From NCBI GenBank assembly GCA_027355945.1, contig DAIEHA010000005.1, positions 3,067 to 67,066 on the forward strand: DNA of 64,000 nucleotides. Reading direction: 5' to 3'. This stretch comes from Candidatus Parcubacteria bacterium. GTDB taxonomy: Bacteria > Patescibacteriota > Minisyncoccia > UBA6257 > 2-01-FULL-56-20. Below, one piece after another: positions 1-64,000 of the stretch. Both the position numbers and the translations under genes were made by a program. Below the pieces are notes generated by a model. That model had not been told where the DNA came from. It made no database searches and saw only the letters and a program-made list of their open reading frames with translations. Each line of letters begins with the position of its first letter. Position 1 is the stretch's first letter.

Positions 1-1
1 G

Positions 2-304
2 GTCTCGCTCCTCTACGGTTCTTTCCCCCTCATTTCTTTCATTTCAAACATCTTCGCGGGTGTGCCGCTTGGTGCGATCCTGTGGCTCGGCATTGGTGCG
101 ACTGCGGCACACGCCTCGCTGCGCCCCGCAACCGCTCTATTTGCCGCGCCGCTTGCACCGCTTCTCGGCTATGAGACCGCCATATTCCATATGTTTGCGG
201 GCGTCCCTCTTTCCATTCCCTCCTCCGTATTCCCGACCGCTGCGCTCATCGCATACTATGCCGCTTTGCTTGCGGTCGTTCTCCGATCATCCCCGCATAA
301 CTGA
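2..304 (+). CDS. comEC: ComEC/Rec2 competence protein, C-terminal part of the membrane (competence) domain. 5'-partial; open from the window edge and ends at an in-frame TGA
   Basis: Frame 2 is open from nt 2. The translation ...SLLYGSFPLISFISNIFAGVPLGAILWLGIGATAAHASL...AALIAYYAALLAVVL is hydrophobic and ComEC-like. It lies in the same frame as the downstream MBL-domain ORF and is separated from it by a single TGA at 302-304. Confidence 0.45.
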   Translation, partial: VSLLYGSFPLISFISNIFAGVPLGAILWLGIGATAAHASLRPATALFAAPLAPLLGYETAIFHMFAGVPLSIPSSVFPTAALIAYYAALLAVVLRSSPHN

Positions 305-319
305 TATCCCACAAACGCC

Positions 320-1231
320 ATGCGGATGCGAAAACGGAGAAAGGATGTCTCGTGGTTCACGATCATGGCGATGCTCATCGTCGTTGCCGATGCGATCCTG
401 TGGTATCGCATCATCTTCGATGCAATCTTCACATCCGCGGCGCAACGTCCCGGTGTCTATTTTCTTGATGTGGGGAAGGGGGATGCGGCCCTTGTCGATC
501 TCGGTCAAGGTATGCGCGTGCTCATTGATGCCGGCCCCGGGGGTACGGCGACGCTTGAAGCGCTCGATTCGATACTCGCACCCGCCGATCGTTCGCTTGC
601 ACTCGCGATCATCTCTTATCCGGAGGACGGTCATTTCGGGGGTCTTGATGCCGTCTTGGACCGCTATCGCATCGGAGCGGTCGCCTATAATGGCCGCGAT
701 GCGTCTCCGGGCATCACGGCGTGGCCGCTGCTTCTCGAAAAGATACGGTCCGATGGGATCCCGCTCCTTGCCATCGGAACAGGGGATAGCATACGCCTCG
801 GCGATGCAGGTGCCATCGATGTTCTTTCCCCGGACTATGACCTTGTTCAAGGGGCATCCATCCTTGCGGATACCGGTATTGTCGCTCTTATACGCACGCC
901 CCGATTCAGGGCTCTTTTTGCGGCAGATATCAGCAGGGATAGCGAATATGAGCTCGTATATCGCTATCGCGCCTCGCTTGCGGCGGATATTTTGAAAGCG
1001 GCTCGGCACGGCGCGAAAGATTCCGTCACGACCCCATTTTTGAGAGCGGTGCGTCCGCGCGCGGTGATCATCGATGCGGGCCGGGGCGGACTTGCCGGTC
1101 AACCCGATGCAGGCGTCCTTGCGCGACTTACACGAGAGACGGACGCCGATATCTTCCGCATCGACCGTGAGGGAACGATCGCATTCCTTCCTGATCCCGC
1201 AAAAGGATTTGCCGCGTATTCGGTGCATTGA
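320..1231 (+). CDS. comEC: ComEC-type metallo-beta-lactamase-fold domain protein (ComEC C-terminal domain)
   Basis: An N-terminal TM helix is followed by VYFLDVGKGDAALVDLG...VLIDAGPGG and downstream His/Asp-rich MBL motifs. It is in frame with the upstream ComEC membrane fragment. Confidence 0.6.
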   Translation: MRMRKRRKDVSWFTIMAMLIVVADAILWYRIIFDAIFTSAAQRPGVYFLDVGKGDAALVDLGQGMRVLIDAGPGGTATLEALDSILAPADRSLALAIISYPEDGHFGGLDAVLDRYRIGAVAYNGRDASPGITAWPLLLEKIRSDGIPLLAIGTGDSIRLGDAGAIDVLSPDYDLVQGASILADTGIVALIRTPRFRALFAADISRDSEYELVYRYRASLAADILKAARHGAKDSVTTPFLRAVRPRAVIIDAGRGGLAGQPDAGVLARLTRETDADIFRIDREGTIAFLPDPAKGFAAYSVH

Positions 1232-1256
1232 TGTTCGTCAGTGGTATAATGGAATC

Positions 1257-2792
1257 ATGACATTGCTCATCCGCAACGTGCGGATACTTGGGGGTGAAAA
1301 GGAGTTTACCGGATTTTCCGACGTCTTCGTGAATGGGGACACGATTTCCGCGATCGGAAGCTTTCCGGGGAAAAAGGCTGACGTCGTCCTTGATGGGCAG
1401 GGTGCATATCTTACCCCCGGCTTCATCGATGCGGATTCCGCCTCGGATCACTATCTTACCCTTTTCGAGGGTAGGGAGCAGGAGGATTTCCTCCTTCAAG
1501 GGGTCACGACGATCATCGGAGGGATGTGCGGTGCATCACTTGCACCCCTTGCGTACGGCACACTCGAATCGGTCCAGAAATGGGGCGATAGCTCGCGCAT
1601 CAACGTGAACTGGCATACGGTGGGTGAGTTCCTTGCCTCGCTCGATGCGCATCCGCTTGCGGTGAACTTCGGCACGCTTGCGGGCCACGCAACCATCCGG
1701 AGGGCTCTCATCGGCGAGGATCTCCGCGATCTCACGAAGAACGAGATGAATGTTTTTGCGCGCATGGTCGAAGAATCCATGGTGCAGGGCGCGTTCGGTC
1801 TTTCGACGGGCCTTTCGTATGTCCATGCCCGCGAGACCCCTGCGCTCGAATTGAGCTTTCTCGCCGATGTGGTTGCGCGATTCCATGGTGTATACGCCAC
1901 GCATCTTCGCAACGAGGGCAAAGGCATCGCTGCGTCGGTGGATGAGACGATAAGGATCTCCGAGGAACGCCGTGTGAAGACGCTCATCAGCCACTTCATG
2001 CCTTTGCGCGGTGCCGAAGAGGAATATCAAGAAGCTCTTCGGAGGATCGAGTCGCTTCCCGACGGCGTTCCGCTCCGTTTCGATGCGCATCCATTCCCCG
2101 ACTCACTTCTTCCGATCTATACCTTCCTTCCCGAATGGGCCCGGAACGGTGGCGTGAAGGTCATGCGTGCGAACATAGAGGATGAATGGCTCGCGTCGAA
2201 AATCCGGAGGGATATGCCCATGCCGGATGCGGACCACTTCATCATCATCGATGCCCCGAAGAACGAGGTGTTCGCGGGCAAATCCCTCACTGAGATCGCC
2301 GCCATCTATGAACTTGGCGATCCGCGCGATGCGCTCATCAAACTCATGACCGCGACCAATCTCAAATGTTCCGTGCTCTATCGGAATATCGACGATACTC
2401 TTGTTTCGCGCGCCATCAAAAGCGAGAAGAGCATCATCGCATCGAATGCCCCGAGCTGGGGACGCCGCGGGGGCCGTGCGGCATCGCAGCGGTTCCGGCC
2501 GCAGAGGATCACCTCCACCTTCACGACCTTCCTCGGCCGTGCGGCATCCGGCCTCATGCCCCTCGACGCTGCGGTCAGGAAGATAACATCGGAACCTGCG
2601 GCGCTGTTCGGATTGAAGGGGAGGGGGACGATACGGGAGGGCGCCATCGCGGACCTCGCATGCTTCAGGGTTGATGGTACGAGCAATGAGCCCGCGGAGG
2701 TGCTGTTCACGGTGGTGAACGGCGTCGTCGCGGAATCCGGAGGCGCGTTCGGGGGATCGTTCCCGGGGAAAATCTTACGTCACACCGTCTGA
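1257..2792 (+). CDS. Amidohydrolase-family protein (D-aminoacylase / N-acyl-D-amino-acid deacylase-like)
   Basis: LLIRNVRILGG...VFVNGDTISAIG...GFIDADSASDHYL...GVTTIIGG matches the amidohydrolase_3 architecture. The start was chosen at the ATG at 1257, just after the comEC stop. Confidence 0.55.
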   Translation: MTLLIRNVRILGGEKEFTGFSDVFVNGDTISAIGSFPGKKADVVLDGQGAYLTPGFIDADSASDHYLTLFEGREQEDFLLQGVTTIIGGMCGASLAPLAYGTLESVQKWGDSSRINVNWHTVGEFLASLDAHPLAVNFGTLAGHATIRRALIGEDLRDLTKNEMNVFARMVEESMVQGAFGLSTGLSYVHARETPALELSFLADVVARFHGVYATHLRNEGKGIAASVDETIRISEERRVKTLISHFMPLRGAEEEYQEALRRIESLPDGVPLRFDAHPFPDSLLPIYTFLPEWARNGGVKVMRANIEDEWLASKIRRDMPMPDADHFIIIDAPKNEVFAGKSLTEIAAIYELGDPRDALIKLMTATNLKCSVLYRNIDDTLVSRAIKSEKSIIASNAPSWGRRGGRAASQRFRPQRITSTFTTFLGRAASGLMPLDAAVRKITSEPAALFGLKGRGTIREGAIADLACFRVDGTSNEPAEVLFTVVNGVVAESGGAFGGSFPGKILRHTV

Positions 2793-2794
2793 GC

Positions 2795-3943
2795 ATGCCT
2801 TCCCGATCCCGCGCTGCCTCGCCCAACAAACCCCAATCATCAGGCCGCCGCCTTCGCGCGGGGTCTCCCGACAGCTTCCTCCTTGCGGTCTTCTCGATCC
2901 TCATCGTCTTCGGCCTCGCCATGCTCGCCTCGGCGTCATCAGACCTCGGGAAGATCCAGTTCAACAACAGCTATTACTATATCGAACATCAGCTTCTCTA
3001 CGGTCTTACGATCGGCGCCATAGGATTCTTCACCGCGTATCGCCTGAACTATCAGAATTTCAAGAAGGCCGCGTTCGTGCTTCTCCTTATCAGCGTCTTT
3101 TTCCTCGTCCTCGTGTTCACGCCCCTCGGTTCCGTCGTGAACAATACGAATCGCTGGCTTCGCTTCGGTCCGCTGAGCTTCCAGCCCGCCGAACTCATGA
3201 AGCTCACGTATCTCGTCTATCTCGCCGCCTGGCTTTCGAACACGAAATTCAAGCGAGCCACCGATTTCCGGTCGGGCTTCCTTCCTTTTGCGGTGGTTTC
3301 AGGCGTCATTGGAGCCCTCCTCCTCCTCCAGCCTGCCACAAGCACCGTCATGATCCTCATCGCCTCGGGCCTTGCCGTCTATTTCGTGAGCGGCGCGCCG
3401 ATCCGCTATATCGCCGTATTCATCGGTGGCGGCCTTTTGATCGTTGCCGCCGTCATCTATGTGACGCCTTATCGCCTGGCGCGCATCGAGGGGTTCCTCA
3501 ATAAAGGATCGAAGACCCAGGGCCAGAATTACCAGGTGGATCAGGCACTCATCGCCATCGGGTCCGGCGGGGCAACGGGCGTGGGATACGGACAGTCGGC
3601 GGTCAAAGCAACCTATCTTCCCGATCCCATCGATGATTCCATCTTTGCGGTGATCGCGGAGGAGCTCGGCTTCATCGGCGCAGCGTCCCTCGTCATCCTT
3701 TTCGGCCTGCTCACGTTCCGTATGTTCTGGCTTGCCCGGAAGGTCGGCGATCAATTCGGCAAACTTCTCCTCTTCGGGTTCGGGATCATCATTGCGCTCC
3801 AGGCATTCGTGAACATGGCCTCCATCTCCGGGATCATCCCGCTCACCGGGGTCCCGCTGCCGTTTGTGAGTTATGGAGGGACGGCCCTTGCGGTTTTCAT
3901 CACGATGATGGGATTGTCCCTTAATATCTCCCGTTACGCATAA
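2795..3943 (+). CDS. ftsW: SEDS-family peptidoglycan glycosyltransferase FtsW/RodA
   Basis: Polytopic membrane protein with ...RWLRFGPLSFQPAELMKLTYLVYLAAWL... and a C-terminal ...PLPFVSYGGTA motif. It sits immediately upstream of murG. Confidence 0.8.
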   Translation: MPSRSRAASPNKPQSSGRRLRAGSPDSFLLAVFSILIVFGLAMLASASSDLGKIQFNNSYYYIEHQLLYGLTIGAIGFFTAYRLNYQNFKKAAFVLLLISVFFLVLVFTPLGSVVNNTNRWLRFGPLSFQPAELMKLTYLVYLAAWLSNTKFKRATDFRSGFLPFAVVSGVIGALLLLQPATSTVMILIASGLAVYFVSGAPIRYIAVFIGGGLLIVAAVIYVTPYRLARIEGFLNKGSKTQGQNYQVDQALIAIGSGGATGVGYGQSAVKATYLPDPIDDSIFAVIAEELGFIGAASLVILFGLLTFRMFWLARKVGDQFGKLLLFGFGIIIALQAFVNMASISGIIPLTGVPLPFVSYGGTALAVFITMMGLSLNISRYA

Positions 3944-4018
3944 GATGTGCCCCGGGAGCGGCATCCGCGACGCATCCCAATTTGGAGCTTCTTATTTTGA
4001 CTGATATCATATAGGGAT

Positions 4019-5161
4019 ATGGCAGATGCGGAGAAATTCCTCATGGTATTCACCGGCGGCGGGAGCGGGGGCCACGTATATCCGCTCATTGCGGTCGCGG
4101 AGGCGCTCGAAGGCCGTCTTAAAGCCATGCAGGCGCCGTATGAGTTCTTCTATATGGGACCCCAGGACCGCTACGCGAGACTTCTTGCCGAGAAGGGGAT
4201 CGCGGTGCACCCCATGATGACGGGAAAGCTCCGCCGCTATCTTTCGTTCCAGAACATCCTTGATATTCCGAAGTTCGCGATAGGATTCGTGCAGGCGTTT
4301 TGGAAACTCTATATCCTCATGCCCGATGCGGTGTTCTCAAAAGGAGGCGCGGGTGCCTTTGGCGTCGTCGTTGCCGCGTGGTTCTATCGCATCCCGGTGT
4401 TCATCCATGAATCCGATGCGGAACCGGGACTCAACAACCTCCTCTCATCAAGATTCTCGACCGGGATATTCGTGAGCTTCGCGCGCGCGGCACGATATTT
4501 CAACCCCGCCATCACGAAAGTCATCGGTTCGCCGCTCCGCACGGAGCTCACCGGACCACGTACCACGAAGGAGCTCGCAAAGGAGAATCTCGGGTTCGAT
4601 CCCGTAAAGCCGCTTGCCCTCATCATGGGCGGGTCCCAAGGTTCCACGCGGATCAACGAGTTCATCCTTTCAAACCTTCCCACGCTCATATCCCGTACCC
4701 AGGTGCTCCATCAGACGGGCCAAGAGAACTTCGCCGACGTCGAAAAACTTTCGCGCGCCGCCCTTCTCGACGCCGGCACGGGGAACCGCTATGAAGCAGT
4801 GCCGTACCTTACCGATGGGATGGCAATGGCCATGACCGCGGCCGATTTTGTGATATCGCGATCGGGAAGCTCGGTCTTCGAACTCGCCGCATTCGGCCTT
4901 CCCGCCATCCTCATCCCGCTCGCGGAATCCGCGAACGGACACCAGCTCATCGACGCGGAGGAGTTCGCGAAGACGGGTGCGGCGATCGTCATCGAGGAGG
5001 ACAACCTTCTGCCGGGAATATTCTTCGGCCAGCTTGATAGGATCCTCTCCGAAGGCGGCCTCCGGGAACGGATGAGCGCCGCATCCTCGAGATTCTTCAT
5101 TCCCGGCGCAGCGGATGCGATTGCGGGGGACGTGATCGCCGTTGTCGCCGCCAGGGAATGA
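4019..5161 (+). CDS. murG: UDP-GlcNAc:undecaprenyl-PP-MurNAc-pentapeptide GlcNAc transferase (lipid II synthase)
   Basis: FTGGGSGGHVYPLIAVAEAL glycine-rich N-terminal motif and a GT-B fold layout. Classic ftsW-murG adjacency. Confidence 0.85.
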   Translation: MADAEKFLMVFTGGGSGGHVYPLIAVAEALEGRLKAMQAPYEFFYMGPQDRYARLLAEKGIAVHPMMTGKLRRYLSFQNILDIPKFAIGFVQAFWKLYILMPDAVFSKGGAGAFGVVVAAWFYRIPVFIHESDAEPGLNNLLSSRFSTGIFVSFARAARYFNPAITKVIGSPLRTELTGPRTTKELAKENLGFDPVKPLALIMGGSQGSTRINEFILSNLPTLISRTQVLHQTGQENFADVEKLSRAALLDAGTGNRYEAVPYLTDGMAMAMTAADFVISRSGSSVFELAAFGLPAILIPLAESANGHQLIDAEEFAKTGAAIVIEEDNLLPGIFFGQLDRILSEGGLRERMSAASSRFFIPGAADAIAGDVIAVVAARE

Positions 5162-5180
5162 ACCCCATCGACCGTGGCAT

Positions 5181-5705
5181 ATGAAAACCCTCCGCACCCC
5201 GTCCCTCATAATCATCGATGGTCCGATGGGCTCGGGAAAGACGACCGTCGCCAAGCTTCTCCATCAAAAACTGAAGCGGACCGCGCACCTCGGCCTCGAT
5301 CGCGTCAAATGGTTCATCTCCGATTTCAAAAGGATCCCCGAAGACAATGAGATAGTCCGGAATGTGATCATGCAGATGGCGAAGGAATATCTGCGCCAGG
5401 GGATCAGCGTTATCATCGAGCAGGGGATGAGGAAGGATGCGATAGTACGCATGACGCGGATGGCGAAGCGGTACGATGCCCGTTGTTTCGTATATCAACT
5501 CGAAGCCCCGAAGCCGCTTCTTCTCGCGCGCATCCATGGAAGGCCGCGATTGCCCGGCAAGCCGCGGATCTCCAATGCGCGGATCGAACGGAACTACAGA
5601 TCCCACGCCGAGCACAAATATATGGACGCCATCGTGCTTGATGCCGAAAAATTCACCGCGCAAAGGATCGCGAACCGGATAGTGAAAGACGTCGCGCGCC
5701 CCTGA
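5181..5705 (+). CDS. Small P-loop NTPase/kinase (AAA_33/nucleoside-kinase-like fold), function unknown
   Basis: Walker A motif IIIDGPMGSGKTTVAKLL, length ~175 aa. The start was taken at the ATG at 5181 after the murG stop. Confidence 0.45.
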   Translation: MKTLRTPSLIIIDGPMGSGKTTVAKLLHQKLKRTAHLGLDRVKWFISDFKRIPEDNEIVRNVIMQMAKEYLRQGISVIIEQGMRKDAIVRMTRMAKRYDARCFVYQLEAPKPLLLARIHGRPRLPGKPRISNARIERNYRSHAEHKYMDAIVLDAEKFTAQRIANRIVKDVARP

Positions 5706-5807
5706 TCCCCATTTTGGGTTCGAGGGGAGCATTCCGTGAAGGGTCGGAGCCCGCAAGACCGGCGCATACGCTGGCTATTCCGCCTATTTTGTGGCAAAAT
5801 AGCATCC

Positions 5808-7376
5808 ATGGAACCAACCGCGGTAAAAGCCGTCGCACCGCCATCCACCGTTCTTGAACCGGCGTTTGCCGTTGCAGGGGAAGGGAAGAAGATCCGTGTC
5901 CGCATCGCCCCGAGTCCCACGGGACCCCTCCACGTAGGTACCGCGCGGACGGCGCTTTTCAATTGGCTTTTCGCCCGGCAGCACGGTGGTATGTTCGTGC
6001 TCCGCATCGAGGATACGGACAAGGAACGCTCGGAACAGCAATATGAGCGGATGATCTTCGATGGACTCTCGTGGCTCGGCTTCGACTGGGACGAAGGGCC
6101 GACTTTGAATGATGATGGTACTCGCGGTCCCGACAAAGGCTCATTCGGCCCGTATCGCCAAAGCGAACGTACCGCGATCTATCGAAGATATCTCCAGGAC
6201 CTTCTCGAGAAAGGCGAGGCGTATTATTGCTACTGCACGAAAGAGGACCTCGAGGCTCAGCGCCAGGCCATGCTCGATGCCGGCCTTCCGCCGCGCTATA
6301 GCGGTCATTGCCGGAACCTCACCGCACCGCCCGAGGGACGCACGCCGGAGGTGATCCGTTTCAAGGTTCCCGAGATCAAAGTCGAATTCATCGATATGGT
6401 CCACGGCAAAGCATCGTTCGATGCGGCGCTCCTTGGAGATCAGGTGATCGCAAAGGACCTCGATACGCCGCTCTACAACTTTGCTGTCGTCGTGGATGAT
6501 GCGCTCATGGAGATCACGCACGTGATCCGCGGCGACGATCATTTCTCGAATACGCCGAAGCAGATCCTCGTGCAGCGCGCCCTCGGATTTCCTACCCCTC
6601 ATTATGCGCATTTGCCGCTCATCTTGAACCCCGATCGCAGCAAGATGTCCAAACGCTTTTCCGATGTCGCGCTCGCGAACTATCGCGAACGGGGCTATCT
6701 TCCCGATGCCATCGTGAACTTCATCGGCCTCCTCGGCTGGCATCCCAAAGAGGACCACGAGGTCTTCGATCGCGATTTTGCCGTGGAGCATTTCGATATC
6801 GCGCGCGTACAGAAAACGGGTGCGATATTCAATGAGGAGAAACTTGATTGGTTGAACCGCGAGCATATGAAGAAGATGCCGATCGCCGAGCTTGCGGCCA
6901 TCGCGGAACCTTTTTTTGCGAACGCGGGCATCATCGATCCTCGCGACGGTGCCTCCCATGGCGTCGGATCCCGCACGCTCCTCATGCGTGCCGTGGCGCT
7001 CCAGCTTTCACGCGCAAAGACCCTTGTGGAAATCGCGGAATCGTCCCGATTCCTCTTCACCCTTCCTTCTTATGAACCGACGCTCCTCGTCTGGAAAGGC
7101 GCATCGGCGTCCGATGCCACCGCTGCGCTTACTGACGCCGCAGCCGCGCTCGCTGCACTCGACGATGATGGATTCACATCACGGGACGCCCTTATGCGCG
7201 CACTCACCCCCCTTATCGATGCGCGAGGAAGGGGAGCGGTCCTTTGGCCGCTTCGCGTGGCCCTTTCCGGACAGGCCGTATCCCCGGACCCCATGGAGAT
7301 CATGGAGGTCATCGGGAAGGAAGAGACGCATGCGCGCATTGAAAAAGCCCTTCAAGGACTTGCGATGCGGCCCTGA
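5808..7376 (+). CDS. gltX: Glutamyl-tRNA synthetase
   Basis: Class I HIGH motif RIAPSPTGPLHVGTARTALFNW and KMSKS-like SKMSKR. The start was taken at MEPTAV. Confidence 0.85.
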   Translation: MEPTAVKAVAPPSTVLEPAFAVAGEGKKIRVRIAPSPTGPLHVGTARTALFNWLFARQHGGMFVLRIEDTDKERSEQQYERMIFDGLSWLGFDWDEGPTLNDDGTRGPDKGSFGPYRQSERTAIYRRYLQDLLEKGEAYYCYCTKEDLEAQRQAMLDAGLPPRYSGHCRNLTAPPEGRTPEVIRFKVPEIKVEFIDMVHGKASFDAALLGDQVIAKDLDTPLYNFAVVVDDALMEITHVIRGDDHFSNTPKQILVQRALGFPTPHYAHLPLILNPDRSKMSKRFSDVALANYRERGYLPDAIVNFIGLLGWHPKEDHEVFDRDFAVEHFDIARVQKTGAIFNEEKLDWLNREHMKKMPIAELAAIAEPFFANAGIIDPRDGASHGVGSRTLLMRAVALQLSRAKTLVEIAESSRFLFTLPSYEPTLLVWKGASASDATAALTDAAAALAALDDDGFTSRDALMRALTPLIDARGRGAVLWPLRVALSGQAVSPDPMEIMEVIGKEETHARIEKALQGLAMRP

Positions 7377-7436
7377 TCATCCGCGACCTCTTTCGCACAT
7401 ATTGCCGTTCGCGTTAAAAGTTTATACAATAATTTC

Positions 7437-7922
7437 ATGGCCCTGCGAAAGAACATCCCTGCGTTCTTTGTACAGCACGCACACTATGCCACGGGCGCCT
7501 TATTGGGCGTTCTTCTTATTGCCATCGCCGGGTTCGCGGCGCCAAAGGCTCGTGCATACGCCCTCGAGCCGCTTCCGCCGGCAGCCAATCCCGGCGCAGC
7601 GATCGGCCAAGGGTATAATTTTTCAAACTCGTTCCAAAATCTCATATCATCATTTACGGCCTTCTTCGATAATATGAAGAATACCAATGGGACGGTTTCC
7701 ATAACCGGCGGATCGGCGGGAGGGTCGGGAATTCCGAACGGGGTCACCGTGACCGTGGATTGGAGGTCGTATGTGCAACGCTTCGATGTGTGGTTCTATA
7801 ATGCGACCGGCGTACAGATCCAGTGGCTCACCACCTTCATCGTGAACATTTTTGCGTGGATCGTAGGAACGCTGCAGGGAATTGCGACATGGGTTGCGGG
7901 GATAGTCACAAAGAGCCTCTAA
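7437..7922 (+). CDS. Hypothetical secreted/membrane-anchored protein
   Basis: N-terminal hydrophobic signal/anchor (LLGVLLIAIAGFAAP). No recognisable domain. Confidence 0.3.
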   Translation: MALRKNIPAFFVQHAHYATGALLGVLLIAIAGFAAPKARAYALEPLPPAANPGAAIGQGYNFSNSFQNLISSFTAFFDNMKNTNGTVSITGGSAGGSGIPNGVTVTVDWRSYVQRFDVWFYNATGVQIQWLTTFIVNIFAWIVGTLQGIATWVAGIVTKSL

Positions 7923-8054
7923 GGGATCCCAAATGGTAAAAAGGGCCGTATCCGCCTATCTTCTGTCGTAAAATATATCTTGTGCGACAGATGATATTGC
8001 AACGCCCCTCCTTTTCCCTTTTGGATTTATAGCGCTGGTAATATAATGTATCCT

Positions 8055-9539
8055 ATGTCCAACCCCCCTTCGGGACGTTCTCCTGTTTCAAAGAAGATCA
8101 AGAAGATCATTCATTTCATCGGGATCGGCGGGATCGGTATGAGCGCCCTCGCCCGTTATTTTTTATCCAAAAATTGGGCTATTTCAGGTTCTGACGCTTC
8201 AAAGCATCATATTACCGAAGGATTCAAAAAGACCTCTGTAAACGTAAAAATAGGCCATAAAAGGGCAAATGTACCCCCCAAGGCGCTTTTAGTGGTAAAA
8301 AGCCAGGCAATTCCTGCCGATAACCCGGAAATCGCCGAGGCTGCTCGTAGAGGCATGAGGATACTTACCTACCCCGAAGCGCTTGGCGAGCTTACCCGCA
8401 CCCACAATACTATCGCCATCGCAGGATCTCACGGGAAGAGCACCACGACGGCGCTTGTGGCGCTTGCTCTTATAGAGGGCGGTTTTGACCCGACGGTCAT
8501 CGTGGGCAACAACTTGCGGGAGTTTGGAGGGACGAACTTCCGCAATGGGAAGAGCAAATGGCTCGTCATCGAGGCCGATGAGTATGGTCGCGCATTCCTC
8601 CATTATTCCCCCTTCATCGCGATCGTGACGAACATCGACCGCGAGCACCTCGACATTTATAAAAACATCGTGGACGCAAAGAGGACGTTCATGCAATTCC
8701 TTGCAAATACCGCCGCGGGAGGCGCGCTCGTCCTCAATCGGGATGATGCGAACCTGCGTTCGCTTGCACCTCGCATCGCCGTCCTGGCGAAAAATAAAAA
8801 GCTCCGCGTGATCTGGTACTCGCTCCGCGGCAGCGCCTCTGTGGCATCCCTCAAAACGCGCATCAGGATATTCGGATCCCATAACCTTTCGAATGCCGAA
8901 GGGGCCTTCCGCGCCGCACGCTTCCTCGGTATTCCCGATGCGAAGATCCTTCGCGCCATCAGCAGGTACCGCGGTGCATGGCGACGCATGGAACTGCGCG
9001 GCATCGCAACGCTCCCCGCCAAGGAAGGAGACCGCACGGCGCTTGTATACGACGATTATGCCCATCACCCCACCGAGATCCGGGCGACGCTCACCGCCAT
9101 GAAGGAGCATTACCACGGCAGGCCTCTCGTGTGCGTATTCCAACCGCACCAAGGGAAGCGCCTCTCCCTTCTCTTCAAGGAGTTCACATCGGCATTCGAT
9201 GATGCGGATGCGACGATACTTCTCCCCCTTTACCGCGTCCGCGGGCGCGACGAAGATCCCGCACGCACATCGGAGGACCTTGTGCGTGCCATGCAGCGCA
9301 GGAATCCCCGGCAGGTCGTCCGCTTCCTCGAGGACCCGGAAGACCTCCCTGCGGCGCTCGGCGATGTGCTCGAGCCCTTTCCCCATACGGGCGGTTCCCG
9401 CTCCCCCATCGTCGTCATGATGGGCGCCGGAGATATCGTGAACCACACCTCCGCACTGCTTTCCGGTCGCGCAGGATCGGCGAAGGATGGTGCGGCGAAT
9501 AGCATAAAGAAACATACGCGCGCGCAAAGAAAAACATGA
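8055..9539 (+). CDS. murC: UDP-N-acetylmuramate--L-alanine ligase
   Basis: HFIGIGGIGMSALARYF plus Mur ligase middle and C-terminal domains. The ORF opens at 8046, but that ATG lies inside a TATAAT box, so the ATG at 8055 (7 nt after the -10) is preferred. Confidence 0.8.
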   Translation: MSNPPSGRSPVSKKIKKIIHFIGIGGIGMSALARYFLSKNWAISGSDASKHHITEGFKKTSVNVKIGHKRANVPPKALLVVKSQAIPADNPEIAEAARRGMRILTYPEALGELTRTHNTIAIAGSHGKSTTTALVALALIEGGFDPTVIVGNNLREFGGTNFRNGKSKWLVIEADEYGRAFLHYSPFIAIVTNIDREHLDIYKNIVDAKRTFMQFLANTAAGGALVLNRDDANLRSLAPRIAVLAKNKKLRVIWYSLRGSASVASLKTRIRIFGSHNLSNAEGAFRAARFLGIPDAKILRAISRYRGAWRRMELRGIATLPAKEGDRTALVYDDYAHHPTEIRATLTAMKEHYHGRPLVCVFQPHQGKRLSLLFKEFTSAFDDADATILLPLYRVRGRDEDPARTSEDLVRAMQRRNPRQVVRFLEDPEDLPAALGDVLEPFPHTGGSRSPIVVMMGAGDIVNHTSALLSGRAGSAKDGAANSIKKHTRAQRKT

Positions 9540-10303
9540 AAGGAGATCCGACGACCGTAGAGGAATTCAAGGAACAATCGGGGTATGTCATCGATGAGGT
9601 GTGGTATCCGCGCGTAACGAAGATCGTGGGGATCAAAGCAAAGCCCGCGCTTTACTATTATTACGGCGAAGCGAAGAGCTATCGTGCCGCGGTCGAAGCA
9701 ACGGAACGCTCCGCGGTGGAAGGCACCATGATCCATGAGGCTGTGGAGGGTATCCTTCTCGATAGGAATCCGCAGGTGCCCGCCGCGATCGTGCCGGCAG
9801 TGCGATCGTTCTCCGCGTTCCTCATGGCGAACAGGATCGAGGTGGCACCGGAACTCGTGGAACGCCGCATCGTGAACTATGATCATCGCTACGCGGGCAC
9901 GGTGGATGCCGTCGCCCGCATCGGAGGCAAGCTCGGTGTCCTTGATATCAAAACGTCCGCGGCCGTGTACCGGGACTATTCGCTCCAGACCTCGGCGTAT
10001 ATGGACGCGCTCAAGGATGAGTTCCCGGAACTTTCCACGCGATGGATCCTTCGCATCGATCAGATCCAACGATGCATCCGCTGCGGCGCGGTTCGCAGGG
10101 TGAAGGGCGGCGTGGAAAAGGTGAAAACCGATTGGAGGGATCCCGTCATGCGCCGATGCGTGCACGAATGGGGCGAGCTCTTCGGAGAGATCGAACTGAA
10201 GGAATTCCCCGAATGGGAGAAGGATTTCCACGCCTTCCTTGGCGCAAAGCGCCTATGGGAGTGGGAGCACGAGGAGTGGCTATCGAAGGTGGGCTATCTT
10301 TAA
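9536..10303 (+). CDS. PD-(D/E)XK nuclease superfamily protein (RecB-like/Cas4-like fold), standalone
   Basis: Motifs GTVDAV...VLDIKTS (D..D-x-K) and YSLQTSAY (QxxxY) are typical of RecB-family nucleases. Its start overlaps the murC stop. Confidence 0.45.
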   Translation: MKGDPTTVEEFKEQSGYVIDEVWYPRVTKIVGIKAKPALYYYYGEAKSYRAAVEATERSAVEGTMIHEAVEGILLDRNPQVPAAIVPAVRSFSAFLMANRIEVAPELVERRIVNYDHRYAGTVDAVARIGGKLGVLDIKTSAAVYRDYSLQTSAYMDALKDEFPELSTRWILRIDQIQRCIRCGAVRRVKGGVEKVKTDWRDPVMRRCVHEWGELFGEIELKEFPEWEKDFHAFLGAKRLWEWEHEEWLSKVGYL

Positions 10304-10374
10304 GCGTTCCGCGCGCGTCCCGCCGCGCAATCCCATACTCCCCTGCTCCGCGTGGCATCCTCCGCGCATGCGGA

Positions 10375-11073
10375 TCACTGCCACACTTCCATGATCGGCA
10401 CGGTCGATGAGGATACGATGACCGGAAGCCCGGACGTTGAGTTCGCGGGTGCGCGGGCGATCGTTCCGATGTCCGCGGTCCATTGGGATGACGATGCATT
10501 GATGTTGAAAATGGATACGTCGCTTCCCAGCGGACCCGGTGCGCACGCATAGCTTGCCGCCTCCCCATTCGCCGTGAAGGGCAGTGTTCCGGTATAAGGC
10601 GTGCAAAGCGTCCCTCCTTGGAGCTCCATGAGCCATCCCGATCCCGCGGGCTGCGTCCCTTGCACCGGCTGCGACGCGGGAAGCGGTTTCGTGAGCTGCA
10701 GGACGAAGGTCGACGTCTCGTTCGGTTTCGTCGGGTTCACGTTGCAGAGAAGCTTCTGTGCGCCGGGGATCTGGAAGCAGGGATCGGTGACGTCGTTTCC
10801 CACGCTGCAACGCCATGCGTCGCCTCGGAACGGCGCGGCAATGGAATTGGTCCAGCATGAGCCCTCCTTCACCGGGATGGAACTCGACGGCAGTGCTGCG
10901 ACATATTGCACGACCTGGGTTGCCGTGGCGGATGCCGGCGCGGACGATTGCCCCGACGAGGTCGTGGATGGAGTGATGGGAGCGCTCACCGGCGCGGCAA
11001 AGAATTCCGCGACGCCGAAGAGCAGGATGAGTGCGAGCACGATGATGACGGCGATCTTGTTCTTCTTTTTCAT
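10375..11073 (-). CDS. Hypothetical membrane-anchored extracellular protein (Ser/Thr/Pro-rich linker, Cys-containing domain)
   Basis: N-terminal TM segment (MKKKNKIAVIIVLALILLFG), then a low-complexity S/T/P stretch, then a Cys-containing C-terminal region. Confidence 0.4.
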   Translation of the reverse strand: MKKKNKIAVIIVLALILLFGVAEFFAAPVSAPITPSTTSSGQSSAPASATATQVVQYVAALPSSSIPVKEGSCWTNSIAAPFRGDAWRCSVGNDVTDPCFQIPGAQKLLCNVNPTKPNETSTFVLQLTKPLPASQPVQGTQPAGSGWLMELQGGTLCTPYTGTLPFTANGEAASYACAPGPLGSDVSIFNINASSSQWTADIGTIARAPANSTSGLPVIVSSSTVPIMEVWQ

Positions 11074-11091
11074 GCGATCATAGTGATTGAT

Positions 11092-11832
11092 TTATAGGAA
11101 TTTGAACGTACCTACCACATTCTCCATCAGTGCATCGATCTTTGCGGCACTGAAGGGTCTTAGTCCGTAGGATGCGGGATAATTGTAGATCTGGGCGGAG
11201 TGGACCGTATATTCGATCGCATAGCACATCCCGTTCCTGATCGTGCGATAGCTTGTCGTGTCATAGTAGTTCCCCGCACCGGCATCCGAAGATCGGAACA
11301 CGGTGAACGGGACGCCGCCGATCATTGCCGTGGATGTGGGCCCTGCAGCGGGACCGCGTGTCGCGTCCGCCTCGAGGCAGCGTGCGCGCGCGGCCGCGTT
11401 GCCGCTCGCCCCCACCGTAAGCCTCGCATCGGAAAAATTCGTTTGCGGTTCGAATGCCTTGGGTACGGTGAGCGTGAGATAGAGCGTTCCCTGCGTCCCA
11501 TCGGCACCCACCCGCCAATCCGTGGATGACGAAAGCGAATAATTGTCCTGAACCGGGAAATCGATGGGGTATGCGATACTGAATCCGCCAGCGACATTGT
11601 TCGCGTCGGTCTGCCATTCCGCCGTATCCCCGTAATACGGGATGAGACCGTTGGGTGCCGTGGTACCGGAGGAACCCGCCCCTCCTGCCGCAGCAAGGAA
11701 TGCGCCCGCCGTGGATTCCTCGATCTTCCCATAACGTACGCCAAGGGAGAATCCTGCGAACGGAAGCGCGACGAACAGCGCGAGTGCGAGCGTTTTGGAA
11801 TACCAGGTCACCTTATTCCACTCTACTTTCAT
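11092..11832 (-). CDS. Hypothetical secreted protein
   Basis: Start set at the internal MKVEWNKVTWYSKTLALALFVALPFAGF signal/anchor. The rest of the ORF reads MEHQKSSS... with no upstream signal. Confidence 0.4.
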   Translation of the reverse strand: MKVEWNKVTWYSKTLALALFVALPFAGFSLGVRYGKIEESTAGAFLAAAGGAGSSGTTAPNGLIPYYGDTAEWQTDANNVAGGFSIAYPIDFPVQDNYSLSSSTDWRVGADGTQGTLYLTLTVPKAFEPQTNFSDARLTVGASGNAAARARCLEADATRGPAAGPTSTAMIGGVPFTVFRSSDAGAGNYYDTTSYRTIRNGMCYAIEYTVHSAQIYNYPASYGLRPFSAAKIDALMENVVGTFKFL

Positions 11833-11931
11833 ATTGATAGTATACGTCCAAGGCCCTTTTGTGTTAATTGTTGCATTCCGGGGCGGGGTCGGATACCATT
11901 CCCACAGCGCTTTCGCGCACAGGAGGAACCG

Positions 11932-12351
11932 TTGACCGGAATCTTGGTAAAGGCACTTACGATCTCTTTTGCGGGGGTATTCGCCCTTGCTCTCGTCATG
12001 ACGGCCCGGATGGGTCATCGCCTGAGAAGGTTTGGGCAGCCCCACCGAGGAACTCTTTTGATGCTCCATACCACATGGGCGTCATGGACGCTCATCATCA
12101 TGGCAGCCATGATTGTCTTCGTGGAATTCGTCACGGTGCGATATTTCGGCCGCCAGCCCTCACCGCTCTTTCCCATCCACCTTGCCGCATCGATCCTCTG
12201 TGCGGTATCCCTCATCTCTGCCCGTATCCTGAACGGCATCCGCATGAAACGCGCACCCTTCGTCCATCGCACCCTTGGCACCATCGCCGTGTGGTCCGGC
12301 GTTATCTCCGCGATCCTCGGTATTGCCGTCACTCTCATGCTCCATCCATGA
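11932..12351 (+). CDS. Hypothetical small polytopic membrane protein (~4 TM)
   Basis: Four hydrophobic helices. No recognisable motif. Confidence 0.3.
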   Translation: MTGILVKALTISFAGVFALALVMTARMGHRLRRFGQPHRGTLLMLHTTWASWTLIIMAAMIVFVEFVTVRYFGRQPSPLFPIHLAASILCAVSLISARILNGIRMKRAPFVHRTLGTIAVWSGVISAILGIAVTLMLHP

Positions 12352-12423
12352 CACGCATGGGCTCCCCGATCCCACCCACATGAAGACGCCACTATGGTCG
12401 TCACCTGGGTGGTTTTTTTATCC

Positions 12424-13170
12424 TCAGATCTGGATCTTGGAGAAAAGATAGCTTCCGATCGCGAGGAACGCCGCGGTGGCGGCGGCAAGCACCGCAAAAT
12501 CCACCCCTATCCCGAACGAACCGCTACCCGTGAGAAGGATCCTGAATGAATCGATGCCGTACGAGAGCGGGTCGAACCGTACGATCCCTGCGAGTACGGG
12601 AGGAAGACCATCGATGGGAAACAACGCTCCTGAAAGGAAGAAAAGCGGCATTACGAGGAAGTTCATGATGAGTTGGAATCCCTGCATATCGTCGAGCAGG
12701 GATGCGATGGCGGTTCCGAGCGCCGCAAAAAGAAGCGCGACAAGGAGCATGAAAAGCACCGCCACTGGCACGAGCATCCAGTTATACGGATGGAATCCCG
12801 GAATGAGCACGATGAGGAACACGAGGAGCCCTTGGAGCGTTGCCACCGTCGCGCCGCCGAGCGTGCGTCCAATCATGATAGTGAGGCGGTTCACCGGTGC
12901 CACAAGCGTCTCTTTGAGGAATCCGAACTGACGGTCCCATATCATCTGGATCCCCGAGAATATCGCAGTGAAGATGATGCTCATGCCGATGATCCCCGGC
13001 GCAAGGAATTGGAAATAACTCCCTTCGCCCGCCTTCTGGAACACCGTTCCGAGGCCATATCCGAGCGCAAGCAGAAACAGGATGGGCTGTCCAAGCGATC
13101 CTATGATCCTCGATCTCGAGCGGAAATAACGCTTGAGCTCCCGCAGCCAAAGGATGTATATCGTTTTCAT
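12424..13170 (-). CDS. ABC-2 family transporter permease
   Basis: MKTIYILWLRELKRYFRSRSRIIGSLGQPILFLL is a typical ABC-2 N-terminus with 6 TM. It lies immediately downstream of the ABC ATPase. Confidence 0.65.
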   Translation of the reverse strand: MKTIYILWLRELKRYFRSRSRIIGSLGQPILFLLALGYGLGTVFQKAGEGSYFQFLAPGIIGMSIIFTAIFSGIQMIWDRQFGFLKETLVAPVNRLTIMIGRTLGGATVATLQGLLVFLIVLIPGFHPYNWMLVPVAVLFMLLVALLFAALGTAIASLLDDMQGFQLIMNFLVMPLFFLSGALFPIDGLPPVLAGIVRFDPLSYGIDSFRILLTGSGSFGIGVDFAVLAAATAAFLAIGSYLFSKIQI

Positions 13171-13199
13171 GATGGTATGTTCCGTGATGGTTCCTGTGA

Positions 13200-14006
13200 T
13201 CAGCGTCGACCCTGCCACATCCTGCCCCGCGCCCTCATGCGATCGATGGAACCCGCCTCCTCCTCCCGGATCACGCTTCCCGTGAGTGCAAGGAACGCAT
13301 CCTCGAGCGAGCCCTTCCCCGTCCGTTCCCGCAATTCCGCGGCCGTCCCCATTGCGACGATCTTCCCATGATCGATGATGGCGATCCTTTGCGCGATGCG
13401 CTCGGCCTCCTCCATGTAATGGGTGGTGAAGAACACCGTGATACCCTCTTTGGCGTTCAGCTCTTGAAGATACGTCCACATATGATTGCGGGTCTGCGGA
13501 TCGAGCCCGAGGGTCGGCTCATCGAGGAATATGACCGCAGGGTGATGAAGCAGGCCCCGGGCGATCTCGAGGCGGCGCTTCATACCTCCGGAAAATTCCT
13601 TCACCAGGCTTTTCCGCCGGTCCCAAAGCTCCACGAACTCCAAAAGCTCCCGTATCCGCTCCTTTCTGAGCTTTGCCGGTACGCCATACAGCACCCCGTG
13701 GAATTCCATGTTCTCCTCGGCAGTAAGCTCGTCGTCAAGGCTGGGATCCTGGAATACGATGCCGAACGAACGCCGTACCGCGGCCGGGTCCTTTGCCGCA
13801 TCATATCCATTGAGGACGATGGACCCCCCGTTCGGAACAAGCACGGTCGTGAGCATCTTTATGGTCGTCGATTTTCCCGCTCCGTTCGGACCGAGGAACG
13901 CGAATATCTCCCCTTTTTTCACGTCAAAGGAGACGTCATCCACCGCGGTGAAATCCCCGAATTTCTTCACAAGCCCCGTTACACGTATGATCGGTTCGTC
14001 TGGCAT
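13200..14006 (-). CDS. ABC transporter ATP-binding protein (ABC-2/DrrA-like)
   Basis: Walker A GPNGAGKSTT, signature LSGGMKRRLEIA, and Walker B VIFLDEP. Confidence 0.85.
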   Translation of the reverse strand: MPDEPIIRVTGLVKKFGDFTAVDDVSFDVKKGEIFAFLGPNGAGKSTTIKMLTTVLVPNGGSIVLNGYDAAKDPAAVRRSFGIVFQDPSLDDELTAEENMEFHGVLYGVPAKLRKERIRELLEFVELWDRRKSLVKEFSGGMKRRLEIARGLLHHPAVIFLDEPTLGLDPQTRNHMWTYLQELNAKEGITVFFTTHYMEEAERIAQRIAIIDHGKIVAMGTAAELRERTGKGSLEDAFLALTGSVIREEEAGSIDRMRARGRMWQGRR

Positions 14007-14036
14007 CTCCCTTTTTATTCTGATTTATAATAATTA

Positions 14037-14051
14037 ATATACTTAACTATA
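14037..14051. promoter_or_regulatory. Near-palindromic AT-rich motif (atatacttaactata) in the divergent ABC-2 / HlyD-MacB promoter region. It is shared with the marR upstream region
   Basis: The 13-mer tatacttaactat is identical to 63512-63524. It lies 32-44 nt upstream of the ABC ATPase start on that gene's strand. Confidence 0.35.
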
Positions 14052-14128
14052 CTCCGCATGCGGTGCGTTGCAAGTATGGCAAAGGGGTTCCGCGCATGAT
14101 ATACTGCATCAATATGAGATCAATCATC

Positions 14129-15697
14129 ATGGATACTGCAGGGGCAGGGAAAAAACGGGTCATTTTCATCACCGCCGCGGTGCTCGTCGTTGCGGGAGGG
14201 GCATATCTCTGGTTCGGGTCCAGGAACGGACAAGGATATCAATTCGTCTCCGTCACACAAGGGACCATCGCCCAGGTGGTGAGCGTGACCGGGAATACGA
14301 CCCCCATCAACAGCGTGGATCTTTCCTTCCCTGCGGGAGGCACGATCGCGGCGGTCTATAAGAACGCCGGTGACCGTGTGAGCAACGGGACCGTCCTCGT
14401 GCAGCTCGATACGAACTCCCTTCAGGCGCAGCTTGCCCAAGCGCAGGCCGCAGTGGATGCCGCTCAAGCGACGCTCGAGAACCTTCAGGCGGGAGCCACC
14501 CCTCAGGAGGTCCAGGTTTCGAAGACCGCGCTTGCTTCCGCGCAGCAGACCCTCGCAAACGCCTACTCGAGCATCCCCAATGCCGTGGTGGACGCCTATG
14601 CGAAGGCGAACGATGCGGTCCGGAACCAGATCAGCGCGTTCTATAACAATCCCGATACGACGAATCCCCAGCTCTCCTTCTCCGTGAGCGATTCTCAGGT
14701 GATGAACAATGCGAACAGCGAACGCATCCAGGCGGGCGCCGTGCTTGATGCATGGGCGAATGAGACGGCTGCACTCTCATCGGTGACCTCGACATCCTCC
14801 ACGTCGACCCTCGCCTTGGCGCTCTCACACTCCACCGACCATCTTTCCGTCATCACGACGATGCTCAACACCGATGCGGTCGCGATCGTCGACGCAATCG
14901 GTATCACGAACACCACCGCGGCAACATATAAGAATGCCATCGCGAGCGCCATCACGGAGGTGAATACCGCGGCGAGCGCCATCACGACGCTCCAGCAGAA
15001 CATCGCCTCAGAGGATGCAGCGGTCGCACAGGCGGAGGCGCAGCTCGCAGCCACCCTTGCGGGATCGACATCCCAGGCGATCGCCGCCCAGCAGGCCCAG
15101 GTAGAACAGGCCCAGGCGAACGTGCAGAATATCAAGGTCCAGATCGCGAATGCGACGCTCGCCTCCCCTATCGATGGCGTGGTGACGGTGCAGAACGCGA
15201 AGGTTGGCGAGGTTGCGGCCGCCGGACAGACGGTCACCTCGGTCATTTCCGCGAACCATTTCGAGGTTGATACCTATGTGCCCGAGACCGATATCGGCAA
15301 GGTGGCCATCGGCGATCCCGTGGACATGACATTCGATGCGTTCCCCGGCGAGACATTCAAGGGCAAGGTCTTCTATATAGACCCTGCGGAAACGATCCAA
15401 GGAGGGGTCGTCGATTATCTTGTGAAGGTTTCCTTCAATGCGCCGGATACGCGCATCAAGAGCGGCCTCACCGCCAACCTCGACATCAACACCCAGACCG
15501 ATCAGAACGCCCTCATACTCCCCCAGTACGCGATCGTCCAGAACGCGAGCGGCACCTATGTCGACGTCCTCAAGAACGGAAAGGAAGCACAGGTCCCCGT
15601 CACGCTCGGCATCCGCGATCAGAATGGGAACGTCGAGATCCTTTCGGGACTCACCAAGGGACAGCAGGTCATCAATGTCGGCCTTAAGGCCCAATAG
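14129..15697 (+). CDS. HlyD-family periplasmic adaptor (membrane fusion protein, MacA-like)
   Basis: N-terminal TM, a long Ala/Gln-rich coiled coil (QAQLAQAQAAVDAAQATL...), and C-terminal beta-barrel motifs. It precedes a MacB-like ATPase and an FtsX permease. Confidence 0.7.
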   Translation: MDTAGAGKKRVIFITAAVLVVAGGAYLWFGSRNGQGYQFVSVTQGTIAQVVSVTGNTTPINSVDLSFPAGGTIAAVYKNAGDRVSNGTVLVQLDTNSLQAQLAQAQAAVDAAQATLENLQAGATPQEVQVSKTALASAQQTLANAYSSIPNAVVDAYAKANDAVRNQISAFYNNPDTTNPQLSFSVSDSQVMNNANSERIQAGAVLDAWANETAALSSVTSTSSTSTLALALSHSTDHLSVITTMLNTDAVAIVDAIGITNTTAATYKNAIASAITEVNTAASAITTLQQNIASEDAAVAQAEAQLAATLAGSTSQAIAAQQAQVEQAQANVQNIKVQIANATLASPIDGVVTVQNAKVGEVAAAGQTVTSVISANHFEVDTYVPETDIGKVAIGDPVDMTFDAFPGETFKGKVFYIDPAETIQGGVVDYLVKVSFNAPDTRIKSGLTANLDINTQTDQNALILPQYAIVQNASGTYVDVLKNGKEAQVPVTLGIRDQNGNVEILSGLTKGQQVINVGLKAQ

Positions 15698-15699
15698 CA

Positions 15700-16428
15700 A
15701 TGAGGGACGCAATGGAAGTGATTCGCGTGGAAGACCTCAAAAAGGACTACGTGGACGAAGGCGAGACCACCTCGGCGCTTCGCGGCGTCTCGTTCACGAT
15801 CAAGAAGGGCGATTTCGTATCGATCATGGGTCCTTCGGGTTCCGGGAAATCGACGCTCGTGCAGATTCTGAGCTTCCTCGACCGTCATACCGGCGGTTCC
15901 TATACCTTTCTCGGACGGAGGACGGAGGAATTGTCGAACATCGAGCTTGCCCATATACGGAACAAGAGCATGGGTTTCGTGTTCCAGTCCTTCAATCTCC
16001 TCACGCGTCTCACCTCATATGAGAACGTGGAGATACCCCTCATCTATTCCGCTGTGTCCCCTTCCGCGCGGAAGAAGCTCGTGGAGGACGCCATCAAGGC
16101 CGTGGGGCTCGAAGAGAAGATCAACGTCGAGACCGCGAAGCTTTCCGGCGGGCAAAAGCAGCGCATCGCCATCGCCCGCGCACTCGTGAACGATCCCGAC
16201 ATCATCTTCGCGGACGAACCGACGGGAAACCTCGATTCGGCATCGGGGGCGCAGGTGATGGGGATCCTCGACGGCCTGAACCGCAATGGGAGAACGGTGG
16301 TGCTCGTGACGCACGAGACGAATACCGCGGAATTCGCCGATCGCATCATCCGTCTTCGCGACGGCGTGATCGAAAGCGACACCCCGGTCACGAATCCCCA
16401 CCGCTCGCGGGAACAATTCCTCAAATAA
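15700..16428 (+). CDS. ABC transporter ATP-binding protein (MacB/LolD/FtsE-like)
   Basis: GPSGSGKSTL, LSGGQKQRIAIARAL, IIFADEPTGNLD. Confidence 0.85.
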   Translation: MRDAMEVIRVEDLKKDYVDEGETTSALRGVSFTIKKGDFVSIMGPSGSGKSTLVQILSFLDRHTGGSYTFLGRRTEELSNIELAHIRNKSMGFVFQSFNLLTRLTSYENVEIPLIYSAVSPSARKKLVEDAIKAVGLEEKINVETAKLSGGQKQRIAIARALVNDPDIIFADEPTGNLDSASGAQVMGILDGLNRNGRTVVLVTHETNTAEFADRIIRLRDGVIESDTPVTNPHRSREQFLK

Positions 16429-16439
16429 CACCCTCCTCC

Positions 16440-17687
16440 ATGCGCATCAACGATCTTGTCCGCTCATCGCAATCCACCCTCAAGCATGGGAAGATGCGTT
16501 CGCTTCTCACGATGCTCGGCATCGTGATCGGCATCTCTTCCGTCATCATCCTCATGTCAATCGGCGCCTCGGCGCAGGATTATATCCTCGGCCAGGTACA
16601 AGGCCTCGGATCGAACCTCGTCATCATCATTCCCGGAGGTTCGACCAACGGCCGGCTCTCCTCCCCCGCCCAGGCGCAAGGGATCATCATCACCAGCCTG
16701 AAGCAGCAGGATGTCGACGCCCTTTCCCGCGATCCCTCCATCTCTGCGGTGACGGAAGAGGTGCGTGGCCAGGCGCCCGCGAGTTTCCAGGATAATAGCG
16801 AGACCGTCACTTTCGATGGCGTTCCCGCGAACTTCTTCACCGTAAGGAACTTCGGCGTCGCGAACGGCTATCCTTTCACCGCCGATGACGTCTCCGCCTA
16901 TAACCATGTCGCGGTCATCGGTTCATCGCTCGCCACCACCCTTTTCGGGAACGCTTCGAATCCGGTCGGCCAATATATCAATGTGAAGAACATCCAATTC
17001 AAGGTTGTGGGAGTCCTTGAGAAGAAGGGCACGGGCGCCTTTGGGATCGATCAGGACAACCTCGCCATCGTACCGATCACCGTCGCCCAGACGCAGATGC
17101 TCGGCATCACCTATTTCAACGACATCATGGTCCAGGCGAACCCCGCATACAACATCGATTTCGTGAAGGCGCGCGTGCAGACGATCCTCGAACAGGACCA
17201 TGGGATCACGGACCCCAACAAGGACGATTTCACGATCGAGACCCAGCAGGACGTGCTCTCGCTCCTCGGCAACATCACCTCGATCCTCACCATGTTCCTT
17301 GCCGCAATCGCATCCATCTCGCTCATCGTCGGCGGCATCGGCATCATGAACATCATGCTCGTCTCGGTCATCGAGCGCACGAGGGAGATAGGCCTCAGAA
17401 AATCCGTGGGTGCGACGGATGCGGACATCCTCCAACAGTTCCTCGTGGAATCGATGATGCTCACCATCGTGGGCGGCGTGATCGGCATTGCGCTCGGCGG
17501 ACTCGTCGTGGGAGCGGCATGGTTCGCCATCAACCGTTTTGCGGGGATCGTCTGGACATTCGAATTCCCCTTGTCCGCGATCCTCCTCGCGGTCGCGGTA
17601 TCCTCCGTCACCGGGATCGCCTTCGGCCTCTATCCCGCCCGCCAGGCTGCACGGAAGAGCCCCGTGGAAGCGCTGCGCTACGAATAA
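16440..17687 (+). CDS. ABC transporter permease, FtsX/MacB-type
   Basis: N-terminal TM, a large periplasmic domain, then a 3-TM FtsX domain (IGIMNIMLVSVIERTREIGLRKSVGA). Confidence 0.8.
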   Translation: MRINDLVRSSQSTLKHGKMRSLLTMLGIVIGISSVIILMSIGASAQDYILGQVQGLGSNLVIIIPGGSTNGRLSSPAQAQGIIITSLKQQDVDALSRDPSISAVTEEVRGQAPASFQDNSETVTFDGVPANFFTVRNFGVANGYPFTADDVSAYNHVAVIGSSLATTLFGNASNPVGQYINVKNIQFKVVGVLEKKGTGAFGIDQDNLAIVPITVAQTQMLGITYFNDIMVQANPAYNIDFVKARVQTILEQDHGITDPNKDDFTIETQQDVLSLLGNITSILTMFLAAIASISLIVGGIGIMNIMLVSVIERTREIGLRKSVGATDADILQQFLVESMMLTIVGGVIGIALGGLVVGAAWFAINRFAGIVWTFEFPLSAILLAVAVSSVTGIAFGLYPARQAARKSPVEALRYE

Positions 17688-17689
17688 AA

Positions 17690-17724
17690 AAGCCCGCAGC
17701 ATCACGTGCTGCAGGCGGTTGTGG
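17690..17724 (-). terminator. Rho-independent terminator candidate for the minus-strand gene ending at 17740
   Basis: A stem cccgcagca/tgctgcagg (one mismatch) is followed on the minus-strand RNA by a U6 run (gggcuuuuuuauuc). Confidence 0.5.
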
Positions 17725-17739
17725 AGACCGTGGTGCGCA

Positions 17740-18303
17740 TCATGCGCGCATCACTGCCTCCGATCCCTTCAAGGGTCCTTCGAGCAATCCATAATCGTAG
17801 AAGGTACGCCTTTTAAGGTTGTAATCGATGCGCGCTTCGCTTGCCCGCGCATCCTCCTTTTCCGCGGCTACCGCGCGGCGCATTTCCGCGGCCCTCATCC
17901 GGACCGCTGCGCGCATGCGCAATTCCTCCTTTTCCATGTGGACCATTTGTTCCGTCGGGATATCGAGATGCCGTGAAAGCTCCAGAAGCTCCCCTGCGCC
18001 GTCATGCGCAAAAAGGAAGAAGCCTCCGATGATCAGGACTATCGCGAGGGTGAGGAGAAAGACGATGATCTCCCCATCGTGATCGATTGCGGCCGTTGTT
18101 TCCGGGTTTATCAGGAACACCGAAAGTATGACCGCCATGATCATCAACCAGCCTGCGACGAACATGCTGGATGCGATCTCGGAAAGCAACGGATAGATGA
18201 AATATCCGCGCTGGCGCAGTGCCTCTGCAACGAATGACCCGCGTACAGGAACGGCGCGTTCCCGCTTCAACTGCCGTGCCGCAGCTGAGAAGAATGACAG
18301 CAT
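17740..18303 (-). CDS. Hypothetical membrane protein (2 TM plus charged coiled-coil tail)
   Basis: Hydrophobic helices followed by an E/R/A-rich helical C-terminus. The true start is uncertain. Confidence 0.35.
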   Translation of the reverse strand: MLSFFSAAARQLKRERAVPVRGSFVAEALRQRGYFIYPLLSEIASSMFVAGWLMIMAVILSVFLINPETTAAIDHDGEIIVFLLTLAIVLIIGGFFLFAHDGAGELLELSRHLDIPTEQMVHMEKEELRMRAAVRMRAAEMRRAVAAEKEDARASEARIDYNLKRRTFYDYGLLEGPLKGSEAVMRA

Positions 18304-18392
18304 GTGGACCCCTCCAGAAAGATCCCTTCACCGGGACCTCTGCTTGCTATTTTATAACAAAAAAAATTATATTTGGCAATATCTATAAAGGA

Positions 18393-18418
18393 AGAGTCCC
18401 GCCAAAAGACGGGACTCT
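18393..18418 (-). terminator. Hairpin (8-bp perfect stem gagtcccg/cgggactc), possible terminator of the 18484-18918 gene
   Basis: Perfect inverted repeat in an AT-rich intergenic region with a T-run nearby on the minus strand. Confidence 0.35.
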
Positions 18419-18483
18419 CATGCTTTGCCATCCTATTCTCCTCCCCTTCGGCAGATGCCGCAGGTCATGGCCCGATATGCGGC

Positions 18484-18918
18484 CTACCTTCGCCGCGACG
18501 TTTTCTTTTTGCCCGCGGCCTTCTTCGTCGGCGTATGCGCCGTCGAGGCCTTGGCCTTCTTCATCGAAGCCGCCTTTGCACGTGCGAGCTTCATCGCATG
18601 CTTTTCAATGGCGCTCCAATGAGATTTAAGCTCGCGCCCCGCTGCGGCAAGGTCGCGCGCGCTCACATCCTCGAGCGAACCATAGCGGGAGAGCACCTGG
18701 TCCACGATCGCGCCATATCCCGCCTTACCGAGGCGTTCGGCTTTTTTCGCTTTGAGTGCAACCTCCTTGCGGGCCTTCTTCGCCCACTCCTTCACCCGGG
18801 TCCTGTCTTTCTTTTCGGAAAGCAGATATGCCCCTGCGGATGCTGCGAGAAGGGCAGCCGTGATTGCGCCGCCTATCTCCGCGCCCTTTATTATCTTCGC
18901 CTTCTGAGATGCTTTCAT
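18484..18918 (-). CDS. YtxH-like / DUF948-partner coiled-coil protein
   Basis: N-terminal hydrophobic segment followed by a Lys/Ala-rich coiled coil. It is paired with the upstream DUF948-like gene. Confidence 0.35.
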   Translation of the reverse strand: MKASQKAKIIKGAEIGGAITAALLAASAGAYLLSEKKDRTRVKEWAKKARKEVALKAKKAERLGKAGYGAIVDQVLSRYGSLEDVSARDLAAAGRELKSHWSAIEKHAMKLARAKAASMKKAKASTAHTPTKKAAGKKKTSRRR

Positions 18919-18931
18919 TGATGTAGTTATC

Positions 18932-19258
18932 TTAACGTCCCCGTTTCTTTGCTTCCTTTGCTTCCTTTGCTTCCTTTGCTACCGACCTTTTCGTTGTGAA
19001 ACCCGTCCGCCGCGCGATCGATTTCAGGAACCCGAAGATCGCTTCCAGGCGAAATCCCTCCTTCCTCACGCCAGCACGGAGATCGGCGATATCGCTCCGA
19101 AAGAGCCTCGTTTCCTCTTTCAGTTGTCCGGTGATTTCCTTGATGTCCGAAAGGGCCTTTGCAAGATAGATAAGCGCCACCGTGAGCGCGATCGCCACGG
19201 CGATCACCGCGAACGTCGTCACGAAAAAGAATACGTCCGCATGGATCAGCGTGCTCAT
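18932..19258 (-). CDS. DUF948-like small membrane protein with a C-terminal KEAKEAKEAK repeat
   Basis: Single N-terminal TM followed by a helical region. A 9-bp x3 in-frame tandem repeat lies at 18950-18978. Confidence 0.4.
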   Translation of the reverse strand: MSTLIHADVFFFVTTFAVIAVAIALTVALIYLAKALSDIKEITGQLKEETRLFRSDIADLRAGVRKEGFRLEAIFGFLKSIARRTGFTTKRSVAKEAKEAKEAKKRGR

Positions 19259-19280
19259 ATCATGAGTATACCACAGGGCC

Positions 19281-20450
19281 TCATGCGAGACGCAAGCGGT
19301 CGAGGGCCTTCCGCTTATCCTCGAGGGGAAGCTTCGTCTTCCTCACTGCATCGCCGAGCATCGCGATCGTATGATCGTACGTCCTGCGATCCACGGGATA
19401 CGGCGTCGCATCCTTCCCGCCGTGCGCGAAGCTGTATCGTGCGGGATCCTCATATGAAGGAGCTGCGCCATAGATTATCTCGCCGACAAGCGCGAGCGCG
19501 CGGACGGTCTTCGCACCCACACCCTCGGTCGCAAGGAACTTTTCATAGTTTTCCGGCCGCGCATCGGCCACCTTCGAGAGGATCTTCTCGAGATATTTGC
19601 TCTTTGCGAAGTCCTCATGCACCACGGGATGATACGCGAACTCCCTGGTTTCGAGATTGAGGAGCGTGAGCTGCCGTCCCGGCCGCCCATCGCCACCGAT
19701 CTCGATCTTCGCCATCTGCGATAGTCTTGTTGAATATTTCCTGAGGAGCGTGATGTCCTTCATGAGGGTCGCATACCCCGCGTGCACGAGCTCGGTCGAG
19801 ATCTCACGGGAACGATCGCTCTTTGCTGCGCTCATATCGAGCACAGTCTTCAAGGTGATCGACGAGGATATTCCCGAATGAGGGTCCGATACGAGATCGT
19901 TCACGTCCTCGGAGAACCAATGATAGCGACGGGCGGTCCCCGCCTCGGCATTCATCCCCTGCTGCACGACCGCCCAGGCGCCGTTCCGCGAGAAGAAGAA
20001 TGCATGATGGTAGAGCTGGAATCCGTCCTGTACGAGCGCCGAATCGACTTTCGCGCTCATCTTCGAATTGTAAACCAGCCGTTCGGCCTTCGCCGCGGGA
20101 AGCGAAAGATGCTCGCTCCATTGCACGATCTCATCGGGCGCTTTGCGGGAGGTTTTGCCCTTGCCTCCGGCGATCGCAATGCCGAAATCAGCCTCATGTC
20201 CCCGGATCGCCTCTTTGAGCGCGGCGGTGAGGATGGTGGTGAGCCCGCTTGCGTTCCAGTCGAATGCAAGCACCGTGCCGAGGGACTGGAACCACACGGG
20301 GTCCGCGATGCGCGTTATGAACTCATCGGGACCGTACTCCGCAACGAGCACGTACATCATCTCGCGCCCCAGCTTCACCATGCGCTCGAAAAGCCACGGC
20401 GGGCAATGGCCGCTATCCAAACCGAATGAGGCGATGCCACGCTGGATCAT
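19281..20450 (-). CDS. DUF763-family protein (conserved hypothetical)
   Basis: PPWLFERMVKLGREMMYVL...DPVWFQSLGTVLAFDWNASGLTTILTAALKEAI resembles the archaeal/bacterial DUF763 signature. Assigned from memory. Confidence 0.4.
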   Translation of the reverse strand: MIQRGIASFGLDSGHCPPWLFERMVKLGREMMYVLVAEYGPDEFITRIADPVWFQSLGTVLAFDWNASGLTTILTAALKEAIRGHEADFGIAIAGGKGKTSRKAPDEIVQWSEHLSLPAAKAERLVYNSKMSAKVDSALVQDGFQLYHHAFFFSRNGAWAVVQQGMNAEAGTARRYHWFSEDVNDLVSDPHSGISSSITLKTVLDMSAAKSDRSREISTELVHAGYATLMKDITLLRKYSTRLSQMAKIEIGGDGRPGRQLTLLNLETREFAYHPVVHEDFAKSKYLEKILSKVADARPENYEKFLATEGVGAKTVRALALVGEIIYGAAPSYEDPARYSFAHGGKDATPYPVDRRTYDHTIAMLGDAVRKTKLPLEDKRKALDRLRLA

Positions 20451-20476
20451 GCCTCTATTATAGCGCTACGGCTCGT

Positions 20477-21712
20477 TCACCGCTCCGAGTCGTACAATGC
20501 TTGTATCTCCGCAGGCGAAAGGACGCGATTGTACAGGCGTACATCCTGGATCGCGCCACTCGTCACGCCGAATGCATCTTCCCCCATTTCCGGCGTCGTC
20601 GTGGGGGTAACCTGCAGCCCCGCCACCGAGCTTGCGCCGCTTGCCACGGGCACGCCATTCAAATAGATTTCGCGCATCCCGCTTGCACCTCCCGCATATA
20701 CGAACGTGAGGTAATACCAAGTCCCCGCCACAGTGACGCCCCCCATAATATCATCGCTATAAAAGCCCATATAAGGAGTTCCGTTCCGTATCGCAAGATG
20801 GAGACATTCATCCGTCGCCATCGTGGTGCAAACGCCGAAAATACCGTTATCTTGTTTTAATAATGACTGGTTCATCCATCCTGCCACGGTGAATGGAGCG
20901 GCATTCACGAATATATTCGTGACGAGCGGCGGGGTTATATAATCCGTGCTCCCATCGAATTCCCCCGCATAATTCTGGTGGAGGCCTGCATTGTAATACG
21001 TACCATTCGCCCCGATCTGGCTCCCCGTCCACGTTCCATTATTCCCGTTCCCCGAAAGATCGAGGGCGACCGTGCCGGTGCCTTCATTGAGCGGCCAATA
21101 CCCTACGAGGCCCTGGGGGTCATAGAGCGCAGAAAGGCCCGGAGTGCCGCCGTTCAGGACCTCCGGGAAAAGGGATATCTCGGGGTTCGCCCCATAGGTT
21201 CCTTTATACTTGCTCGATTCAAGGATTGCCGTGACCTGGAACTGGGTGCCGTTCGTATTATACGCATAAAAAAGGTCCGAGGAGGAGGAATTCACCGGGT
21301 CCACGGGAAGCGACCCAAGAGGACTTCCCGCGTTCATCGTCTTGAAATCGACGGGGATCCATCCTGAGGATGCGATCGTGCGGTATGCGGAAGGAGTACT
21401 GCAGGTCCAGGAACCTGTGCCCAATGACGGCATACCAAGGGAACCGCAGGTGCTTGAACTATTGGGGTCGGGAATGCTCGCATAGGTCTCGGTCGTCGTA
21501 CCGAGGGAGAATGAGGCTGCACCCGTCTGATCCGTGACATACAAGGAAAGGGCGGAGTTCAGGGTTGCCATGTCGGACACCCGGTTCGCATCCCGGCTTT
21601 GCGCAAGCAATTGGGCGGGGTTCAGGACGAGGACCACGACGACCGCGAGGATCGCGATGATCGCGATCACGACGAGAAGCTCGATGAGGGTGAAGGCCCT
21701 GCGGGGATGCAT
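20477..21712 (-). CDS. Type IV pilin-like protein with C-terminal LamG/concanavalin-A-like lectin domain (paralog 1)
   Basis: Prepilin N-terminal motif RRAFTLIELLVVIAIIAILAVVVV (cleavage/methylation type). C-terminus ...GDEYFKG-like LamG ending in VRLYNRVLSPAEIQALY. Confidence 0.75.
   Translation of the reverse strand: MHPRRAFTLIELLVVIAIIAILAVVVVLVLNPAQLLAQSRDANRVSDMATLNSALSLYVTDQTGAASFSLGTTTETYASIPDPNSSSTCGSLGMPSLGTGSWTCSTPSAYRTIASSGWIPVDFKTMNAGSPLGSLPVDPVNSSSSDLFYAYNTNGTQFQVTAILESSKYKGTYGANPEISLFPEVLNGGTPGLSALYDPQGLVGYWPLNEGTGTVALDLSGNGNNGTWTGSQIGANGTYYNAGLHQNYAGEFDGSTDYITPPLVTNIFVNAAPFTVAGWMNQSLLKQDNGIFGVCTTMATDECLHLAIRNGTPYMGFYSDDIMGGVTVAGTWYYLTFVYAGGASGMREIYLNGVPVASGASSVAGLQVTPTTTPEMGEDAFGVTSGAIQDVRLYNRVLSPAEIQALYDSER
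21540..21712. repeat. Conserved 5' pilin cassette, copy 1 of 3 (near-identical DNA across three paralogs)
   Basis: ggcggggttcaggacgag..gatcgcgatgatcgcgatcacgacgagaagctcgatgagggtgaaggccct is shared with 22795-22965 and 37455-37628. Confidence 0.8.
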
Positions 21713-21771
21713 GGATTAATGATACCAGATACGAGGAACGCCTGGAAAAATGCGGGAGGATCTCCTCTCCC

Positions 21772-22965
21772 TTATTTCTCGGCGTTATAGAGCGCCATGA
21801 TCTCCGCGGGAGAGAGAACACGGCTATAGACACTCGCATCTTGGATAAGGCCCGTGAAATTCTGCCCCGGCGCATTGGCATAGCCGATCTGCAGATTGAC
21901 GGACTGATTTGATATCGTAAAATTCGTCGTCATCGAGAGAACGCCGTCCACATAGCAAAGCGTCCCATTCGTCACGCCGCTCATGAAACTGCAGGCAACG
22001 AAATGCCATTTGCCGTCGGCAAGATTGATGCCACTGCTGCGCCATCCTCCGCCACTCCAATCGTATATGCTGAAAATATTGCCATCAAGGAACATTGCAT
22101 ACGCGTTTTGTTTTGCAATAATGCCGGCGACGGAGCTCGCCCCCGCATTGGAAGTCTTTATCCATGCGGCCATGGTGCCGTTTGAGAGCTGCACATCGGC
22201 CGCATTCCCTACATCGACATAATCGGTCGCCGTGGCATTGAACGTCCCCGCCCATGCCTGGTTCAGACCGGGAGAATAATAACCGGAAGTTCCCGTAGGG
22301 GTGCCGTACCATGTTCCGGTGTTCCCGTTCCCTGACTGATCGAACGCCGTGGTGCTCGTCCCTTCGTCGAGAGACCATGATCCCACCGGTCCCGCACCGG
22401 CCGCGGGTCCCTGGACATCGATACCGCTGCCGAGGGATCCGGATACGATATTCTGATACTTCTGCGATTCCATCCTCGCAAGGATCTCGAAGGGGGTCCC
22501 TAGAGATTCGTACATATAATAGAGGCCGGAGGAGGAGGAATTCACGGGATCGAGGGGAAGGGAGCCAAAGGGAGACCCCGAAGAGATATTCTTGAAATCG
22601 ATAGGGATCCATCCCGTGCCGTTCGCACTCCGGGACGCCGTACTGCTCACGCAGGAGAATCCCGCAGGCAGTCCGATGTTCGCACAAGTGCTCGTCGTAT
22701 CGGGAAGGGAAACATAGACGAGGGAAGAAGTCCCGAGGAAAAAGCTCGAGGCACCCGATTGATCGGTAGTATAGAGATTGATGGCGCTCGCGAGCGTCGC
22801 CATATCGGACATCCGGTTCGCATCCCGGCTTTGGGCAAGAAGCTGGGCGGGGTTCAGGACGAGCACCACGACGACTGCGAGGATCGCGATGATCGCGATC
22901 ACGACGAGAAGCTCGATGAGGGTGAAGGCCCTGCGGGGGTACGAAGGGTTCCGTGATATCATCAT
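21772..22965 (-). CDS. Type IV pilin-like protein with C-terminal LamG-like domain (paralog 2)
   Basis: Same N-terminal prepilin segment. C-terminus ends VYSRVLSPAEIMALYNAEK. It lies in tandem with paralog 1. Confidence 0.75.
   Translation of the reverse strand: MMISRNPSYPRRAFTLIELLVVIAIIAILAVVVVLVLNPAQLLAQSRDANRMSDMATLASAINLYTTDQSGASSFFLGTSSLVYVSLPDTTSTCANIGLPAGFSCVSSTASRSANGTGWIPIDFKNISSGSPFGSLPLDPVNSSSSGLYYMYESLGTPFEILARMESQKYQNIVSGSLGSGIDVQGPAAGAGPVGSWSLDEGTSTTAFDQSGNGNTGTWYGTPTGTSGYYSPGLNQAWAGTFNATATDYVDVGNAADVQLSNGTMAAWIKTSNAGASSVAGIIAKQNAYAMFLDGNIFSIYDWSGGGWRSSGINLADGKWHFVACSFMSGVTNGTLCYVDGVLSMTTNFTISNQSVNLQIGYANAPGQNFTGLIQDASVYSRVLSPAEIMALYNAEK
22795..22965. repeat. Conserved 5' pilin cassette, copy 2 of 3
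   Basis: See 21540-21712. Confidence 0.8.
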
Positions 22966-22997
22966 CTAATTTTATCAAATCAACCGCCTCCTCCTTC

Positions 22998-24407
22998 CTA
23001 TTTTTCCTCGAGAAGCCTCACGAGAAGCCGTACGGGCGTACCCAATCCTCCCTTCGCGAGCCATTCCTCATCGATCGCCGTCATCCGCGGCGCGATATCC
23101 AGGTGGACCCAGGGATAGCATTGGTTTCCTTTCGCATCCTTCGTGAACTGCCACAGGAATGTGGCGGCGGTACTGGCTCCCCCTCCCGCACCCGATTTTC
23201 CGGCGTTCGCCCAATCGGCGAACGTCCCTTTGATGTCATTCTCATAATCCGCGGAAAGCGGCAAGGGCCAGACCGGATCCGCCACGGCATCCCCGAGTGC
23301 CCGGAAGCGCTCTTCCAGTTCCTTGTCGGAGGTGAAGAGGCCCGTATAACGGAGGCCGAGCGCCGCCATTGCGGCGCCCGTCAGGGTCGCCACATCCACG
23401 ACGAGCGACGGCTCATATCGCTTCGCATATTCAAGGGCGTCGGAAAGGATCACGCGACCTTCCGCATCCGTGTTCAGTATTTCGATCGTCTTGCCGTTCA
23501 TGGTGCGAAGGATGTCGCCAGGACGATAACTTGAACCCGACGGCATGTTCTCCACTGCCGGAACGAGCGCGACGATGTTTTTCTTCATGCCAAGCCGTAC
23601 CGCTGCCGCAAGCGAATGAAGCACGGCTGCACCGCCACTCATATCCATATGCATCTCATAGATATGCTCGGTACTTTTCAGATTAAGTCCTCCCGTATCG
23701 AAGGTCACGCCTTTGCCCACAAGGACCACCGGCCGCTCCCCTTTCCTTCCCGCCATATATTCAAGGATGATGAATCGCGGCGCCACGGCGGACCCTCGGC
23801 CCACGCCGAGCACGCCGCCCATGCCGAGCCGCTCCATTTGCGCGACGCCCAGCACCGTGGCCTTCACGCCCTTGCCGAGAGTGCGTGCAAGCGAAACCGC
23901 ATGCCGCGCAAGGACATCGGGCGTCATATCGCCACCAGGGACGTTCTGCAGCCTGCGGCACTCGTTGGTTTCCTCCCCTATCACAAGACCCCGCTTCAGA
24001 CCTCCGGCCGCCGCACGGCGGACGCCCTCCGGGGCATCCTTCGGAAGCACGAACTCGACGCCCTGCAGCATCATGGACATCGACGGGGTGGGCGTCCGAT
24101 ATTCGCGATACTCGAAATTCGCCATTGCGATGTTCGCCGCAGCCGTCTCATAGCGATCGCCCGCATCCGCATCCACATCCGCATCCGCACCGCCACGCCG
24201 CGCCTCCGGGATCGCTTCGAAGGAAACGCGCCCGATGCGTTCGCGCATGGCCGTCCGCACCGCCGCGCGATATGCGATCGCGAATTTTTTCATCGGGACG
24301 CCCGATGCGTGCCATTCCTTGGAAACTCCGATGGCGATCAAACGACGTCCGCGGGATGGCAATACGAAGGTCTTTATCTCCCCTTCCCTCAATGCGAGCT
24401 CTTTCAT
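22998..24407 (-). CDS. pepA: Leucyl aminopeptidase (M17 family)
   Basis: M17 signature NTDAEGRVILSDALEYA. Start set at MKELALREG (the ATG at 24407). The ORF extends to 24554. Confidence 0.8.
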   Translation of the reverse strand: MKELALREGEIKTFVLPSRGRRLIAIGVSKEWHASGVPMKKFAIAYRAAVRTAMRERIGRVSFEAIPEARRGGADADVDADAGDRYETAAANIAMANFEYREYRTPTPSMSMMLQGVEFVLPKDAPEGVRRAAAGGLKRGLVIGEETNECRRLQNVPGGDMTPDVLARHAVSLARTLGKGVKATVLGVAQMERLGMGGVLGVGRGSAVAPRFIILEYMAGRKGERPVVLVGKGVTFDTGGLNLKSTEHIYEMHMDMSGGAAVLHSLAAAVRLGMKKNIVALVPAVENMPSGSSYRPGDILRTMNGKTIEILNTDAEGRVILSDALEYAKRYEPSLVVDVATLTGAAMAALGLRYTGLFTSDKELEERFRALGDAVADPVWPLPLSADYENDIKGTFADWANAGKSGAGGGASTAATFLWQFTKDAKGNQCYPWVHLDIAPRMTAIDEEWLAKGGLGTPVRLLVRLLEEK

Positions 24408-24574
24408 AACGCCTCCCGACGAGAGATATTCCTTTTCGTTCCCGTCACAATGATCCCAGAGGACCGATCGTTTAATCCCGAGCGCCTCGGAAAGGAATAT
24501 CGCGAACGCCGCATCCTTGCGCGGCGTGTCTGACAATGAGAGGGAGAATGCCATGGATGAATTATATGATGTGG

Positions 24575-24865
24575 TTATGCAAGATTTTTAAGATAATACT
24601 CATCCGTTTCATTATGGTGGCCGAGGATGCCGAGCTCCTTGAGCCTTCGGATCGCTTCCATGAAAGCGGCCGATGCTATTGGCGGCGATTTTTTATCCTC
24701 TTCAAGGACCTCCCTCAACGCGTCGAGCGTGAACGGACCCCTGCTCAGAGGATGGATGCCGTTTTCGAGGAAGTTCCCTATCTCTGCGAGCGCAAAATCC
24801 GCGTCAGTGATCGTCTCCTGCGGCTTCTCTTCTTCGAACCTGCCTTCAGGGGGGGTTTCCGCCAT
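24575..24865 (-). CDS. Hypothetical small acidic protein
   Basis: ORF only. No motif recognised. Confidence 0.25.
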   Translation of the reverse strand: MAETPPEGRFEEEKPQETITDADFALAEIGNFLENGIHPLSRGPFTLDALREVLEEDKKSPPIASAAFMEAIRRLKELGILGHHNETDEYYLKNLA

Positions 24866-24911
24866 ACCATTAAGGATATCCCGAATGGATGCAATCCGGC
24901 AACTCCGTGCG

Positions 24912-25994
24912 TCAAAGAAGACCGTGGACGTCGCGGATGGTGAGCGCGATCATAAGTGCGAGAAGGAGCGCAAAGCCTATTCCATTCACCCACGCCTCGA
25001 TCGCGTACGGCAGCGGGGAGCGCTTCATTTTTTCGATGAGAATGACCACGAAACGGCCTCCATCGAGCGCGGGAAATGGTATGCAGTTCACCACCATGAG
25101 ATTGAGGGATATGACGCCGATGAACTGGAGAAGGTATGCAAGGCCTATCTTGCCCGTCTCCTCGGCCACGGAGAAGATGCCTACGGGGCCTACGATGCCG
25201 GAAGGGATCGATGCCTTCGTGAAGACCTGGCTGATGAGCTGTCCGAAGGCCTGTACGGTGAGAACGCTCACATTCCACGCCGCGATAAGACCGTCACGAA
25301 GCGCCGCGAAGAACCCCTCGCTTGCCGCGCCCCCCTCTTCAAGCGCCACGCCGATCGCGCCCTGGTTGGGGCCGACATTGGTCCTGGGGGTGAGCGTGAA
25401 ATCAATCTCCTTGTCGTTCCTGAGCACGGCGACGTTCACGGTGGAACCTTTATGCGCATCGATATATGCGATGAACGCCTGGGCGCCCGTGTATCCTTTT
25501 ATGATATCGCCCGGTTGCAACCCCGCAGCGGCAGCCGGAGATCCCGGTTCCGTGCCGGCGACAACGAGCGTCTGGGGCACCCCCACCATGAACACGATGG
25601 AAATGAAAAGCCATCCAAGGATGAAGTTCGTGAATACGCCGGCGAGGATGATGACGCTCTTCTTCCATGCGGGCTGCGAATAGAACCTGCGGGAATCGTC
25701 CACCTGCACCGCGGCAGTGTCCGCAACGGCGTCCGTTGCGGCGTGGTTCGCATTTTCCCCGTCGACCACCGCGAACTCCCCCCGCTCGCCCGCGATCTTT
25801 ACGAATCCGCCGAATGGAAGCCAATTGATGCTGTATTCCGTATCGCCGATCTTCTTGGCGGCGATGCGTGGCGGAAACCCGAATCCGAACTCGTCCACTT
25901 GGAGCCCGAACATCTTTGCCGCAAAGAAATGCCCCGCCTCGTGTCCGAGGATGAGGAGCGAAAGTCCTATGATTACGATGATGGCGATCAGCAT
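24912..25994 (-). CDS. rseP: RIP metalloprotease RseP (site-2 protease, M50) with PDZ domain
   Basis: HEAGHFFAAKMFG zinc motif, a PDZ region, and a C-terminal membrane LDGG motif. Confidence 0.85.
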   Translation of the reverse strand: MLIAIIVIIGLSLLILGHEAGHFFAAKMFGLQVDEFGFGFPPRIAAKKIGDTEYSINWLPFGGFVKIAGERGEFAVVDGENANHAATDAVADTAAVQVDDSRRFYSQPAWKKSVIILAGVFTNFILGWLFISIVFMVGVPQTLVVAGTEPGSPAAAAGLQPGDIIKGYTGAQAFIAYIDAHKGSTVNVAVLRNDKEIDFTLTPRTNVGPNQGAIGVALEEGGAASEGFFAALRDGLIAAWNVSVLTVQAFGQLISQVFTKASIPSGIVGPVGIFSVAEETGKIGLAYLLQFIGVISLNLMVVNCIPFPALDGGRFVVILIEKMKRSPLPYAIEAWVNGIGFALLLALMIALTIRDVHGLL

Positions 25995-25996
25995 GG

Positions 25997-26557
25997 TTAT
26001 TCTCCGAGTTCCGCGATCTTGCCCTTCAGCAAGGTCTCGATCTCGGTATTCGCTTTATCCGTCGATTTCTGTGCTTTCTCCCGGCCCTTGAATTCGTCAT
26101 CCTCGGTGATGGCACTCGTTCCTTTTGCGTCCTTCAGGCGCCTCATCGCATCCTCGCGCCGCGCGCGGACCTGGATGCGTGCGGCCTCCGCCATCTTACC
26201 CACGAGCTTTCCGAGCTCATCCCGCCGCTCATCGCCGAGCGGCGACAGGGTGCACCGGATGTTCTGCCCGTCGTTCGATGTCGAAAGGCCGAGATGCGAT
26301 CCCTCGATGGCCTTCATGATCGGGGCGATCGCGGCCGAGTCCCATACGGAGATCTGGATCGTGCGCGGAGGGAGCACGGAAAGCGAGCCGAGCTCGCGGA
26401 TGGAGAGCATTTGATCGTACATGGAGATGCGGATGTCTTGCACCATGTCGGGCGACGGCTTGTTCCCCCGGATCTGGGCGAAATCCTGCTTGATCTTTCC
26501 CGTTATGCCCGCAAGGGCAGACTCGAGGTCTTTCACTATCTCTTCGGTGATGGTCAT
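25997..26557 (-). CDS. frr: Ribosome recycling factor
   Basis: Full-length RRF-like sequence (...IRGNKPSPDMVQDIRISMYDQMLSIRELG...). Confidence 0.9.
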   Translation of the reverse strand: MTITEEIVKDLESALAGITGKIKQDFAQIRGNKPSPDMVQDIRISMYDQMLSIRELGSLSVLPPRTIQISVWDSAAIAPIMKAIEGSHLGLSTSNDGQNIRCTLSPLGDERRDELGKLVGKMAEAARIQVRARREDAMRRLKDAKGTSAITEDDEFKGREKAQKSTDKANTEIETLLKGKIAELGE

Positions 26558-26588
26558 AAGTTATGTGTGATGGACCGACCCGAATATT

Positions 26589-27452
26589 CTAACGCATAAG
26601 CGCCTCAAGCTGCAATCGAGGGTTGAGCGGGAAATTCCCGGCATTCTCCGAGAGGCGGAGCGCCTTATGCCATAACGCCGCAGGAGCCGGGTCCTTCGAT
26701 GCGAGGACGACCGTAATCGCCTCGAGGAATTTCCGAAGGCTGAAATCATCCGGCTCGATCAACTTTTTTATAAGATCCTTCCGCGATGCCGCGGGAGCCG
26801 CAAGAAAGCGCTCGGCCTGTTCGAGCTCCGCGCGGAACTGTGCGTCATGCATGAAACGCCACGCAAGACCCGGTTTTCCCCTGGCGCGCGCCGCACACGA
26901 GGCCGCATCCGCAATCGCGGCATCCCCCGTCCCCGCAAGCCATTCCTGTATCGCGCTTCCCGGTACGGTGCCGAAATATACTTCCGGAAGACGCGAGCGG
27001 ATCGTTCCGAGGATCGCATCGGGATCGGAAGTGACAAGGAGGAGGAGCGATGATGCGGGCGGTTCCTCGGTCATTTTGAGAAGCGCGTTCTGCGCCTCCG
27101 TGGTGAGAGTGTCGGCATTATCCACGATCACGGTCCGTCGCGAACTTACGTTCGGCCGCTGCCACAGGAATCCCTTTATCTCGCGTACGGCATCGATGCC
27201 GATCGATTCGCCGCGCGCATCAGGATCGAGCATCCGCACGAAGGAACTGTCGATCATCTTGAGGTCCTGAAGCACTTCGTTCTCCGTCGGCGCCTCGAAA
27301 CGCCCCTTCTCAAGGAACTTCCCGAATGCCTGTGCGATCGTCCGCTTTCCGACCATCGAAGGCCCGGAAAGGATATAGCCGTGCCCCAGCGCACCCGATC
27401 CCGCAAGCCGTTCCATGTCGCCGACCGTCCGGTCGTGGCCTATGATCCCCAT
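26589..27452 (-). CDS. holB: DNA polymerase III delta' subunit
   Basis: GHGYILSGPSMVGKRTIAQAF...TVIVDNADTLTTEAQNALLKMTEEPP clamp-loader motifs. Confidence 0.7.
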   Translation of the reverse strand: MGIIGHDRTVGDMERLAGSGALGHGYILSGPSMVGKRTIAQAFGKFLEKGRFEAPTENEVLQDLKMIDSSFVRMLDPDARGESIGIDAVREIKGFLWQRPNVSSRRTVIVDNADTLTTEAQNALLKMTEEPPASSLLLLVTSDPDAILGTIRSRLPEVYFGTVPGSAIQEWLAGTGDAAIADAASCAARARGKPGLAWRFMHDAQFRAELEQAERFLAAPAASRKDLIKKLIEPDDFSLRKFLEAITVVLASKDPAPAALWHKALRLSENAGNFPLNPRLQLEALMR

Positions 27453-27459
27453 GATGCGG

Positions 27460-28467
27460 CTATCGCTTATTGAGCAGGGTCCTCTTGTAGGTGTCGAGAT
27501 GGTTCAGGATGAGCCCCGTCCCCTTGGCCACGCAGAAAAGCGGATCTTCGGCGACATATGCCTGCACGCCAAGGAAGCGCTCGAAAAACTCGGGAAGATG
27601 ATGGAGCTGCACCGAACCCCCCGAAAGGATGATGCCCTTTTCCATAATGTCCGCCACAAGCTCGGGCGGGGTCACGTTGAACACGTTCTGGACCGAGGTC
27701 GCGATATCGATGAGGAGCGGATTGAGCGCCTCGGCGATCTCGTTCGAATTGATGACGATATCCTTCGGAAGTCCCGTGACGAGATCGCGGCCGCGGATCT
27801 GATATTCCATCTTCTCCTTCGTGGGCATCGCCGAACCGATCTCGATCTTCACCTGCTCCGCCGTCTGCTCACCGATCGCAAGCGCATACTTCTTCTTCAC
27901 ATAATCCATGATCGCCTGATCGAACTTGTTGCCGGCGATGCGAAGCGAGTTCCAAGAGACGATATTGCCGAGCGCGATCACCGCCTGCTCGCTCGTGCCG
28001 CCGCCGATATTGATGATCATATTGCCCGATCGCGCATTGATCGGGATGCCGGCGCCGAGCGCCGCAAGGATCGGTTCACGCACAATGAACGCATTGCCCG
28101 CACCCGCCTCGCGCGCGGCGTTCATCACGGCACGCCGTTCGGTCTGCGTGATACCGGCGGGTACCGAGATCACCACATCGGGCTTCACGATATTGAACCA
28201 TCCGGAGGCCTTGCTGATAAAGTAGGTCAGCATCGCCTTCGTGATGTAATAATCCGCGATCACGCCCTCCTTGAGGGGGCGATATGCCACGATCTCGTCG
28301 GGGGTGCGTCCGATCATCTCCTTCGCTTCAAGGCCTACCGCAAGTACGCCGTTATCCGGCTTTGTGAGCGCCACAATAGTGGGCTCATTGATGATAAAAC
28401 CCCTCCCTGGCACGAAGACCACGGTGTTCGCAGTACCAAGGTCAATGCCGATTTTCTTTCCGAACAT
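27460..28467 (-). CDS. mreB: Rod shape-determining protein MreB
   Basis: IGIDLGTANTVVFVPGRGFIINEPTIVAL... actin-like ATPase motifs throughout. Confidence 0.9.
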   Translation of the reverse strand: MFGKKIGIDLGTANTVVFVPGRGFIINEPTIVALTKPDNGVLAVGLEAKEMIGRTPDEIVAYRPLKEGVIADYYITKAMLTYFISKASGWFNIVKPDVVISVPAGITQTERRAVMNAAREAGAGNAFIVREPILAALGAGIPINARSGNMIINIGGGTSEQAVIALGNIVSWNSLRIAGNKFDQAIMDYVKKKYALAIGEQTAEQVKIEIGSAMPTKEKMEYQIRGRDLVTGLPKDIVINSNEIAEALNPLLIDIATSVQNVFNVTPPELVADIMEKGIILSGGSVQLHHLPEFFERFLGVQAYVAEDPLFCVAKGTGLILNHLDTYKRTLLNKR

Positions 28468-28671
28468 GATGAGTATTTTACGCGAAAATCAAGGGAAAAG
28501 CAAAGATATAGATAAAATCGGGGCCGCCCATGATAGAGGCGGCCCCAGTGGAGGATACCGGCAATGATCGCCATCATTGCCTCTGCATGCTTCCTCAAGC
28601 ATACCCGGAACGGCGCAAAATGAAAAGTCCGCACGCATTGCGTACGGACCTGCTGCCTCATCTGAAAATCC

Positions 28672-29076
28672 CTATGTGCCGATCGCCTTTTCCACGAGCG
28701 CATCGCGGTGCATCCCTACCTGGGCGACCTTCCCTTCGATGAGCGCGCGTGCGGCATCGAGTGGTACCGGGATATACCGTGTGCGCGGATACGAGTCATA
28801 TTTGGGGATGAAGAACTCCCCTGACCTCACCACGCAATCCGCGATGAGCGATTCGCAATCCGCGATCGATCCCGTGTAGAGCGATCCGAGCTCCTGCCTC
28901 CTCTGCTCGCTATCCGTGAAGAAAAGGCAGAAGAGCGGTCCCGGGATGCTTGATTTCGACTCGTACCCTACAAGCACCGCACGAGGATGATAGTATGCCT
29001 TGGCGATCTGATAATCGACCTCAGCGGAGATGGCAATGACCCCATTGGCGACGCAGCGGCGGACGTTCGGCTTCAT
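28672..29076 (-). CDS. Hypothetical protein
   Basis: ORF located between murA and mreB. No motif recognised. Confidence 0.3.
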   Translation of the reverse strand: MKPNVRRCVANGVIAISAEVDYQIAKAYYHPRAVLVGYESKSSIPGPLFCLFFTDSEQRRQELGSLYTGSIADCESLIADCVVRSGEFFIPKYDSYPRTRYIPVPLDAARALIEGKVAQVGMHRDALVEKAIGT

Positions 29077-29144
29077 ATGGAAACTCTCCCTTTGATGAAC
29101 TGCGGAGGATTATACCTTTTTTGAGGCGCTCTGTAAAACTTCTC

Positions 29145-30473
29145 TCAGCCCCTCGTGATGTCTGCGCCAAGCTGGCGAAGGCGCTCGTCGATGTGTTCAT
29201 ATCCGCGGTCGATCTCCTCTACCCCATCGATCTCCGAAACGCCCTTCGCAACAAGCGCCGCGAGGATGTCCACGATCCCCGAACGGAGGTCGCGCACCGT
29301 GAGATCCGTCGATTCGAGCGGCCGCGGTCCTTCGATCGAAGCGAAGTGCGGAAATCCCTTTCCCGAGAAACGACACGGGTCATCCGCCGGACAATCCGAT
29401 GAAACGGAGATCTTTGCACCCATCGCATTCAGGTCATTCGCGTATGCAAAACGATCCTCATAGATCGTCTCATGGATCGAGGATGTGCCGTTGGCCTGAG
29501 TAAGCAGCACCGCAAGCGGCTGCTGCCAATCGGTCATGAATCCTGGGTGGACATCGGTACGGATCGTGAGCGGAACGAGATCCCCGTCCTGATCCCCGTC
29601 GCCATCCCCCTTTTTCGTGCGCCAGAACGCAATGCCGTCCTCCGCGACCTCGAACTCCCCTCCGAGGCGCCGCACCGTATTGAGGAACGTGATCAGGTGT
29701 TCCTGAACCGCGCCTTTGAGCTTAATCCTGCCGTCCGTCGCGATCGCAAGGCAGGCGAACGAGACCGCTTCATTGCGATCGGGCATCACGCGATGCGTCG
29801 TGCCGTGGAGCGCGCGCACGCCTTCGATCGTGATCGTCCGCGGAGGCGAAAGCTCGACGATCGCACCCATCTTCTGCAGCAATTTCACAAGATCGATGAT
29901 CTCTGGCTCGAGGGCCGCGTTCCTGATCACCGTCCTTCCCTGTGCAAGCACCGCGGCAAGCATGATATTCTCCGTCGCCCCTACACTGGGGAAGCGAAGA
30001 TCTATCTCCGCACCGCGCAGCCCTCCGTCAGGCGCCCATGCACGGAAGCTTGTCGGCGTCACCTCGATCCTCGCTCCCAGTTTCTCGAACCCCGAAAGAT
30101 GGATATCCACCGGCCGCGGCCCTATTTTATCGCCCCCAAGCACCGGCACCTCGGCCTCGCCGGTCCGCGCAAGAAGCGGTCCGAGCGCGAGGATCGGAAT
30201 ACGGTTCTTCCTTGAAAGCTGCGTGACGCGGTTGTTCTTGATCACCGGCGTCGCGACGCTTGCCGTAGGACCTGCGATCTCCGTCTCGGTGCCGATGGAA
30301 CGCAGAAGTTCATAGACGATCTCAAGCTCACCGATCGCCGGAACACTCTTAAAGATGCATCGCTCCTCGGTGAGCAGCGATGCCACGAACATCTTCGATG
30401 CCGCATTTTTTGCGCCCGCGATCACCACCTCCCCGAAAAGCGGTTTGCCTCCTTTAACGATAAATTTTGCCAT
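29145..30473 (-). CDS. murA: UDP-N-acetylglucosamine 1-carboxyvinyltransferase
   Basis: MAKFIVKGGKPLFGEVVIAGAKNAASKMFVASLL... EPT-fold throughout. Contains an unusual acidic DGDGDQDGD insertion. Confidence 0.9.
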   Translation of the reverse strand: MAKFIVKGGKPLFGEVVIAGAKNAASKMFVASLLTEERCIFKSVPAIGELEIVYELLRSIGTETEIAGPTASVATPVIKNNRVTQLSRKNRIPILALGPLLARTGEAEVPVLGGDKIGPRPVDIHLSGFEKLGARIEVTPTSFRAWAPDGGLRGAEIDLRFPSVGATENIMLAAVLAQGRTVIRNAALEPEIIDLVKLLQKMGAIVELSPPRTITIEGVRALHGTTHRVMPDRNEAVSFACLAIATDGRIKLKGAVQEHLITFLNTVRRLGGEFEVAEDGIAFWRTKKGDGDGDQDGDLVPLTIRTDVHPGFMTDWQQPLAVLLTQANGTSSIHETIYEDRFAYANDLNAMGAKISVSSDCPADDPCRFSGKGFPHFASIEGPRPLESTDLTVRDLRSGIVDILAALVAKGVSEIDGVEEIDRGYEHIDERLRQLGADITRG

Positions 30474-31881
30474 GGAGATACTCGCCGAGTTCAGCTTCCG
30501 GAATGCGCTCCTGCGCTCCCGTATCGCGGTCCCGCACGGTCACCGTACCTTTCTCCGAGGGGTCAGCGCTTTCGCCGAGGGTCCCGAAATCGATCGTGAT
30601 GCAGAACGGCGTCCCGATCTCATCCTGGGCATAATACCGTTTGCCGATATTGCCACGATCGTCCCATGCCACCGGAAAACGCGTACGAAGCCCGCCATAG
30701 ATCGCGCGCGCCCTTTCGACGAGCGCGGGTTTGTTCGCGAGAAGCGGGAACACGGCTGCTTTGTAGGGAGCGATCGCGGGCTTCAGTCTGAGATATGTGC
30801 GATCGCCGTCCTCCGTATACGCATCGAGCATGACCATCGCAAGAAGACGATTTATGCCGACCGCGGGCTCTATCACATGGGGCACGAACTTCCTGCCCGT
30901 CGCGGGATCGGTGTACGAAAGGTCCACACCGGAGGATTTCATATGCTGATTGAGATCGTAATCCGTCCGATATGCGAGTCCCCAAAGCTCCTTGAACCCG
31001 AACGGGAATCTGTATTCGAGGTCCTCGGTGCGCTTGCTATAGAAGCTCCGTTCCTCATCGCCATGTTCGCGCCATCGAAGGTTTTCCTTGCGTACGCCGA
31101 GCGCGCCCGTGATGAACGCCTCCATGTCCCTCTTCCATCCTTCGAAAAGCCCCTTCCAATCGGTCGTCTCGGGATCGAAAAAGTATTCTATCTCCGCCTG
31201 TTCGAACTCGAGCGTCCGGAATATGAAGTTCCCTTTCGTGATCTCGTTGCGGAAGCTTTTGCCAAGCTGTCCCACGCCGAACGGCATGCGGACCCTCGTG
31301 GAATCGATGATATTCTTGAATGCCACGAAGATGCCCTGGGCCGTCTCGCCTCGCAGATACACCTTCGATTGGGCCTCCGGCACGATCCCCACATGCGTCT
31401 CGAAAAGGAGGTTGAACTTGCGCACGGGTGTCCAGTCGAACGAGCCGCACACCGGACACTTGATCGCATTCTCCGCGATGATGGCATCCAATTCCGCCTC
31501 CTGCTTTCCTTCCACACTTACGCTCTCCTGCCGATCCGCGAAATGGTTCTCGATAAGATGGTCCGCGCGGGTGCGGGTATGGCACTTCTTGCATTCGATC
31601 ATCGCATCGGAGAATCCCGACACATGGCCCGATGCTTCCCATACTTTCGGATGGAGGATGATCGATGAATCAAGGCCCACCATGTCGCTTCGGCCATGGA
31701 TGAACGTCTTCCACCATTCGTTCTGGATGTTCCGCTTGAGCTCGGCGCCCACTGGTCCATATTCATAGGAATTCGCAAGACCTCCGTAGATCTCCGATCC
31801 CGGGTACACGAATCCGCGCCGCTTCGAAAGTGCTACGATCTTTTCCATGAGATTGTCCTCCGTTCCTTTCGCGTTTGCCAT
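30454..31881 (-). CDS. glyQS: Glycine--tRNA ligase (dimeric class II type)
   Basis: ...RRGFVYPGSEIYGGLANSYEYGPVGAELKRNI... with class II motifs. Its end overlaps the murA start by 20 nt. Confidence 0.85.
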   Translation of the reverse strand: MANAKGTEDNLMEKIVALSKRRGFVYPGSEIYGGLANSYEYGPVGAELKRNIQNEWWKTFIHGRSDMVGLDSSIILHPKVWEASGHVSGFSDAMIECKKCHTRTRADHLIENHFADRQESVSVEGKQEAELDAIIAENAIKCPVCGSFDWTPVRKFNLLFETHVGIVPEAQSKVYLRGETAQGIFVAFKNIIDSTRVRMPFGVGQLGKSFRNEITKGNFIFRTLEFEQAEIEYFFDPETTDWKGLFEGWKRDMEAFITGALGVRKENLRWREHGDEERSFYSKRTEDLEYRFPFGFKELWGLAYRTDYDLNQHMKSSGVDLSYTDPATGRKFVPHVIEPAVGINRLLAMVMLDAYTEDGDRTYLRLKPAIAPYKAAVFPLLANKPALVERARAIYGGLRTRFPVAWDDRGNIGKRYYAQDEIGTPFCITIDFGTLGESADPSEKGTVTVRDRDTGAQERIPEAELGEYLHGKIYR

Positions 31882-31921
31882 GTATGATGATTCGTTCGTT
31901 TTTTGTATGTCCGGCGTCGTA

Positions 31922-33646
31922 CTACTGCGTCACCGTTCTCGCACTTCCTCCCGCGAGCGACGGCTCATTCGGCAGCGCGGTCGTCACGGGGTCGGTCGTG
32001 ATGGAGAACGATCCCCCGGTCCAGGCATCGTTTGCGGCGAGGGTTGCCTTGCCGAGAAGGGTCACATCGCTGCCTACCTGGTTCACTGCGGGGATATTGC
32101 TGACGGTGAACTGGGCCTCCACGGGAGCATCGGTGATGCCCGTCGTCGCCGGGATGAACGGGATTGTCCAGGTGACGAGGCCGGTGCCCGGATCGTATAC
32201 GGGCACCGATGCGGTCCCCGTGCTTGATGCGGCGCCGATGAACGACGTCCCGGACTGGAGATATGCCGATACGGTGACGCTCGAGGCATCCGTCGCATAA
32301 TTCGTGATCTTCCAGTCGATGCCGTACTGCGATCCCTGATTCACCTTCGGCGGATACGGTCCGGAAAGCCAGTGTCCTTCCGAGACGAACGCCATCTGGC
32401 CCGCGATCTTGTTCGATATCCTCACCACGGAGACCGTGCTCGATCCCGATGCACCTGGTATGACCGTGGGCGATTCTATCCTTCCCGTGACGGATATCGA
32501 ATAATCCTTGTCGCTTGGAAGCCGGATCGGGAAGGATGAAAGCGTCTTGATGTTGAACGATACCGATCCCGTTTGCCCCGGCGCAAGCGATGCGAGCGCG
32601 GGAGCGTTCGCGGCATACCAGGTGATCGTATTCGTCCGCGAATCGAACGCGCCCGACGTCTCGAGCGATCCGAAATCATACATGCGCCCGGAGAGCGCCG
32701 CAGCGATCTTCACGCTCGAAAGCGTCACGGCGGAATTGTTCGTATACGTGAGCGTATAGCTCAGGCTGTCACCGACCTTCGAAACATATTCGCTGCTGCC
32801 ATTCACGCTCAAGGAAAGCGCAAGCGGAGAAGGTACGAGGGTGAAGTTCACCGTCTGCGCATTCGCCGCATACTGCCGCCCATCGAGCGCGGTATAGGCG
32901 GTCCCTTGGAACTGGTACTGGGCCTGCGACGGCCCCACGATCGCGCCCGTGACAACGAAGGAACCTCCCTGTCCCGGGGCGAGCGTACCGACATCCCACG
33001 TACCCGAGGAGAGCCCCGCCACGGTGCCCGTCGCCACCGGAATGCTGCTTGTTGCGAATGTATATGCAGGAGGATATCCAAGTACGATGCGCGCATCCTG
33101 GATAGGCTGCCCTCCGTTGTTCGCATAGGTCACCGCGACCGGGAAGCTCTGTCCACTCACGATGTTCGTCGGCGCAGAATAGCCGAGACTGAATGTCGAG
33201 GGCCCCGGCGTGATGCTCGTGGCCTGATCGGATTCATAGGTCGTCGAAGGGGTCTCCGGGGTGCTGTAGAGAAGCTTGGCGGAGATGGCATACATCTGGG
33301 AAGGGGGGCCCGTCACAATGACCGTCGAACTCTGCGACGCGACCGCACCGGAAGCGATGTCCCCAAGGGAATATTCCTGCACCTGGGTCGAGGGACCGTT
33401 CCCCACGAACTCGATGCCTTGCGGCAGCTGTACGGCCACGACGGCACCCGAAAGGTCCGTCCTCGAATCGTTCGCGGCGCCGAGCGAAAGTGTGAACGGC
33501 ACGCCGACCACCACGCCCGGAGGCGGTGTGATCGTGAATGTCGTCGCCGGCTGGGACGGAGGCTTCAGATAGGCCACGAGAGCGACCGCGACAACCCCTA
33601 TGACCGCGATGCCGATCGCAAAAAGCAAAAGACCCCACCTGCTCAT
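31922..33646 (-). CDS. Large membrane-anchored cell-surface protein with DUF11-like (conserved repeat) Ig-like domains
   Basis: TM anchor MSRWGLLLFAIGIAVIGVVAVALVAY, then about 570 aa of Thr/Ser/Gly-rich beta-repeats (..LSYTLTYTNNSAVTLSSVKIAAAL..). The ORF could extend to 33859, giving a cytoplasmic N-tail. Confidence 0.5.
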   Translation of the reverse strand: MSRWGLLLFAIGIAVIGVVAVALVAYLKPPSQPATTFTITPPPGVVVGVPFTLSLGAANDSRTDLSGAVVAVQLPQGIEFVGNGPSTQVQEYSLGDIASGAVASQSSTVIVTGPPSQMYAISAKLLYSTPETPSTTYESDQATSITPGPSTFSLGYSAPTNIVSGQSFPVAVTYANNGGQPIQDARIVLGYPPAYTFATSSIPVATGTVAGLSSGTWDVGTLAPGQGGSFVVTGAIVGPSQAQYQFQGTAYTALDGRQYAANAQTVNFTLVPSPLALSLSVNGSSEYVSKVGDSLSYTLTYTNNSAVTLSSVKIAAALSGRMYDFGSLETSGAFDSRTNTITWYAANAPALASLAPGQTGSVSFNIKTLSSFPIRLPSDKDYSISVTGRIESPTVIPGASGSSTVSVVRISNKIAGQMAFVSEGHWLSGPYPPKVNQGSQYGIDWKITNYATDASSVTVSAYLQSGTSFIGAASSTGTASVPVYDPGTGLVTWTIPFIPATTGITDAPVEAQFTVSNIPAVNQVGSDVTLLGKATLAANDAWTGGSFSITTDPVTTALPNEPSLAGGSARTVTQ

Positions 33647-33758
33647 GAATGAACGGCGGTGCGGCGGGCGGATCGTAAGCGTCTCATGCCTCGGTTCCGA
33701 TGGATCCTCCCCTTTCGGTGCGTCAGGTCCGGCGCCTTCGCGCGGATCCGCCCCCGAT

Positions 33759-34388
33759 TCAGATGCCTGCGTCCTCGCTTCGGTCCTGGATCGGGCCGTT
33801 CGGGGCAAATTCGGATTTTCCTTGCTCGTCCATATTCCGTTCGGATTGTAAGGGGACATGTAAGGATATTACCGCATTTTGCCTCATTATTGAAGGGAGT
33901 TTGCGCACGCAGGACGCGCAGAAGAAATCCTGCCGTGAAATATAAAAATATGCCCCTGGCCGGATCCCACATGCGCCGCATACGGCATCCTCCGGATCCC
34001 AGCCGAGCACCGCAAGCGCGGCATGCCACGAAAAGCGCCCTTCGATGACCATACGCCAAAGTTCCGGTTCGGGCTGGCCATCCGGAAGCATCATTGCGAG
34101 ACGATCGAGCGCCGTAAACGGAAGGCCTGCGTTCCGCTCCTTCAACGCATCGATGATCTGAGTTCCGTGGACCTCCACGAAACGAACCTTGAGCAGCGTT
34201 CCCGGTTCAAGGTGAGGCGCGAGTTTCGAGGTTATCTTCCGCGAGCTCTTCGTCCTCCCCGCCATCTTACCGAAGCGTTCCGTAAAAAGTACGTAGCGGC
34301 CATCGCTATCGCCCTGGGGATATTTGCGGAGCGAAACCGCTGCGGTCACGTATTCCTGCATACGTGGCCATTGTAGCATATAATGCAT
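33759..34388 (-). CDS. recO: DNA repair protein RecO (short form with C-terminal Cys4 zinc finger)
   Basis: N-terminal OB-fold-like sequence and C-terminal CGACG...CASC cysteine pairs. Confidence 0.55.
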   Translation of the reverse strand: MHYMLQWPRMQEYVTAAVSLRKYPQGDSDGRYVLFTERFGKMAGRTKSSRKITSKLAPHLEPGTLLKVRFVEVHGTQIIDALKERNAGLPFTALDRLAMMLPDGQPEPELWRMVIEGRFSWHAALAVLGWDPEDAVCGACGIRPGAYFYISRQDFFCASCVRKLPSIMRQNAVISLHVPLQSERNMDEQGKSEFAPNGPIQDRSEDAGI

Positions 34389-34451
34389 ACATGCCCTCGT
34401 GGCAGTATCGCTGAAAAAAACGCCTCCCTCATAGCGGGAACATCGAAAAAA

Positions 34452-35333
34452 ATGATCACCGTATCCCAGGCAATCATCCTCGGACTCACCCAGGGAATCT
34501 CCGAACTTTTCCCCATTTCAAGCCTTGGCCACAGCGTGCTCCTGCCGGGATTGCTTGGCTGGAACATCGATCAGCATGCGGAATCATTCCTGGAGTTCCT
34601 CGTCGCAACGCACCTTGCGACCGCGATCGTCCTTTTCATCATTTATTTCAAAGATTGGGTGAGGATCATCAAAGGAATGCTCCGATCCCTTGCCGCGCGG
34701 GAAATAGGCGATGCGGATCCGGACGCAAAGCTCGGCTGGCTCCTTGTCGTAAGCACCATTCCTGCCGGCTTCATCGGCCTCCTCTTGAAGGACCAGATCC
34801 GGGGATTCCTTCTCTCCCCACGGTCCGCCGCTTCATTCCTCATCCTGAACGGCTTGCTTCTCCTCGCCGCCGAATGGATACGGGTGCGCGCCCTCCGCAG
34901 GGGCAGCACCGCGATAGATATCGTCGAACACACCGAGGAGAACGACCATCGCATCGCCTGCCGCCTTTCATGGAGGCAATCGTTCAATGTAGGGATCATG
35001 CAGGTCCTTGCCCTGCTCCCGGGGTTTTCCCGTACCGGCACCACGCTTTCCGGGTCCCTTATGGCGGGACTCTCCCACGAGGACGCGCTTCGTTATTCCT
35101 TCCTGCTTGCAACCCCGATCATCGGCGCCGCGGCCCTCCTTGAGATCCCTCCGCTCCTCGCCTCCCACAACGGGTCCCTTATCGCCGCCTCGCTATGGGG
35201 GGCGGGATTCGCCGCATTCGGCGCCTGGTTTGCCGTGCGATTCCTCACCCGCCATTTCAAGACACACACGCTCCGGCCATTTGCCTTTTACTGCCTCGCC
35301 ATCGGGATCATAGGCCTTCTCGTGATCCGCTGA
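34452..35333 (+). CDS. uppP: Undecaprenyl-diphosphatase
   Basis: VSQAIILGLTQGISELFPISSLGHSV and a C-terminal ...PGFSRTGTT... BacA motif. Confidence 0.85.
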   Translation: MITVSQAIILGLTQGISELFPISSLGHSVLLPGLLGWNIDQHAESFLEFLVATHLATAIVLFIIYFKDWVRIIKGMLRSLAAREIGDADPDAKLGWLLVVSTIPAGFIGLLLKDQIRGFLLSPRSAASFLILNGLLLLAAEWIRVRALRRGSTAIDIVEHTEENDHRIACRLSWRQSFNVGIMQVLALLPGFSRTGTTLSGSLMAGLSHEDALRYSFLLATPIIGAAALLEIPPLLASHNGSLIAASLWGAGFAAFGAWFAVRFLTRHFKTHTLRPFAFYCLAIGIIGLLVIR

Positions 35334-35381
35334 GAGGCCGGGCCTTCCGCGTCCCCTCTCTCAGTGCAGCCTTCCGGCCGA

Positions 35382-35606
35382 TCACTTTTTCTTCCCGCTT
35401 GCGAACCATGCGTAGATCAAGAGTCCCAATCCCACCACGAGCGCCGCGATCCCGTGCTTCACGTGGGGCGTCATCCTCGCTGCCGCATATCCAGGGATAT
35501 AAACGGGGAGCATATCTGCCGGCGTGATCCAGTAATAGACCGCCATACCGATACTTGCGAATCCCGCGATCACCGCGATCACGACCAACAATTTTTTCGT
35601 ATTCAT
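35382..35606 (-). CDS. Small membrane protein (2 TM)
   Basis: MNTKKLLVVIAVIAGFASIGMAVYYW...AALVVGLGLLIYAWFASGKKK. Confidence 0.4.
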   Translation of the reverse strand: MNTKKLLVVIAVIAGFASIGMAVYYWITPADMLPVYIPGYAAARMTPHVKHGIAALVVGLGLLIYAWFASGKKK

Positions 35607-35666
35607 GGTCTCAGCCTAACATAATTGCGCGCGGCGACCAACCCTTTTTCGCCGGAGGGATCTTCC

Positions 35667-35837
35667 CTCACCTCAAGAACCTCATGGAAAAACCGAGGAA
35701 TACGAGGACTATGCCCGCATTCACCATCAATCGCTCCCAGAAGAAGTTCCTGAAGAAAAGCACATCGACCGCCACGATGACGGCCACCATGAGCGCAACG
35801 ACAACGGCAATGGCAAGGGAATGGTTCATCACGATCA
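35667..35837 (-). CDS. Possible small hydrophobic peptide (56 aa), not in the ORF track
   Basis: Manual translation gives MIVMNHSLAIAVVVALMVAVIVAVDVLFFRNFFWERLMVNAGIVLVFLGFSMRFLR. It lies in tandem upstream of the 74-aa membrane protein. Confidence 0.2.
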
Positions 35838-35934
35838 TTATATCCTATTCCGCCACGACGCACGCGGGACCATGCCCGCGCGGTATCATTGACTTTATTA
35901 TGTTTATATAGTTAAATATCCCCGAGGGGGATAT

Positions 35935-36228
35935 ATGAGTTTGATGGTCTTTCTCTGCCTTTGCGGGATCTCCGCATTCGCGCTAGGTGTCATGGGTTCG
36001 TTCTTCAAATATAAATTCAGGATAGGATATGCGAGCATCGTCGTGGGAGCCCTCGCAGGCTTCACGCTCAATGCGCTATTCTCTCACCTGGATGCGAAGG
36101 TCGGCCTCCCCGGTGCGATGTTCTGGGGGGTGATCGTAGTATCCTGCATGTGGCTGTGCGCCCGGTTCGTTGGCTTCATGATATTCGACGTGCGATCGTA
36201 CAATGGACGGTCGCACGGAGATGTCTGA
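35935..36228 (+). CDS. Small membrane protein (3 TM)
   Basis: Hydrophobic ORF only. Confidence 0.3.
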   Translation: MSLMVFLCLCGISAFALGVMGSFFKYKFRIGYASIVVGALAGFTLNALFSHLDAKVGLPGAMFWGVIVVSCMWLCARFVGFMIFDVRSYNGRSHGDV

Positions 36229-36419
36229 TGCCCGAACCCCGCAGGACAGTACCATACCCTAGGGCGTTATGCGGCCGCCCCGAACGCCGCCATCACCAAG
36301 GTCATCACACGATGGCCTTTTATCTTTTTTCCCGGCCTCATTTCACGTTTGCGCGCGAGGACGAGAAGAAGAGCGCTTCGCTCCATTTTTTCGCAGCATA
36401 CGAGGACCCATGAGCCGTC

Positions 36420-37628
36420 TCATTTGAAGGCCGCGATCGCGCCGGCGAGATTGGCGTCTCCCGGAACCGTCCATTGGGGACTGTTCGCCGCCGTGCTTGT
36501 CGCAATGAGATATGCCACGCCGCCATCCATGTCATTCCCATCATGGAGGATGTCCGTGATCGTGAATCCGCCGGTGATCGCGGAGGTCGATGCCGCGGAA
36601 CCGGCGCTTGCATATGCCGCAATAAGCAAGGTTCCCGCCTGCGATGGCGTGACGGTTCCCGGAACTATCGACCCCGTCGACGCAATGCCGCCCTGATCGC
36701 TTCCCGCCGCGAGCGGATCGCTCGTGCTCACCACCCCGGAGAACGCGTCCACGGAGATCCCCTCGTACACCTGCGGGCTGCAGTTGAACGTATCGCTCGC
36801 CCCCGTAAGGGCGTTATATGCATAAAAGAACTGGATCCAGCCGTAGGTGTTCGTTCCGGAGCCATATGTGGTCAATGCATGCCAGGTATTGCCTCCGCTG
36901 TCCGTGACCAGCGTGGAGGTAGGGGCATAGTAATAGCAGGCGACGATAAGGAAATCTGCGCCAAGGGTGTTCGCGGTCACCGTGGGCGTGCTCAGATTGC
37001 TGCCGTGGCTTACGAGGGCTATGGGCGCCAGGCTGCCGGGCGCCATGGAATAATCGACGGGCAAAAGCGTCGTCGCAGTCCCCTGTTCATATAAATTGGC
37101 GTATTGCCCCCCATCCCCCGCGGCGATCGAGGCGTATTTCTGCGACTCCATGCTTGCGGTGAGCTCATACCTCAATCCATTCGTCGCATACGTATAATAG
37201 AGACCCGAACTCGTCGTATTGACGGGGTCCACGGGAAGCGATCCAAAGGGACTTCCTGATGAGATATTGCGGAAATCGAGCAGTAACCATCCGGAACCGC
37301 CTATACCGCGATATCCCGCGCTCCCGCTGCACGAGTAGGCATAATTCGCAGGAAGGGCGATGAGGCCGAGATCTCCGCAGGTACTGCTTGCCGAGGGAAG
37401 GTCCGTGTAGATGACCGATGAGGTTCCGAGACCTCCTGCTGAGATATCCGTCTGATAGATGCCTATTGCCGAATTCAATGTCGCAAGATCGGATACCCGG
37501 TTCGCATCCCGTGATTGCGCAAGCAATTGGGCGGGATTCAGGACGAGGACCACGACGACTGCGAGGATCGCGATGATCGCGATCACGACGAGAAGCTCGA
37601 TGAGGGTGAAGGCCCTACGAGAGTGCAT
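36420..37628 (-). CDS. Type IV pilin-like protein with C-terminal LamG-like/jelly-roll domain (paralog 3)
   Basis: MHSRRAFTLIELLVVIAIIAILAVVVVLVLNPAQLLAQSRDANRVSD N-terminus. This is a third copy of the conserved 5' cassette. Confidence 0.75.
   Translation of the reverse strand: MHSRRAFTLIELLVVIAIIAILAVVVVLVLNPAQLLAQSRDANRVSDLATLNSAIGIYQTDISAGGLGTSSVIYTDLPSASSTCGDLGLIALPANYAYSCSGSAGYRGIGGSGWLLLDFRNISSGSPFGSLPVDPVNTTSSGLYYTYATNGLRYELTASMESQKYASIAAGDGGQYANLYEQGTATTLLPVDYSMAPGSLAPIALVSHGSNLSTPTVTANTLGADFLIVACYYYAPTSTLVTDSGGNTWHALTTYGSGTNTYGWIQFFYAYNALTGASDTFNCSPQVYEGISVDAFSGVVSTSDPLAAGSDQGGIASTGSIVPGTVTPSQAGTLLIAAYASAGSAASTSAITGGFTITDILHDGNDMDGGVAYLIATSTAANSPQWTVPGDANLAGAIAAFK
37455..37628. repeat. 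Conserved 5' pilin cassette, copy 3 of 3
   Basis: See 21540-21712. Confidence 0.8.
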
Positions 37629-37718
37629 GGTCTCATTATACCAGACACAGGGTTCCCCCTTTCCGAAGAATTTTGAAACGGATCCCTTGGAGGCATCGCC
37701 TCCTCACAGCCTTTCTTG

Positions 37719-37802
37719 TGCGTCGGGTAGGATTCGAACCTACGTAGCCCAATGGGCGACAGATTTACAGTCTGTTGCGATTGACCGCTCCGCCACCGAC
37801 GC
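37719..37802 (-). tRNA. tRNA-Tyr (anticodon GTA), long variable arm
   Basis: The reverse complement folds as a cloverleaf: acceptor GCGTCGG/CCGACGC, anticodon stem ACAGA/TCTGT with loop CTGTAAA, long variable arm, and a GGTTCGAATCC T-arm. Confidence 0.8.
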
Positions 37803-37804
37803 GT

Positions 37805-38161
37805 TTATTGCTTCAAAGAAGATCCTTCCTCTTTGTCCTCCATATTCTGCCCTGAAAGCTCTTTGAAATCAATGTTCGTATTCGCATGGTGCTCCTGAGG
37901 CTGCACCTTCCGGAGTCCTTTCGCGATGGAATTGTCGATCTTCAGCACCACTACCTTCGCACGGCGGAGGAATTTCATGAGAAAATTCCCGAACGCGGCA
38001 TCGATCCTCTCAGGAATCTCGGAGTGGGCCCAGCGCTCGATGAAGTTCTTCGCATCCGCCTCGACCCCCGATTCCTCGACGCGCGGCAACGCCCGCACGG
38101 CGACGTAAAGCATTGCGCCAAGGCACACCATGAGTACGAGCGAAAATATGAATTCCACCAT
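37805..38161 (-). CDS. Hypothetical small membrane protein
   Basis: N-terminal TM followed by a charged tail. Confidence 0.3.
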   Translation of the reverse strand: MVEFIFSLVLMVCLGAMLYVAVRALPRVEESGVEADAKNFIERWAHSEIPERIDAAFGNFLMKFLRRAKVVVLKIDNSIAKGLRKVQPQEHHANTNIDFKELSGQNMEDKEEGSSLKQ

Positions 38162-38216
38162 ACGAAGATTCTATCAGAATATGCGAGGGCTTTCCATCGG
38201 AATCCGTTCTCCGGAC

Positions 38217-38678
38217 CTATACCTCCAAGCGGGAAAATCGGTTCACCGACACGTTCTCTCCCACTTTGGCGATGACCTCGCCGATGATGTCCTTTATCGT
38301 CTTCGATTCATCCTTCACATACGGCTGCGCGAGGAGTTCCTCCACCGTTTCCGGTGCCGCCGCCGCAATATGCATCGCGATGTCATGCGCAAGCACCCGG
38401 AACGGCTCCGAACGTACGACGAAATCGGTCTCCGCGCGCACGTCGAGTATCACGCCGATCCGCTCATTATGCACATAGGATTCTATGAGGCCCGCTCCCG
38501 CCTCGCGACCCGCGCGCTTCTCCACCTTTTCAAGACCCTTTTCCGCAAGGATCTTCTTTGCATGATCGAGATCGCCCCCGGCCTCCAAAAGCGCCTTCCG
38601 GCAATCCATGACGCCGGCACCAGTCACCTCTCTCAGTTTCTGCACCGCTTCCGCGGTAACCTTGTTCGCGTCCGCCAT
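38217..38678 (-). CDS. tsf: Elongation factor Ts (short form)
   Basis: N-terminal TGAGVMDCRKAL UBA-like motif. It sits downstream of rpsB. Confidence 0.8.
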   Translation of the reverse strand: MADANKVTAEAVQKLREVTGAGVMDCRKALLEAGGDLDHAKKILAEKGLEKVEKRAGREAGAGLIESYVHNERIGVILDVRAETDFVVRSEPFRVLAHDIAMHIAAAAPETVEELLAQPYVKDESKTIKDIIGEVIAKVGENVSVNRFSRLEV

Positions 38679-38701
38679 GATATTTGATTTTAAAAAATTA
38701 A

Positions 38702-39511
38702 TTACTTCTCCTGCGCCTTCGCAGCACCCTCGGCTTCCGCCTTCTTGGCGGCCTCCTGGGCCGCTGCAAGCGCCGCTGCCCTTGCCGTAGCGCCCGTTTC
38801 AAGCGCCTTGTCCATCTTCTTGAGGAACCATTCGATGCTGAGCTTCGCTTTGTCGTTTCCGGGGATGAGATAGTCGATAAGATCGGGATCCACGTCCACG
38901 TTCGCGAACGCGACAACCGGGATCTTCCTGATCTTCGCTTCGCGCACCGCCGTATCGTGGAGCACGGGATCGATCACGATGAGCACATCCGGTTCGCGGG
39001 TCAACGCCTCCAGGCCTCCCACGAGCTCTTCCAGCCGTCCAAGCTCCTTCTCGAGCTCAAGGCGCTCCTTCTTCGTATACTTGTCGAGCGCATGATTCGC
39101 GAAATCGGTGCGGAGCTTCTTCATGTAATCGATCCGCTTCGCGATGTTCCGATAATTCGTGATGGTACCTCCGACCCAGCGCGTCGTGACGTACGGAAGG
39201 GAATACTTCTTGGCGAGATCCGTGATGGCCTTGTCCGCGGCAGCCACCGCACCCACGAACAGCACGAGTCCTCCCTGGCGGATCTTTTCCACAACGAAAC
39301 CTGCCGCCTCCTCCACCGCATCCTCCGTCTTCTGGAGGTTGATGATCTCGATGCCCCCGCGGTTCGCGAGAACATACGATTTCATCTTGGGATTCGTCTT
39401 GCTCTTCTTGCGGCCATAGAAAACACCCGCGTCCATCATCTCGCGGGATGCCTCCGAAGGATACGCCTGCTGCGCAGCCTCGGCCTGTGGGGTGATTGTT
39501 TCGTCTGGCAT
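38702..39511 (-). CDS. rpsB: 30S ribosomal protein S2
   Basis: ...VTTRWVGGTITNYRNI... with an acidic/Ala-rich C-terminal tail. Confidence 0.9.
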   Translation of the reverse strand: MPDETITPQAEAAQQAYPSEASREMMDAGVFYGRKKSKTNPKMKSYVLANRGGIEIINLQKTEDAVEEAAGFVVEKIRQGGLVLFVGAVAAADKAITDLAKKYSLPYVTTRWVGGTITNYRNIAKRIDYMKKLRTDFANHALDKYTKKERLELEKELGRLEELVGGLEALTREPDVLIVIDPVLHDTAVREAKIRKIPVVAFANVDVDPDLIDYLIPGNDKAKLSIEWFLKKMDKALETGATARAAALAAAQEAAKKAEAEGAAKAQEK

Positions 39512-39568
39512 TACGAGGAAGATTATAGCAAACCAGTAGGAATGGTCAAGGCATGCCGCGGGAAACCG

Positions 39569-40621
39569 CTATCGGGAGACGAAAAAGAGCGCAAGACCGA
39601 GCACGGCAAAGATCGCCGAAACGATCCAAAATCGCATGGTCACCTGGGATTCCGGCCAGCCGAGAGCCTCAAAATGATGATGGATCGGCGCGGAACGGAA
39701 TACCTTCTTCCCGTGGCGGAGCTTCTTTGAGGCCACTTGGATGATGACCGAAAGCGACTCGATGACGAGGATGATCGCGAAGAACGGAAGGATGAGCGTG
39801 GTGTTCGTGAGCATCGCGATCGTACCGATCGTGACGCCGAGCGCCATGGAGCCGGTGTCACCCATGATGAACTTCGCCGGATAGATATTGTACCAGAGGA
39901 ATGCAAGCAGAGCCCCGATCGTCACGCCGCTGAACGCGGCAAGGTCGTAAAGGTGCAACGTGAACGCCACCGCGGTGAGCGCGAAAAAAGTGAAGAGGGA
40001 CACGCCCCCAAGAAGACCGTCGAGGCCGTCCGTCTCGTTGGCACTGAATGCCGACGCGAAGATGATGAAAATGAAGATGGGAAGGTACCACCAGCCGATC
40101 GTCACATTGCCCATGAAGGGAACGTCTATCGAATTCCAGCCGAGGCGGAAATAGAACCACCATGCGCCGATCCCGGCCGCCACGAGGTACATGATCGATT
40201 TATGACGGACCTTCATCCCTCCTCCGTCCGCACCCCCAAGGCGCAGCACGCCGAGCCAATCATCAAGAAGGCCGAGGAGGGCCGCGATGAGCATCGCCGC
40301 GATCGGAAGGTATGTCTCTCCCCTATTCACAAAACTGAAATAGTGCCACCATCCATCGAAGATATGGTTACCGATATCGAAGATGAGCGCGAGGCCGAGC
40401 ACCGTCGACCAGATGATCACGCCTGCGCCCGTGATCGTACCCTCTTTGTTCTTGTGGAGGCTCTGGAATACCGGCGTATCGCTACCGTTGCGCAGCTGTT
40501 TGCCGAAACGGTACTTTCTGAGCACCTTGAACCACAAAGGGGTCACAACGAGCGCGACGAGGAACGAGGTGGCGGTGAGAATGGTCACGCGAACGGCTTG
40601 AGGAAGAAGCAGCGAATGCAT
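39569..40621 (-). CDS. mraY: Phospho-N-acetylmuramoyl-pentapeptide transferase
   Basis: GT4 polytopic membrane protein with a PIHHHFE motif. Confidence 0.8.
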   Translation of the reverse strand: MHSLLLPQAVRVTILTATSFLVALVVTPLWFKVLRKYRFGKQLRNGSDTPVFQSLHKNKEGTITGAGVIIWSTVLGLALIFDIGNHIFDGWWHYFSFVNRGETYLPIAAMLIAALLGLLDDWLGVLRLGGADGGGMKVRHKSIMYLVAAGIGAWWFYFRLGWNSIDVPFMGNVTIGWWYLPIFIFIIFASAFSANETDGLDGLLGGVSLFTFFALTAVAFTLHLYDLAAFSGVTIGALLAFLWYNIYPAKFIMGDTGSMALGVTIGTIAMLTNTTLILPFFAIILVIESLSVIIQVASKKLRHGKKVFRSAPIHHHFEALGWPESQVTMRFWIVSAIFAVLGLALFFVSR

Positions 40622-40635
40622 GGGGCGTATATTCC

Positions 40636-41667
40636 TTATTTATAATCCATTTTAACCCAATCGAGCAGATTTGTGGTATCGGAGAACCGTTCCGCGGTGT
40701 CCCCCGCGCCAAGGACGATGATGAGGACCGGATTCCCGTCATAGCGGAACAGGGAAAGGAGGTTGTCCTTCGCTTCCGGGATGAACCCCGTCTTCCCCCC
40801 GATGAAACCCGGGGTTCCCGCAAAATCGTTGATGCTCCGCACGTCCGTTTTTACGCCGTTCGCATAATTCGCAATGACGATATCCGGCGTATCGGTGAAT
40901 TGGAGGATCGTGGGATAGCTTTGGTATACGTGGGTCGCGAGGATCGCGAGATCGTGCGCCGTCGATTCGTTCGCCGAGGAAAGTCCCGAAGGATCGTCGA
41001 AATAGGTATCACGCATCCCCCATGCCTTGGCGCGCGCATTCATCTCCTGGAGGAATTGCGTACGACCGTAATAATCGGCGAACGCCTCCGCAGCGACATT
41101 GCTCGAAGGCATGAGCATCACGTGGAGCAGGTCGTACACGCTATACGTGCCGTTTACGACGAGATGCCCCTCTTCGGGGTCCACCGCCATCATCTGGGGA
41201 GTGATCGTGATCCTCGTATCCATGCTGAAATGATCGAGTACGAGCGTCGCCGTCATGAGCTTCGTGAGCGATGCGGTGGGCCATCGGACGTTCTGATCCA
41301 CGTCCGCAAGATCCACGCCGTTCGTGATATCGCGCACAAGAAGCTCCTCGCGCATAAACTCCGGCACGGCCGTGGTCGCCACCCGCTGGAAGACCGATGC
41401 CGTCGTATCCATCTCGCCGTAATAAGGCGTCGTCGACGAGGGCGTCCCTGAAGGACCTCCTCCCACGGGGTTCGCGCTTGCGATCGCGGCAGGCGCACCA
41501 AGCGACGCCGCGCCGGGCCCGAGCACGATATGCGGCGCATACGCCGTCCCCGATGCCCCCTGCGCCTGCGGCGCGGCGGAAAGATCGACGTACCATATGC
41601 GCGCCACGAGCACCACGATCGCGGCGAGCAGCAGGAACACGAGCTTTTGTGATTTTCCTCCGGTCAT
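40636..41667 (-). CDS. D-alanyl-D-alanine carboxypeptidase (S11, PBP5/6-like)
   Basis: N-terminal anchor. SLTKLMTATLVLDH (SxxK), SSN, and KTG-like motifs. Confidence 0.75.
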   Translation of the reverse strand: MTGGKSQKLVFLLLAAIVVLVARIWYVDLSAAPQAQGASGTAYAPHIVLGPGAASLGAPAAIASANPVGGGPSGTPSSTTPYYGEMDTTASVFQRVATTAVPEFMREELLVRDITNGVDLADVDQNVRWPTASLTKLMTATLVLDHFSMDTRITITPQMMAVDPEEGHLVVNGTYSVYDLLHVMLMPSSNVAAEAFADYYGRTQFLQEMNARAKAWGMRDTYFDDPSGLSSANESTAHDLAILATHVYQSYPTILQFTDTPDIVIANYANGVKTDVRSINDFAGTPGFIGGKTGFIPEAKDNLLSLFRYDGNPVLIIVLGAGDTAERFSDTTNLLDWVKMDYK

Positions 41668-41690
41668 TACGGGTGATTTTTAGATGACGC

Positions 41691-42278
41691 TCACGCCTTC
41701 GAGACGCCTTCCGCGGATCCCGGTTCGAACACCTTCAACAGCTCACGGAACTTCTCATAATCGGGAAGTTCCCCGCTCTCCTTCACCCCGAGATGCTTCA
41801 TAAGGTCGAATGTGGGGCGATAGAGAAACGACGCTGGATGTTCGGGGTCGGGCAACCGTTCGACGAGACCCCGGATCGCGAGGCTCCGCAGGATGACGCT
41901 CGAATTCACCCCTCGAAGATATTCGAGCTTGGCGCGCGAGAGAGGGCCGAGATATGCGATGATGGCGAGCGCCTCGAGCGACGCCGCGGACAGATCCTCC
42001 GAGACCTCTTCCTTCACGAACGCCTCAAGGATGCCGTTGAACTCCGGCTTTGTGGCGAGCTGCACCTTCTCGCGATCGGAAATGAGCTGGAGGCCGCGAT
42101 CCTCTGCGGCAAGCGACGCCGCGAATTCCGCAACAAGCGCCTCCGCCTCCTCCTTCGTACCCACGCCCAGCACCTCCTGCACCTTCTTATATGCGAGCGG
42201 TTCCCCGTGTATGAAAAGCAGCGCTTCGAGGGCGGCTCGCGGATTTGTTGTTCCTTTTTCCTTCGGAAAATCGCTCAT
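41691..42278 (-). CDS. scpB: Segregation and condensation protein B
   Basis: ALEALLFIHGEPL ... winged-helix pair. Confidence 0.8.
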   Translation of the reverse strand: MSDFPKEKGTTNPRAALEALLFIHGEPLAYKKVQEVLGVGTKEEAEALVAEFAASLAAEDRGLQLISDREKVQLATKPEFNGILEAFVKEEVSEDLSAASLEALAIIAYLGPLSRAKLEYLRGVNSSVILRSLAIRGLVERLPDPEHPASFLYRPTFDLMKHLGVKESGELPDYEKFRELLKVFEPGSAEGVSKA

Positions 42279-43057
42279 TTTTTCTTCACCAGTATATCAG
42301 AAAACGCCTCGATCTGCTCGAGGAGCACGAGCTGTTCCCGTGCGAGATGCAGGAGTGCGAGAAAGACCACGACCTGTTCGCCTTTCGTCCCCGCCTTCGA
42401 GAGATTCCCGAAATGCAGATCTCCCTCCTTCTCGATCCTCCCCAGCACCTCCGAGATCTTCTCCTCGAGCGTGACGATCCTCTCCCGTATGGTCTCCGTC
42501 TCCAGCTCATAGGTCTTGATCGTCTCAAAGATGCGGCCGAGCGCCTCGGCAAGCACCTCCGTACCGAGACCTGCGCCGGGATAGAAGATGGCGTGCTCCG
42601 CGATGAAGGCGCTTTTCCCGGCGAGATACGCGCGACTGTAGGAACGATGGCTCTCATGCCAAAGCGTGTGGAGCATCCTGAGCGCCGGCTTCAATTCCTG
42701 ATAGATCCTCAGGCGCTCCTCAAGATCCTTGATGTCCGCCTCTTCCTCCTCGGAAAGCGGGAGTCCCGGCAGGAGGTATTTCGATTTCAGGAATATGAGC
42801 CTGCTTGCGACCGCGACAAAATCCGCAAGAAGACGGAGATCCGCACGGAACGGCTGTCCGAACGAATCTTCGGGAAGCGCCTCGGGAAGCACCTCCGCGA
42901 CCCCGATCGCGCTCTTCAGATCCTCGAGATAGCGTAGGAATCCATCCGTGACCCTCGCAAGGCTCACCGCATTGATGTCCATCTTCTCCTGCTCGATGAG
43001 CTCGAGGAGCTTGTCGAGCGGACCCTTGAATTCCCCAACCTGAAGTTCGTATGCCAT
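42275..43057 (-). CDS. scpA: Segregation and condensation protein A
   Basis: GPLDKLLELIEQEKMDINAVSLARVTDGFLRY. Its end overlaps the scpB start by 4 nt. Confidence 0.8.
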   Translation of the reverse strand: MAYELQVGEFKGPLDKLLELIEQEKMDINAVSLARVTDGFLRYLEDLKSAIGVAEVLPEALPEDSFGQPFRADLRLLADFVAVASRLIFLKSKYLLPGLPLSEEEEADIKDLEERLRIYQELKPALRMLHTLWHESHRSYSRAYLAGKSAFIAEHAIFYPGAGLGTEVLAEALGRIFETIKTYELETETIRERIVTLEEKISEVLGRIEKEGDLHFGNLSKAGTKGEQVVVFLALLHLAREQLVLLEQIEAFSDILVKKK

Positions 43058-43172
43058 CGCGCGTATCCGTTCCCCTCATCATACGGGAAAACCCACATGC
43101 GGGCAATGAAATCCGGGCCATTTGACGCATTCCCTGCCGTACTTCTATGATGCATGGAGAAGGAGATGCCCT

Positions 43173-43367
43173 ATGGCGCATTATAACCACGTGAAGACCA
43201 TAATCCTTTCCACCGTTCAGCCGAACCTCAACCACGACGCGATCTCGCTCGAACCCTCTTCCACCTCCATCGATGACTGCCTAAAGGATGGATGGGAGAT
43301 CGTGTCCGTGTTCCCGTGCGTCTTCACGAACACTGCAGCCGTCGTCGCGGTGCTCGGCAAGAATTGA
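43173..43367 (+). CDS. Hypothetical small protein
   Basis: ORF only (MAHYNHVKTIILSTV...). Confidence 0.2.
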   Translation: MAHYNHVKTIILSTVQPNLNHDAISLEPSSTSIDDCLKDGWEIVSVFPCVFTNTAAVVAVLGKN

Positions 43368-43442
43368 CCGCAGGAGATGTCCGGTAATCCCCCGGCGCGC
43401 TTCACCTTGAAGGCGCCGTTTTCTTTACCTTCGCGACGGGGG

Positions 43443-43448
43443 TATAAT
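43443..43448 (+). promoter_or_regulatory. TATAAT -10 box 6 nt upstream of the dnaX ATG (leaderless-type arrangement)
   Basis: gggggtataatggtcgcATG. Confidence 0.35.
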
Positions 43449-43454
43449 GGTCGC

Positions 43455-44591
43455 ATGACGCACGCGCTTTATAGGAAATACCGCCCCAAACGCCTTGAGG
43501 ATGTGCTCGGACAGGATACGAACATGGAGATCCTCAAGAACGCCGCAAAGGCGGGCCGCATCGGCCACGCATACATCTTCTACGGAGCCCGGGGCACCGG
43601 AAAGACGACGACCGCGCGCCTCATTGCAAAGCTTCTGAACTGCGAAAAACGCAGAAGCGATCCTGCGTTCGCTGCGGAAGGCGAACCCTGCAACGAGTGC
43701 CGCGAATGCCTCGCGGTCGATGCGCAGAATTCGATGGACGTGATCGAAATCGACGCCGCCTCGAACCGCGGCATCGACGAGATTCGGAACCTCAAAGAGA
43801 GCATTCGGACCGCGCCCGCCACGGGTGCATACAAGGTCTACATCATCGACGAGGCTCACATGCTCACGAATGCCGCATTCAATGCGCTCCTGAAGACCCT
43901 CGAGGAGCCGCCCGCCCACGCTGTGATCGTCATGGCGACCACCGAGTTCGAGAAGCTCCCTGCTACCATTACGTCGCGCGCGCAGCGCTTCACGTTCCGC
44001 AAACAGCCCAAGGCGATCATCATGGCAAAACTTGCGGCGATCGCAAAGGAGGAAGGGATCGCCATCGAACCATCCGCGCTCGAGCTCCTTGCCGCCGTAG
44101 GCGAAGGAAGCTTCCGCGACGCCGAGTCGCTCCTTGAACAGGTATCCTCCTTCGGGACCGGGGGCTCCCCCTCCTCCGCGGCGCGCGCGATCACCCTTGC
44201 CGACACCGAACGGATCACGGGGCGTACCGGCCTCCGCAAGGTGCATGGATTCGCCGAACTCCTCCTCGCAAAGGATGCAAAAGGCGCCCTCGCCTATCTG
44301 GCGGAACTCTCCGACGAAGGGCACAATCTCGTGCAATTTACCAAGGATCTCATCCATTATCTCCGCAAGACGCTTTCCCTTTCCGTGAATCCCTCGCTTG
44401 AGCCATCATTCGAGAAGGACCTCACCAAGGACGAGCTTGCAGCCATGAAGGTCCTCGGCGCCCAAAAGGGCGTGGACAATGCGATGCTCGTACGGATCAT
44501 CAAGGCACTCATCCGCGCCTATGCGGAGATGCGCTATTCCCCCTTTGCCGCCGTCCCCCTCGAGGTCATGCTCGTCGAGCAGCTTTCGTGA
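43455..44591 (+). CDS. dnaX: DNA polymerase III subunit gamma/tau (short)
   Basis: YRKYRPKRLEDVLGQD...IFYGARGTGKTTTARLIAKLLNC and a Cys4 zinc module. Confidence 0.8.
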   Translation: MTHALYRKYRPKRLEDVLGQDTNMEILKNAAKAGRIGHAYIFYGARGTGKTTTARLIAKLLNCEKRRSDPAFAAEGEPCNECRECLAVDAQNSMDVIEIDAASNRGIDEIRNLKESIRTAPATGAYKVYIIDEAHMLTNAAFNALLKTLEEPPAHAVIVMATTEFEKLPATITSRAQRFTFRKQPKAIIMAKLAAIAKEEGIAIEPSALELLAAVGEGSFRDAESLLEQVSSFGTGGSPSSAARAITLADTERITGRTGLRKVHGFAELLLAKDAKGALAYLAELSDEGHNLVQFTKDLIHYLRKTLSLSVNPSLEPSFEKDLTKDELAAMKVLGAQKGVDNAMLVRIIKALIRAYAEMRYSPFAAVPLEVMLVEQLS

Positions 44592-44616
44592 TCACCGCGC
44601 CCCGCATCGTTTTTTG

Positions 44617-44642
44617 ATATGAAAATCCCGCATGCGCATTGG
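44617..44642. terminator. Perfect 11-bp stem hairpin (cccgcatgcgc-attg-gcgcatgcggg) between convergent genes
   Basis: The inverted repeat has U-rich flanks on the minus-strand RNA, so it could serve as a terminator for the 44668-45141 gene and possibly dnaX. Confidence 0.45.
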
Positions 44643-44667
44643 CGCATGCGGGAATGAGATCCTCGCA

Positions 44668-45141
44668 TCATCTATCGAGTTTAGCCCGCCACCCGAGAAG
44701 CGTGGACGTGTGATCTATGCCCGGAGGGACCTTCTCGGCCAGGAGGTCCTCGAACTCGCGTTCGGTGAACACTGTCGTCGTATCCCCCTCTTCGATGATC
44801 CGCGCCGCGTCGTTCGCCTGGTCCTTATGCGCGTACGCATAGAGGTCCAACCAGTCGTCAATGAGGGGACCATCCCGATCCTCCTCGATCTTGCATGCGA
44901 ATGCGACGCCGAGCTCCGTGAGTGGCGTCCCGCACGCCTCTTTCGCGCCTCGGGGCCCCTGCTCCACATAAATATGCCGGATGCGCTCTTCAATGAGCAT
45001 CTCCGCTATCGGGCTTTTGATTTCCGCATATTGTTCGGGGGCCACGTCCACGAACACGGTCCATGCCGCTCCCATGACGATTATTCCGGCGATCGTTCCC
45101 GCCCAAAAACGGTCCCGCTGCCCACGTTCCCTATCCCGCAT
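44668..45141 (-). CDS. Hypothetical membrane-anchored protein
   Basis: N-terminal TM followed by a soluble domain. No motif recognised. Confidence 0.3.
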   Translation of the reverse strand: MRDRERGQRDRFWAGTIAGIIVMGAAWTVFVDVAPEQYAEIKSPIAEMLIEERIRHIYVEQGPRGAKEACGTPLTELGVAFACKIEEDRDGPLIDDWLDLYAYAHKDQANDAARIIEEGDTTTVFTEREFEDLLAEKVPPGIDHTSTLLGWRAKLDR

Positions 45142-45272
45142 ATGACCTCCTCTCCCTCTGCCAGCGTTATAACATAAAATAACAAATCCATCAAATACAC
45201 CCTTTTGAAGGATGCCGTTCTATTGAAAATTATCAGCTTCCCGCTATAATGATGAAGTTCGCGTTTTTTGCT

Positions 45273-45343
45273 TGCCGGGTCGTCTAATGGTAGGACTCCA
45301 GGTTCTGGCCCTGGGTATCTTGGTTCGAATCCAGGCCCGGCAG
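45273..45343 (+). tRNA. tRNA-Gln (anticodon CTG)
   Basis: Acceptor TGCCGGG/CCCGGCA (U1-A72 as in bacterial tRNA-Gln), anticodon stem CCAGG/CCTGG with loop TTCTGGC, and a TTCGAAT T-loop. Confidence 0.75.
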
Positions 45344-45462
45344 CACTCCGTTCACATCGCCATTTTTAGGTGCTTTTGCGATGCCATCAAATGGCGTTTT
45401 GTACTGTATTGACGCCACCTTTCGACTCTCAAGCGAAAGGTTCCGTTCCCGATTTCAATCTA

Positions 45463-45492
45463 TTGACATATATCATATAAATTGCGTATAAT
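45463..45492 (+). promoter_or_regulatory. Consensus sigma70-type promoter (TTGACA-18nt-TATAAT) followed by a GGAGG RBS and a GTG start
   Basis: ttgacatatatcatataaattgcgtataat, with ggagg at 45511-45515 and the GTG at 45522. Confidence 0.55.
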
Positions 45493-45521
45493 ATAGCCAC
45501 GATACCCATAGGAGGCGCATC

Positions 45522-46094
45522 GTGTTCCTTTCTATTTTGGCGGCTGTTTTTTCTGGAGTTGCTTACGTTCTGTACCTGCATCAGGTCTATGCCGGTGGCT
45601 CGGTACCGAATCCGGCATCATGGACGGTCTGGGCATTCCTCGCTGGCCTGAATGCGATCACCTTCTGGAAGGGATCGAAGGATGGTCTCGCGACGGCACA
45701 GTTCTTCACTGGTGCCGTGGGATGTTTCGGGGTCTGGGCTTTCGCGTTGAGCACGGGCAAGTTCGCCCCGCTTGATGCGATGGCGTGGATCGTACTCATC
45801 CTCTGCATCGCTGCATGTTTGGTCTGGTGGAAAACGAAGAATGCGATCTACGCAAATCTCGTTCTCGGCGGTACCCTCGCAGTATCGTTTATCCCCACCA
45901 TCGTGAGCGTATGGCAGGATGGAAGGATCGAGCAACCGATTCCGTGGGACTTGTGGACGGCGGCGTTCGCAGTCACCTCACTCAACGTACTCCGACGTAC
46001 CGATCGGATGAAACCGCGATGGTGGTTCCTGATGGTGGTGCCGATTCTCGGCGTCATTCTTCACGGAATTGTTGCCCTCGGCGTGGCGCGTTAA
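45522..46094 (+). CDS. Hypothetical polytopic membrane protein (~6 TM)
   Basis: Hydrophobic ORF with lower-GC codon usage than the core genes. Confidence 0.4.
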   Translation: MFLSILAAVFSGVAYVLYLHQVYAGGSVPNPASWTVWAFLAGLNAITFWKGSKDGLATAQFFTGAVGCFGVWAFALSTGKFAPLDAMAWIVLILCIAACLVWWKTKNAIYANLVLGGTLAVSFIPTIVSVWQDGRIEQPIPWDLWTAAFAVTSLNVLRRTDRMKPRWWFLMVVPILGVILHGIVALGVAR

Positions 46095-46118
46095 CTTAGG
46101 CTCAGAAAGGAGTCGGAC

Positions 46119-46409
46119 ATGCCCTTTGATAAATTGTTTTCACTCGATGGCCGTGCATGGTCAGCCAGCTTTGTAAACATCGTGGCGATGGCGCTTCAAT
46201 TCTGGGCGCTGTGGACGACAAACAACGTCGGCGGCACCTCACTCGGTATGCTTGCGATCTTCCTTTATGTGCAGATTACTTTTGCACAACTGGGGCGTCG
46301 CGACAAATCGTGGGCGTTATTCTGGGGGATGGCGATCAGCGGTGTTATTACGACCGCAATCATCCTCTTCGTGGTATACATCAAATACTTCAGCCATCTG
46401 CATCAGTAA
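46119..46409 (+). CDS. Small 3-TM membrane protein
   Basis: Hydrophobic ORF. A SemiSWEET/PQ-loop-like topology is possible but unproven. Confidence 0.3.
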   Translation: MPFDKLFSLDGRAWSASFVNIVAMALQFWALWTTNNVGGTSLGMLAIFLYVQITFAQLGRRDKSWALFWGMAISGVITTAIILFVVYIKYFSHLHQ

Positions 46410-46578
46410 GCCGGTCCCCGGCAAAAGCGGCGCTCTCCTATCTTGGAGGCGCCGCTATTTAATTTCTCTGAAATTCGTAGATAAATAAGTTCCCACAGCG
46501 TGCCACAAGGTCAGCAGCCGACACACTGAAGTCAGTTTCAAAAAAATTCAGCCGTGCTGCGCGGAGCGACGCGTATTG

Positions 46579-47607
46579 CTAGATCAGATCTTTGATAACC
46601 TTTGCGTCCAGCGTATACGCCCGCACGAACGAATCGTCGACATGCGCGTACAACAGGCCCTTCCCGTCCTTCTGTTCGACGAATTGGCTCGCAAAGGTGA
46701 TCGTTTTCGCTTCGCTATCCTGGATAAACGGCTCCGGTGAAACCCAATCGATCGTGCCGTGCTCATAGTCGTACAGGAAAAGACCGACGGAAAACATGCC
46801 ATATTTTATGTGGTCCCCTTCATGCTGGTTGGCCTCTCGGCCGTTCATGATACCTACCAGTTTTCCATCGCCGATATCGATGAAGCTTCTCGGTAACAAT
46901 GGCCCAGGCGATGCGTGGCCGGCGATCCAAGCGATGTCATGCTCCGCAGGGTGGAAGACCTCATCGCCCCATTCCCATGTTTTTCCCATATCGTGCACCC
47001 TCGCGACACGCACCGTCGAATAGCGATCCGTCTTGCGGTCGCTCGATTCAAACAGGTTATAGCGGAACCCCTTGCTGTTCAGCGGCGCGATCGACACCTC
47101 CTTGGCTCGTCCCTTTGGATCATCGGCCATGAGCACCGGTTCGGTCATCTCAAGCGCGTGGAGATCCCTGCCCACCGCATGTCCCACATGTGTGATCGTT
47201 CCCCCGCCACCCTTATGCCGAAGCGGAATGGTGAAATAGGCGTGCATCAGACCAGTTCCTTCGTCGACCCAAATATCCGGATCTTCGAGGCCGATGAAAT
47301 CAAATTCATCGCCGGCCAGCCGCGTTATGATCTCATCCTCGTGTTTCATCCTAAGGCGCTCGCCGATCTCAAAATGATCCGGCGAATCGCCCCTCACGAT
47401 ATGCAGTTCGCTGCGATCGACGTACCCTAGGATCTCCACGTCCCCGGTGCGGCTTGTTATGCAGCGAATGATGCCCTCGCGATGATCGGTTCGCGGATCG
47501 AGTGTGATCGCCATGACGTGCGCGAAACGCGCGTCCCGTTCAACGGCTTTCCCTGGATGCGCGATATAGCCTTTTTGTTTTTCCATGTTTCCCGTTTTTG
47601 CCGCCAT
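46579..47607 (-). CDS. Beta-propeller glycosidase/phosphorylase-like protein (GH130/GH43-clan-like)
   Basis: DHREG.., FIGLEDPDIWVDEG, and WIAGHASPG resemble 5-bladed beta-propeller glycoside hydrolase motifs. This is a weak call. Confidence 0.35.
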   Translation of the reverse strand: MAAKTGNMEKQKGYIAHPGKAVERDARFAHVMAITLDPRTDHREGIIRCITSRTGDVEILGYVDRSELHIVRGDSPDHFEIGERLRMKHEDEIITRLAGDEFDFIGLEDPDIWVDEGTGLMHAYFTIPLRHKGGGGTITHVGHAVGRDLHALEMTEPVLMADDPKGRAKEVSIAPLNSKGFRYNLFESSDRKTDRYSTVRVARVHDMGKTWEWGDEVFHPAEHDIAWIAGHASPGPLLPRSFIDIGDGKLVGIMNGREANQHEGDHIKYGMFSVGLFLYDYEHGTIDWVSPEPFIQDSEAKTITFASQFVEQKDGKGLLYAHVDDSFVRAYTLDAKVIKDLI

Positions 47608-47749
47608 TATGAGAATACTATCACTTTATGCGATTCTTGCCGTTAGGCGAGCGCAGTAAAAGCGGTTCCCCTCGCCGAGGCCCCGTCCTGGAAGTCGAAC
47701 TGCGAGGATTGCTATACTTAGAGAAAGGCCAAAACAATAAACAAATCAT

Positions 47750-48130
47750 ATGGACAATTCACTCGTCCTTATACAGATGATCGGCATCGGCTTCTTCGTC
47801 ATCGGCGTCGGAATGCTTATGAGAAGGAAGTCCATGTCATCCGTGCTTGAAAATGCCGTGCAGAATCCCGGAACTTTGTATCTCATGGGGATCGTCGCGC
47901 TCATTCTCGGCGTTGTCATGACGGCATCCCGGGCGGCATGGTCGGGATGGCAGTTGCTTGTCGCGCTCATCGGCTGGTTGGCGCTTGCAAAGGGCACCGT
48001 CATCATCCTCTTCCCGGAATCCATAGCTTCCCTCTATCGAAGGATGAATAAGCCCGGCGTGTTCGCCGTGGGAGGCATCGTCATAGTCGTGATCGGGTTG
48101 TTCTTCATGTGGATAGGGTTCGGATGGTGA
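47750..48130 (+). CDS. Hypothetical membrane protein (4 TM)
   Basis: Hydrophobic ORF. Confidence 0.35.
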   Translation: MDNSLVLIQMIGIGFFVIGVGMLMRRKSMSSVLENAVQNPGTLYLMGIVALILGVVMTASRAAWSGWQLLVALIGWLALAKGTVIILFPESIASLYRRMNKPGVFAVGGIVIVVIGLFFMWIGFGW

Positions 48131-48183
48131 CCCCCCTGTCTACCCGTTGCCATTAAAGGACCGGATCGTATAAACCCAACACC

Positions 48184-48768
48184 ATGAATCCAAAAGTCTC
48201 TGGCGTCCTCATCTTCGTGATCGTACTCGCGACGTTCATCACGGGCGCGATCGCGTATCCGTACATTGGCAGCCCTGCACCCGTTTTCGGCATACCGATC
48301 GCGCTCCTCATGCTTTGGGGGCTCTGGGCGCTCTTGCCCGCGGTCGATCCGATCGCAAAGGGTTTCCCCGGTTTCCGCTATATCTACGACTTCATCTGGA
48401 TCCTGCTCTCTGCAGTGCTCGCCTACGCCTACGCACTTACGCTCGGCAAATCGCTCGGTGGACAGGTGAACGTGCTTCACGCGGTCATGCCGGCGATCGC
48501 CGCGCTCTTCTTCATTATCGGCATGCTGCTGCCGCGCATCCGGCGCAACTGGTTCTTCGGCATCCGAACTCCTTGGACGCTTTCCTCGGATGAGGATTGG
48601 ATGAAGACGCACAGATTCGGGCGTCCCGTGTTCATGATCGCAGGCGTGCTTATCCTGATCGGAGTGTTCATGCCGCGCGCCTGGAGCAAGGGATTCCTCA
48701 TCGGTCCGATTCTTGCCGGCGCTATCGCGTGCGTCATCTACTCCTATCTCGTCTTTCGCCGCAAATAG
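48184..48768 (+). CDS. SdpI/YhfL-family membrane protein (immunity-protein family)
   Basis: NWFFGIRTPWTLSSDEDW matches the SdpI/YhfL signature. About 6 TM. Confidence 0.55.
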   Translation: MNPKVSGVLIFVIVLATFITGAIAYPYIGSPAPVFGIPIALLMLWGLWALLPAVDPIAKGFPGFRYIYDFIWILLSAVLAYAYALTLGKSLGGQVNVLHAVMPAIAALFFIIGMLLPRIRRNWFFGIRTPWTLSSDEDWMKTHRFGRPVFMIAGVLILIGVFMPRAWSKGFLIGPILAGAIACVIYSYLVFRRK

Positions 48769-48946
48769 ACCGTCAAAGGATGTGCACATGGCCTCGTGAA
48801 AACACGAAGGTCGCCTTTCTTTTTTGCGCATGTCTGGGGATCGCCACAGCGGGCGGTCTTTTGACCGTCCGCTGTAGGCTGTAGGCCCTGCGCCCTAGAC
48901 TGTAAGTCCCTAGGACGTAGGTGATCCCCCCATTTTTTTTGTCCCG

Positions 48947-51757
48947 TTACGGAAGCACGGGCATCGGGATGTCGAGCGACGGGCACTGGAGCATATTGAT
49001 CAGGCGCTGCGTCGTTTTATACACGTATCCCGTTGCGGCATTCTCATTCGGGAGGCCATAGGCAACCCATGGCGCAAGGATCTCCGTCGAGTACTTCGTC
49101 TGCAACTGCCTCACGGCCGCCTCGGATCTCGGTCCGTAATATCCGGTGAGAGGGATATTGAGACCCAGCTCCGCATTGAGGAATGCCTGGAGCTTCTTCA
49201 CTTCCGCCGGATCGTTCTGCGCCCCTCTCTGCCACATCGGAGCGATATAGCTCGAAAGATAATAGCCGCAGCTCGTGCTCGCACCAAGGACCTCGCCCTG
49301 CTCCGCAGGAAGCGCCGTCCCCGTTGACGATGGCATTCCCGGGGACACGACTTCTGTCGTTGTCGTGCCAAGCACTATGCCCGCGCCGAACCCGCCTCCG
49401 CCTCCCGCACCACCGGACGAGAATGGATTACCGCCACCGGCAGCAACGCTCACTACGGGGCCCGTGACGCCTCCTCCCGCCGTCCCGGCACTCCGCACTG
49501 CAATGCCTACCGATGCCGCGTTATCGAGTGGCGTGGGATCGATGAAACTGCCGAGCGTACTCGAGACGCTCACGCCGTTCATCAAGGTCCTTCCCTCCTG
49601 CCCGCCCCCAACCGTCATAGCGACGCTCATCGTGGCGGTCGCATGGGGGTCGAGCATCCCGATATCCCATTCGATGCCTCCGTTCACAAGCGATATCGTT
49701 CCTTGGGAGGATGTGGCCGCATTATAGCCGATGCCCTCATCCCAGAAATCTTTCGCGACCACGAAGGTCCCTTGGGCGCTGCCGTTGTTCACGACCTCTA
49801 TCGAATAGGTCACCGTGCCGCCTACGGATGGATCCGCGCGATCGACCATCTTTCTCACTGCGAAGTCCGGTGCGCCCATCGCCCCGCCCGCAACCGTCAC
49901 CGTGGTGCTCGCAACGTCATTCGAGGGATTTGGATCGATGCCCTCGCGCAGGTCCACCGAAGCGCGCACCGTGTTCACGATGGTCGTGGAAGGCTCTGCG
50001 GAAGGATCCACAAGGACCTCCATATCGAGATATGCCGTGGAGCTCGCGAGGAGACCTCCGATCGTCCATATCCCCGTGGAGCTCGCGTACGATCCTGCCG
50101 AGGTCGTCACTCCCACGAGGGAGATCGCGTCCGGCAGCGTATCAGCAGCGATCACTCCGTTCGCCGCATCGGGGCCGAGATTGGCCACTGTGATGCGGTA
50201 ATGGAAGGTCCCGCCCGCCGTGACCGTTGTGGCATCCGCCTCCTTTGCCACAGAAATGTCCGAGGAAGGCGACGGCAGCTGCGCATCGAACGATGCCGTC
50301 ACCGCGGTCGGTGCGGCGATCGCAAAGGAGCACGAGGTCGAGGTGCTCCCGTCGCATACATCACCGCTCCATCCCGTGAATGCGGAGGCATCGCGGGGCG
50401 TTGCCGTGAGCGTCACCATGGATCCCGTCACGAAATTATCCGTACAGGTTCCCGATGTGCATGCATCGATCCCCGGAGGATCGCTCGATACGCTTCCGTT
50501 CCCCGTTCCCGCGATCGTCACGTCGAGCATACTGTCCCCCGGCACGGGCCTCTCATTGAACACCGCGATCACGGTGCTTGCCGTCGTCACGGAATCGATC
50601 ACGAACGCGCACGAGGTCGAGGTCGAGGCCGCACAAGGGCCGGCGCTCCACGCGATGAAACTCGCATCGGCTGCCGGTGACGCCATGAGCGTCTCGATGG
50701 TTCCGATGCGGAACGGATAGGCGCAGGTCGAAGCGCCCGGATCGGCCGAATCACAATGAATGGTCCCCGATGCATCGGAGATCACCCCGTTCCCCGTACC
50801 TCCTGCAGCCGATACCGATAGCGCATACGTCCGTATCCCGAACGCCGCACTCACTTCCGCGTCCTCCGAAAGCACAAGCGTGCATGCCGAAGATGTCCCC
50901 GACGATGCGCACGCGCCTCCCCAGCCCTCGAAGGTCGATGTGGGCGCGTCAGGCGCTGCCGTCAACACCACCGTCGCACCATCCGAGAAATGGGCGTCGC
51001 AAATCGATCCCTCCGATCCGCAGGATATCCCCGGAGGATCGCTCGTGACCACCCCCGTCCCTTCGCCCGTCGTGCTCACCGTGAGCGTGTTCCGGGCGCC
51101 GTGCACGAACCACGCCGTGATCGCATGATCGGCGGTCACGTCATCGAAGGCGTAGGAATCCCCCGCAGGGACCGGGATCCCGTCCACCGTAAGGGCGTTC
51201 AGCACCTCTCCGTTCCCGGGAGTGATCGTGAATGTCTGCGTGCCGTGATATGCCACCGTGGTCGTGCCGAGCGGCAGAATGGCGCCCTCGCCGTTCACCG
51301 ACGCCACGATCCTCGGATCCACCGTCACGCTCGTCGTGGCAGCAGCATATTGAAGATTGTCCGGACTCACCTCGCCGTGATACACGAGTGCGGTAATCTC
51401 ATAGTTTCCCGGAGCGGCGTACGCATGCGACGCCGACCACTCAGCGGAAAATGCCTTGGGAGATGCCGTCGAGGATACGATCGCGAAATCCGCAAGCGGG
51501 ATCGTACTGCTTCCATCCCCCCACCCCGTGACTGCCGCATGCACAGCCCTCAGGGACCCCATATAGGGATTCGCGCCCGCGCTCCCCGTGAGGTCCAGGG
51601 TGCGGGACGATTCGTCGAACGATGCCGTCGTGATGTCTATGGAATAGCTCACGGGCACCCCTCCTTCTTCCGCCAAAACGGAAATAGAAGGCAGGGCGAT
51701 GCTCCCCACGGACATCGTCCCCCATGCCAATAGTTCCAACGTGATATTTTTTTTCAT
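48947..51757 (-). CDS. Very large (936 aa) secreted surface protein: InlB-B-like Cys repeats + DUF11-like domains + C-terminal peptidoglycan-binding-like domain
   Basis: Signal peptide. Repeated GTG.VTSDPPGI.CGS..C...F..G..VTLTA.P.A.S.F.GWGGAC units. A DUF11-like ISVAKEADATTVTAGGTFHYRITVANLGPD stretch. C-terminus ...AAVRQLQTKYSTEILAPW resembles a PG_binding_1 domain. Confidence 0.6.
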   Translation of the reverse strand: MKKNITLELLAWGTMSVGSIALPSISVLAEEGGVPVSYSIDITTASFDESSRTLDLTGSAGANPYMGSLRAVHAAVTGWGDGSSTIPLADFAIVSSTASPKAFSAEWSASHAYAAPGNYEITALVYHGEVSPDNLQYAAATTSVTVDPRIVASVNGEGAILPLGTTTVAYHGTQTFTITPGNGEVLNALTVDGIPVPAGDSYAFDDVTADHAITAWFVHGARNTLTVSTTGEGTGVVTSDPPGISCGSEGSICDAHFSDGATVVLTAAPDAPTSTFEGWGGACASSGTSSACTLVLSEDAEVSAAFGIRTYALSVSAAGGTGNGVISDASGTIHCDSADPGASTCAYPFRIGTIETLMASPAADASFIAWSAGPCAASTSTSCAFVIDSVTTASTVIAVFNERPVPGDSMLDVTIAGTGNGSVSSDPPGIDACTSGTCTDNFVTGSMVTLTATPRDASAFTGWSGDVCDGSTSTSCSFAIAAPTAVTASFDAQLPSPSSDISVAKEADATTVTAGGTFHYRITVANLGPDAANGVIAADTLPDAISLVGVTTSAGSYASSTGIWTIGGLLASSTAYLDMEVLVDPSAEPSTTIVNTVRASVDLREGIDPNPSNDVASTTVTVAGGAMGAPDFAVRKMVDRADPSVGGTVTYSIEVVNNGSAQGTFVVAKDFWDEGIGYNAATSSQGTISLVNGGIEWDIGMLDPHATATMSVAMTVGGGQEGRTLMNGVSVSSTLGSFIDPTPLDNAASVGIAVRSAGTAGGGVTGPVVSVAAGGGNPFSSGGAGGGGGFGAGIVLGTTTTEVVSPGMPSSTGTALPAEQGEVLGASTSCGYYLSSYIAPMWQRGAQNDPAEVKKLQAFLNAELGLNIPLTGYYGPRSEAAVRQLQTKYSTEILAPWVAYGLPNENAATGYVYKTTQRLINMLQCPSLDIPMPVLP

Positions 51758-51933
51758 TGTTGTCTGTTACTTTTTATCCGCGCACACCCGCACGGTTACC
51801 GACCCCATCCATATACCTAATACAATCCATGCCAAGGGGTATTACAGGACGATGCCCTCGGCGGAAGATCGCAAAAAGGCCCTCGTAAGGGCCTTACTTC
51901 CTCCTAATATCCTCGAACGGGTCCTTCCCGAGT

Positions 51934-52218
51934 TCAGCGGAACCCCATAGGAGCGTCCGGCGATGTTGCGGCGGATACTTTGCCGTGCGCATCCTCGTAG
52001 ACCTTCATCTGGGTTTGGAGCGCTTCGATGATCCTCTTCATATGTCCCGGACTCGTCACAAGGCGCGCGATCACCTGTCCCGAAGGAGGATTCATGCTCA
52101 CAAAGAGGAAATCCATCATGAATTCCTCGGAGGTGCTCGCCACCGCCATGAAGTTCGTATACCGTCCCTTCATTACTTCGTCGTCGGCCTTTATCGGCAA
52201 TGTGTTTTTTGTTTCCAT
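51934..52218 (-). CDS. DUF3467-family small protein
   Basis: GRYTNFMAVASTSEEFMMDFLFV resembles the DUF3467 core. Confidence 0.45.
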   Translation of the reverse strand: METKNTLPIKADDEVMKGRYTNFMAVASTSEEFMMDFLFVSMNPPSGQVIARLVTSPGHMKRIIEALQTQMKVYEDAHGKVSAATSPDAPMGFR

Positions 52219-52291
52219 GTGCTCAGTATAGCAAAACGCGCCGCAGATATGATGCGGACGTATAGGATGCGGATCCGGGTAGTATCGGGGA

Positions 52292-53446
52292 TCAGGCTCC
52301 CGGACGGGCGGCGATCGAATAATGATATGGGAATCCCTTCCCTCCTTTCACCTCCCTTACCTCGAATCCGGCGTCCGTGAGGCGCGCGGCGGCCTCTTTC
52401 GGTGAATACACATGGTCCGCGGGCGGTCCTACGGGACGATCCACCTCGGCGTTCCAGTCGATGAAGAGCGCCTCGCCATTCGCGGAGAGGAGATCCTTCA
52501 GCTCGTGAAGCGCCGCATCGCCGAGCTCATGCAGGACGTTCAACGCAAGGATGCGGTCCGCGGCATTCTTATAATTCCCGATCCCGCCGCCGGATACGAT
52601 CGCGATGTTTCCCAGCATTTTTGATTCCGGTTTTGCCCGCATGCGCTCGAGCATCGCGGACTGCTCGTCGAACGCGACGACCGCCGCATCGGGACGCCGC
52701 TGCGCGATCGCGATCGCATATGTTCCCGTACCTGTCCCGAAATCGATGATCGTCCCTCCGTGCGGAATGTCGAGCGCGGCGATCACGTCGTCCGGAGGCA
52801 CATATGCGAAACGCGAGGCATCGTCGAGGCCGGTCGCATGGGAGGGGTTGAACCGCTCATGCTGCTTCGCCCCATGCCGATCATCCGATAGCATCGCCGC
52901 ATCGTCGGCGTCGCATGCGAGAGGCTGCTCTATCTTCCGCGCGGTGAGCAGGATGCCGAACGCCATGAATCCCACGCCAAGGAACCCGAATTCCTGTCCC
53001 TTGAGGGGAAGGATATCGAGGAAGCCCGCGGTCGCACCCGCGCCAAGGAATGCCGATGCGACCACCGTGCCGCACGATGCGCATCCGACGCCGAGCAGGC
53101 CGAGAATGATGCCTCCGATCCCGATGCCCGCGGAACGCTCGAGCCGGAAGCGCGTCCTCAGATAGAATGCAAGGAATGCGGCATCCACCGCGAACAGTAC
53201 GGCGAGCGTCACCGTGAGTGTGCGCGAGAGCGGGGTGAAATTGGTATCAAGCGCGGAAAGCGACGATGCGAGTATCCCGAACTTCTCGCCGAAGGAGAGA
53301 TATCCGGAGGTGAGGGTGCTCCCGATGAACGAAAGATTGGGAAGCCATATCGCCGCAAGGAGCAGGAGGAGGCCGGCGACCACCCCTATGAGCGGATACC
53401 ATGGCCTGCTCAGAACCTTTTTGGATGCGGATATCAGTTCCTTCAT
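52292..53446 (-). CDS. Fusion protein: N-terminal polytopic membrane domain with intramembrane GVGCASCG motif + C-terminal class I SAM-dependent methyltransferase
   Basis: About 170 aa with 4-5 TM including GIGIGGIILGLLGVGCASCGTVVASAFLGAG. Then a Rossmann MT motif I (TIIDFGTGTGTYAIAIAQ) and post-I acidic residues. Confidence 0.55.
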   Translation of the reverse strand: MKELISASKKVLSRPWYPLIGVVAGLLLLLAAIWLPNLSFIGSTLTSGYLSFGEKFGILASSLSALDTNFTPLSRTLTVTLAVLFAVDAAFLAFYLRTRFRLERSAGIGIGGIILGLLGVGCASCGTVVASAFLGAGATAGFLDILPLKGQEFGFLGVGFMAFGILLTARKIEQPLACDADDAAMLSDDRHGAKQHERFNPSHATGLDDASRFAYVPPDDVIAALDIPHGGTIIDFGTGTGTYAIAIAQRRPDAAVVAFDEQSAMLERMRAKPESKMLGNIAIVSGGGIGNYKNAADRILALNVLHELGDAALHELKDLLSANGEALFIDWNAEVDRPVGPPADHVYSPKEAAARLTDAGFEVREVKGGKGFPYHYSIAARPGA

Positions 53447-53466
53447 GGGGTCGCGCGGCGATATGG

Positions 53467-54138
53467 TCAGGATCGTGCAAGATCCGCATTTATGATCTGC
53501 TCGAAGAATCCCACGGGCTGCGCCCCTGAGAATGCCTGCCCGTCGAGCCAGAACCCGGGCGTTCCCTGGATGCCGAGGCGCTGTGCATCAAGATAATCGG
53601 CATTTATGTCGGCTTGGTATGAGGAACCGTTCTTGTTTATGAGCGCAACGATATTCGTCGCATCGAGTCCGGGAACCGACTTCGTGATCGCAATGAGGTT
53701 CGCAGGACTCGCCCATCCGGACCCCTCCGCACCCTGCGCGGAAAAGACCGCATGCTGCCATGCATAATAGTTCGACGGCGAAGCCTCCCACACGGCGTGC
53801 GACATGCCCGCGGCCGTCGCAGAATCGGACCCGAGGAACACAAAGTCCTTGAATACGATGCGGAGCTTCCCCGTGTTCACATATTCCGCAACAAGCGAGG
53901 GAAGCGTCTGCGTATCGAATTTGCTGCAGAACGGACACTGGAAATCGCGCCAGTAATAAAGGGTGAGGGGCGCGGAAGGATTCCCGATATAGGGGTCGTG
54001 CTCCGCAGAGGGCGCGGCTACCCCGTTTTCCGCATTCGCGGAACCCCCATGGGAAGCGATCCCTACGTAGACGATCGCTCCCGCGACGATCACCGCGGAT
54101 GCAAGTATTGAAATGGCAAGGCTTCGCTGTTGGTTCAT
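53467..54138 (-). CDS. DsbA-family thiol:disulfide oxidoreductase (membrane-anchored)
   Basis: TM anchor followed by ...YYWRDFQCPFCSKFD... (CPFC active site) and a DsbA-type helical insertion. Confidence 0.7.
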   Translation of the reverse strand: MNQQRSLAISILASAVIVAGAIVYVGIASHGGSANAENGVAAPSAEHDPYIGNPSAPLTLYYWRDFQCPFCSKFDTQTLPSLVAEYVNTGKLRIVFKDFVFLGSDSATAAGMSHAVWEASPSNYYAWQHAVFSAQGAEGSGWASPANLIAITKSVPGLDATNIVALINKNGSSYQADINADYLDAQRLGIQGTPGFWLDGQAFSGAQPVGFFEQIINADLARS

Positions 54139-54233
54139 ATACGTTCCTTCACCGTTCTTATTTCCATGATCCCCCTTCCTTGAGGGGAGGTTCCCCGCAT
54201 CCGGAGAACCTCCCATGCACCGAACCCGCGCGC

Positions 54234-54431
54234 CTATGACCCCTTCTTCGTCGAGATATTGAGGAGCGAATAGAGCCCGCACCAGCCGATGGCACCCGTC
54301 GCGAGCGGCAAAATGCCGATCAATCCCCACCATGACTGGTAGAGATATCCCACCGCAAGGATGACGATACCGAGGACGATGCGGATCACGCGATCCGCCG
54401 TTCCCATGTTGTGCTTCATGTTATTTTCCAA
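54234..54431 (-). CDS. DUF2892 (YgaP C-terminal-like) small membrane protein
   Basis: ADRVIRIVLGIVILAVGYLYQSWWGLIGILPLATGAIGWCGLYSLL matches the DUF2892 pattern. Confidence 0.6.
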   Translation of the reverse strand: MENNMKHNMGTADRVIRIVLGIVILAVGYLYQSWWGLIGILPLATGAIGWCGLYSLLNISTKKGS

Positions 54432-55044
54432 TGCTCAGCAATTGATTCAAGCGACCTTTATCGAACCCGAGTATCAGGTCGAAATCGCCGCTGTCGTAGA
54501 TCACCTCGGTCTGAGGCACGCCGGTCTGGCCCGACCTGCGGATCATCTCCTCGGCAGCCTTTCGATCGGTGTCCACCATCACGAGATCGAACTTCACGTT
54601 GTTCTTCTCAAGGTATTCCTTCTCCATTTTGCAATAAGGGCAGGTGGCCGTCGAATAAAGCTTGACCTTCTCGATCTTCGGCTCGCCGACGCCGGCCGCC
54701 TCGTTCACGAGACCCTTCAGATCATTTTCCATCTCGGCGATCGTCGCCTCAAGGGCTTCCATCGCCTGCGTCCCCGAGAGAAGCTGGGGGTTCATGATGC
54801 CGACCGATGCCGCACCATCCTTCTCCTCCACCATGACGACCATCGGCACGAGGCCAAGCAGCATGCGATCCTCCTTGAGGATCGTCTCCGTCCTTTTTCC
54901 ATCGAGGAATTGGATGAGTACCCCTCCTCCGGGAAGCTTCGTCTCCCCCGTGACCGCCATGTTCCTTTTCTTGAGCCCCTCCTTCACTGCCGCAACCGCC
55001 TCGTCCGCAGAGCGCTTCGTGTTGCGGAAATATGCGATGTTCAT
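54421..55044 (-). CDS. DUF302 domain fused to glutaredoxin (NrdH/Grx-like, CPYC)
   Basis: An N-terminal DUF302-like region of about 120 aa, then KVKLYSTATCPYCKMEKEYL...GQTGVPQTEV. Confidence 0.55.
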   Translation of the reverse strand: MNIAYFRNTKRSADEAVAAVKEGLKKRNMAVTGETKLPGGGVLIQFLDGKRTETILKEDRMLLGLVPMVVMVEEKDGAASVGIMNPQLLSGTQAMEALEATIAEMENDLKGLVNEAAGVGEPKIEKVKLYSTATCPYCKMEKEYLEKNNVKFDLVMVDTDRKAAEEMIRRSGQTGVPQTEVIYDSGDFDLILGFDKGRLNQLLSIGK

Positions 55045-55058
55045 TGTCTTTGTTATTT

Positions 55059-55307
55059 TTATTTGACCACCGAAACGACTTTTTTTACGAATGGGATCTT
55101 CTCTTTCCGTATCCTGTAATATTTATCCCTGCCTTTCTTCGATTCCTCGACGATCCCCTTCTCCCGCAGCACCGAGAGGTGATAGGAAAGAAGCGTCTTC
55201 TTTATCCTTAGATATTCCCGGAGATCGCAGCCCGTCGCCGCATCACAGCCGAGAAGCTCCTGGAGGATCGCGATCCTTTTCTCATTGAACAGCCAGAGGT
55301 TCTTCAT
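55059..55307 (-). CDS. ArsR/SmtB-family transcriptional regulator
   Basis: NEKRIAILQELLGCDAATGCDLREYLRIKKTLLSYHLSVLREKGIVEE winged HTH. Start set at MKNLWLF. Confidence 0.7.
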   Translation of the reverse strand: MKNLWLFNEKRIAILQELLGCDAATGCDLREYLRIKKTLLSYHLSVLREKGIVEESKKGRDKYYRIRKEKIPFVKKVVSVVK

Positions 55308-55387
55308 CGCGTATAGTTTAATATATATTGAACTATATTCCGACGTGAAAGGACTGTCAAGCGCGGGCCCCCGGGACATCACTCAGG

Positions 55388-56476
55388 CTATCCCTTGCGT
55401 CCCTTGAACCGCGCCGCAAGCTCCCGCGCGATGCGCGCGTTCATATTCTTCCCCGCAAGCACGAGATAATTGTAGTCGGATGGATATCCCGCGAGCTCCA
55501 TGAATCCCACCCCTTTGACGCTCCGGCCCTGCACACGACCCGAGATCCTCACCGGACCCTCCCAATAATTGATCGCCCCGAATACCATCTCCCCGTCGTC
55601 CATCATGGCCGATGCATGGAGTTGCGCATCCCATTCGGGAATGCGGATCGTCCATTCGAGGGGATATTCCGCCTTTGTTTCCTTGCTCTTCGAGCGCCTC
55701 TCTCCCGGAAGAAACTCGGCGTGGACGGCGTGCCGCGACGCCCCCCGCGGACCCAGCATGTCCGCAATATGGTCCTTCCCCGTTCCATCATCATATTCCA
55801 CGCACATGATATCGGTCCCTCCCTCGAGCTGCATGGAGAACCACGTCCATCTGTCGTTCGCATACGGCGTATCCGCCCATTGATGGTCCATCCAGGCACG
55901 ACCCTCCACCGGGACCCATGCGCCGTCCCCGTCCTTCACCATGCCGGTCGCTGCGAGGTCTGTAAGCGAGTAATAGAAACTTTCCCTGCCGCGCACGGCG
56001 ATGAACCCTTTCCCTCCCTGCAGCATGGGTTTTTTTCTCGAAATGAGCGTAAGGTCGAGCGTCTCGGTCTTCAGATGGAATGTCCCCGGCACGGTCTCTT
56101 CCATCTCATGGACGACGAAACCTCCCGCGAACGAAAGCGGGTCGATATAGTTCGCATAGAGGCGCGGACGGGAGAATGTATCCCGCGACCCCATGGAGAC
56201 ATTCTGAATGTCCTTGAACGCCTTTTGTGCGCCGATGTCCGCAAGGACCGAATGCGCAAAGAGCGCGTAGGGCCCTCCGCCCGCACCAAAGACGTTCCGC
56301 AGATACGGGATGTTCGCCCGACGAACGTCCGCCCGAAAAAGGCAGTCCATGAAGGAAAACCTCCTTCCCCGGGGGCCCCGCAGATATCCATTGAAATACC
56401 ACCATTCGATGACGGCGTCATGCGGCAGCATATCTTCGGGGAACGTGATGGGGCGCGGCCTCATGGATGTATCCAT
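55388..56476 (-). CDS. CrtC/AttH-like lipocalin-type hydrolase/hydratase family protein
   Basis: HDAVIEWWYFNGYL matches the conserved EWWY motif of the CrtC / AttH family. Confidence 0.5.
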   Translation of the reverse strand: MDTSMRPRPITFPEDMLPHDAVIEWWYFNGYLRGPRGRRFSFMDCLFRADVRRANIPYLRNVFGAGGGPYALFAHSVLADIGAQKAFKDIQNVSMGSRDTFSRPRLYANYIDPLSFAGGFVVHEMEETVPGTFHLKTETLDLTLISRKKPMLQGGKGFIAVRGRESFYYSLTDLAATGMVKDGDGAWVPVEGRAWMDHQWADTPYANDRWTWFSMQLEGGTDIMCVEYDDGTGKDHIADMLGPRGASRHAVHAEFLPGERRSKSKETKAEYPLEWTIRIPEWDAQLHASAMMDDGEMVFGAINYWEGPVRISGRVQGRSVKGVGFMELAGYPSDYNYLVLAGKNMNARIARELAARFKGRKG

Positions 56477-56538
56477 TATATCTCCTCGCGCCCCACGGAG
56501 CCATCGGCCGCCGTTGCGCTCCTGCCGCCATTTGGCCG

Positions 56539-56544
56539 TATAAT
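56539..56544 (+). promoter_or_regulatory. TATAAT -10 box 6 nt upstream of an ATG (leaderless-type)
   Basis: ccgtataatgatgctATG. Confidence 0.35.
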
Positions 56545-56550
56545 GATGCT

Positions 56551-56958
56551 ATGGAACCTCAGTGTAGCGGACCGAAGACAGACGCCATACCGCAGCGGAC
56601 CCTCTATCGCCTGCTCGCCGACGGCGTGGCGGGATTCCATATATTCTGGACGCTTCTCGTTTTCGGGGGTGCGATCGCCATGATCGCCTTCCCCTCCTAC
56701 GCGTTCATGGAGATCCTCATCCTTTCGGTCACCCTCCTTGCCAGTCTTCCTTTGCGCTTCACCTGCCCCGTGACCCTCCTCGAAGGGTTGCTTCGGAAGA
56801 AGATCGATCCTTCCTATGACAACCAGGGATCGTTCATGGTCACCTACATCAATAGGATCACCGGGATGCATATCACCCGCCGCACCATGGACACCGCGAT
56901 CGGCGCCATCTATGTCCTCATCTACGCCTATGGCGTGCTTATGCTGATCTATCGATGA
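56551..56958 (+). CDS. DUF2784-family membrane protein
   Basis: FTCPVTLLEGLLRKK resembles the DUF2784 CPLT..E..LR motif. About 3-4 TM. Start set at MEPQC (the ORF opens at 56467 and overlaps the neighbouring gene). Confidence 0.45.
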   Translation: MEPQCSGPKTDAIPQRTLYRLLADGVAGFHIFWTLLVFGGAIAMIAFPSYAFMEILILSVTLLASLPLRFTCPVTLLEGLLRKKIDPSYDNQGSFMVTYINRITGMHITRRTMDTAIGAIYVLIYAYGVLMLIYR

Positions 56959-56959
56959 C

Positions 56960-57493
56960 ATGATCACCCCTCCGCGCCGGCGCTGGCAGAAAGTCGCATC
57001 CCTCGACGATCATGGGCCGATCCCCCTCACCAAAGAGGCCCACGCACGAATGAAGGCGAGGCTCGCAAGGATCAAGGCGCAGATCCCCGCACTCGCGGAG
57101 GAAGCGGGCGAGACCGCGGCGCTCGGCGACCGTTCCGATAATGCCGCGTACAAGGAGGCGAAATCCCTCCTCCGCCGCGCCCAGCGACAGGTGATCGCAC
57201 TCGAAGACCAGCTTACGAGGATCGTCGAGATCTCCCCGGGAACCGATGCCCACGGTGCCGTGCGGCTCGGCTCGACGGTCACCGTCGCTCTCTCTCCTGT
57301 CGAGGGCGATCCTCACAAGGGGGCCTCTTCCACGTACGTCATCGTCGGACCGTTCGAAACCGACCCTTTGTCGGGCCGTATCTCCCATAAATCCCCCCTT
57401 GGCGCAGCGCTCATCGGCAAGACCGCAGGCGACACCATCACCGTGCCCACCGCCCGGGGCGTACGCCGTTATACCATCATCGCGGTACGTTGA
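56960..57493 (+). CDS. greA: Transcription elongation factor GreA
   Basis: PIPLTKEAHARMKARL coiled-coil N-domain and a C-terminal FKBP-like ISHKSPLGAALIGKTAGDTI. Confidence 0.8.
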   Translation: MITPPRRRWQKVASLDDHGPIPLTKEAHARMKARLARIKAQIPALAEEAGETAALGDRSDNAAYKEAKSLLRRAQRQVIALEDQLTRIVEISPGTDAHGAVRLGSTVTVALSPVEGDPHKGASSTYVIVGPFETDPLSGRISHKSPLGAALIGKTAGDTITVPTARGVRRYTIIAVR

Positions 57494-57605
57494 AACGCCG
57501 CAGGAGAAGAAGGATGCCGCACTCCTTCCGGTGGCCGTCAAAATCTCCCCGGCGAGCGCCCCCCTCCTCCCGCAATCCTTCTTCAGGACGTGGTATAATG
57601 GCGGA

Positions 57606-58874
57606 ATGAAATCCCCCGTGCCGCGTACCGCATATGCACGAACCATCGTCACAAGCATCGTCTCCGCAGCCGTGATCACCGCAGCGGGCATTGCGATCAT
57701 GCGATCATCGAAGACGCTCAATGTGGACGGAGGCGACGCCGCGGCGCCCATGAACGCGGTGACGACGACGCCCCAGGCAAAGGGATCGGTTTCTGCAATG
57801 GGGACGTTCGCGAACCCGGCAACCCCTCTCTCCCCGCTCGATGAGGCCGCGTACGACGCAAAGATGCTTGCCCTTGCGCACATCCCCCCTCCTCCGCCGA
57901 TACCGATACGAAAATCGTCCTCCACCGCCTCCTCGACGGCAACGATCCCTTCCGTGGGAACCACGCAAAGCTCCACGGCATCGCTCTCCTCGGCGACCGC
58001 GGATGAGTATCCTCCGTTCGTCATCGCCCCGCCGCGGAACCAGATCGCATCCCTCTGGCCCGTTCCCCTCAACAGGGCACCATATCCGGACGATGGCGCA
58101 CTCCTCCCTTTTGACAGGATCGTCGCATATTATGGGAACCTCTACTCCACGCAGATGGGGGTTCTCGGCGAATATCCCGAGGACCAGATGCTCGCCATGC
58201 TCGCAAGCACCACCGCCATGTGGCAGGCCGCGGATCCCTCCACCCATGTCGTTCCGGCGCTTGATTATATCGCGGTGACGGCCCAGGGAAGCGCCGGTGC
58301 GGATGGGAAATACCGCGCGCGGATGCCCTCCGGCCAGATCGACGAGGTCCTTCGCATGGCAAGCCGCATCAACGGCATCGTGATCCTCGATATCCAAGTG
58401 GGGCAGAGCAACGTGGAGACCGAAGTGCCCCTCTTCGCGCATTATCTTGAGCTTCCCCAAGTGGAGCTCGCACTCGACCCCGAATTCGCCATGCATGATG
58501 GTGCAAAGCCCGGCACCGTGATCGGCACGATGGATGCATCGGATATCAACTGGGCCGCAAATTATCTTGCGAACCTCGTCAACGAATACCATCTTCCTCC
58601 GAAGGTCCTGATCGTCCACCGATTCACCCAGGCCATGGTCACCCATACCGCGGACATCACGCCGCTCCCCCAGGTCCAGATCGTCATGGATATGGATGGA
58701 TTCGGTTCGGAGATGAGGAAGTTGAACACTTATTATTCCGTGATCGAACCCGAACCCGTGCAATTCACCGGATTCAAGCTTTTTTACAAGAACGATACGG
58801 ATGCCGGCCACCTCATGACGCCGCAGGATGTGCTCCGCCTCAGCCCCCAGCCAAGCTTCATCCAATATCAATAA
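57606..58874 (+). CDS. Hypothetical membrane-anchored extracellular protein (possible TIM-barrel glycoside-hydrolase-like DUF)
   Basis: TM anchor, a Ser/Thr/Pro linker, then a conserved-looking domain (..INGIVILDIQVGQS.., ..LALDPEFAM..). Confidence 0.4.
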   Translation: MKSPVPRTAYARTIVTSIVSAAVITAAGIAIMRSSKTLNVDGGDAAAPMNAVTTTPQAKGSVSAMGTFANPATPLSPLDEAAYDAKMLALAHIPPPPPIPIRKSSSTASSTATIPSVGTTQSSTASLSSATADEYPPFVIAPPRNQIASLWPVPLNRAPYPDDGALLPFDRIVAYYGNLYSTQMGVLGEYPEDQMLAMLASTTAMWQAADPSTHVVPALDYIAVTAQGSAGADGKYRARMPSGQIDEVLRMASRINGIVILDIQVGQSNVETEVPLFAHYLELPQVELALDPEFAMHDGAKPGTVIGTMDASDINWAANYLANLVNEYHLPPKVLIVHRFTQAMVTHTADITPLPQVQIVMDMDGFGSEMRKLNTYYSVIEPEPVQFTGFKLFYKNDTDAGHLMTPQDVLRLSPQPSFIQYQ

Positions 58875-58879
58875 CAAAA

Positions 58880-58903
58880 ATGCGGCACGATATCGTGCCG
58901 CAT
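58880..58903. terminator. 24-nt perfect palindrome (atgcggcacgat|atcgtgccgcat) immediately after the stop of the 57606-58874 gene
   Basis: Perfect inverted repeat. An A/U-rich run lies on its 5' side. Confidence 0.4.
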
Positions 58904-59290
58904 TCATCGGTCGAACGCCATATTCCTTGTTGAGGAAAGTTAGGTTTCAGATATTCCCATCCGCGCGTCCCCGTGGAAGGCGCATCATGCCGTCACCGGG
59001 AGCATATGACGCTGCTGGGCTATCCTCATAAGCGTCCGGAAAAGCTCCGATTCCACCTCAAGAACCGCCTTGATCTCCCTCAGGTCCTTAAGCAATCGTA
59101 AATGGGTCCGCGGTGCATCGTATCGAGTGATCATGGGTGTGAAAACTTGGATCGTTTATTCCCGACCTTTCATGATTATTATTACGATCGTCGCTCTCAA
59201 AATATTACTTTTCCCATACGGGAAACAGATCGCTTTCTCTTGTCAATAAGCCGGGCCGTTCCTTTCTCTCGATCGCACCGCAGCAGATCC

Positions 59291-60805
59291 TCAGTCGAGC
59301 ACCATCACATGCTCACCGCCCCCCGCCTCTTCGCGCGGCGTACGGATGAGGAATGCGGCGAATGCTCCCACGATGATGATCCATGCAGCCACCTCGAATA
59401 CCGTGGCATATGCCGCAATCTGCGCCTTCAACTCGATGAGCGCGATGAATTGCTGGGTTATCTGCTCCCCGGTGCCATGCAAGAAGCTGTGGGTCGATAT
59501 CGCAAGCACGTTCGCGCTCGTTGCGACGCTGAGAAGCGTGCTGAAGATGGCCGTCCCGAATGCCCCTGCGATATTCCTCACGAGGGCAAGCACCGCCGAC
59601 GCTTCCCCGATATCCTCATGAGGCACGGCGACGGCGACGAGGTTCGTCCTCTGCGCCATCCCGAATCCGAGACCGAACGCCATGATCGACATGGGTATCA
59701 TGAGATCGAGCGCACTCGAACGGGCATCGACCCTCGTAAGAAGGAACATGCCGAACCCCGCGACAAGCGTGCTTGAGAATATCACGGTACTGGGCTTCAC
59801 CTTCCCGATGAGCCTCCCTCCGAGCGGCGATGCCGCCATCATCGCGACCGCAAGCGGGATGAATAGATACCCTGTCTGCGTGGCGTCATACCCGAGGAAC
59901 GTTTCAGCGAATATCGGCACAAGGAATATCGATCCGACGAACCCCATGAATACGATGAAATTGTTGATAAGGGTGTTCACGAAGAGGCCTATCTTGAAGA
60001 AGCCGAGATCCACGATGGGGTCCTGCTGATACCGTTCGACGAGATAAAACAGCACGCCGAACACCACGGTGCTCAGATACCAGAAGATGCTCGTTCCCGA
60101 GGTCCAACCCCATGACTGGCCCTGGTCGAGTACGAGGGTAAGCCCGAAGAGTGCCATGGCAAGCATCACGGACCCCCACCAGTCGAATCGCACATGCTTC
60201 TTTTCGCCCACCGATTCATCGATGAACGTGAGGGCGAGAAAAAGACCTATGATGCCGAGCGGGATATTGATGAAGAACACCGAGCGCCAGTTGAAATTAT
60301 CGATGAGCGGACCGCCGATGAGGGGGCCGAACACCGATGCGGCGGCGAACGCCGAGGACCATATGCCGAGGGCCTGTGCCCGTTCCTTCATGTCGCGGAA
60401 CGTCACCGCAAGGATGGCCATCGCGGTGGGATAATCCGCAGATACCGCGAACCCCTGGATCACGCGGAACACGAGCATCGACGTGAGATTCCATGCGACC
60501 GCACACAGACCCGAGGCGATCGTAAACCCTATGAACCCTATGAGATAGATGCGCTTGCGGCCCGCAGTATCGCCGAGCTTGCCCCATACGGGCACGAACA
60601 CCGCGTTCGCGAGAATGTATGCCGTTGAGATCCATGCCGCAGCCGTCACACTGATGCCGAAATCACCGATGATCTTCGGTAACGCAAGGTTCACCACCGT
60701 TTGATCGAGGCGGCCGAGGAACGTCCCGAATATCACGGTAAAAAGGACCCACCATCGCAGGTTATCTTTCTTCGGCGCCTCGTTCACTATTGTGTATATA
60801 CCCAA
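59291..60805 (-). CDS. MFS transporter, DHA2 (EmrB/QacA, 14-TM) drug:H+ antiporter family
   Basis: RWWVLFTVIFGTFLGRLDQTVVNLALP...GKLGDTAGRKRIYLIGF. 14 predicted TM. Confidence 0.85.
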   Translation of the reverse strand: MGIYTIVNEAPKKDNLRWWVLFTVIFGTFLGRLDQTVVNLALPKIIGDFGISVTAAAWISTAYILANAVFVPVWGKLGDTAGRKRIYLIGFIGFTIASGLCAVAWNLTSMLVFRVIQGFAVSADYPTAMAILAVTFRDMKERAQALGIWSSAFAAASVFGPLIGGPLIDNFNWRSVFFINIPLGIIGLFLALTFIDESVGEKKHVRFDWWGSVMLAMALFGLTLVLDQGQSWGWTSGTSIFWYLSTVVFGVLFYLVERYQQDPIVDLGFFKIGLFVNTLINNFIVFMGFVGSIFLVPIFAETFLGYDATQTGYLFIPLAVAMMAASPLGGRLIGKVKPSTVIFSSTLVAGFGMFLLTRVDARSSALDLMIPMSIMAFGLGFGMAQRTNLVAVAVPHEDIGEASAVLALVRNIAGAFGTAIFSTLLSVATSANVLAISTHSFLHGTGEQITQQFIALIELKAQIAAYATVFEVAAWIIIVGAFAAFLIRTPREEAGGGEHVMVLD

Positions 60806-61485
60806 ATACGGGCGCTCATGCCGTTCTTCAACTGCGGATATTGGGTTGGATCGAAGCGCACCTTCACCGCGAACTGCTGCGTCGGACGCTGATCCGATAT
60901 GTTGAACACCACACTCCCCGACTCCGCGGTCGGCGCTACCTCATCAACGATGCCTTTGAAGATCTGGGATCCGAATGCATCCACCGTGAAGGTGGCGGGG
61001 TCGCCGACCCTTACCGAAGAAAGTCCCTTGTTCTCATCGAGGTTCCCCACCACGCGAAGCTGGGTGGGATCGATCATCGTCGCCACCGTGCCCTGTCCCG
61101 TCATTACGTTCATATACTGCCCGATATTATCGTTCACCGAGACGATCTCGCCGGCGGTCTTTGCCTTCACGATCTCATCGCCCACCTGCGCGATAGGCTC
61201 GTTTTCCGTCACCATATCGCCATCCTGCACGTAGACCGCCTCAAGCACCCCTGAATTCACCGGGGAAAGGTCGATGAGTGGCGCCTCGATCTGGGATTGA
61301 TCGATATAGACGGTCTTGCCGCTCACGTACCAATAAAGACCGCCTCCCAGCGCGCCGACGATCGCGATCGCCACTAGGACCCACGCCATCGCCTTGGTGC
61401 GTCCGCTCTTCTTCTCCGCCTCCTTCCTTTCCGATCCCTTCCGTTCCGCTTCGGTGTGTTCCTGCCCCTTTTCGTGATCGCTCAT
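60787..61485 (-). CDS. HlyD-family secretion/adaptor protein (short, EmrA-like)
   Basis: N-terminal TM, then lipoyl/beta-barrel HlyD motifs without a long coiled coil. Confidence 0.6.
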   Translation of the reverse strand: MSDHEKGQEHTEAERKGSERKEAEKKSGRTKAMAWVLVAIAIVGALGGGLYWYVSGKTVYIDQSQIEAPLIDLSPVNSGVLEAVYVQDGDMVTENEPIAQVGDEIVKAKTAGEIVSVNDNIGQYMNVMTGQGTVATMIDPTQLRVVGNLDENKGLSSVRVGDPATFTVDAFGSQIFKGIVDEVAPTAESGSVVFNISDQRPTQQFAVKVRFDPTQYPQLKNGMSARIWVYTQ

Positions 61486-61499
61486 GGAAATGATAATTG

Positions 61500-63038
61500 T
61501 TAGAAATTGACTATGCGGTCGCCCGCCTGGATCCCTGATACGATCTCGGTCATGCCGTCATTCCCCTGGATCCCAGCCACCACGGGCTTTTGCTGCGTGC
61601 CGGATCCCTGGGGCACCAGTACGAAAGTGCTGCTTCCGTTCGTGATCACGAGGTTCGTAGGCACCTCCACGACGCCATCATGCTCCGCTTCGATGATCCG
61701 TACGTTCCCCGTCATGCCGTCCCGCACGCCCGAAGGCATTCCGGTGAAATGGAGCGTCACAAGATATGCGGGCGAGCCGTTCACCATGGTCTCCCCGGGA
61801 TCGATCGTCGTCACCGTCGCGGGGAACGTCGTCCCTGTTCCGAATGCATCGAGCGTGACTGCCGCCTTGTCCCCCGTCTTCATATCCGCGATGTCGGTCT
61901 GCGGCACGTAGGCCTCGATCTTGAGGCCGCTCTGATTCACAAGCGTGAGGATCGGCGCCCCTGGAGCAACGACCTGTCCCACCTCGGCGGTAAGGCCTTG
62001 CACCGTCCCGGAGAACGGCGCGAGAAGCGTTGCGTGATCGAGCGCAACCTGGGCGCTCGCCGCGACCGCCTCGGCCTGCTGCACCCCGGCGTTCGCCTGA
62101 TCCACCGCCGCCTGTTGCGCTTCGATATCCTGGGATGTTGACCCCGCCTGTGCAAGGGCAAGGGCATCTTTCGCCCCGGACAAGGCGGATTCGTCCGCGG
62201 TATCCGTGCCGATCGCAGCCTCCACCTCGGCCCGCGCCGTGGCCACATATGCCTTGTCGGCGGCAAGCTCGGTCGGTCCAAGAACCACCGAAGCGGTTGC
62301 CCCGTTCACCGCAAGCGAGATCTCATTGAGATACGAATCGATCTCCGCAAGCGTCGCATCGGCCTCGGAAGAAAGGAGTGTCGCGTCGGTACTGCTCGCA
62401 GAAATATTGCCATACCACTTCACGAGCGCCGATCCGATCGCCACGCGTTGCGACCCTATGTCGTTCGTGGCCTGGGAGTTCGACGTCGGCACGAGAAATA
62501 GAGGGTTGTTCGTCTTTGGATTTGAAAAAAGATTGTCGGTCTGGTTCTCGATGGCATCATCGGCTGCACTGTACGCGTTGCCGATCGCCACGAGGAGCGC
62601 GCTCCTGCTGCTCGAGACCGTATTCTCGTCGATCAGAAGCTGTTCCGGCCGCGTGCCGCTCGTAAGGCCATCGAGCTTCGCCTGCGCCGCCGCTGCCGCA
62701 GCCTTGGCTGCCGTCACCGCAGCGCTCGCCTGCTGCACGGACGCCGCAAGCTGGGAGGTATCGAGCGCCGCAAGCACCTGCCCCGACGCAACCACGCTCC
62801 CTTCATGCACATCCACCGTCGCAATCTGTCCGGCCTCTTGGAATGCGACCCCCGCACTCTGCTCGGTCATGACGTTCGCGGATTCATTCAAGGATTCCAC
62901 CACGTTCCCCGTCCCCACTTTCACCGATGCGAATGCCGGCGCGTTCGCCGATTGCACATACCACCACACCCCGCCAAGCACGAGCACTGCCGCGATCGCG
63001 ATGACCGCGGCGCGATATTTCATTAAAAGTTCCTTCAT
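61500..63038 (-). CDS. HlyD-family periplasmic adaptor with long Ala-rich coiled coil
   Basis: Start set at MKELLMKYRAAVIAIAAVLVLGG (TM). The ORF continues to 63365 but runs through the MarR gene. Confidence 0.6.
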   Translation of the reverse strand: MKELLMKYRAAVIAIAAVLVLGGVWWYVQSANAPAFASVKVGTGNVVESLNESANVMTEQSAGVAFQEAGQIATVDVHEGSVVASGQVLAALDTSQLAASVQQASAAVTAAKAAAAAAQAKLDGLTSGTRPEQLLIDENTVSSSRSALLVAIGNAYSAADDAIENQTDNLFSNPKTNNPLFLVPTSNSQATNDIGSQRVAIGSALVKWYGNISASSTDATLLSSEADATLAEIDSYLNEISLAVNGATASVVLGPTELAADKAYVATARAEVEAAIGTDTADESALSGAKDALALAQAGSTSQDIEAQQAAVDQANAGVQQAEAVAASAQVALDHATLLAPFSGTVQGLTAEVGQVVAPGAPILTLVNQSGLKIEAYVPQTDIADMKTGDKAAVTLDAFGTGTTFPATVTTIDPGETMVNGSPAYLVTLHFTGMPSGVRDGMTGNVRIIEAEHDGVVEVPTNLVITNGSSTFVLVPQGSGTQQKPVVAGIQGNDGMTEIVSGIQAGDRIVNF

Positions 63039-63487
63039 CGATTGGTTTTCGTTATTTTCCTGAGGATATCCGCGAACATGGCTCGCTCTTCGGGGGCGAG
63101 GACGGCAAAGGCCTTCTTCATCTCCCGCACCCGTCGCGCCATGCCCTTTGCAAGCAGCAACCGTCCCTTCTTCGTAAGCGCGATGCGCACCGAGCGTCGG
63201 TCTGACGGATCCAATGCCCGGGCAAGCAATTTTTCGCGCACAAGGCCCGCAATGAGAAGGGTCGCTGCGGGAGGCGTGACATGGAACTTCCTTGCAATCT
63301 CGCTCATGAGCGGGCGCCCTTCTCGTTCCACATAGCGCAGGGCTTCCAGCTCGAGAAGCGTGCATTTTCCGTGATCGATCCCCTTATGCATCCGCTCCTT
63401 GAGGGATTGCCCCATCAGGAACACGAGGGACACTATCTCGGAAAGGTCCGCCTGCCTCTGCGTATGTTTTACCACGCGGGAAGGCAT
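63035..63487 (-). CDS. MarR-family transcriptional regulator
   Basis: LLELEALRYVEREGRPLMSEIARKFHVTPPAATLLIAGLVREKLLARALDPSDRRSVRIALTKKG winged helix. Confidence 0.75.
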   Translation of the reverse strand: MPSRVVKHTQRQADLSEIVSLVFLMGQSLKERMHKGIDHGKCTLLELEALRYVEREGRPLMSEIARKFHVTPPAATLLIAGLVREKLLARALDPSDRRSVRIALTKKGRLLLAKGMARRVREMKKAFAVLAPEERAMFADILRKITKTNR

Positions 63488-63510
63488 TTATTTATATAAA
63501 TTAAATATTA

Positions 63511-63525
63511 GTATACTTAACTATT
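63511..63525. promoter_or_regulatory. AT-rich near-palindromic motif (gtatacttaactatt) in the marR promoter region. Shares a 13-mer with 14038-14050
   Basis: The identical 13-mer tatacttaactat lies 25-37 nt upstream of the marR start, in the same orientation as at the ABC-2 operon. Confidence 0.35.
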
Positions 63526-63580
63526 TTACGCCTCCTTCAGGCGGAGGTCAAGCACGTGGGCAAACAAAAAACGGCACTTT

Positions 63581-63695
63581 GATGTCGGCACATCCTACTT
63601 TCCCCATAAAATGAGTATCATCGGATCGAGGCGCTTTCACTTCTCTGTTCGGAATGGGAAGAGGTGGGGGCACGCCCGAATAAAGCACCGACATC
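63581..63695 (-). rRNA. rrf: 5S ribosomal RNA
   Basis: The reverse complement reads GATGTCGGTGC...CCCATTCCGAACAGAGAAGTGAAAGCGCC...GAAAGTAGGATGTGCCGACATC, with a terminal helix and conserved 5S motifs. Confidence 0.75.
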
Positions 63696-63837
63696 AAAAA
63701 GCCGTTTTCCGGTTCACAGAGGGACGCTATGCGTCTCTGGGAATCAAAAAAGTCCTTTTTGAGTAGATCGCTGTTCCGTTCTGTTTTGAGGGATCGAGAT
63801 CTCCCGCAAAACAGAACGGAACAACGTATGCAAGTCA

Positions 63838-64000
<163 letters not shown>

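Follow-up and report, generated by a model that had tools for sequence, protein, structure and literature searches.

Modular type IV pilins of a Candidatus Parcubacteria bacterium: a dispersed gene family with near-identical 5' ends, probably maintained by gene conversion

The stretch of DNA analysed here (the window) is 64 kb long and carries three genes, A, B and C. A preliminary description had reported three intact open reading frames of about 400 codons, and in this it was correct: all three lie on the minus strand, encode 411, 397 and 402 amino acids, and are full-length, each with its own start codon. The genes and their C-terminal domains (heads) are:

20477..21712, minus strand: gene A, modular type IV pilin, 411 aa (open reading frame, Pfam and TIGR02532)
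20501..20956, minus strand: LamG/ConA-like head of A (PF13385, residues 253-404)
21772..22965, minus strand: gene B, modular type IV pilin with LamG head, 397 aa (open reading frame and Pfam)
21799..22230, minus strand: LamG/ConA-like head of B (PF13385, residues 246-389)
36420..37628, minus strand: gene C, modular type IV pilin with non-LamG head, 402 aa (open reading frame; Pfam N_methyl only)
36423..37040, minus strand: head of C, uncharacterised all-β domain of about 200 aa (profile searches and AF2)

Gene A encodes, in order, a class III signal peptide, a pilin module and a LamG head (Pfam N_methyl at residues 1-26, Laminin_G_3 at residues 253-404), and has at least 761 homologs, the majority in Candidatus Paceibacterota. 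Gene B has an extended leader (MMISRNPSYP), with N_methyl at residues 11-33 and Laminin_G_3 at residues 246-389. Since in each of the three proteins a pilin module is followed by a domain with no specific tie to type IV pilus biology, all are modular pilins. Phe1, Glu5 and a hydrophobic α1-N helix of about 20 residues (FTLIELLVVIAIIAILAVVVVLVL) are present in every copy, and an AF2 model of low confidence places a helix over residues 9-59. A degenerate pattern for the pilin N-terminus matches at exactly three sites, those of A, B and C, with none expected. The N-termini had been called canonical for prepilins; this stands as far as A, B and C exceed the curated cut-offs (32.7-33.7 bits for PF07963, cut-off 21.2; 30 bits for TIGR02532, cut-off 16.3), but not at position -1 of the prepilin peptidase site, where all three lack the canonical Gly and have Ala instead (RRA followed by FTLIE). 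Among pilin-family matches this residue is Ala in 137, Gly in 72 and Ser in 4. Ala at -1 may be tolerated by prepilin peptidase. Pfam scans and Pfam tables show no pilus-assembly genes within the 64-kb window, in agreement with the earlier statement that PilB, PilC and PilM-Q genes are missing from it; a RecO gene is present (Pfam RecO_N). Because the pilus machinery is absent from the window, filament assembly of A, B and C is an assumption.

The heads are of two kinds. Those of A and B match Laminin_G_3 (E = 2e-16 and E = 2e-21, respectively), and their profile matches PDB entries 4qvs (2.7e-19) and 5hon (6e-15), as well as neurexin, pentraxins and sialidase lectin domains. The preliminary description assigned LamG to all three genes, which PF13385 and the PDB profiles support for A and B but not for C, whose head is a distinct β-domain. 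The C head has no Pfam match, either in C itself or in 71 family members, no sequence match in NCBIfam or PDB, and an hhalign probability of 0.07% against the LamG heads of A and B. An AF2 model of this domain alone, made from 71 sequences, reached a pLDDT of 93.9, and a Foldseek search of PDB with the model gave nothing convincing (TM no higher than 0.30); a full-length model of C from 12 sequences was discarded (pLDDT 50.7). The C head family comprises 2,746 representative clusters (E<=1e-3) and is met chiefly outside pilins, in stand-alone proteins or in tandem arrays. The LamG/ConA-like heads of A and B, and of the further copies E-H introduced below, are presumably glycan-binding.

At the opposite end of the proteins a stretch of 41 amino acids, RRAFTLIELLVVIAIIAILAVVVVLVLNPAQLLAQSRDANR, is identical in A, B and C. 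The 123 nucleotides that encode it, the 5' cassette, show 6, 6 and 10 pairwise differences (92-95% identity), and a core of about 56 nt is 100% identical across the three genes. Past the cassette the stalks are strongly diverged in the alignment. The claim that some 130 nt are almost identical while the remainder is diverged is therefore borne out: synonymous codons differ by 8-16% in the cassettes and by 54-64% in the bodies. An unbiased search of the 64 kb for direct repeats found two families only, both from A, B and C, namely a 203-nt 5' block and an 80-nt island of 69-74% identity. Further copies of the island lie at 22499-22578 and 37177-37256; it sits in the gene bodies, where synonymous sites taken overall are about 55% diverged. 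Homogenisation of the 3' end (at '...SPAEI.ALYNAEK', the idea of a two-anchor cassette) was tested and not found.

21249..21328, minus strand: weaker second conserved island in the pilin module of A (GSPxGSLPVDPVN...; repeat family D2 and alignment)
21552..21706, minus strand: exact 155-nt repeat common to A and copy D, the latter introduced below (A/D comparison and contig ends)
21581..21703, minus strand: 5' cassette of A, codons 4-44 (RRAF..DANR), 123 nt
22813..22935, minus strand: 5' cassette of B, codons 11-51 (nucleotide and codon comparison)
37497..37619, minus strand: 5' cassette of C, codons 4-44, apparently overwritten by A/B-type sequence (ortholog/paralog comparison)

If the cassettes had simply diverged along with the genes that carry them, then each should be most similar to its ortholog. 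A sister lineage has orthologs of A (A2) and of C (C2; 79% aa identity, sequence P0122), and in the bodies this order holds, with 82% and 79% aa identity between orthologs and 35-43% between paralogs. In the cassettes it is reversed: A, B and C (A1, B1 and C1 in this comparison) differ from one another at 5-9 of 114 nt, from A2 at 15-21 and from C2 at 28-31. The cassette of C1 is 5/114 nt from its paralog A1 and 31/114 from its ortholog C2. Between C and the ortholog locus L021 homology is lost from the tRNA-Tyr through codon 6; L021 is a 2-kb contig, placed in the sister lineage on the grounds of co-occurrence (A2 is also present in sample ERZ27233572) and of 79% identity to C. The extended -10-like box upstream of C belongs to the converted tract and is missing at L021. 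On these comparisons we regard the 5' end of C, promoter included, as overwritten by conversion, and the homogenisation of the cassettes as recent, lineage-specific gene conversion. Recent gene conversion or recombination had been proposed from the window alone, and is supported by the ortholog and paralog comparisons as well as by the mosaic cassette variants described below. The features flanking the coding sequences are:

21719..21748, minus strand: promoter-like site for A (TTTCCA-18-TG-TATCAT; consensus scan)
21754..21771, minus strand: terminator-like hairpin right after the stop codon of B (consensus match only)
37635..37643, minus strand: extended -10-like box TGGTATAAT, 6 nt upstream of the ATG of C (sequence reading)
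37718..37802, minus strand: tRNA-Tyr, next gene upstream of C; 5' limit of the homology to the ortholog locus

Only 6 nt separate the end of the -10 box of A from the ATG, with no Shine-Dalgarno sequence, so the mRNA of A is probably leaderless. Copies C, D, E, G and H are each preceded by a -10 box homologous to that of A; copy F has a Shine-Dalgarno sequence. The terminator-like hairpin would part the transcripts of B and A.

The family is larger than the three genes in the window, a possibility that the preliminary description had raised. A break in the assembly graph together with MurF-linked contigs led to a paralog, D, which lies outside the window downstream of murF-tRNA-Glu. A and D differ at nt 6 of the coding sequence and next only at nt 162; the known sequence of D stops just past the LamG-type start motif. 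MEGAHIT contigs (k=141) have their ends at 21566 and 21552 and their starts at 21706 and 21692, and the exact repeat of 155 nt, being longer than k, explains all of these contig ends. Four more copies, E-H, came out of the same samples. We conclude that there are at least four copies and probably eight, D being tied directly to the genome of the window by a branch of the graph and E-H by sample co-occurrence and cassette similarity only. The cassettes of A-H differ at 0-12 of 114 nt from each other and at 15-31 of 114 from the sister copies. An exact-cassette scan of species-representative genomes returned 0 matches. A scan of the same genomes with a protein pattern was rejected as a copy count, being swamped by the PVC motif FTLIELLV/VIAIIAILA; its best full-length relative is only 41% identical.

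The cassettes are also mosaic. In a four-gamete test of copies A-G, with E-G assumed to belong to the same genome, all four combinations occur at 85 of the 136 informative site pairs; one example is a 3-nt AGC/TCA Ser switch common to C and G. Taken together, the evidence makes it likely that A, B and C are members of a dispersed modular pilin family (at least four genes, probably eight) of an ultrasmall CPR bacterium (Candidatus Paceibacterota), and that the 5' block of this family is maintained by gene conversion.

It could be argued that the copies are alike at the 5' end because they are young, a single promoter, signal and stalk segment having been duplicated and fused to various heads by domain shuffling. 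The stalks of E and G, and of F, H and P0147, are 93-100% identical and carry unrelated LamG heads, as expected of duplication followed by head replacement, and the pilin module is also found fused to many other domains. However, A and C must predate the split from the sister lineage, since their orthologs occupy syntenic loci there with diverged cassettes. Gene B is missing from that lineage except for a relic of its 3' end, which, together with body identities of 35-43%, shows that the duplicates are old, and past the cassette A, B and C have highly diverged stalks. Moreover, the members of the pairs E-G and F-H resemble each other less in the cassette than in the stalk that follows, from which it follows that these cassettes were overwritten independently. 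Recent origin is thus improbable as an account of the 5' block, although it is the strongest competitor to gene conversion.

A second possibility is that purifying selection at the nucleotide level (codon bias, leaderless initiation or SRP targeting, RNA structure) has held the cassettes together in the absence of recombination. The peptide is invariant, the genome is GC3-biased, and the 5' coding sequence could matter in mRNAs that are probably leaderless. From the codon usage of the window 17.7 of the 41 codons are expected to match by chance, yet 34-37 do so (z = 5.4-6.3). The preliminary description had likewise judged the identity too high for constraint on the transmembrane helix, and this result and the diverged cassette of the ortholog A2 bear it out. 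The contrast between cassette and body can be seen by counting, among codons for identical amino acids, those that differ: 5/38 in the cassette and 69/128 in the body for A-B, 3/38 and 56/101 for A-C, 6/38 and 72/112 for B-C, and 0/38 and 47/89 for A-D (Fisher p = 5e-6 to 5e-10). Orthologs with the same peptide behave differently. Between A and A2, 14/38 codons differ in the cassette (37%) and 109/274 in the body (40%), and between C and C2, 21/35 and 112/265. The sister paralogs A2 and C2 differ at 19/35 cassette codons (54%; 27/114 nt and 3 aa) and 68/115 body codons, and pilin paralogs with the same peptide in other genomes (baseline loci) at 50-70% of synonymous codons. Since the paralog cassettes are nearly uniform while the A-A2 cassette has diverged like the body, codon bias and peptide constraint are insufficient. 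There is also no Rfam element in the cassette. Selection without recombination is therefore largely refuted, and we consider it very improbable.

The constant N-terminus and variable C-terminus invite a further interpretation, that of programmed, high-frequency variation with the cassette as switch point, either of the pilE/pilS type or by Piv/shufflon inversion. In its favor, besides this layout, is a public contig (L001, GCA_021834505.1) in which murF-tRNA-Glu, the region upstream of D, is joined to the body of A. Taken with the overlap of the k=141 contigs, L001 could suggest a rearrangement, a reading that was rejected: the contig is most likely a mis-join, given that D follows murF-tRNA-Glu on MurF-linked contigs of the same samples and that the 155-nt run exceeds k. 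On contig L108 murF-tRNA-Glu is followed by D's own body. The copies found are full-length and all eight have start codons, with -10-like boxes or, in F, the Shine-Dalgarno sequence before them; the promoterless C-terminal cassettes envisaged in the preliminary description did not turn up, and within the window there are no silent, promoterless or partial copies, no inverted repeats of 35 nt or more, and no recombinase in Pfam scans. The three window copies lie on one strand, with essential genes between B and C. The variation among strains or reads to which the preliminary description had looked was likewise not seen: near-identical strains from at least six samples have no cassette variants, and SNPs between samples do not cluster in cassettes, just one of nine falling within a cassette and resembling no paralog. 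Switching of this kind has, accordingly, very little probability. The idea of a constant N-terminus with variable C-termini is valid as an evolutionary pattern, because near-identical stalks bear unrelated LamG heads; the adhesin repertoire reflects slow evolutionary reassortment and not a demonstrated switching mechanism. Least probable of all is an artefact of assembly or binning, with repeats merged or polished towards a consensus. Assemblies of short reads do end at the cassette, and at least one contig (L001) is probably chimeric. MEGAHIT and Logan assemblies made independently from six or more samples nevertheless recover the copy-specific cassettes, flanks included, at 99.9-100% identity, and collapse is contradicted by the 5-9/114 cassette positions at which the copies still differ.

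How gene conversion might maintain the 5' block can be outlined as follows. Each protein consists of three parts in order: the class III signal peptide with the hydrophobic α1-N helix (Ala before FTLIE, Glu5 in the mature protein); the stalk, a conserved pilin region of about 190 aa; and the variable head at the C-terminus. The near-identical block runs from about the -10 box to codon 45-54 or so, roughly 130-180 nt. Strong selection at the protein level on the helix required for processing and assembly may preserve exact matches of 29-155 nt between copies, and these may seed homologous recombination, presumably dependent on RecA; the RecO gene in the window counts in favor of conversion. Repeated, short-tract, non-reciprocal conversion would then stop where downstream divergence ends homology, with the outcome that the module of promoter, signal and α1-N helix evolves in concert and the heads drift apart. 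Different heads may come to sit on near-identical stalks through longer exchanges that break at the conserved LamG start.

A bolder and rather unlikely extension of the gene conversion model is that the cassette and the LamG start serve as recombination handles, by which a genome-reduced episymbiont population redistributes its repertoire of lectin-type heads over the stalks and expression sites of its pilins. Were this the case, recombination would drive diversification of host range and glycan specificity in CPR pili, comparable to the swapping of heads on phage tail fibres, and homogenisation of the 5' end would be selected, allowing all heads to fit one assembly machine, instead of being a neutral by-product.

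Concerted evolution of paralogs is a textbook mechanism, and the pilin-LamG architecture is already catalogued: PF13385 is among the most frequent modular-pilin architectures, CPR representatives included (Raynaud et al. 2021, PMC8179133). The architecture of the present family agrees with that of published modular pilins (PMC8179133, PMC9934059, PMC11623550). In Streptococcus sanguinis the lectin module of PilC binds glycans, and PilC has been modelled at the pilus tip (PMC9934059). PilC (pilin, Ig and ConA-like lectin), like A and B, carries a C-terminal ConA-like/LamG domain behind its class III signal peptide and pilin module, although past the N-terminal helix the A/B/C family has no sequence similarity to it. 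PilC is encoded by one copy in the pil locus, whereas here at least four to eight copies are dispersed at their own loci away from machinery genes; the stalk of about 190 aa is CPR-specific, unlike that of PilC. In Saccharibacteria TM7x, PilX2 is required for efficient host binding, a tip location is proposed, and sugars inhibit binding (PMC11623550). PilX1 and PilX2 are also large CPR pilins with β-jelly-roll or lectin-like accessory domains; they differ in that they belong to Saccharibacteria and not Paceibacterota and are encoded in pilus loci, with no multi-copy family with concerted 5' ends reported. Cultivated CPR/Patescibacteria are all host-attached, and host binding in Saccharibacteria needs type IV pili with lectin-like minor pilins (PMC11623550). 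At least four to eight large pilins with differing LamG-type heads could plausibly form a repertoire for host or glycan recognition in Paceibacterota, and might likewise be located at a pilus tip. A uniform processing and assembly end combined with moved heads offers a testable picture, in which such a repertoire stays compatible with one pilus machine while specificities diversify. The 155-nt repeat breaks short-read assemblies and probably yielded at least one chimeric contig in a public MAG, so CPR MAGs are likely to miss some members of pilin repertoires or to join them wrongly.

Gene conversion among paralogs for surface proteins, with concerted evolution, is familiar from Neisseria opa and from Helicobacter pylori babA/babB and other Hop paralogs. 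These are full-length and individually expressed; terminal segments are homogenised, and ligand-binding regions are divergent and occasionally swapped. The opa and Hop genes represent other protein families and organisms, and in the present family the 5' end alone is homogenised and the 3' end is not. As a separate observation, no phase-variable repeats were noticed in the examined sequences. In Neisseria pilE/pilS, too, pilin genes with a constant N-terminal and a variable C-terminal region undergo gene conversion. There, the donors of variable segments are silent pilS copies without promoter or 5' constant region, and the recipient is one expression locus; in the present family, by contrast, it is the constant region itself that is converted, every copy is complete, and silent copies were not found.

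The literature searched on concerted evolution at the 5' ends of pilin genes contained nothing specific. The same 5' anatomy is, however, apparent in an array of planctomycete DUF1559-type pseudopilins (L091, CP051247), where seven adjacent genes are 91-98% identical over the first 120 nt or so and 30-50% identical in the body. Unlike the family described here, this array is tandem and not dispersed, its 3' ends are homogenised too, and both the C-terminal domain and the phylum are different.

Each of the three type IV pilin-like genes of the window, for which the preliminary description gave exactly the right coordinates, passes the curated thresholds of both Pfam N_methyl and TIGR02532.

Gene A: 20477-21712, minus strand, 411-aa ORF
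Gene B: 21772-22965, minus strand, 397-aa ORF
Gene C: 36420-37628, minus strand, 402-aa ORF

The three proteins share an identical stretch of 41 residues, RRAFTLIELLVVIAIIAILAVVVVLVLNPAQLLAQSRDANR, encoded by 123 nt that differ at 6, 6 and 10 positions in pairwise comparison and contain a core of about 56 nt with no difference at all; the near-identical 5' block (hereafter the cassette) is real. Beyond it, identity falls to 30-60%, the one exception being an 80-nt island (GSPxGSLPVDPVN) at 69-74%. A degenerate pattern for the pilin N-terminus matched three sites of the window, precisely A, B and C, with none expected by chance. When the 64 kb were searched for repeats without prior bias, A, B and C proved to be the source of the only two direct-repeat families, and inverted repeats were absent. 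No Rfam families were found within the cassette. Codon identity in the cassette is 34-37 of 41, compared to 17.7 expected from the codon usage of the window (z = 5.4-6.3); neither chance nor codon constraint accounts for the observation. Residue -1 of the prepilin cleavage site is Ala and not the canonical Gly (Ala codons at 21695-21697, 22927-22929 and 37611-37613), Ala being the majority state in this pilin family (137 Ala, 72 Gly and 4 Ser among retrieved homologs).

The same metagenomes contain a sister lineage with a syntenic locus in which A2 (P0002, 82% amino acid identity to A) lies between genes for an M17 peptidase and a DUF763 protein, and with C2 (P0122, 79% amino acid identity to C), which adjoins the same tRNA-Tyr as C. 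The DUF763 gene (window 19281-20450, minus strand, E = 1e-120) is the conserved downstream neighbor of A in both lineages. The cassette peptide of A2 is that of A over 39 residues (AFTLIELL...DANR); C2 departs at three. For each pair of genes we compared the fraction of codons for identical amino acids that differ in the cassette with that in the body, the gene downstream of the cassette.

Differing codons among those encoding identical amino acids.
A-A2 (orthologs): cassette 14/38 (0.37), body 109/274 (0.40)
C-C2 (orthologs): cassette 21/35, body 112/265
A-B (paralogs, window genome): cassette 5/38, body 69/128
A-C (paralogs, window genome): cassette 3/38, body 56/101
B-C (paralogs, window genome): cassette 6/38, body 72/112
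A2-C2 (paralogs, sister lineage): cassette 19/35, body 68/115

The fractions for A and A2 are alike in cassette and body, which shows that the cassette is under no extra constraint at the nucleotide level. Among the paralogs of the window genome the cassettes are far closer than the bodies (Fisher p <= 5e-6); the sister paralogs A2 and C2 are not homogenised, their cassettes differing at 27 of 114 nt and three amino acids. Over its 114 positions the cassette of C shows 31 differences to the ortholog C2 but only five to the paralog A, and C and C2 diverge more in the cassette than in the body. Paralogs that are closer than orthologs inside a tract, and the reverse outside it, are the defining signature of gene conversion. 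The comparison supports and documents the conversion proposed in the preliminary description, which is recent and lineage-specific. Between tRNA-Tyr and codon 6 the C and C2 loci are no longer homologous, and the promoter of C therefore lies within the replaced tract.

The duplicates themselves are ancient: bodies of the paralogs are 35-43% identical, and in the sister lineage the M17-A spacer still codes for the 3' remnant of a gene resembling B ('...PLYDHALSPAEIVALYNEEK*'). This relic, at 9824-10000 of contig L017 between the M17 peptidase gene and A2, reads in frame as the end of a B-like LamG pilin ('...GSIFDVPLYDHALSPAEIVALYNEEK*'), and B is therefore ancestral, most of it having been lost by deletion from the sister lineage.

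Independent short-read contigs 99.9-100% identical to the window break within the cassette of A (ends at 21566, 21655, 21552 and 21683), and those on the opposite side begin at 21706, 21692 and 21581; in sample ERZ27236853 the overlap between two contigs is exactly 141 nt, equal to k. Contig L001 of a public MAG (GCA_021834505.1, JAKBDM010000059.1) joins murF-tRNA-Glu to the body of A at locus position ~981, which corresponds to window 21706, and is identical to the window from there on. That L001 records a real rearrangement was set aside, because contigs with full MurF (P0355) from the same samples run mraZ-rsmH-ftsL-PBP-murF-tRNA-Glu and then into a separate fourth pilin, D. Nucleotides 7-161 of the D coding sequence match A exactly (155 nt, window 21706-21552), past which the body departs (53% amino acid identity). 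Contigs of at least five other assemblies break at the L001 junction. An exact repeat longer than k explains all contig ends, and L001 is most likely a chimera joined through it.

The same samples hold further full-length copies: E is flanked by a dCMP deaminase gene and tpi, G and F form a tandem pair downstream of ychF, and H is flanked by ddl and the gene for a UvrD-like helicase. The assembly graph connects only D with the window genome, and the link for E-H is their cassette type and co-occurrence. The 114-nt cassettes of A-H show 0-12 differences among themselves, compared to 15-31 to the sister copies. The variants are mosaic, with 85 of 136 informative site pairs failing the four-gamete test: a three-base AGC/TCA serine switch (C and G), for example, cuts across a CTCGTC/CTTGTG polymorphism (F and G). 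The promoters of G and H are identical, and the two genes have in common a 9-nt leader duplication (ATGCATCCC TCG CATCCC..., giving MHPSHPRRAF; L024 1503-1530, L110 4868-4895) and an exact run of 104 nt despite their different loci and stalks (the stalk being the ~190-aa pilin module).

Exchange among copies also occurs at the larger scale of stalks and C-terminal heads. E and G are 93-100% identical over ~650 nt and then ~30% from the conserved start of the LamG domain; one stalk is common to F, H and P0147, which bear three unrelated heads; P0230 carries the F head on a diverged stalk. In the pairs E-G and F-H the cassette (81-86%) falls below the similarity of the stalk behind it, indicating that it was overwritten separately. 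No homogenisation of conserved 3' ends was found in the pilin copies. One of nine between-sample SNPs falls within a cassette (window 22900, in B), a synonymous GTG to GTA change private to sample ERZ27236847 and matched by no paralog. C and D each lie directly downstream of a tRNA gene (tRNA-Tyr, 37718-37802, and tRNA-Glu, L108 ~1960-2035), as does G, where the tRNA (L024, upstream of 1503) is recognized only by a tRNA-like 3' end.

Gene A lacks a Shine-Dalgarno sequence; upstream of it an extended -10 promoter-like site (TTTCCA-18-TG-TATCAT; within window 21713-21748, minus strand) ends 6 nt short of the ATG. A terminator-like hairpin follows B, and A and B thus look like separate transcription units. 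The same -10 box stands 6-7 nt before the ATG of C (37629-37643), D, E, G and H (L108, L022, L024 and L110), again with no Shine-Dalgarno, and the mRNAs of all six genes are probably leaderless. F starts 10 nt after G and has a GGAG. The homogenised unit spans about -25 to codon 45-54, including the -10 box.

Of the LamG domains initially assigned to all three proteins, those of A and B stand (Laminin_G_3, E = 2e-16 and 2e-21, with profile matches to solved LamG-type domains), but C has no LamG match. Its head (36423-37040, minus strand) is a ~200-aa all-β domain for which searches including 71 family members gave no Pfam or NCBIfam match; no PDB sequence matched, and hhalign probability against the LamG heads is 0.07%. 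A confident AlphaFold model (pLDDT 93.9, pTM 0.91, 13 β-strands) retrieved nothing convincing from the PDB with Foldseek (TM <= 0.30). The family is large, with 2,746 representative clusters; most are proteins of ~230 aa that stand alone, or tandem arrays that reach six copies. We conclude that the C head is a widespread uncharacterised domain, different from LamG.

There are hundreds of homologs, and the overwhelming majority combine N_methyl with Laminin_G_3; those with names ('prepilin-type N-terminal cleavage/methylation domain-containing protein' or 'LamG-like jellyroll fold domain-containing protein') come from Candidatus Paceibacterota or Pacebacteria. The ~190-aa module is also fused to PPC, PF14099 and PF03781, and in a Saccharibacteria MAG it makes up a 180-aa pilin by itself. 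Two such stalk-only pilins with the CPR module (LNPAQLL...GWIPV...PVDPVN) lie there in tandem (L027 6009-7400), ~100% identical over their full length and so a recent whole-gene duplication. A/B-type proteins share the modular pilin design (N_methyl plus PF13385) in which PF13385 is among the commonest grafted modules, CPR examples being cited (Raynaud et al. 2021, PMC8179133). The ConA-like lectin module of S. sanguinis PilC binds glycans, its pilus-tip position being modelled (PMC9934059), and lectin-like minor pilins aid host binding by the CPR bacterium TM7x (PMC11623550). By analogy, the products of A, B and E-H probably serve as adhesins displayed on the pilus, perhaps at its tip. Pfam scans of the 64 kb found no pilus assembly genes, as had been noted; a RecO gene is present.

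Homogenisation is not automatic, since in the other genomes examined pilin paralogs whose N-terminal peptides are almost identical have usually diverged at 50-70% of synonymous codons (for example 25/37, 23/36 and 26/36). It does recur in pilin-like multigene families: seven tandem DUF1559-like pseudopilin genes of a Planctomycetaceae genome (CP051247; L091 5118-11400) have the same 5' block and body anatomy as A, B and C, in that identity is 91-98% over the initial ~120 nt, falls to 30-50% in the body and rises to 76-91% at the 3' end. Concerted evolution of surface-protein paralogs is well known; our search of the literature on pilin 5' ends found no paper describing 5' homogenisation. The analogy with antigenic variation is not supported: no silent cassettes, inverted repeats or recombinase were found and near-identical strains show no cassette variation. 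The A-H family belongs to kinds already known, being both a set of modular pilins and a case of paralogs evolving in concert.

Elsewhere in the window are genes for large predicted surface proteins with DUF11 repeats (31922-33859 and 48947-51757, both minus strand), the latter product (936 aa) having also InlB B-repeat-like and PG_binding_1 domains; a related locus (L110 284-2977) encodes an 897-aa Laminin_G_3 and PG_binding_1 protein. The edge of the window holds a 5S rRNA gene (63583-63692) and, at 63842-64000, the 3' end of a 23S rRNA gene, both on the minus strand.

What the first reader, a model, noticed from the sequence alone, without database searches (positions are those of the whole stretch)
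52292..55382. ArsR-headed thiol/sulfur-redox operon ending in a membrane CxxC domain fused to a SAM methyltransferase
What the sequence shows:
- Six co-directional, tightly packed minus-strand genes: ArsR/SmtB regulator, DUF302-glutaredoxin fusion, DUF2892 membrane protein, DsbA-like CPFC oxidoreductase, a polytopic membrane domain with intramembrane GVGCASCG fused to a class I SAM methyltransferase, and DUF3467.

What established knowledge says:
- ArsR-family regulator plus a DUF2892-containing protein is the E. coli ygaV-ygaP (sulfide/thiol-stress) arrangement.
- DUF302 recurs in ArsR-regulated metal(loid)/sulfur loci.

What is unusual, and what I infer:
- I do not recognise the membrane-domain/methyltransferase fusion as a described architecture.
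- The Gly-rich intramembrane Cys motif loosely recalls the GGC(A/S)xG motif of YeeE/YedE (TsuA) thiosulfate/sulfur transporters and membrane thiol-disulfide carriers.
- My inference is a module that imports or handles a reactive S/Se/metalloid species and methylates it (volatilisation or detoxification). The glutaredoxin and DsbA would supply redox support.
Basis: partly seen in the sequence, partly recalled or inferred. Interest (0 to 1): 0.78.

Follow-up and report, generated by a model that had tools for sequence, protein, structure and literature searches.

The report
DsbA partner membrane protein fused to methyltransferase
The operon is real: its core is a DsbA-like thiol enzyme paired with an undescribed four-helix membrane protein that is widespread in Patescibacteria, mostly in copper-defence gene islands, and only this small clade has fused that protein to a methyltransferase of unknown substrate.

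Summary
Observation confirmed. Six minus-strand genes lie where stated, and the 384-aa membrane/methyltransferase (MTase) ORF is a genuine fusion. The same protein sits on six contigs from several samples. Two orthologues (82% and 67% identity) keep the fusion, with dN/dS of 0.11-0.19 in both halves.

The fusion is very rare: 3 clusters among 5.8 billion. Its N-terminal domain (here "NDOM") is not rare:
- It is a stand-alone protein of about 180 aa, with 1,647 representatives at 50% identity.
- It has no Pfam, NCBIfam or PDB match.
- Its invariant motifs are WLPN, TNFT, GCASCG and LPxxGxEF, plus a cytoplasmic Cys after the last helix.

In about 58 of 80 genomes NDOM lies directly downstream of a CPFC DsbA-like gene. 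In 48 of 80 a copper P-type ATPase, multicopper oxidase, CsoR or YtkA gene lies within 6 kb.

A sister genome carries the same ArsR / DUF302-glutaredoxin / YgaP-TM / DsbA / NDOM operon with no MTase. The MTase is therefore a recent add-on.

A conserved 26-bp palindrome overlaps the arsR promoter.

Best reading: an ArsR-repressed envelope thiol-relay pair, analogous to Scs, BdbDC or Mer systems. The direction of the relay and the MTase substrate are unresolved. The YeeE-like and metalloid-methylation ideas are not supported.

The parts
55332..55360 (-). Sigma-70-type promoter of the operon: TTGACA, 17-nt spacer, TATAGT
   Evidence: 11 of 12 consensus matches. The -35 TTGAC and the -10 are conserved in L001 and L004.
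55312..55337 (.). Candidate ArsR operator: 26-bp imperfect palindrome TATAGTTCAATATATATTAAACTATA. It overlaps the -10 box and lies 4 nt upstream of the arsR ATG.
   Evidence: 13-nt arms, 92% complementary. Unique in the window, with 0 expected in shuffles. A 25-nt block is invariant in the two orthologous promoters while the flanks diverge.
55059..55307 (-). ArsR/SmtB-family repressor, 82 aa, with two conserved Cys (C21, C27 in GCDAATGCDL) in the helix preceding the recognition helix
   Evidence: Pfam HTH_5 E 4e-8. NCBIfam HTH_metalloreg 54.1 bits against a cut-off of 55. Both Cys are invariant in 3 orthologues.
54421..55044 (-). Cytoplasmic DUF302-like domain fused to a glutaredoxin (CPYC)
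   Evidence: Glutaredoxin E 6e-15. DUF302 is sub-threshold here but recorded in most of 86 homologous clusters.
54234..54419 (-). YgaP-like two-helix membrane protein (DUF2892), 61 aa, GWCG motif, no rhodanese domain
   Evidence: Pfam PF11127 E 1.4e-22. Start is 1 nt after the Grx stop. 61-64 aa in relatives.
53467..54138 (-). Membrane-anchored DsbA-like thiol:disulfide oxidoreductase (Thioredoxin_4 / DSBA), CPFC active site, GTP cis-Pro loop
   Evidence: Pfam E 1e-24 and 9e-14. C68-P-F-C71 and G192-T-P194 are invariant in 12 orthologues.
52913..53446 (-). NDOM: residues 1-178 of the fusion. A four-helix membrane domain of an undescribed family, with N-in/C-in topology.
   Evidence: Invariant WLPN, K55, TNFT, G-C122-A-S-C125-G, LPxxGxEF and C178. 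1,647 representative homologues, nearly all about 180 aa. No Pfam, NCBIfam or PDB match. Positive-inside rule.
53072..53083 (-). Codons of the intramembrane C122-A-S-C125 motif in helix 3
   Evidence: Read.
52913..52915 (-). Codon of invariant Cys178. It lies just after the last helix (KKIxxPxxC), on the cytoplasmic side, 10 residues before the MTase core.
52292..52882 (-). Class I SAM-dependent methyltransferase domain (residues 189-384) of a tight family of unknown substrate
   Evidence: Methyltransf_25/23/12/31 hits. Family motifs RHGA[KR]Q, DFGTGTG, NVLHE, DW and RPVGPPxDHxY. AF2 pLDDT 92. Best fold match is 3dh0.
51934..52218 (-). DUF3467 protein. It is adjacent and probably co-transcribed here, but is not a conserved member of the module.
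   Evidence: Pfam E 4e-16. Present after the fusion in the window and in the L001 lineage, and replaced by a 434-aa gene in L005.
51873..51895 (-). Terminator-like hairpin AAGGCCCT-TACG-AGGGCCTT followed by a T run, 38 nt after the DUF3467 stop
   Evidence: Read directly. The consensus scanner did not list it.

Best explanation
The locus is an ArsR/SmtB-repressed operon that joins two modules.

Module 1 is cytoplasmic and membrane-associated: a DUF302-glutaredoxin (CPYC) and a YgaP-like TM protein.

Module 2 is a two-gene envelope thiol-relay pair. It consists of a membrane-anchored DsbA-like oxidoreductase (CPFC) outside the cell and its dedicated membrane partner, NDOM. NDOM is a four-helix protein of a previously undescribed family, with a CxxC buried in helix 3 and an invariant cytoplasmic Cys just after helix 4.

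I infer that thiol-disulfide exchange runs between the DsbA-like CPFC, the NDOM CxxC and Cys178. This would link the extracytoplasmic oxidoreductase to the cytoplasm, where the co-operonic glutaredoxin is the obvious partner. The role would be the one played elsewhere by DsbB/BdbC/VKOR (oxidising) or DsbD/CcdA/ScsB (reducing).

Across Patescibacteria this pair is mainly deployed in copper-defence islands. Its physiological job is therefore probably to protect or repair envelope thiols under copper or oxidative stress, as the Scs system does.

In this small clade a cytoplasmic small-molecule-type SAM methyltransferase was fused 10 residues after Cys178. I infer that it acts on something handled at that cytoplasmic face, such as a low-molecular-weight thiol or a soft-metal adduct. 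Its substrate is unknown.

Shown: gene content, the fusion, family conservation, gene adjacency, copper context, promoter and operator.
Inferred: the relay itself, its direction, and any role of the MTase.
For: 1. NDOM is directly downstream of, and co-directional with, a DsbA-like gene in about 58 of 80 species-level genomes. The gap is mostly <=12 bp, and CPFC is present in nearly all.
2. NDOM has three invariant Cys: CxxC in helix 3 and C178 on the cytoplasmic side. All its other invariant polar residues are in the outer loops.
3. 48 of 80 loci carry a copper P-type ATPase with HMBD, a multicopper oxidase, CsoR or YtkA within 6 kb. BlaI/CopY-M56, DUF411 and DsbD_TM + thioredoxin also recur.
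4. The same five-gene operon occurs with an unfused NDOM and no MTase in GCA_027459395.1.
5. Both halves of the fusion are under purifying selection. The MTase is fused at the end predicted to be cytoplasmic.
6. A promoter and a conserved palindromic operator lie upstream of arsR.
7. A Cu-induced DsbA-like protein with a membrane redox partner has a precedent in ScsC/ScsB (PMC10907172).
Against: - No biochemical data exist, and the relay is inferred from adjacency and Cys conservation only.
- NDOM lacks a second extracytoplasmic Cys pair of the kind that DsbB and VKOR use to reach DsbA. Its CxxC is buried in a helix, and the AF2 model is least confident there (pLDDT 55-67).
- About 11 loci with intact upstream DNA have NDOM without an adjacent DsbA.
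- About 10 islands also carry a classical DsbD_TM + thioredoxin reducing pair. This argues against NDOM being just another reductant conduit.
- CPR bacteria are generally described as lacking respiratory capacity (PMC5220378 abstract), so the oxidant for a DsbB-like role is unclear.
- This window itself holds no copper genes.
Confidence: 0.55

Rival explanations
1. The membrane domain imports a reactive S/Se/metalloid species by thiol ligand exchange (DsbA-like CPFC to CxxC to Cys178). The fused methyltransferase then methylates it for detoxification or volatilisation, with Grx and DsbA as redox support.
For: - The MTase is fused 10 residues after the invariant cytoplasmic Cys, and the fusion is kept under selection.
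- The regulator is an ArsR-type protein with Cys in the alpha3-equivalent position.
- 50 of 92 stand-alone MTase homologues carry a His-rich tail exactly where Cys178 sits in the fusion, which hints at metal binding next to the active-site lid.
- One rhodanese-fused MTase homologue lies within 3 kb of YgaP_TM, ICMT and MerB genes.
Against: - The MTase domain has no Cys, so it is unlike ArsM. The ArsM model scores 15 bits against a cut-off of 510.
- Its nearest folds are small-molecule C- and O-methyltransferases.
- NDOM shows no similarity to YeeE/TsuA or to any transporter.
- The family's context is copper, which is not biomethylated.
- The same operon functions without the MTase in a sister genome.
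- Contexts of stand-alone MTase homologues are incoherent.
Confidence: 0.15
2. A soft-metal (Cu(I)/Ag(I)) handling pair with Mer-like or CopCD-like logic. The DsbA-like protein binds Cu(I) outside the cell, as ScsC does. NDOM passes it through its CxxC to the cytoplasmic Cys, for sequestration, sensing or loading of the multicopper oxidase. No net electron transfer is involved.
For: - Strong linkage with CopA-like ATPases, multicopper oxidase, CsoR, YtkA and DUF411.
- The layout of an intramembrane Cys pair plus a cytoplasmic Cys resembles MerT (my own knowledge of MerT, not tested here).
- ScsC/ScsB are described as Cu+-binding proteins (PMC10907172 abstract).
- Some NDOM proteins carry an extra helix and a Cys-rich outer domain.
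Against: - There are no conserved Met or His in the NDOM outer loops, unlike typical Cu(I) transporters.
- The partner keeps the full thioredoxin catalytic signature (CPFC + cis-Pro), which is typical of redox enzymes.
- The window and the closest relatives (L007-L012) lack any copper gene nearby.
- There is no sequence or fold relation to MerT, MerF or CopD.
Confidence: 0.15
3. The fusion is mechanistically incidental. A horizontally acquired small-molecule methyltransferase landed downstream of NDOM and lost its intergenic region. It gains only membrane tethering or co-regulation, and its chemistry is unrelated to the thiol relay. This is compatible with the best explanation for the rest of the operon.
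For: - The fusion occurs in only 3 clusters of 5.8 billion, against 1,647 stand-alone NDOM representatives.
- The linker is short and fast-evolving.
- The nearest MTase relatives (50-60% identity) are in Terriglobia and Dormibacteraeota, not Patescibacteria.
- A sister genome lacks the MTase altogether.
- MTase homologues are fused to varied partners: OsmC, rhodanese, EamA.
Against: - The fusion has persisted through synonymous divergence of dS >= 0.66 with dN/dS of about 0.13-0.18 in the MTase half.
- The other fusion partners of the MTase family (OsmC, rhodanese) are themselves thiol or peroxide chemistry, which suggests a real functional link.
Confidence: 0.25

Closest known systems
ScsC/ScsB, the suppressor-of-copper-sensitivity system of Salmonella, Proteus and Caulobacter
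   Same: A DsbA-like thioredoxin-fold protein is paired with a dedicated membrane redox partner. The pair is genetically tied to copper stress (PMC10907172; PMC3322552 listed).
   Different: ScsB is a DsbD-family protein with a DsbD_TM core and periplasmic domains. NDOM has no DsbD_TM signature, only about 180 aa, one CxxC in a single helix, and a cytoplasmic Cys. No homology is detectable.
BdbD/BdbC (Bacillus) and DsbA/VKOR (Actinobacteria), the oxidative folding pairs of monoderm bacteria
   Same: A membrane-anchored Thioredoxin_4/DsbA-type protein is encoded next to a small polytopic membrane partner carrying a CxxC. The gene-pair layout is the same (the layout of the known systems is from my own knowledge).
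   Different: There is no sequence or fold similarity to DsbB or VKOR and no second extracytoplasmic Cys pair. No quinone-binding features are identifiable. The hosts are generally described as lacking respiratory capacity (PMC5220378).
MerP/MerT mercury uptake relay
   Same: The logic is an external CxxC protein, an intramembrane Cys pair and a cytoplasmic Cys that hands over to a cytoplasmic enzyme. An ArsR or MerR-type repressor is upstream.
   Different: There is no homology. The external partner is a thioredoxin fold rather than a ferredoxin-like HMA domain. There is no MerA or MerB, and the context is copper rather than mercury.
E. coli ygaV-ygaP and BigR/SqrR sulfide-responsive operons
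   Same: An ArsR-family repressor lies next to a DUF2892 (YgaP-like TM) protein. YgaV is a sulfide-responsive SqrR/BigR homologue (PMC9774250).
   Different: The regulator here has no C-terminal sensing Cys and scores far below the BigR model (29 against 155 bits). The DUF2892 protein has no rhodanese domain.
PDB 3dh0, an Aquifex aeolicus SAM-dependent methyltransferase of unknown function
   Same: It is the closest solved relative of the MTase half (phmmer E 2.6e-15; Foldseek E 7e-17, TM 0.78-0.85).
   Different: It is a stand-alone soluble protein with about 30% identity and no assigned substrate, so it gives no functional transfer.

Membership tests
ArsR/SmtB metalloregulators | Winged-helix HTH_5 domain | tested here: met
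   PF01022 33.4 bits against a cut-off of 22. NCBIfam HTH_metalloreg 54.1 bits, just under its cut-off of 55.
ArsR/SmtB metalloregulators | Imperfect 12-2-12-type inverted-repeat operator overlapping its own promoter | tested here: met
   26-bp palindrome at 55312-55337 overlapping the -10 box. It is unique in the window and conserved in orthologous promoters. Binding was not tested.
BigR/SqrR/YgaV persulfide sensors | Cys pair, one before the recognition helix and one in the C-terminal helix; equivalog-level similarity | tested here: not met
   NF040642 29.2 bits against a cut-off of 155. The only Cys are C21 and C27, and there is none C-terminal.
DsbA / Thioredoxin_4 oxidoreductases | Thioredoxin fold with a CxxC active site and a cis-Pro loop; extracytoplasmic location | tested here: met
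   PF13462 87.8 bits and PF01323 52.2 bits. CPFC and GTP are invariant. There is an N-terminal hydrophobic anchor.
DsbB / VKOR (for NDOM) | Family HMM or fold match; two extracytoplasmic Cys pairs | tested here: not met
DsbD / CcdA / ScsB (for NDOM) | DsbD_TM domain with one Cys in each of two pseudo-symmetric helices | tested here: not met
   No PF02683 hit for NDOM. True DsbD_TM proteins are separate genes in 10 of the islands.
YeeE/YedE (TsuA) sulfur transporters (for NDOM) | Sulf_transp domain, about 9 helices, Cys in GGCxxG re-entrant helices | tested here: not met
   No PF04143 hit at E<=5. No PDB sequence or fold hit. NDOM has only four membrane helices.
Class I SAM-dependent methyltransferases | Rossmann-like fold with a GxGxG SAM motif and an acidic residue after strand 2 | tested here: met
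   Methyltransf_25 35.1 bits against a cut-off of 27. DFGTGTG and D84 are invariant. AF2 pLDDT 92, with Foldseek probability 1.0 to many class I MTases.
ArsM arsenite methyltransferases | Conserved As(III)-binding Cys residues; equivalog-level similarity | tested here: not met
   There is no Cys in residues 179-384. NF041537 scores 15 bits against a cut-off of 510.
Glutaredoxin | Grx domain with a CPYC active site | tested here: met
   PF00462 55.6 bits. CPYC is read.
DUF302 | PF03625 match | tested here: inconclusive
   15.7 bits against a cut-off of 23 in this protein. Pairwise BLAST to a bona fide DUF302 is not significant. Most homologues at 36-90% identity carry a recorded PF03625 hit.
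YgaP-like TM (DUF2892) | PF11127 match | tested here: met
   80 bits against a cut-off of 25.3.

The most novel reading that the evidence does not exclude
NDOM defines a structurally unprecedented family of small membrane thiol-relay proteins. This family would be the standard partner of DsbA-like oxidoreductases throughout Patescibacteria/CPR. It would do the job of DsbB/VKOR or DsbD in organisms that largely lack quinones and respiratory chains, using an intramembrane CxxC and a cytoplasmic Cys, and it would be wired into copper defence. The MTase fusion in this clade would then be a Rosetta-stone hint that the cytoplasmic end of the relay handles a methylatable small thiol or metal-thiolate.
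Probability: 0.35. Interest if true: 0.8.

Novelty: new variant of a known kind. Interest (0 to 1): 0.62.

Why it matters
How Patescibacteria manage extracytoplasmic cysteines is essentially unstudied. My searches found no paper linking DsbA, DsbB or VKOR to this group. These organisms are tiny episymbionts that are generally described as lacking respiratory capacity.

NDOM is a conserved partner of DsbA-like proteins in many Patescibacterial genomes, has 1,647 representative sequences, and has no database family and no structural relative. It is therefore a concrete, testable candidate for the missing membrane component of their disulfide and copper-stress machinery.

The rare methyltransferase fusion and the sister genome without it form a natural comparison. 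Together they can be used to ask what passes through the cytoplasmic Cys.

If NDOM instead proves to be a thiol-based metal conduit, it would be a new transporter type.

Tried and rejected
- **'Long NDOM paralogues' next to NDOM.** These were a single-linkage artefact caused by a chimeric ORF in L042. They are multicopper oxidases.
- **Genomic context of stand-alone MTase homologues as a clue to substrate.** The contexts were incoherent.
- **A full-length fusion model.** MAFFT misplaced the N-terminal parts of the MTase homologues onto NDOM in two attempts. The two halves were therefore modelled separately, and no inter-domain geometry is claimed.
- **Copper genes in the window itself.** None were found.
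- **The hairpin between ygaP-TM and dsbA as a regulatory element.** It is not conserved in the orthologues.
- **Pairwise test of the DUF302 assignment.** Not significant. The assignment was settled only indirectly through homologues.
- **Literature searches for a described equivalent.** They found nothing specific.

Full report
**1. What is in the sequence**

The region 51934-55382 holds six tightly packed minus-strand genes.

| Gene | Coordinates | Key evidence |
|---|---|---|
| ArsR/SmtB regulator, 82 aa | 55059-55307 | HTH_5, E 4e-8 |
| Glutaredoxin fusion, 207 aa, CPYC | 54421-55044 | PF00462, E 6e-15 |
| YgaP-like TM protein, 61 aa | 54234-54419 | PF11127, E 1e-22 |
| DsbA-like / Thioredoxin_4, membrane-anchored, CPFC | 53467-54138 | E 1e-24 |
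| 384-aa fusion ORF | 52292-53446 | C-terminal half matches class I SAM methyltransferase (MTase) models |
| DUF3467 protein | 51934-52218 | Pfam E 4e-16 |

The N-terminal half of the Grx protein reaches DUF302 only below threshold (15.7 bits against 23). However, most of its 86 homologous clusters carry recorded DUF302 + Glutaredoxin hits, and some sources name them that way. I therefore accept the DUF302-Grx architecture.

Residues 1-178 of the fusion ORF match no Pfam or NCBIfam model.

**2. The fusion is real and rare**

- The identical 384-aa protein is encoded on six contigs from ENA, NCBI and Logan assemblies of several samples.
- Among 5.8 billion protein clusters, only three cover the full length: the window's own protein and orthologues at 82% and 67% identity.
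- Both orthologues sit in the same order: ArsR, DUF302-Grx, YgaP_TM, DsbA, fusion.
- Codon comparison gives dN/dS of 0.11-0.19 for the membrane half and 0.13-0.18 for the MTase half. The 10-residue linker (179-188) is much less constrained.
- DUF3467 follows the fusion in two of the three lineages only.

**3. Regulation**

A near-consensus promoter, TTGACA-17-TATAGT, lies at 55360-55332.

Its -10 box is the left end of a 26-bp palindrome at 55312-55337. The arms are 13 nt and 92% complementary. The palindrome is unique in the window, with none expected by chance.

A 25-nt block containing it is invariant in the promoters of both orthologues, although the surrounding intergenic DNA has diverged.

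The repressor's two Cys (C21 and C27, in GCDAATGCDL) are invariant. There is no C-terminal Cys, and the BigR model scores 29 against a cut-off of 155. The repressor is therefore not a BigR/SqrR/YgaV-type persulfide sensor (YgaV: PMC9774250). Its effector is unknown.

**4. The membrane domain (NDOM) is a large undescribed family**

Searched alone, residues 1-180 retrieve more than 120 stand-alone proteins of about 180 aa. All are 'hypothetical', none has a Pfam domain, and where named they come from Patescibacteria.

A profile search of 1.84 billion representatives finds 1,647 hits at E<=1e-3 and 961 at E<=1e-10. Nearly all are about 180 aa. The only fused protein among the 150 best hits is the 82% orthologue.

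The family has striking invariant motifs:
- W34-L-P36-N37
- K55
- T68-N-F70
- G-C122-A-S-C125-G
- L146-P-x-x-G-x-E152-F
- C178, within KKIxxPxxC at the very end of the stand-alone proteins

Charge distribution supports four helices with both termini in the cytoplasm. This agrees with the fusion of a SAM-dependent enzyme at the C-terminus. The CxxC is inside helix 3. The other invariant residues lie in the two outer loops. C178 is on the cytoplasmic side.

An AF2 model has pLDDT 81 and pTM 0.76, and is weakest around helix 3. It has no meaningful structural neighbour:
- Foldseek finds nothing at E<=1e-3.
- A PDB profile search finds nothing at E<=10.

NDOM is therefore not detectably related to DsbB, VKOR, CcdA/DsbD, MerT/MerF or YeeE/TsuA.

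**5. Context across 80 genomes**

A scan of GTDB species representatives gave 80 loci.

In about 58 of them a DsbA-like gene, with CPFC in nearly all, ends immediately upstream of NDOM on the same strand. The gap is usually <=12 bp. Several of the remaining loci are cut at the contig end. About 11 have upstream DNA but no DsbA gene.

Neighbour clustering and Pfam scans show the pair embedded in copper-homeostasis islands:

| Neighbour | Loci (of 80) |
|---|---|
| P-type ATPase with HMBD domain | 36 |
| M56 (BlaR1-like) peptidase | 21 |
| Multicopper oxidase | 20 |
| BlaI/CopY repressor | 19 |
| YtkA | 13 |
| DsbD_TM, often preceded by an anchored thioredoxin | 10 |
| CsoR | 8 |
| DUF302 | 8 |
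| ICMT/PEMT-like membrane methyltransferase | 6 |
| Rhodanese | 6 |
| DUF411 (CopG-like) | not counted by this search; its cluster has 3 members |

A common order is BlaI, M56, DsbA, NDOM, second DsbA, multicopper oxidase, YtkA.

At least one of ATPase, multicopper oxidase, CsoR or YtkA lies within 6 kb in 48 of 80 loci. Among loci of at least 8 kb the figure is 35 of 54.

The window itself has none of these genes, and neither do its closest relatives L007-L012.

**6. The methyltransferase is a recent add-on**

GCA_027459395.1 carries the same ArsR / DUF302-Grx / YgaP_TM / DsbA / NDOM operon in the same chromosomal neighbourhood as the 67% orthologue. Its NDOM is a stand-alone 182-aa protein (73% identity), and no MTase follows it.

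None of the other loci has an MTase of this family.

The MTase half belongs to a tight family of 211-225 aa proteins. Members are 50-60% identical to it and come mainly from Terriglobia, Dormibacteraeota and Binataceae. They are occasionally fused to OsmC, rhodanese or EamA domains.

The invariant motifs of this family are RHGA[KR]Q..RF[DN]P, DFGTGTG, NVLHE, DW and RPVGPPxDHxY.

In 50 of 92 homologues, at least four His lie within the 25 residues before RHGA[KR]Q. This is exactly where Cys178 and the linker sit in the fusion.

The domain has no Cys of its own. It models confidently (pLDDT 92). Its best match is the uncharacterised Aquifex protein 3dh0. The next matches are small-molecule C- and O-methyltransferases: CouO, NovO, MfnG, CysG/BelI and SgvM.

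The contexts of stand-alone homologues give no consistent clue.

**7. Interpretation**

The conserved unit is the pair of DsbA-like protein and NDOM. The simplest reading is a thiol-disulfide relay between an extracytoplasmic oxidoreductase and a dedicated membrane partner. It would be functionally analogous to BdbD/BdbC, DsbA/VKOR or ScsC/ScsB, but built from an unrelated membrane protein.

The copper context parallels the Cu-induced Scs system (PMC10907172).

The direction of the relay is unresolved:
- For a reducing conduit: the invariant cytoplasmic Cys and, in this clade, a co-operonic cytoplasmic glutaredoxin.
- For an oxidising partner: a separate DsbD_TM + thioredoxin pair co-resides in about 10 islands, and the gene layout is BdbDC-like. 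In that case the oxidant is unclear, because these organisms are generally described as lacking respiratory capacity (PMC5220378).

A Mer-like soft-metal relay remains possible.

The MTase's position next to Cys178, and the His-rich tails of its relatives, suggest that it acts on something bound at that cytoplasmic face. That is inference only.

**8.

The thiol-redox operon, the rarity of the fusion, the synteny and the operator hold.
- The YeeE resemblance and the ygaVP-type sensor are not supported.
- The reading of the DsbA-like protein as mere redox support is not supported; it is half of the conserved core pair.
- Metalloid or sulfur methylation has no positive support.

**9. Novelty**

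Neither the NDOM family nor its pairing with DsbA-like proteins appears in Pfam (2025 copy), NCBIfam (2026), the PDB or the papers I could search.

I rate it a new variant of a known kind of system: an envelope thiol oxidoreductase plus a membrane partner. The MTase fusion is a rare, lineage-specific elaboration.

Noticed in passing
Proteins P0004-P0098 (stand-alone homologues of the MTase half, residues 189-384 of window 52292-53446): 50 of 92 homologues have a His-rich N-terminal tail (4-11 His in 25 residues) immediately before the conserved RHGA[KR]Q motif. This suggests metal binding next to the active-site lid of this uncharacterised MTase family.
   Followed up: partly
L013-L049 and others, e.g. 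L026:3752-9003, L036, L040: There is a recurrent Patescibacterial copper island. Its order is BlaI/CopY-like repressor, M56 (BlaR1-like) peptidase, DsbA-like, NDOM, second DsbA-like, multicopper oxidase, YtkA. A CopA-like ATPase with HMBD domain, CsoR, DUF411 and SurA_N_3 lie nearby.
   Followed up: partly
L014:5165-6316 and L016:5998-7143: Here NDOM is fused not to an MTase but to a fifth membrane helix and an extracytoplasmic Cys-rich domain of about 170 aa (CCSPMN ... PCCCKCWRW ... DGCGG). That domain has no Pfam match.
   Followed up: partly
L096:4176-6549 (GCA_027459395.1): A sister genome has the same five-gene operon with an unfused 182-aa NDOM and no MTase. A gene for a 1,177-aa protein follows instead.
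   Followed up: yes
L017, L024, L028, L030, L038 (e.g. L038:1045-1707): ICMT/PEMT-type membrane methyltransferases recur in 6 of 80 NDOM islands. A second, unrelated methyltransferase type is thus linked to the same neighbourhood.
   Followed up: no
window 54186-54213 (minus strand): A 12-bp GC-rich hairpin (GGGAGGUUCUCC / GGGGAACCUCCC) lies in the 95-nt gap between ygaP-TM and dsbA. The gap's fold has a z-score of -2.6. The hairpin is only partly shared with L001, and the gap is much shorter in L004 and L096, so it is probably not a conserved element.
   Followed up: yes
window 48947-51757 (minus strand): A 936-aa surface protein lies just downstream. It has two DUF11 repeats, an InlB B-repeat-like domain and a C-terminal peptidoglycan-binding domain, and it is conserved next to the operon in relatives.
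   Followed up: no
window 55388-56476 (minus strand): An AttH/CrtC-type double lipocalin gene ends 80 nt upstream of the arsR start codon (55307), with the arsR promoter in that gap. It is conserved in L001 but not in L004 or L096, so it is not part of the module.
   Followed up: partly
window 63583-64000, 37719-37802, 45273-45343: There is a 5S rRNA and the 3' end of a 23S rRNA at the window edge, plus two tRNA genes.
   Followed up: no
L009, L014, L015, L017, L026 and about 20 other TPA_asm loci: About two dozen loci with typical Patescibacteria-type NDOM islands come from records titled 'uncultured Gammaproteobacteria', 'Pseudomonadales' or 'Cytophagia'. The record titles look unreliable. 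I did not test the taxonomy.
   Followed up: no
L097-L099:3655-4624 and L100:3728-4633: The DUF302-Grx fusion forms its own small modules elsewhere. It pairs with YgaP_TM in a Chloroflexi genome, and with ArsR next to a P-type ATPase in another MAG.
   Followed up: partly
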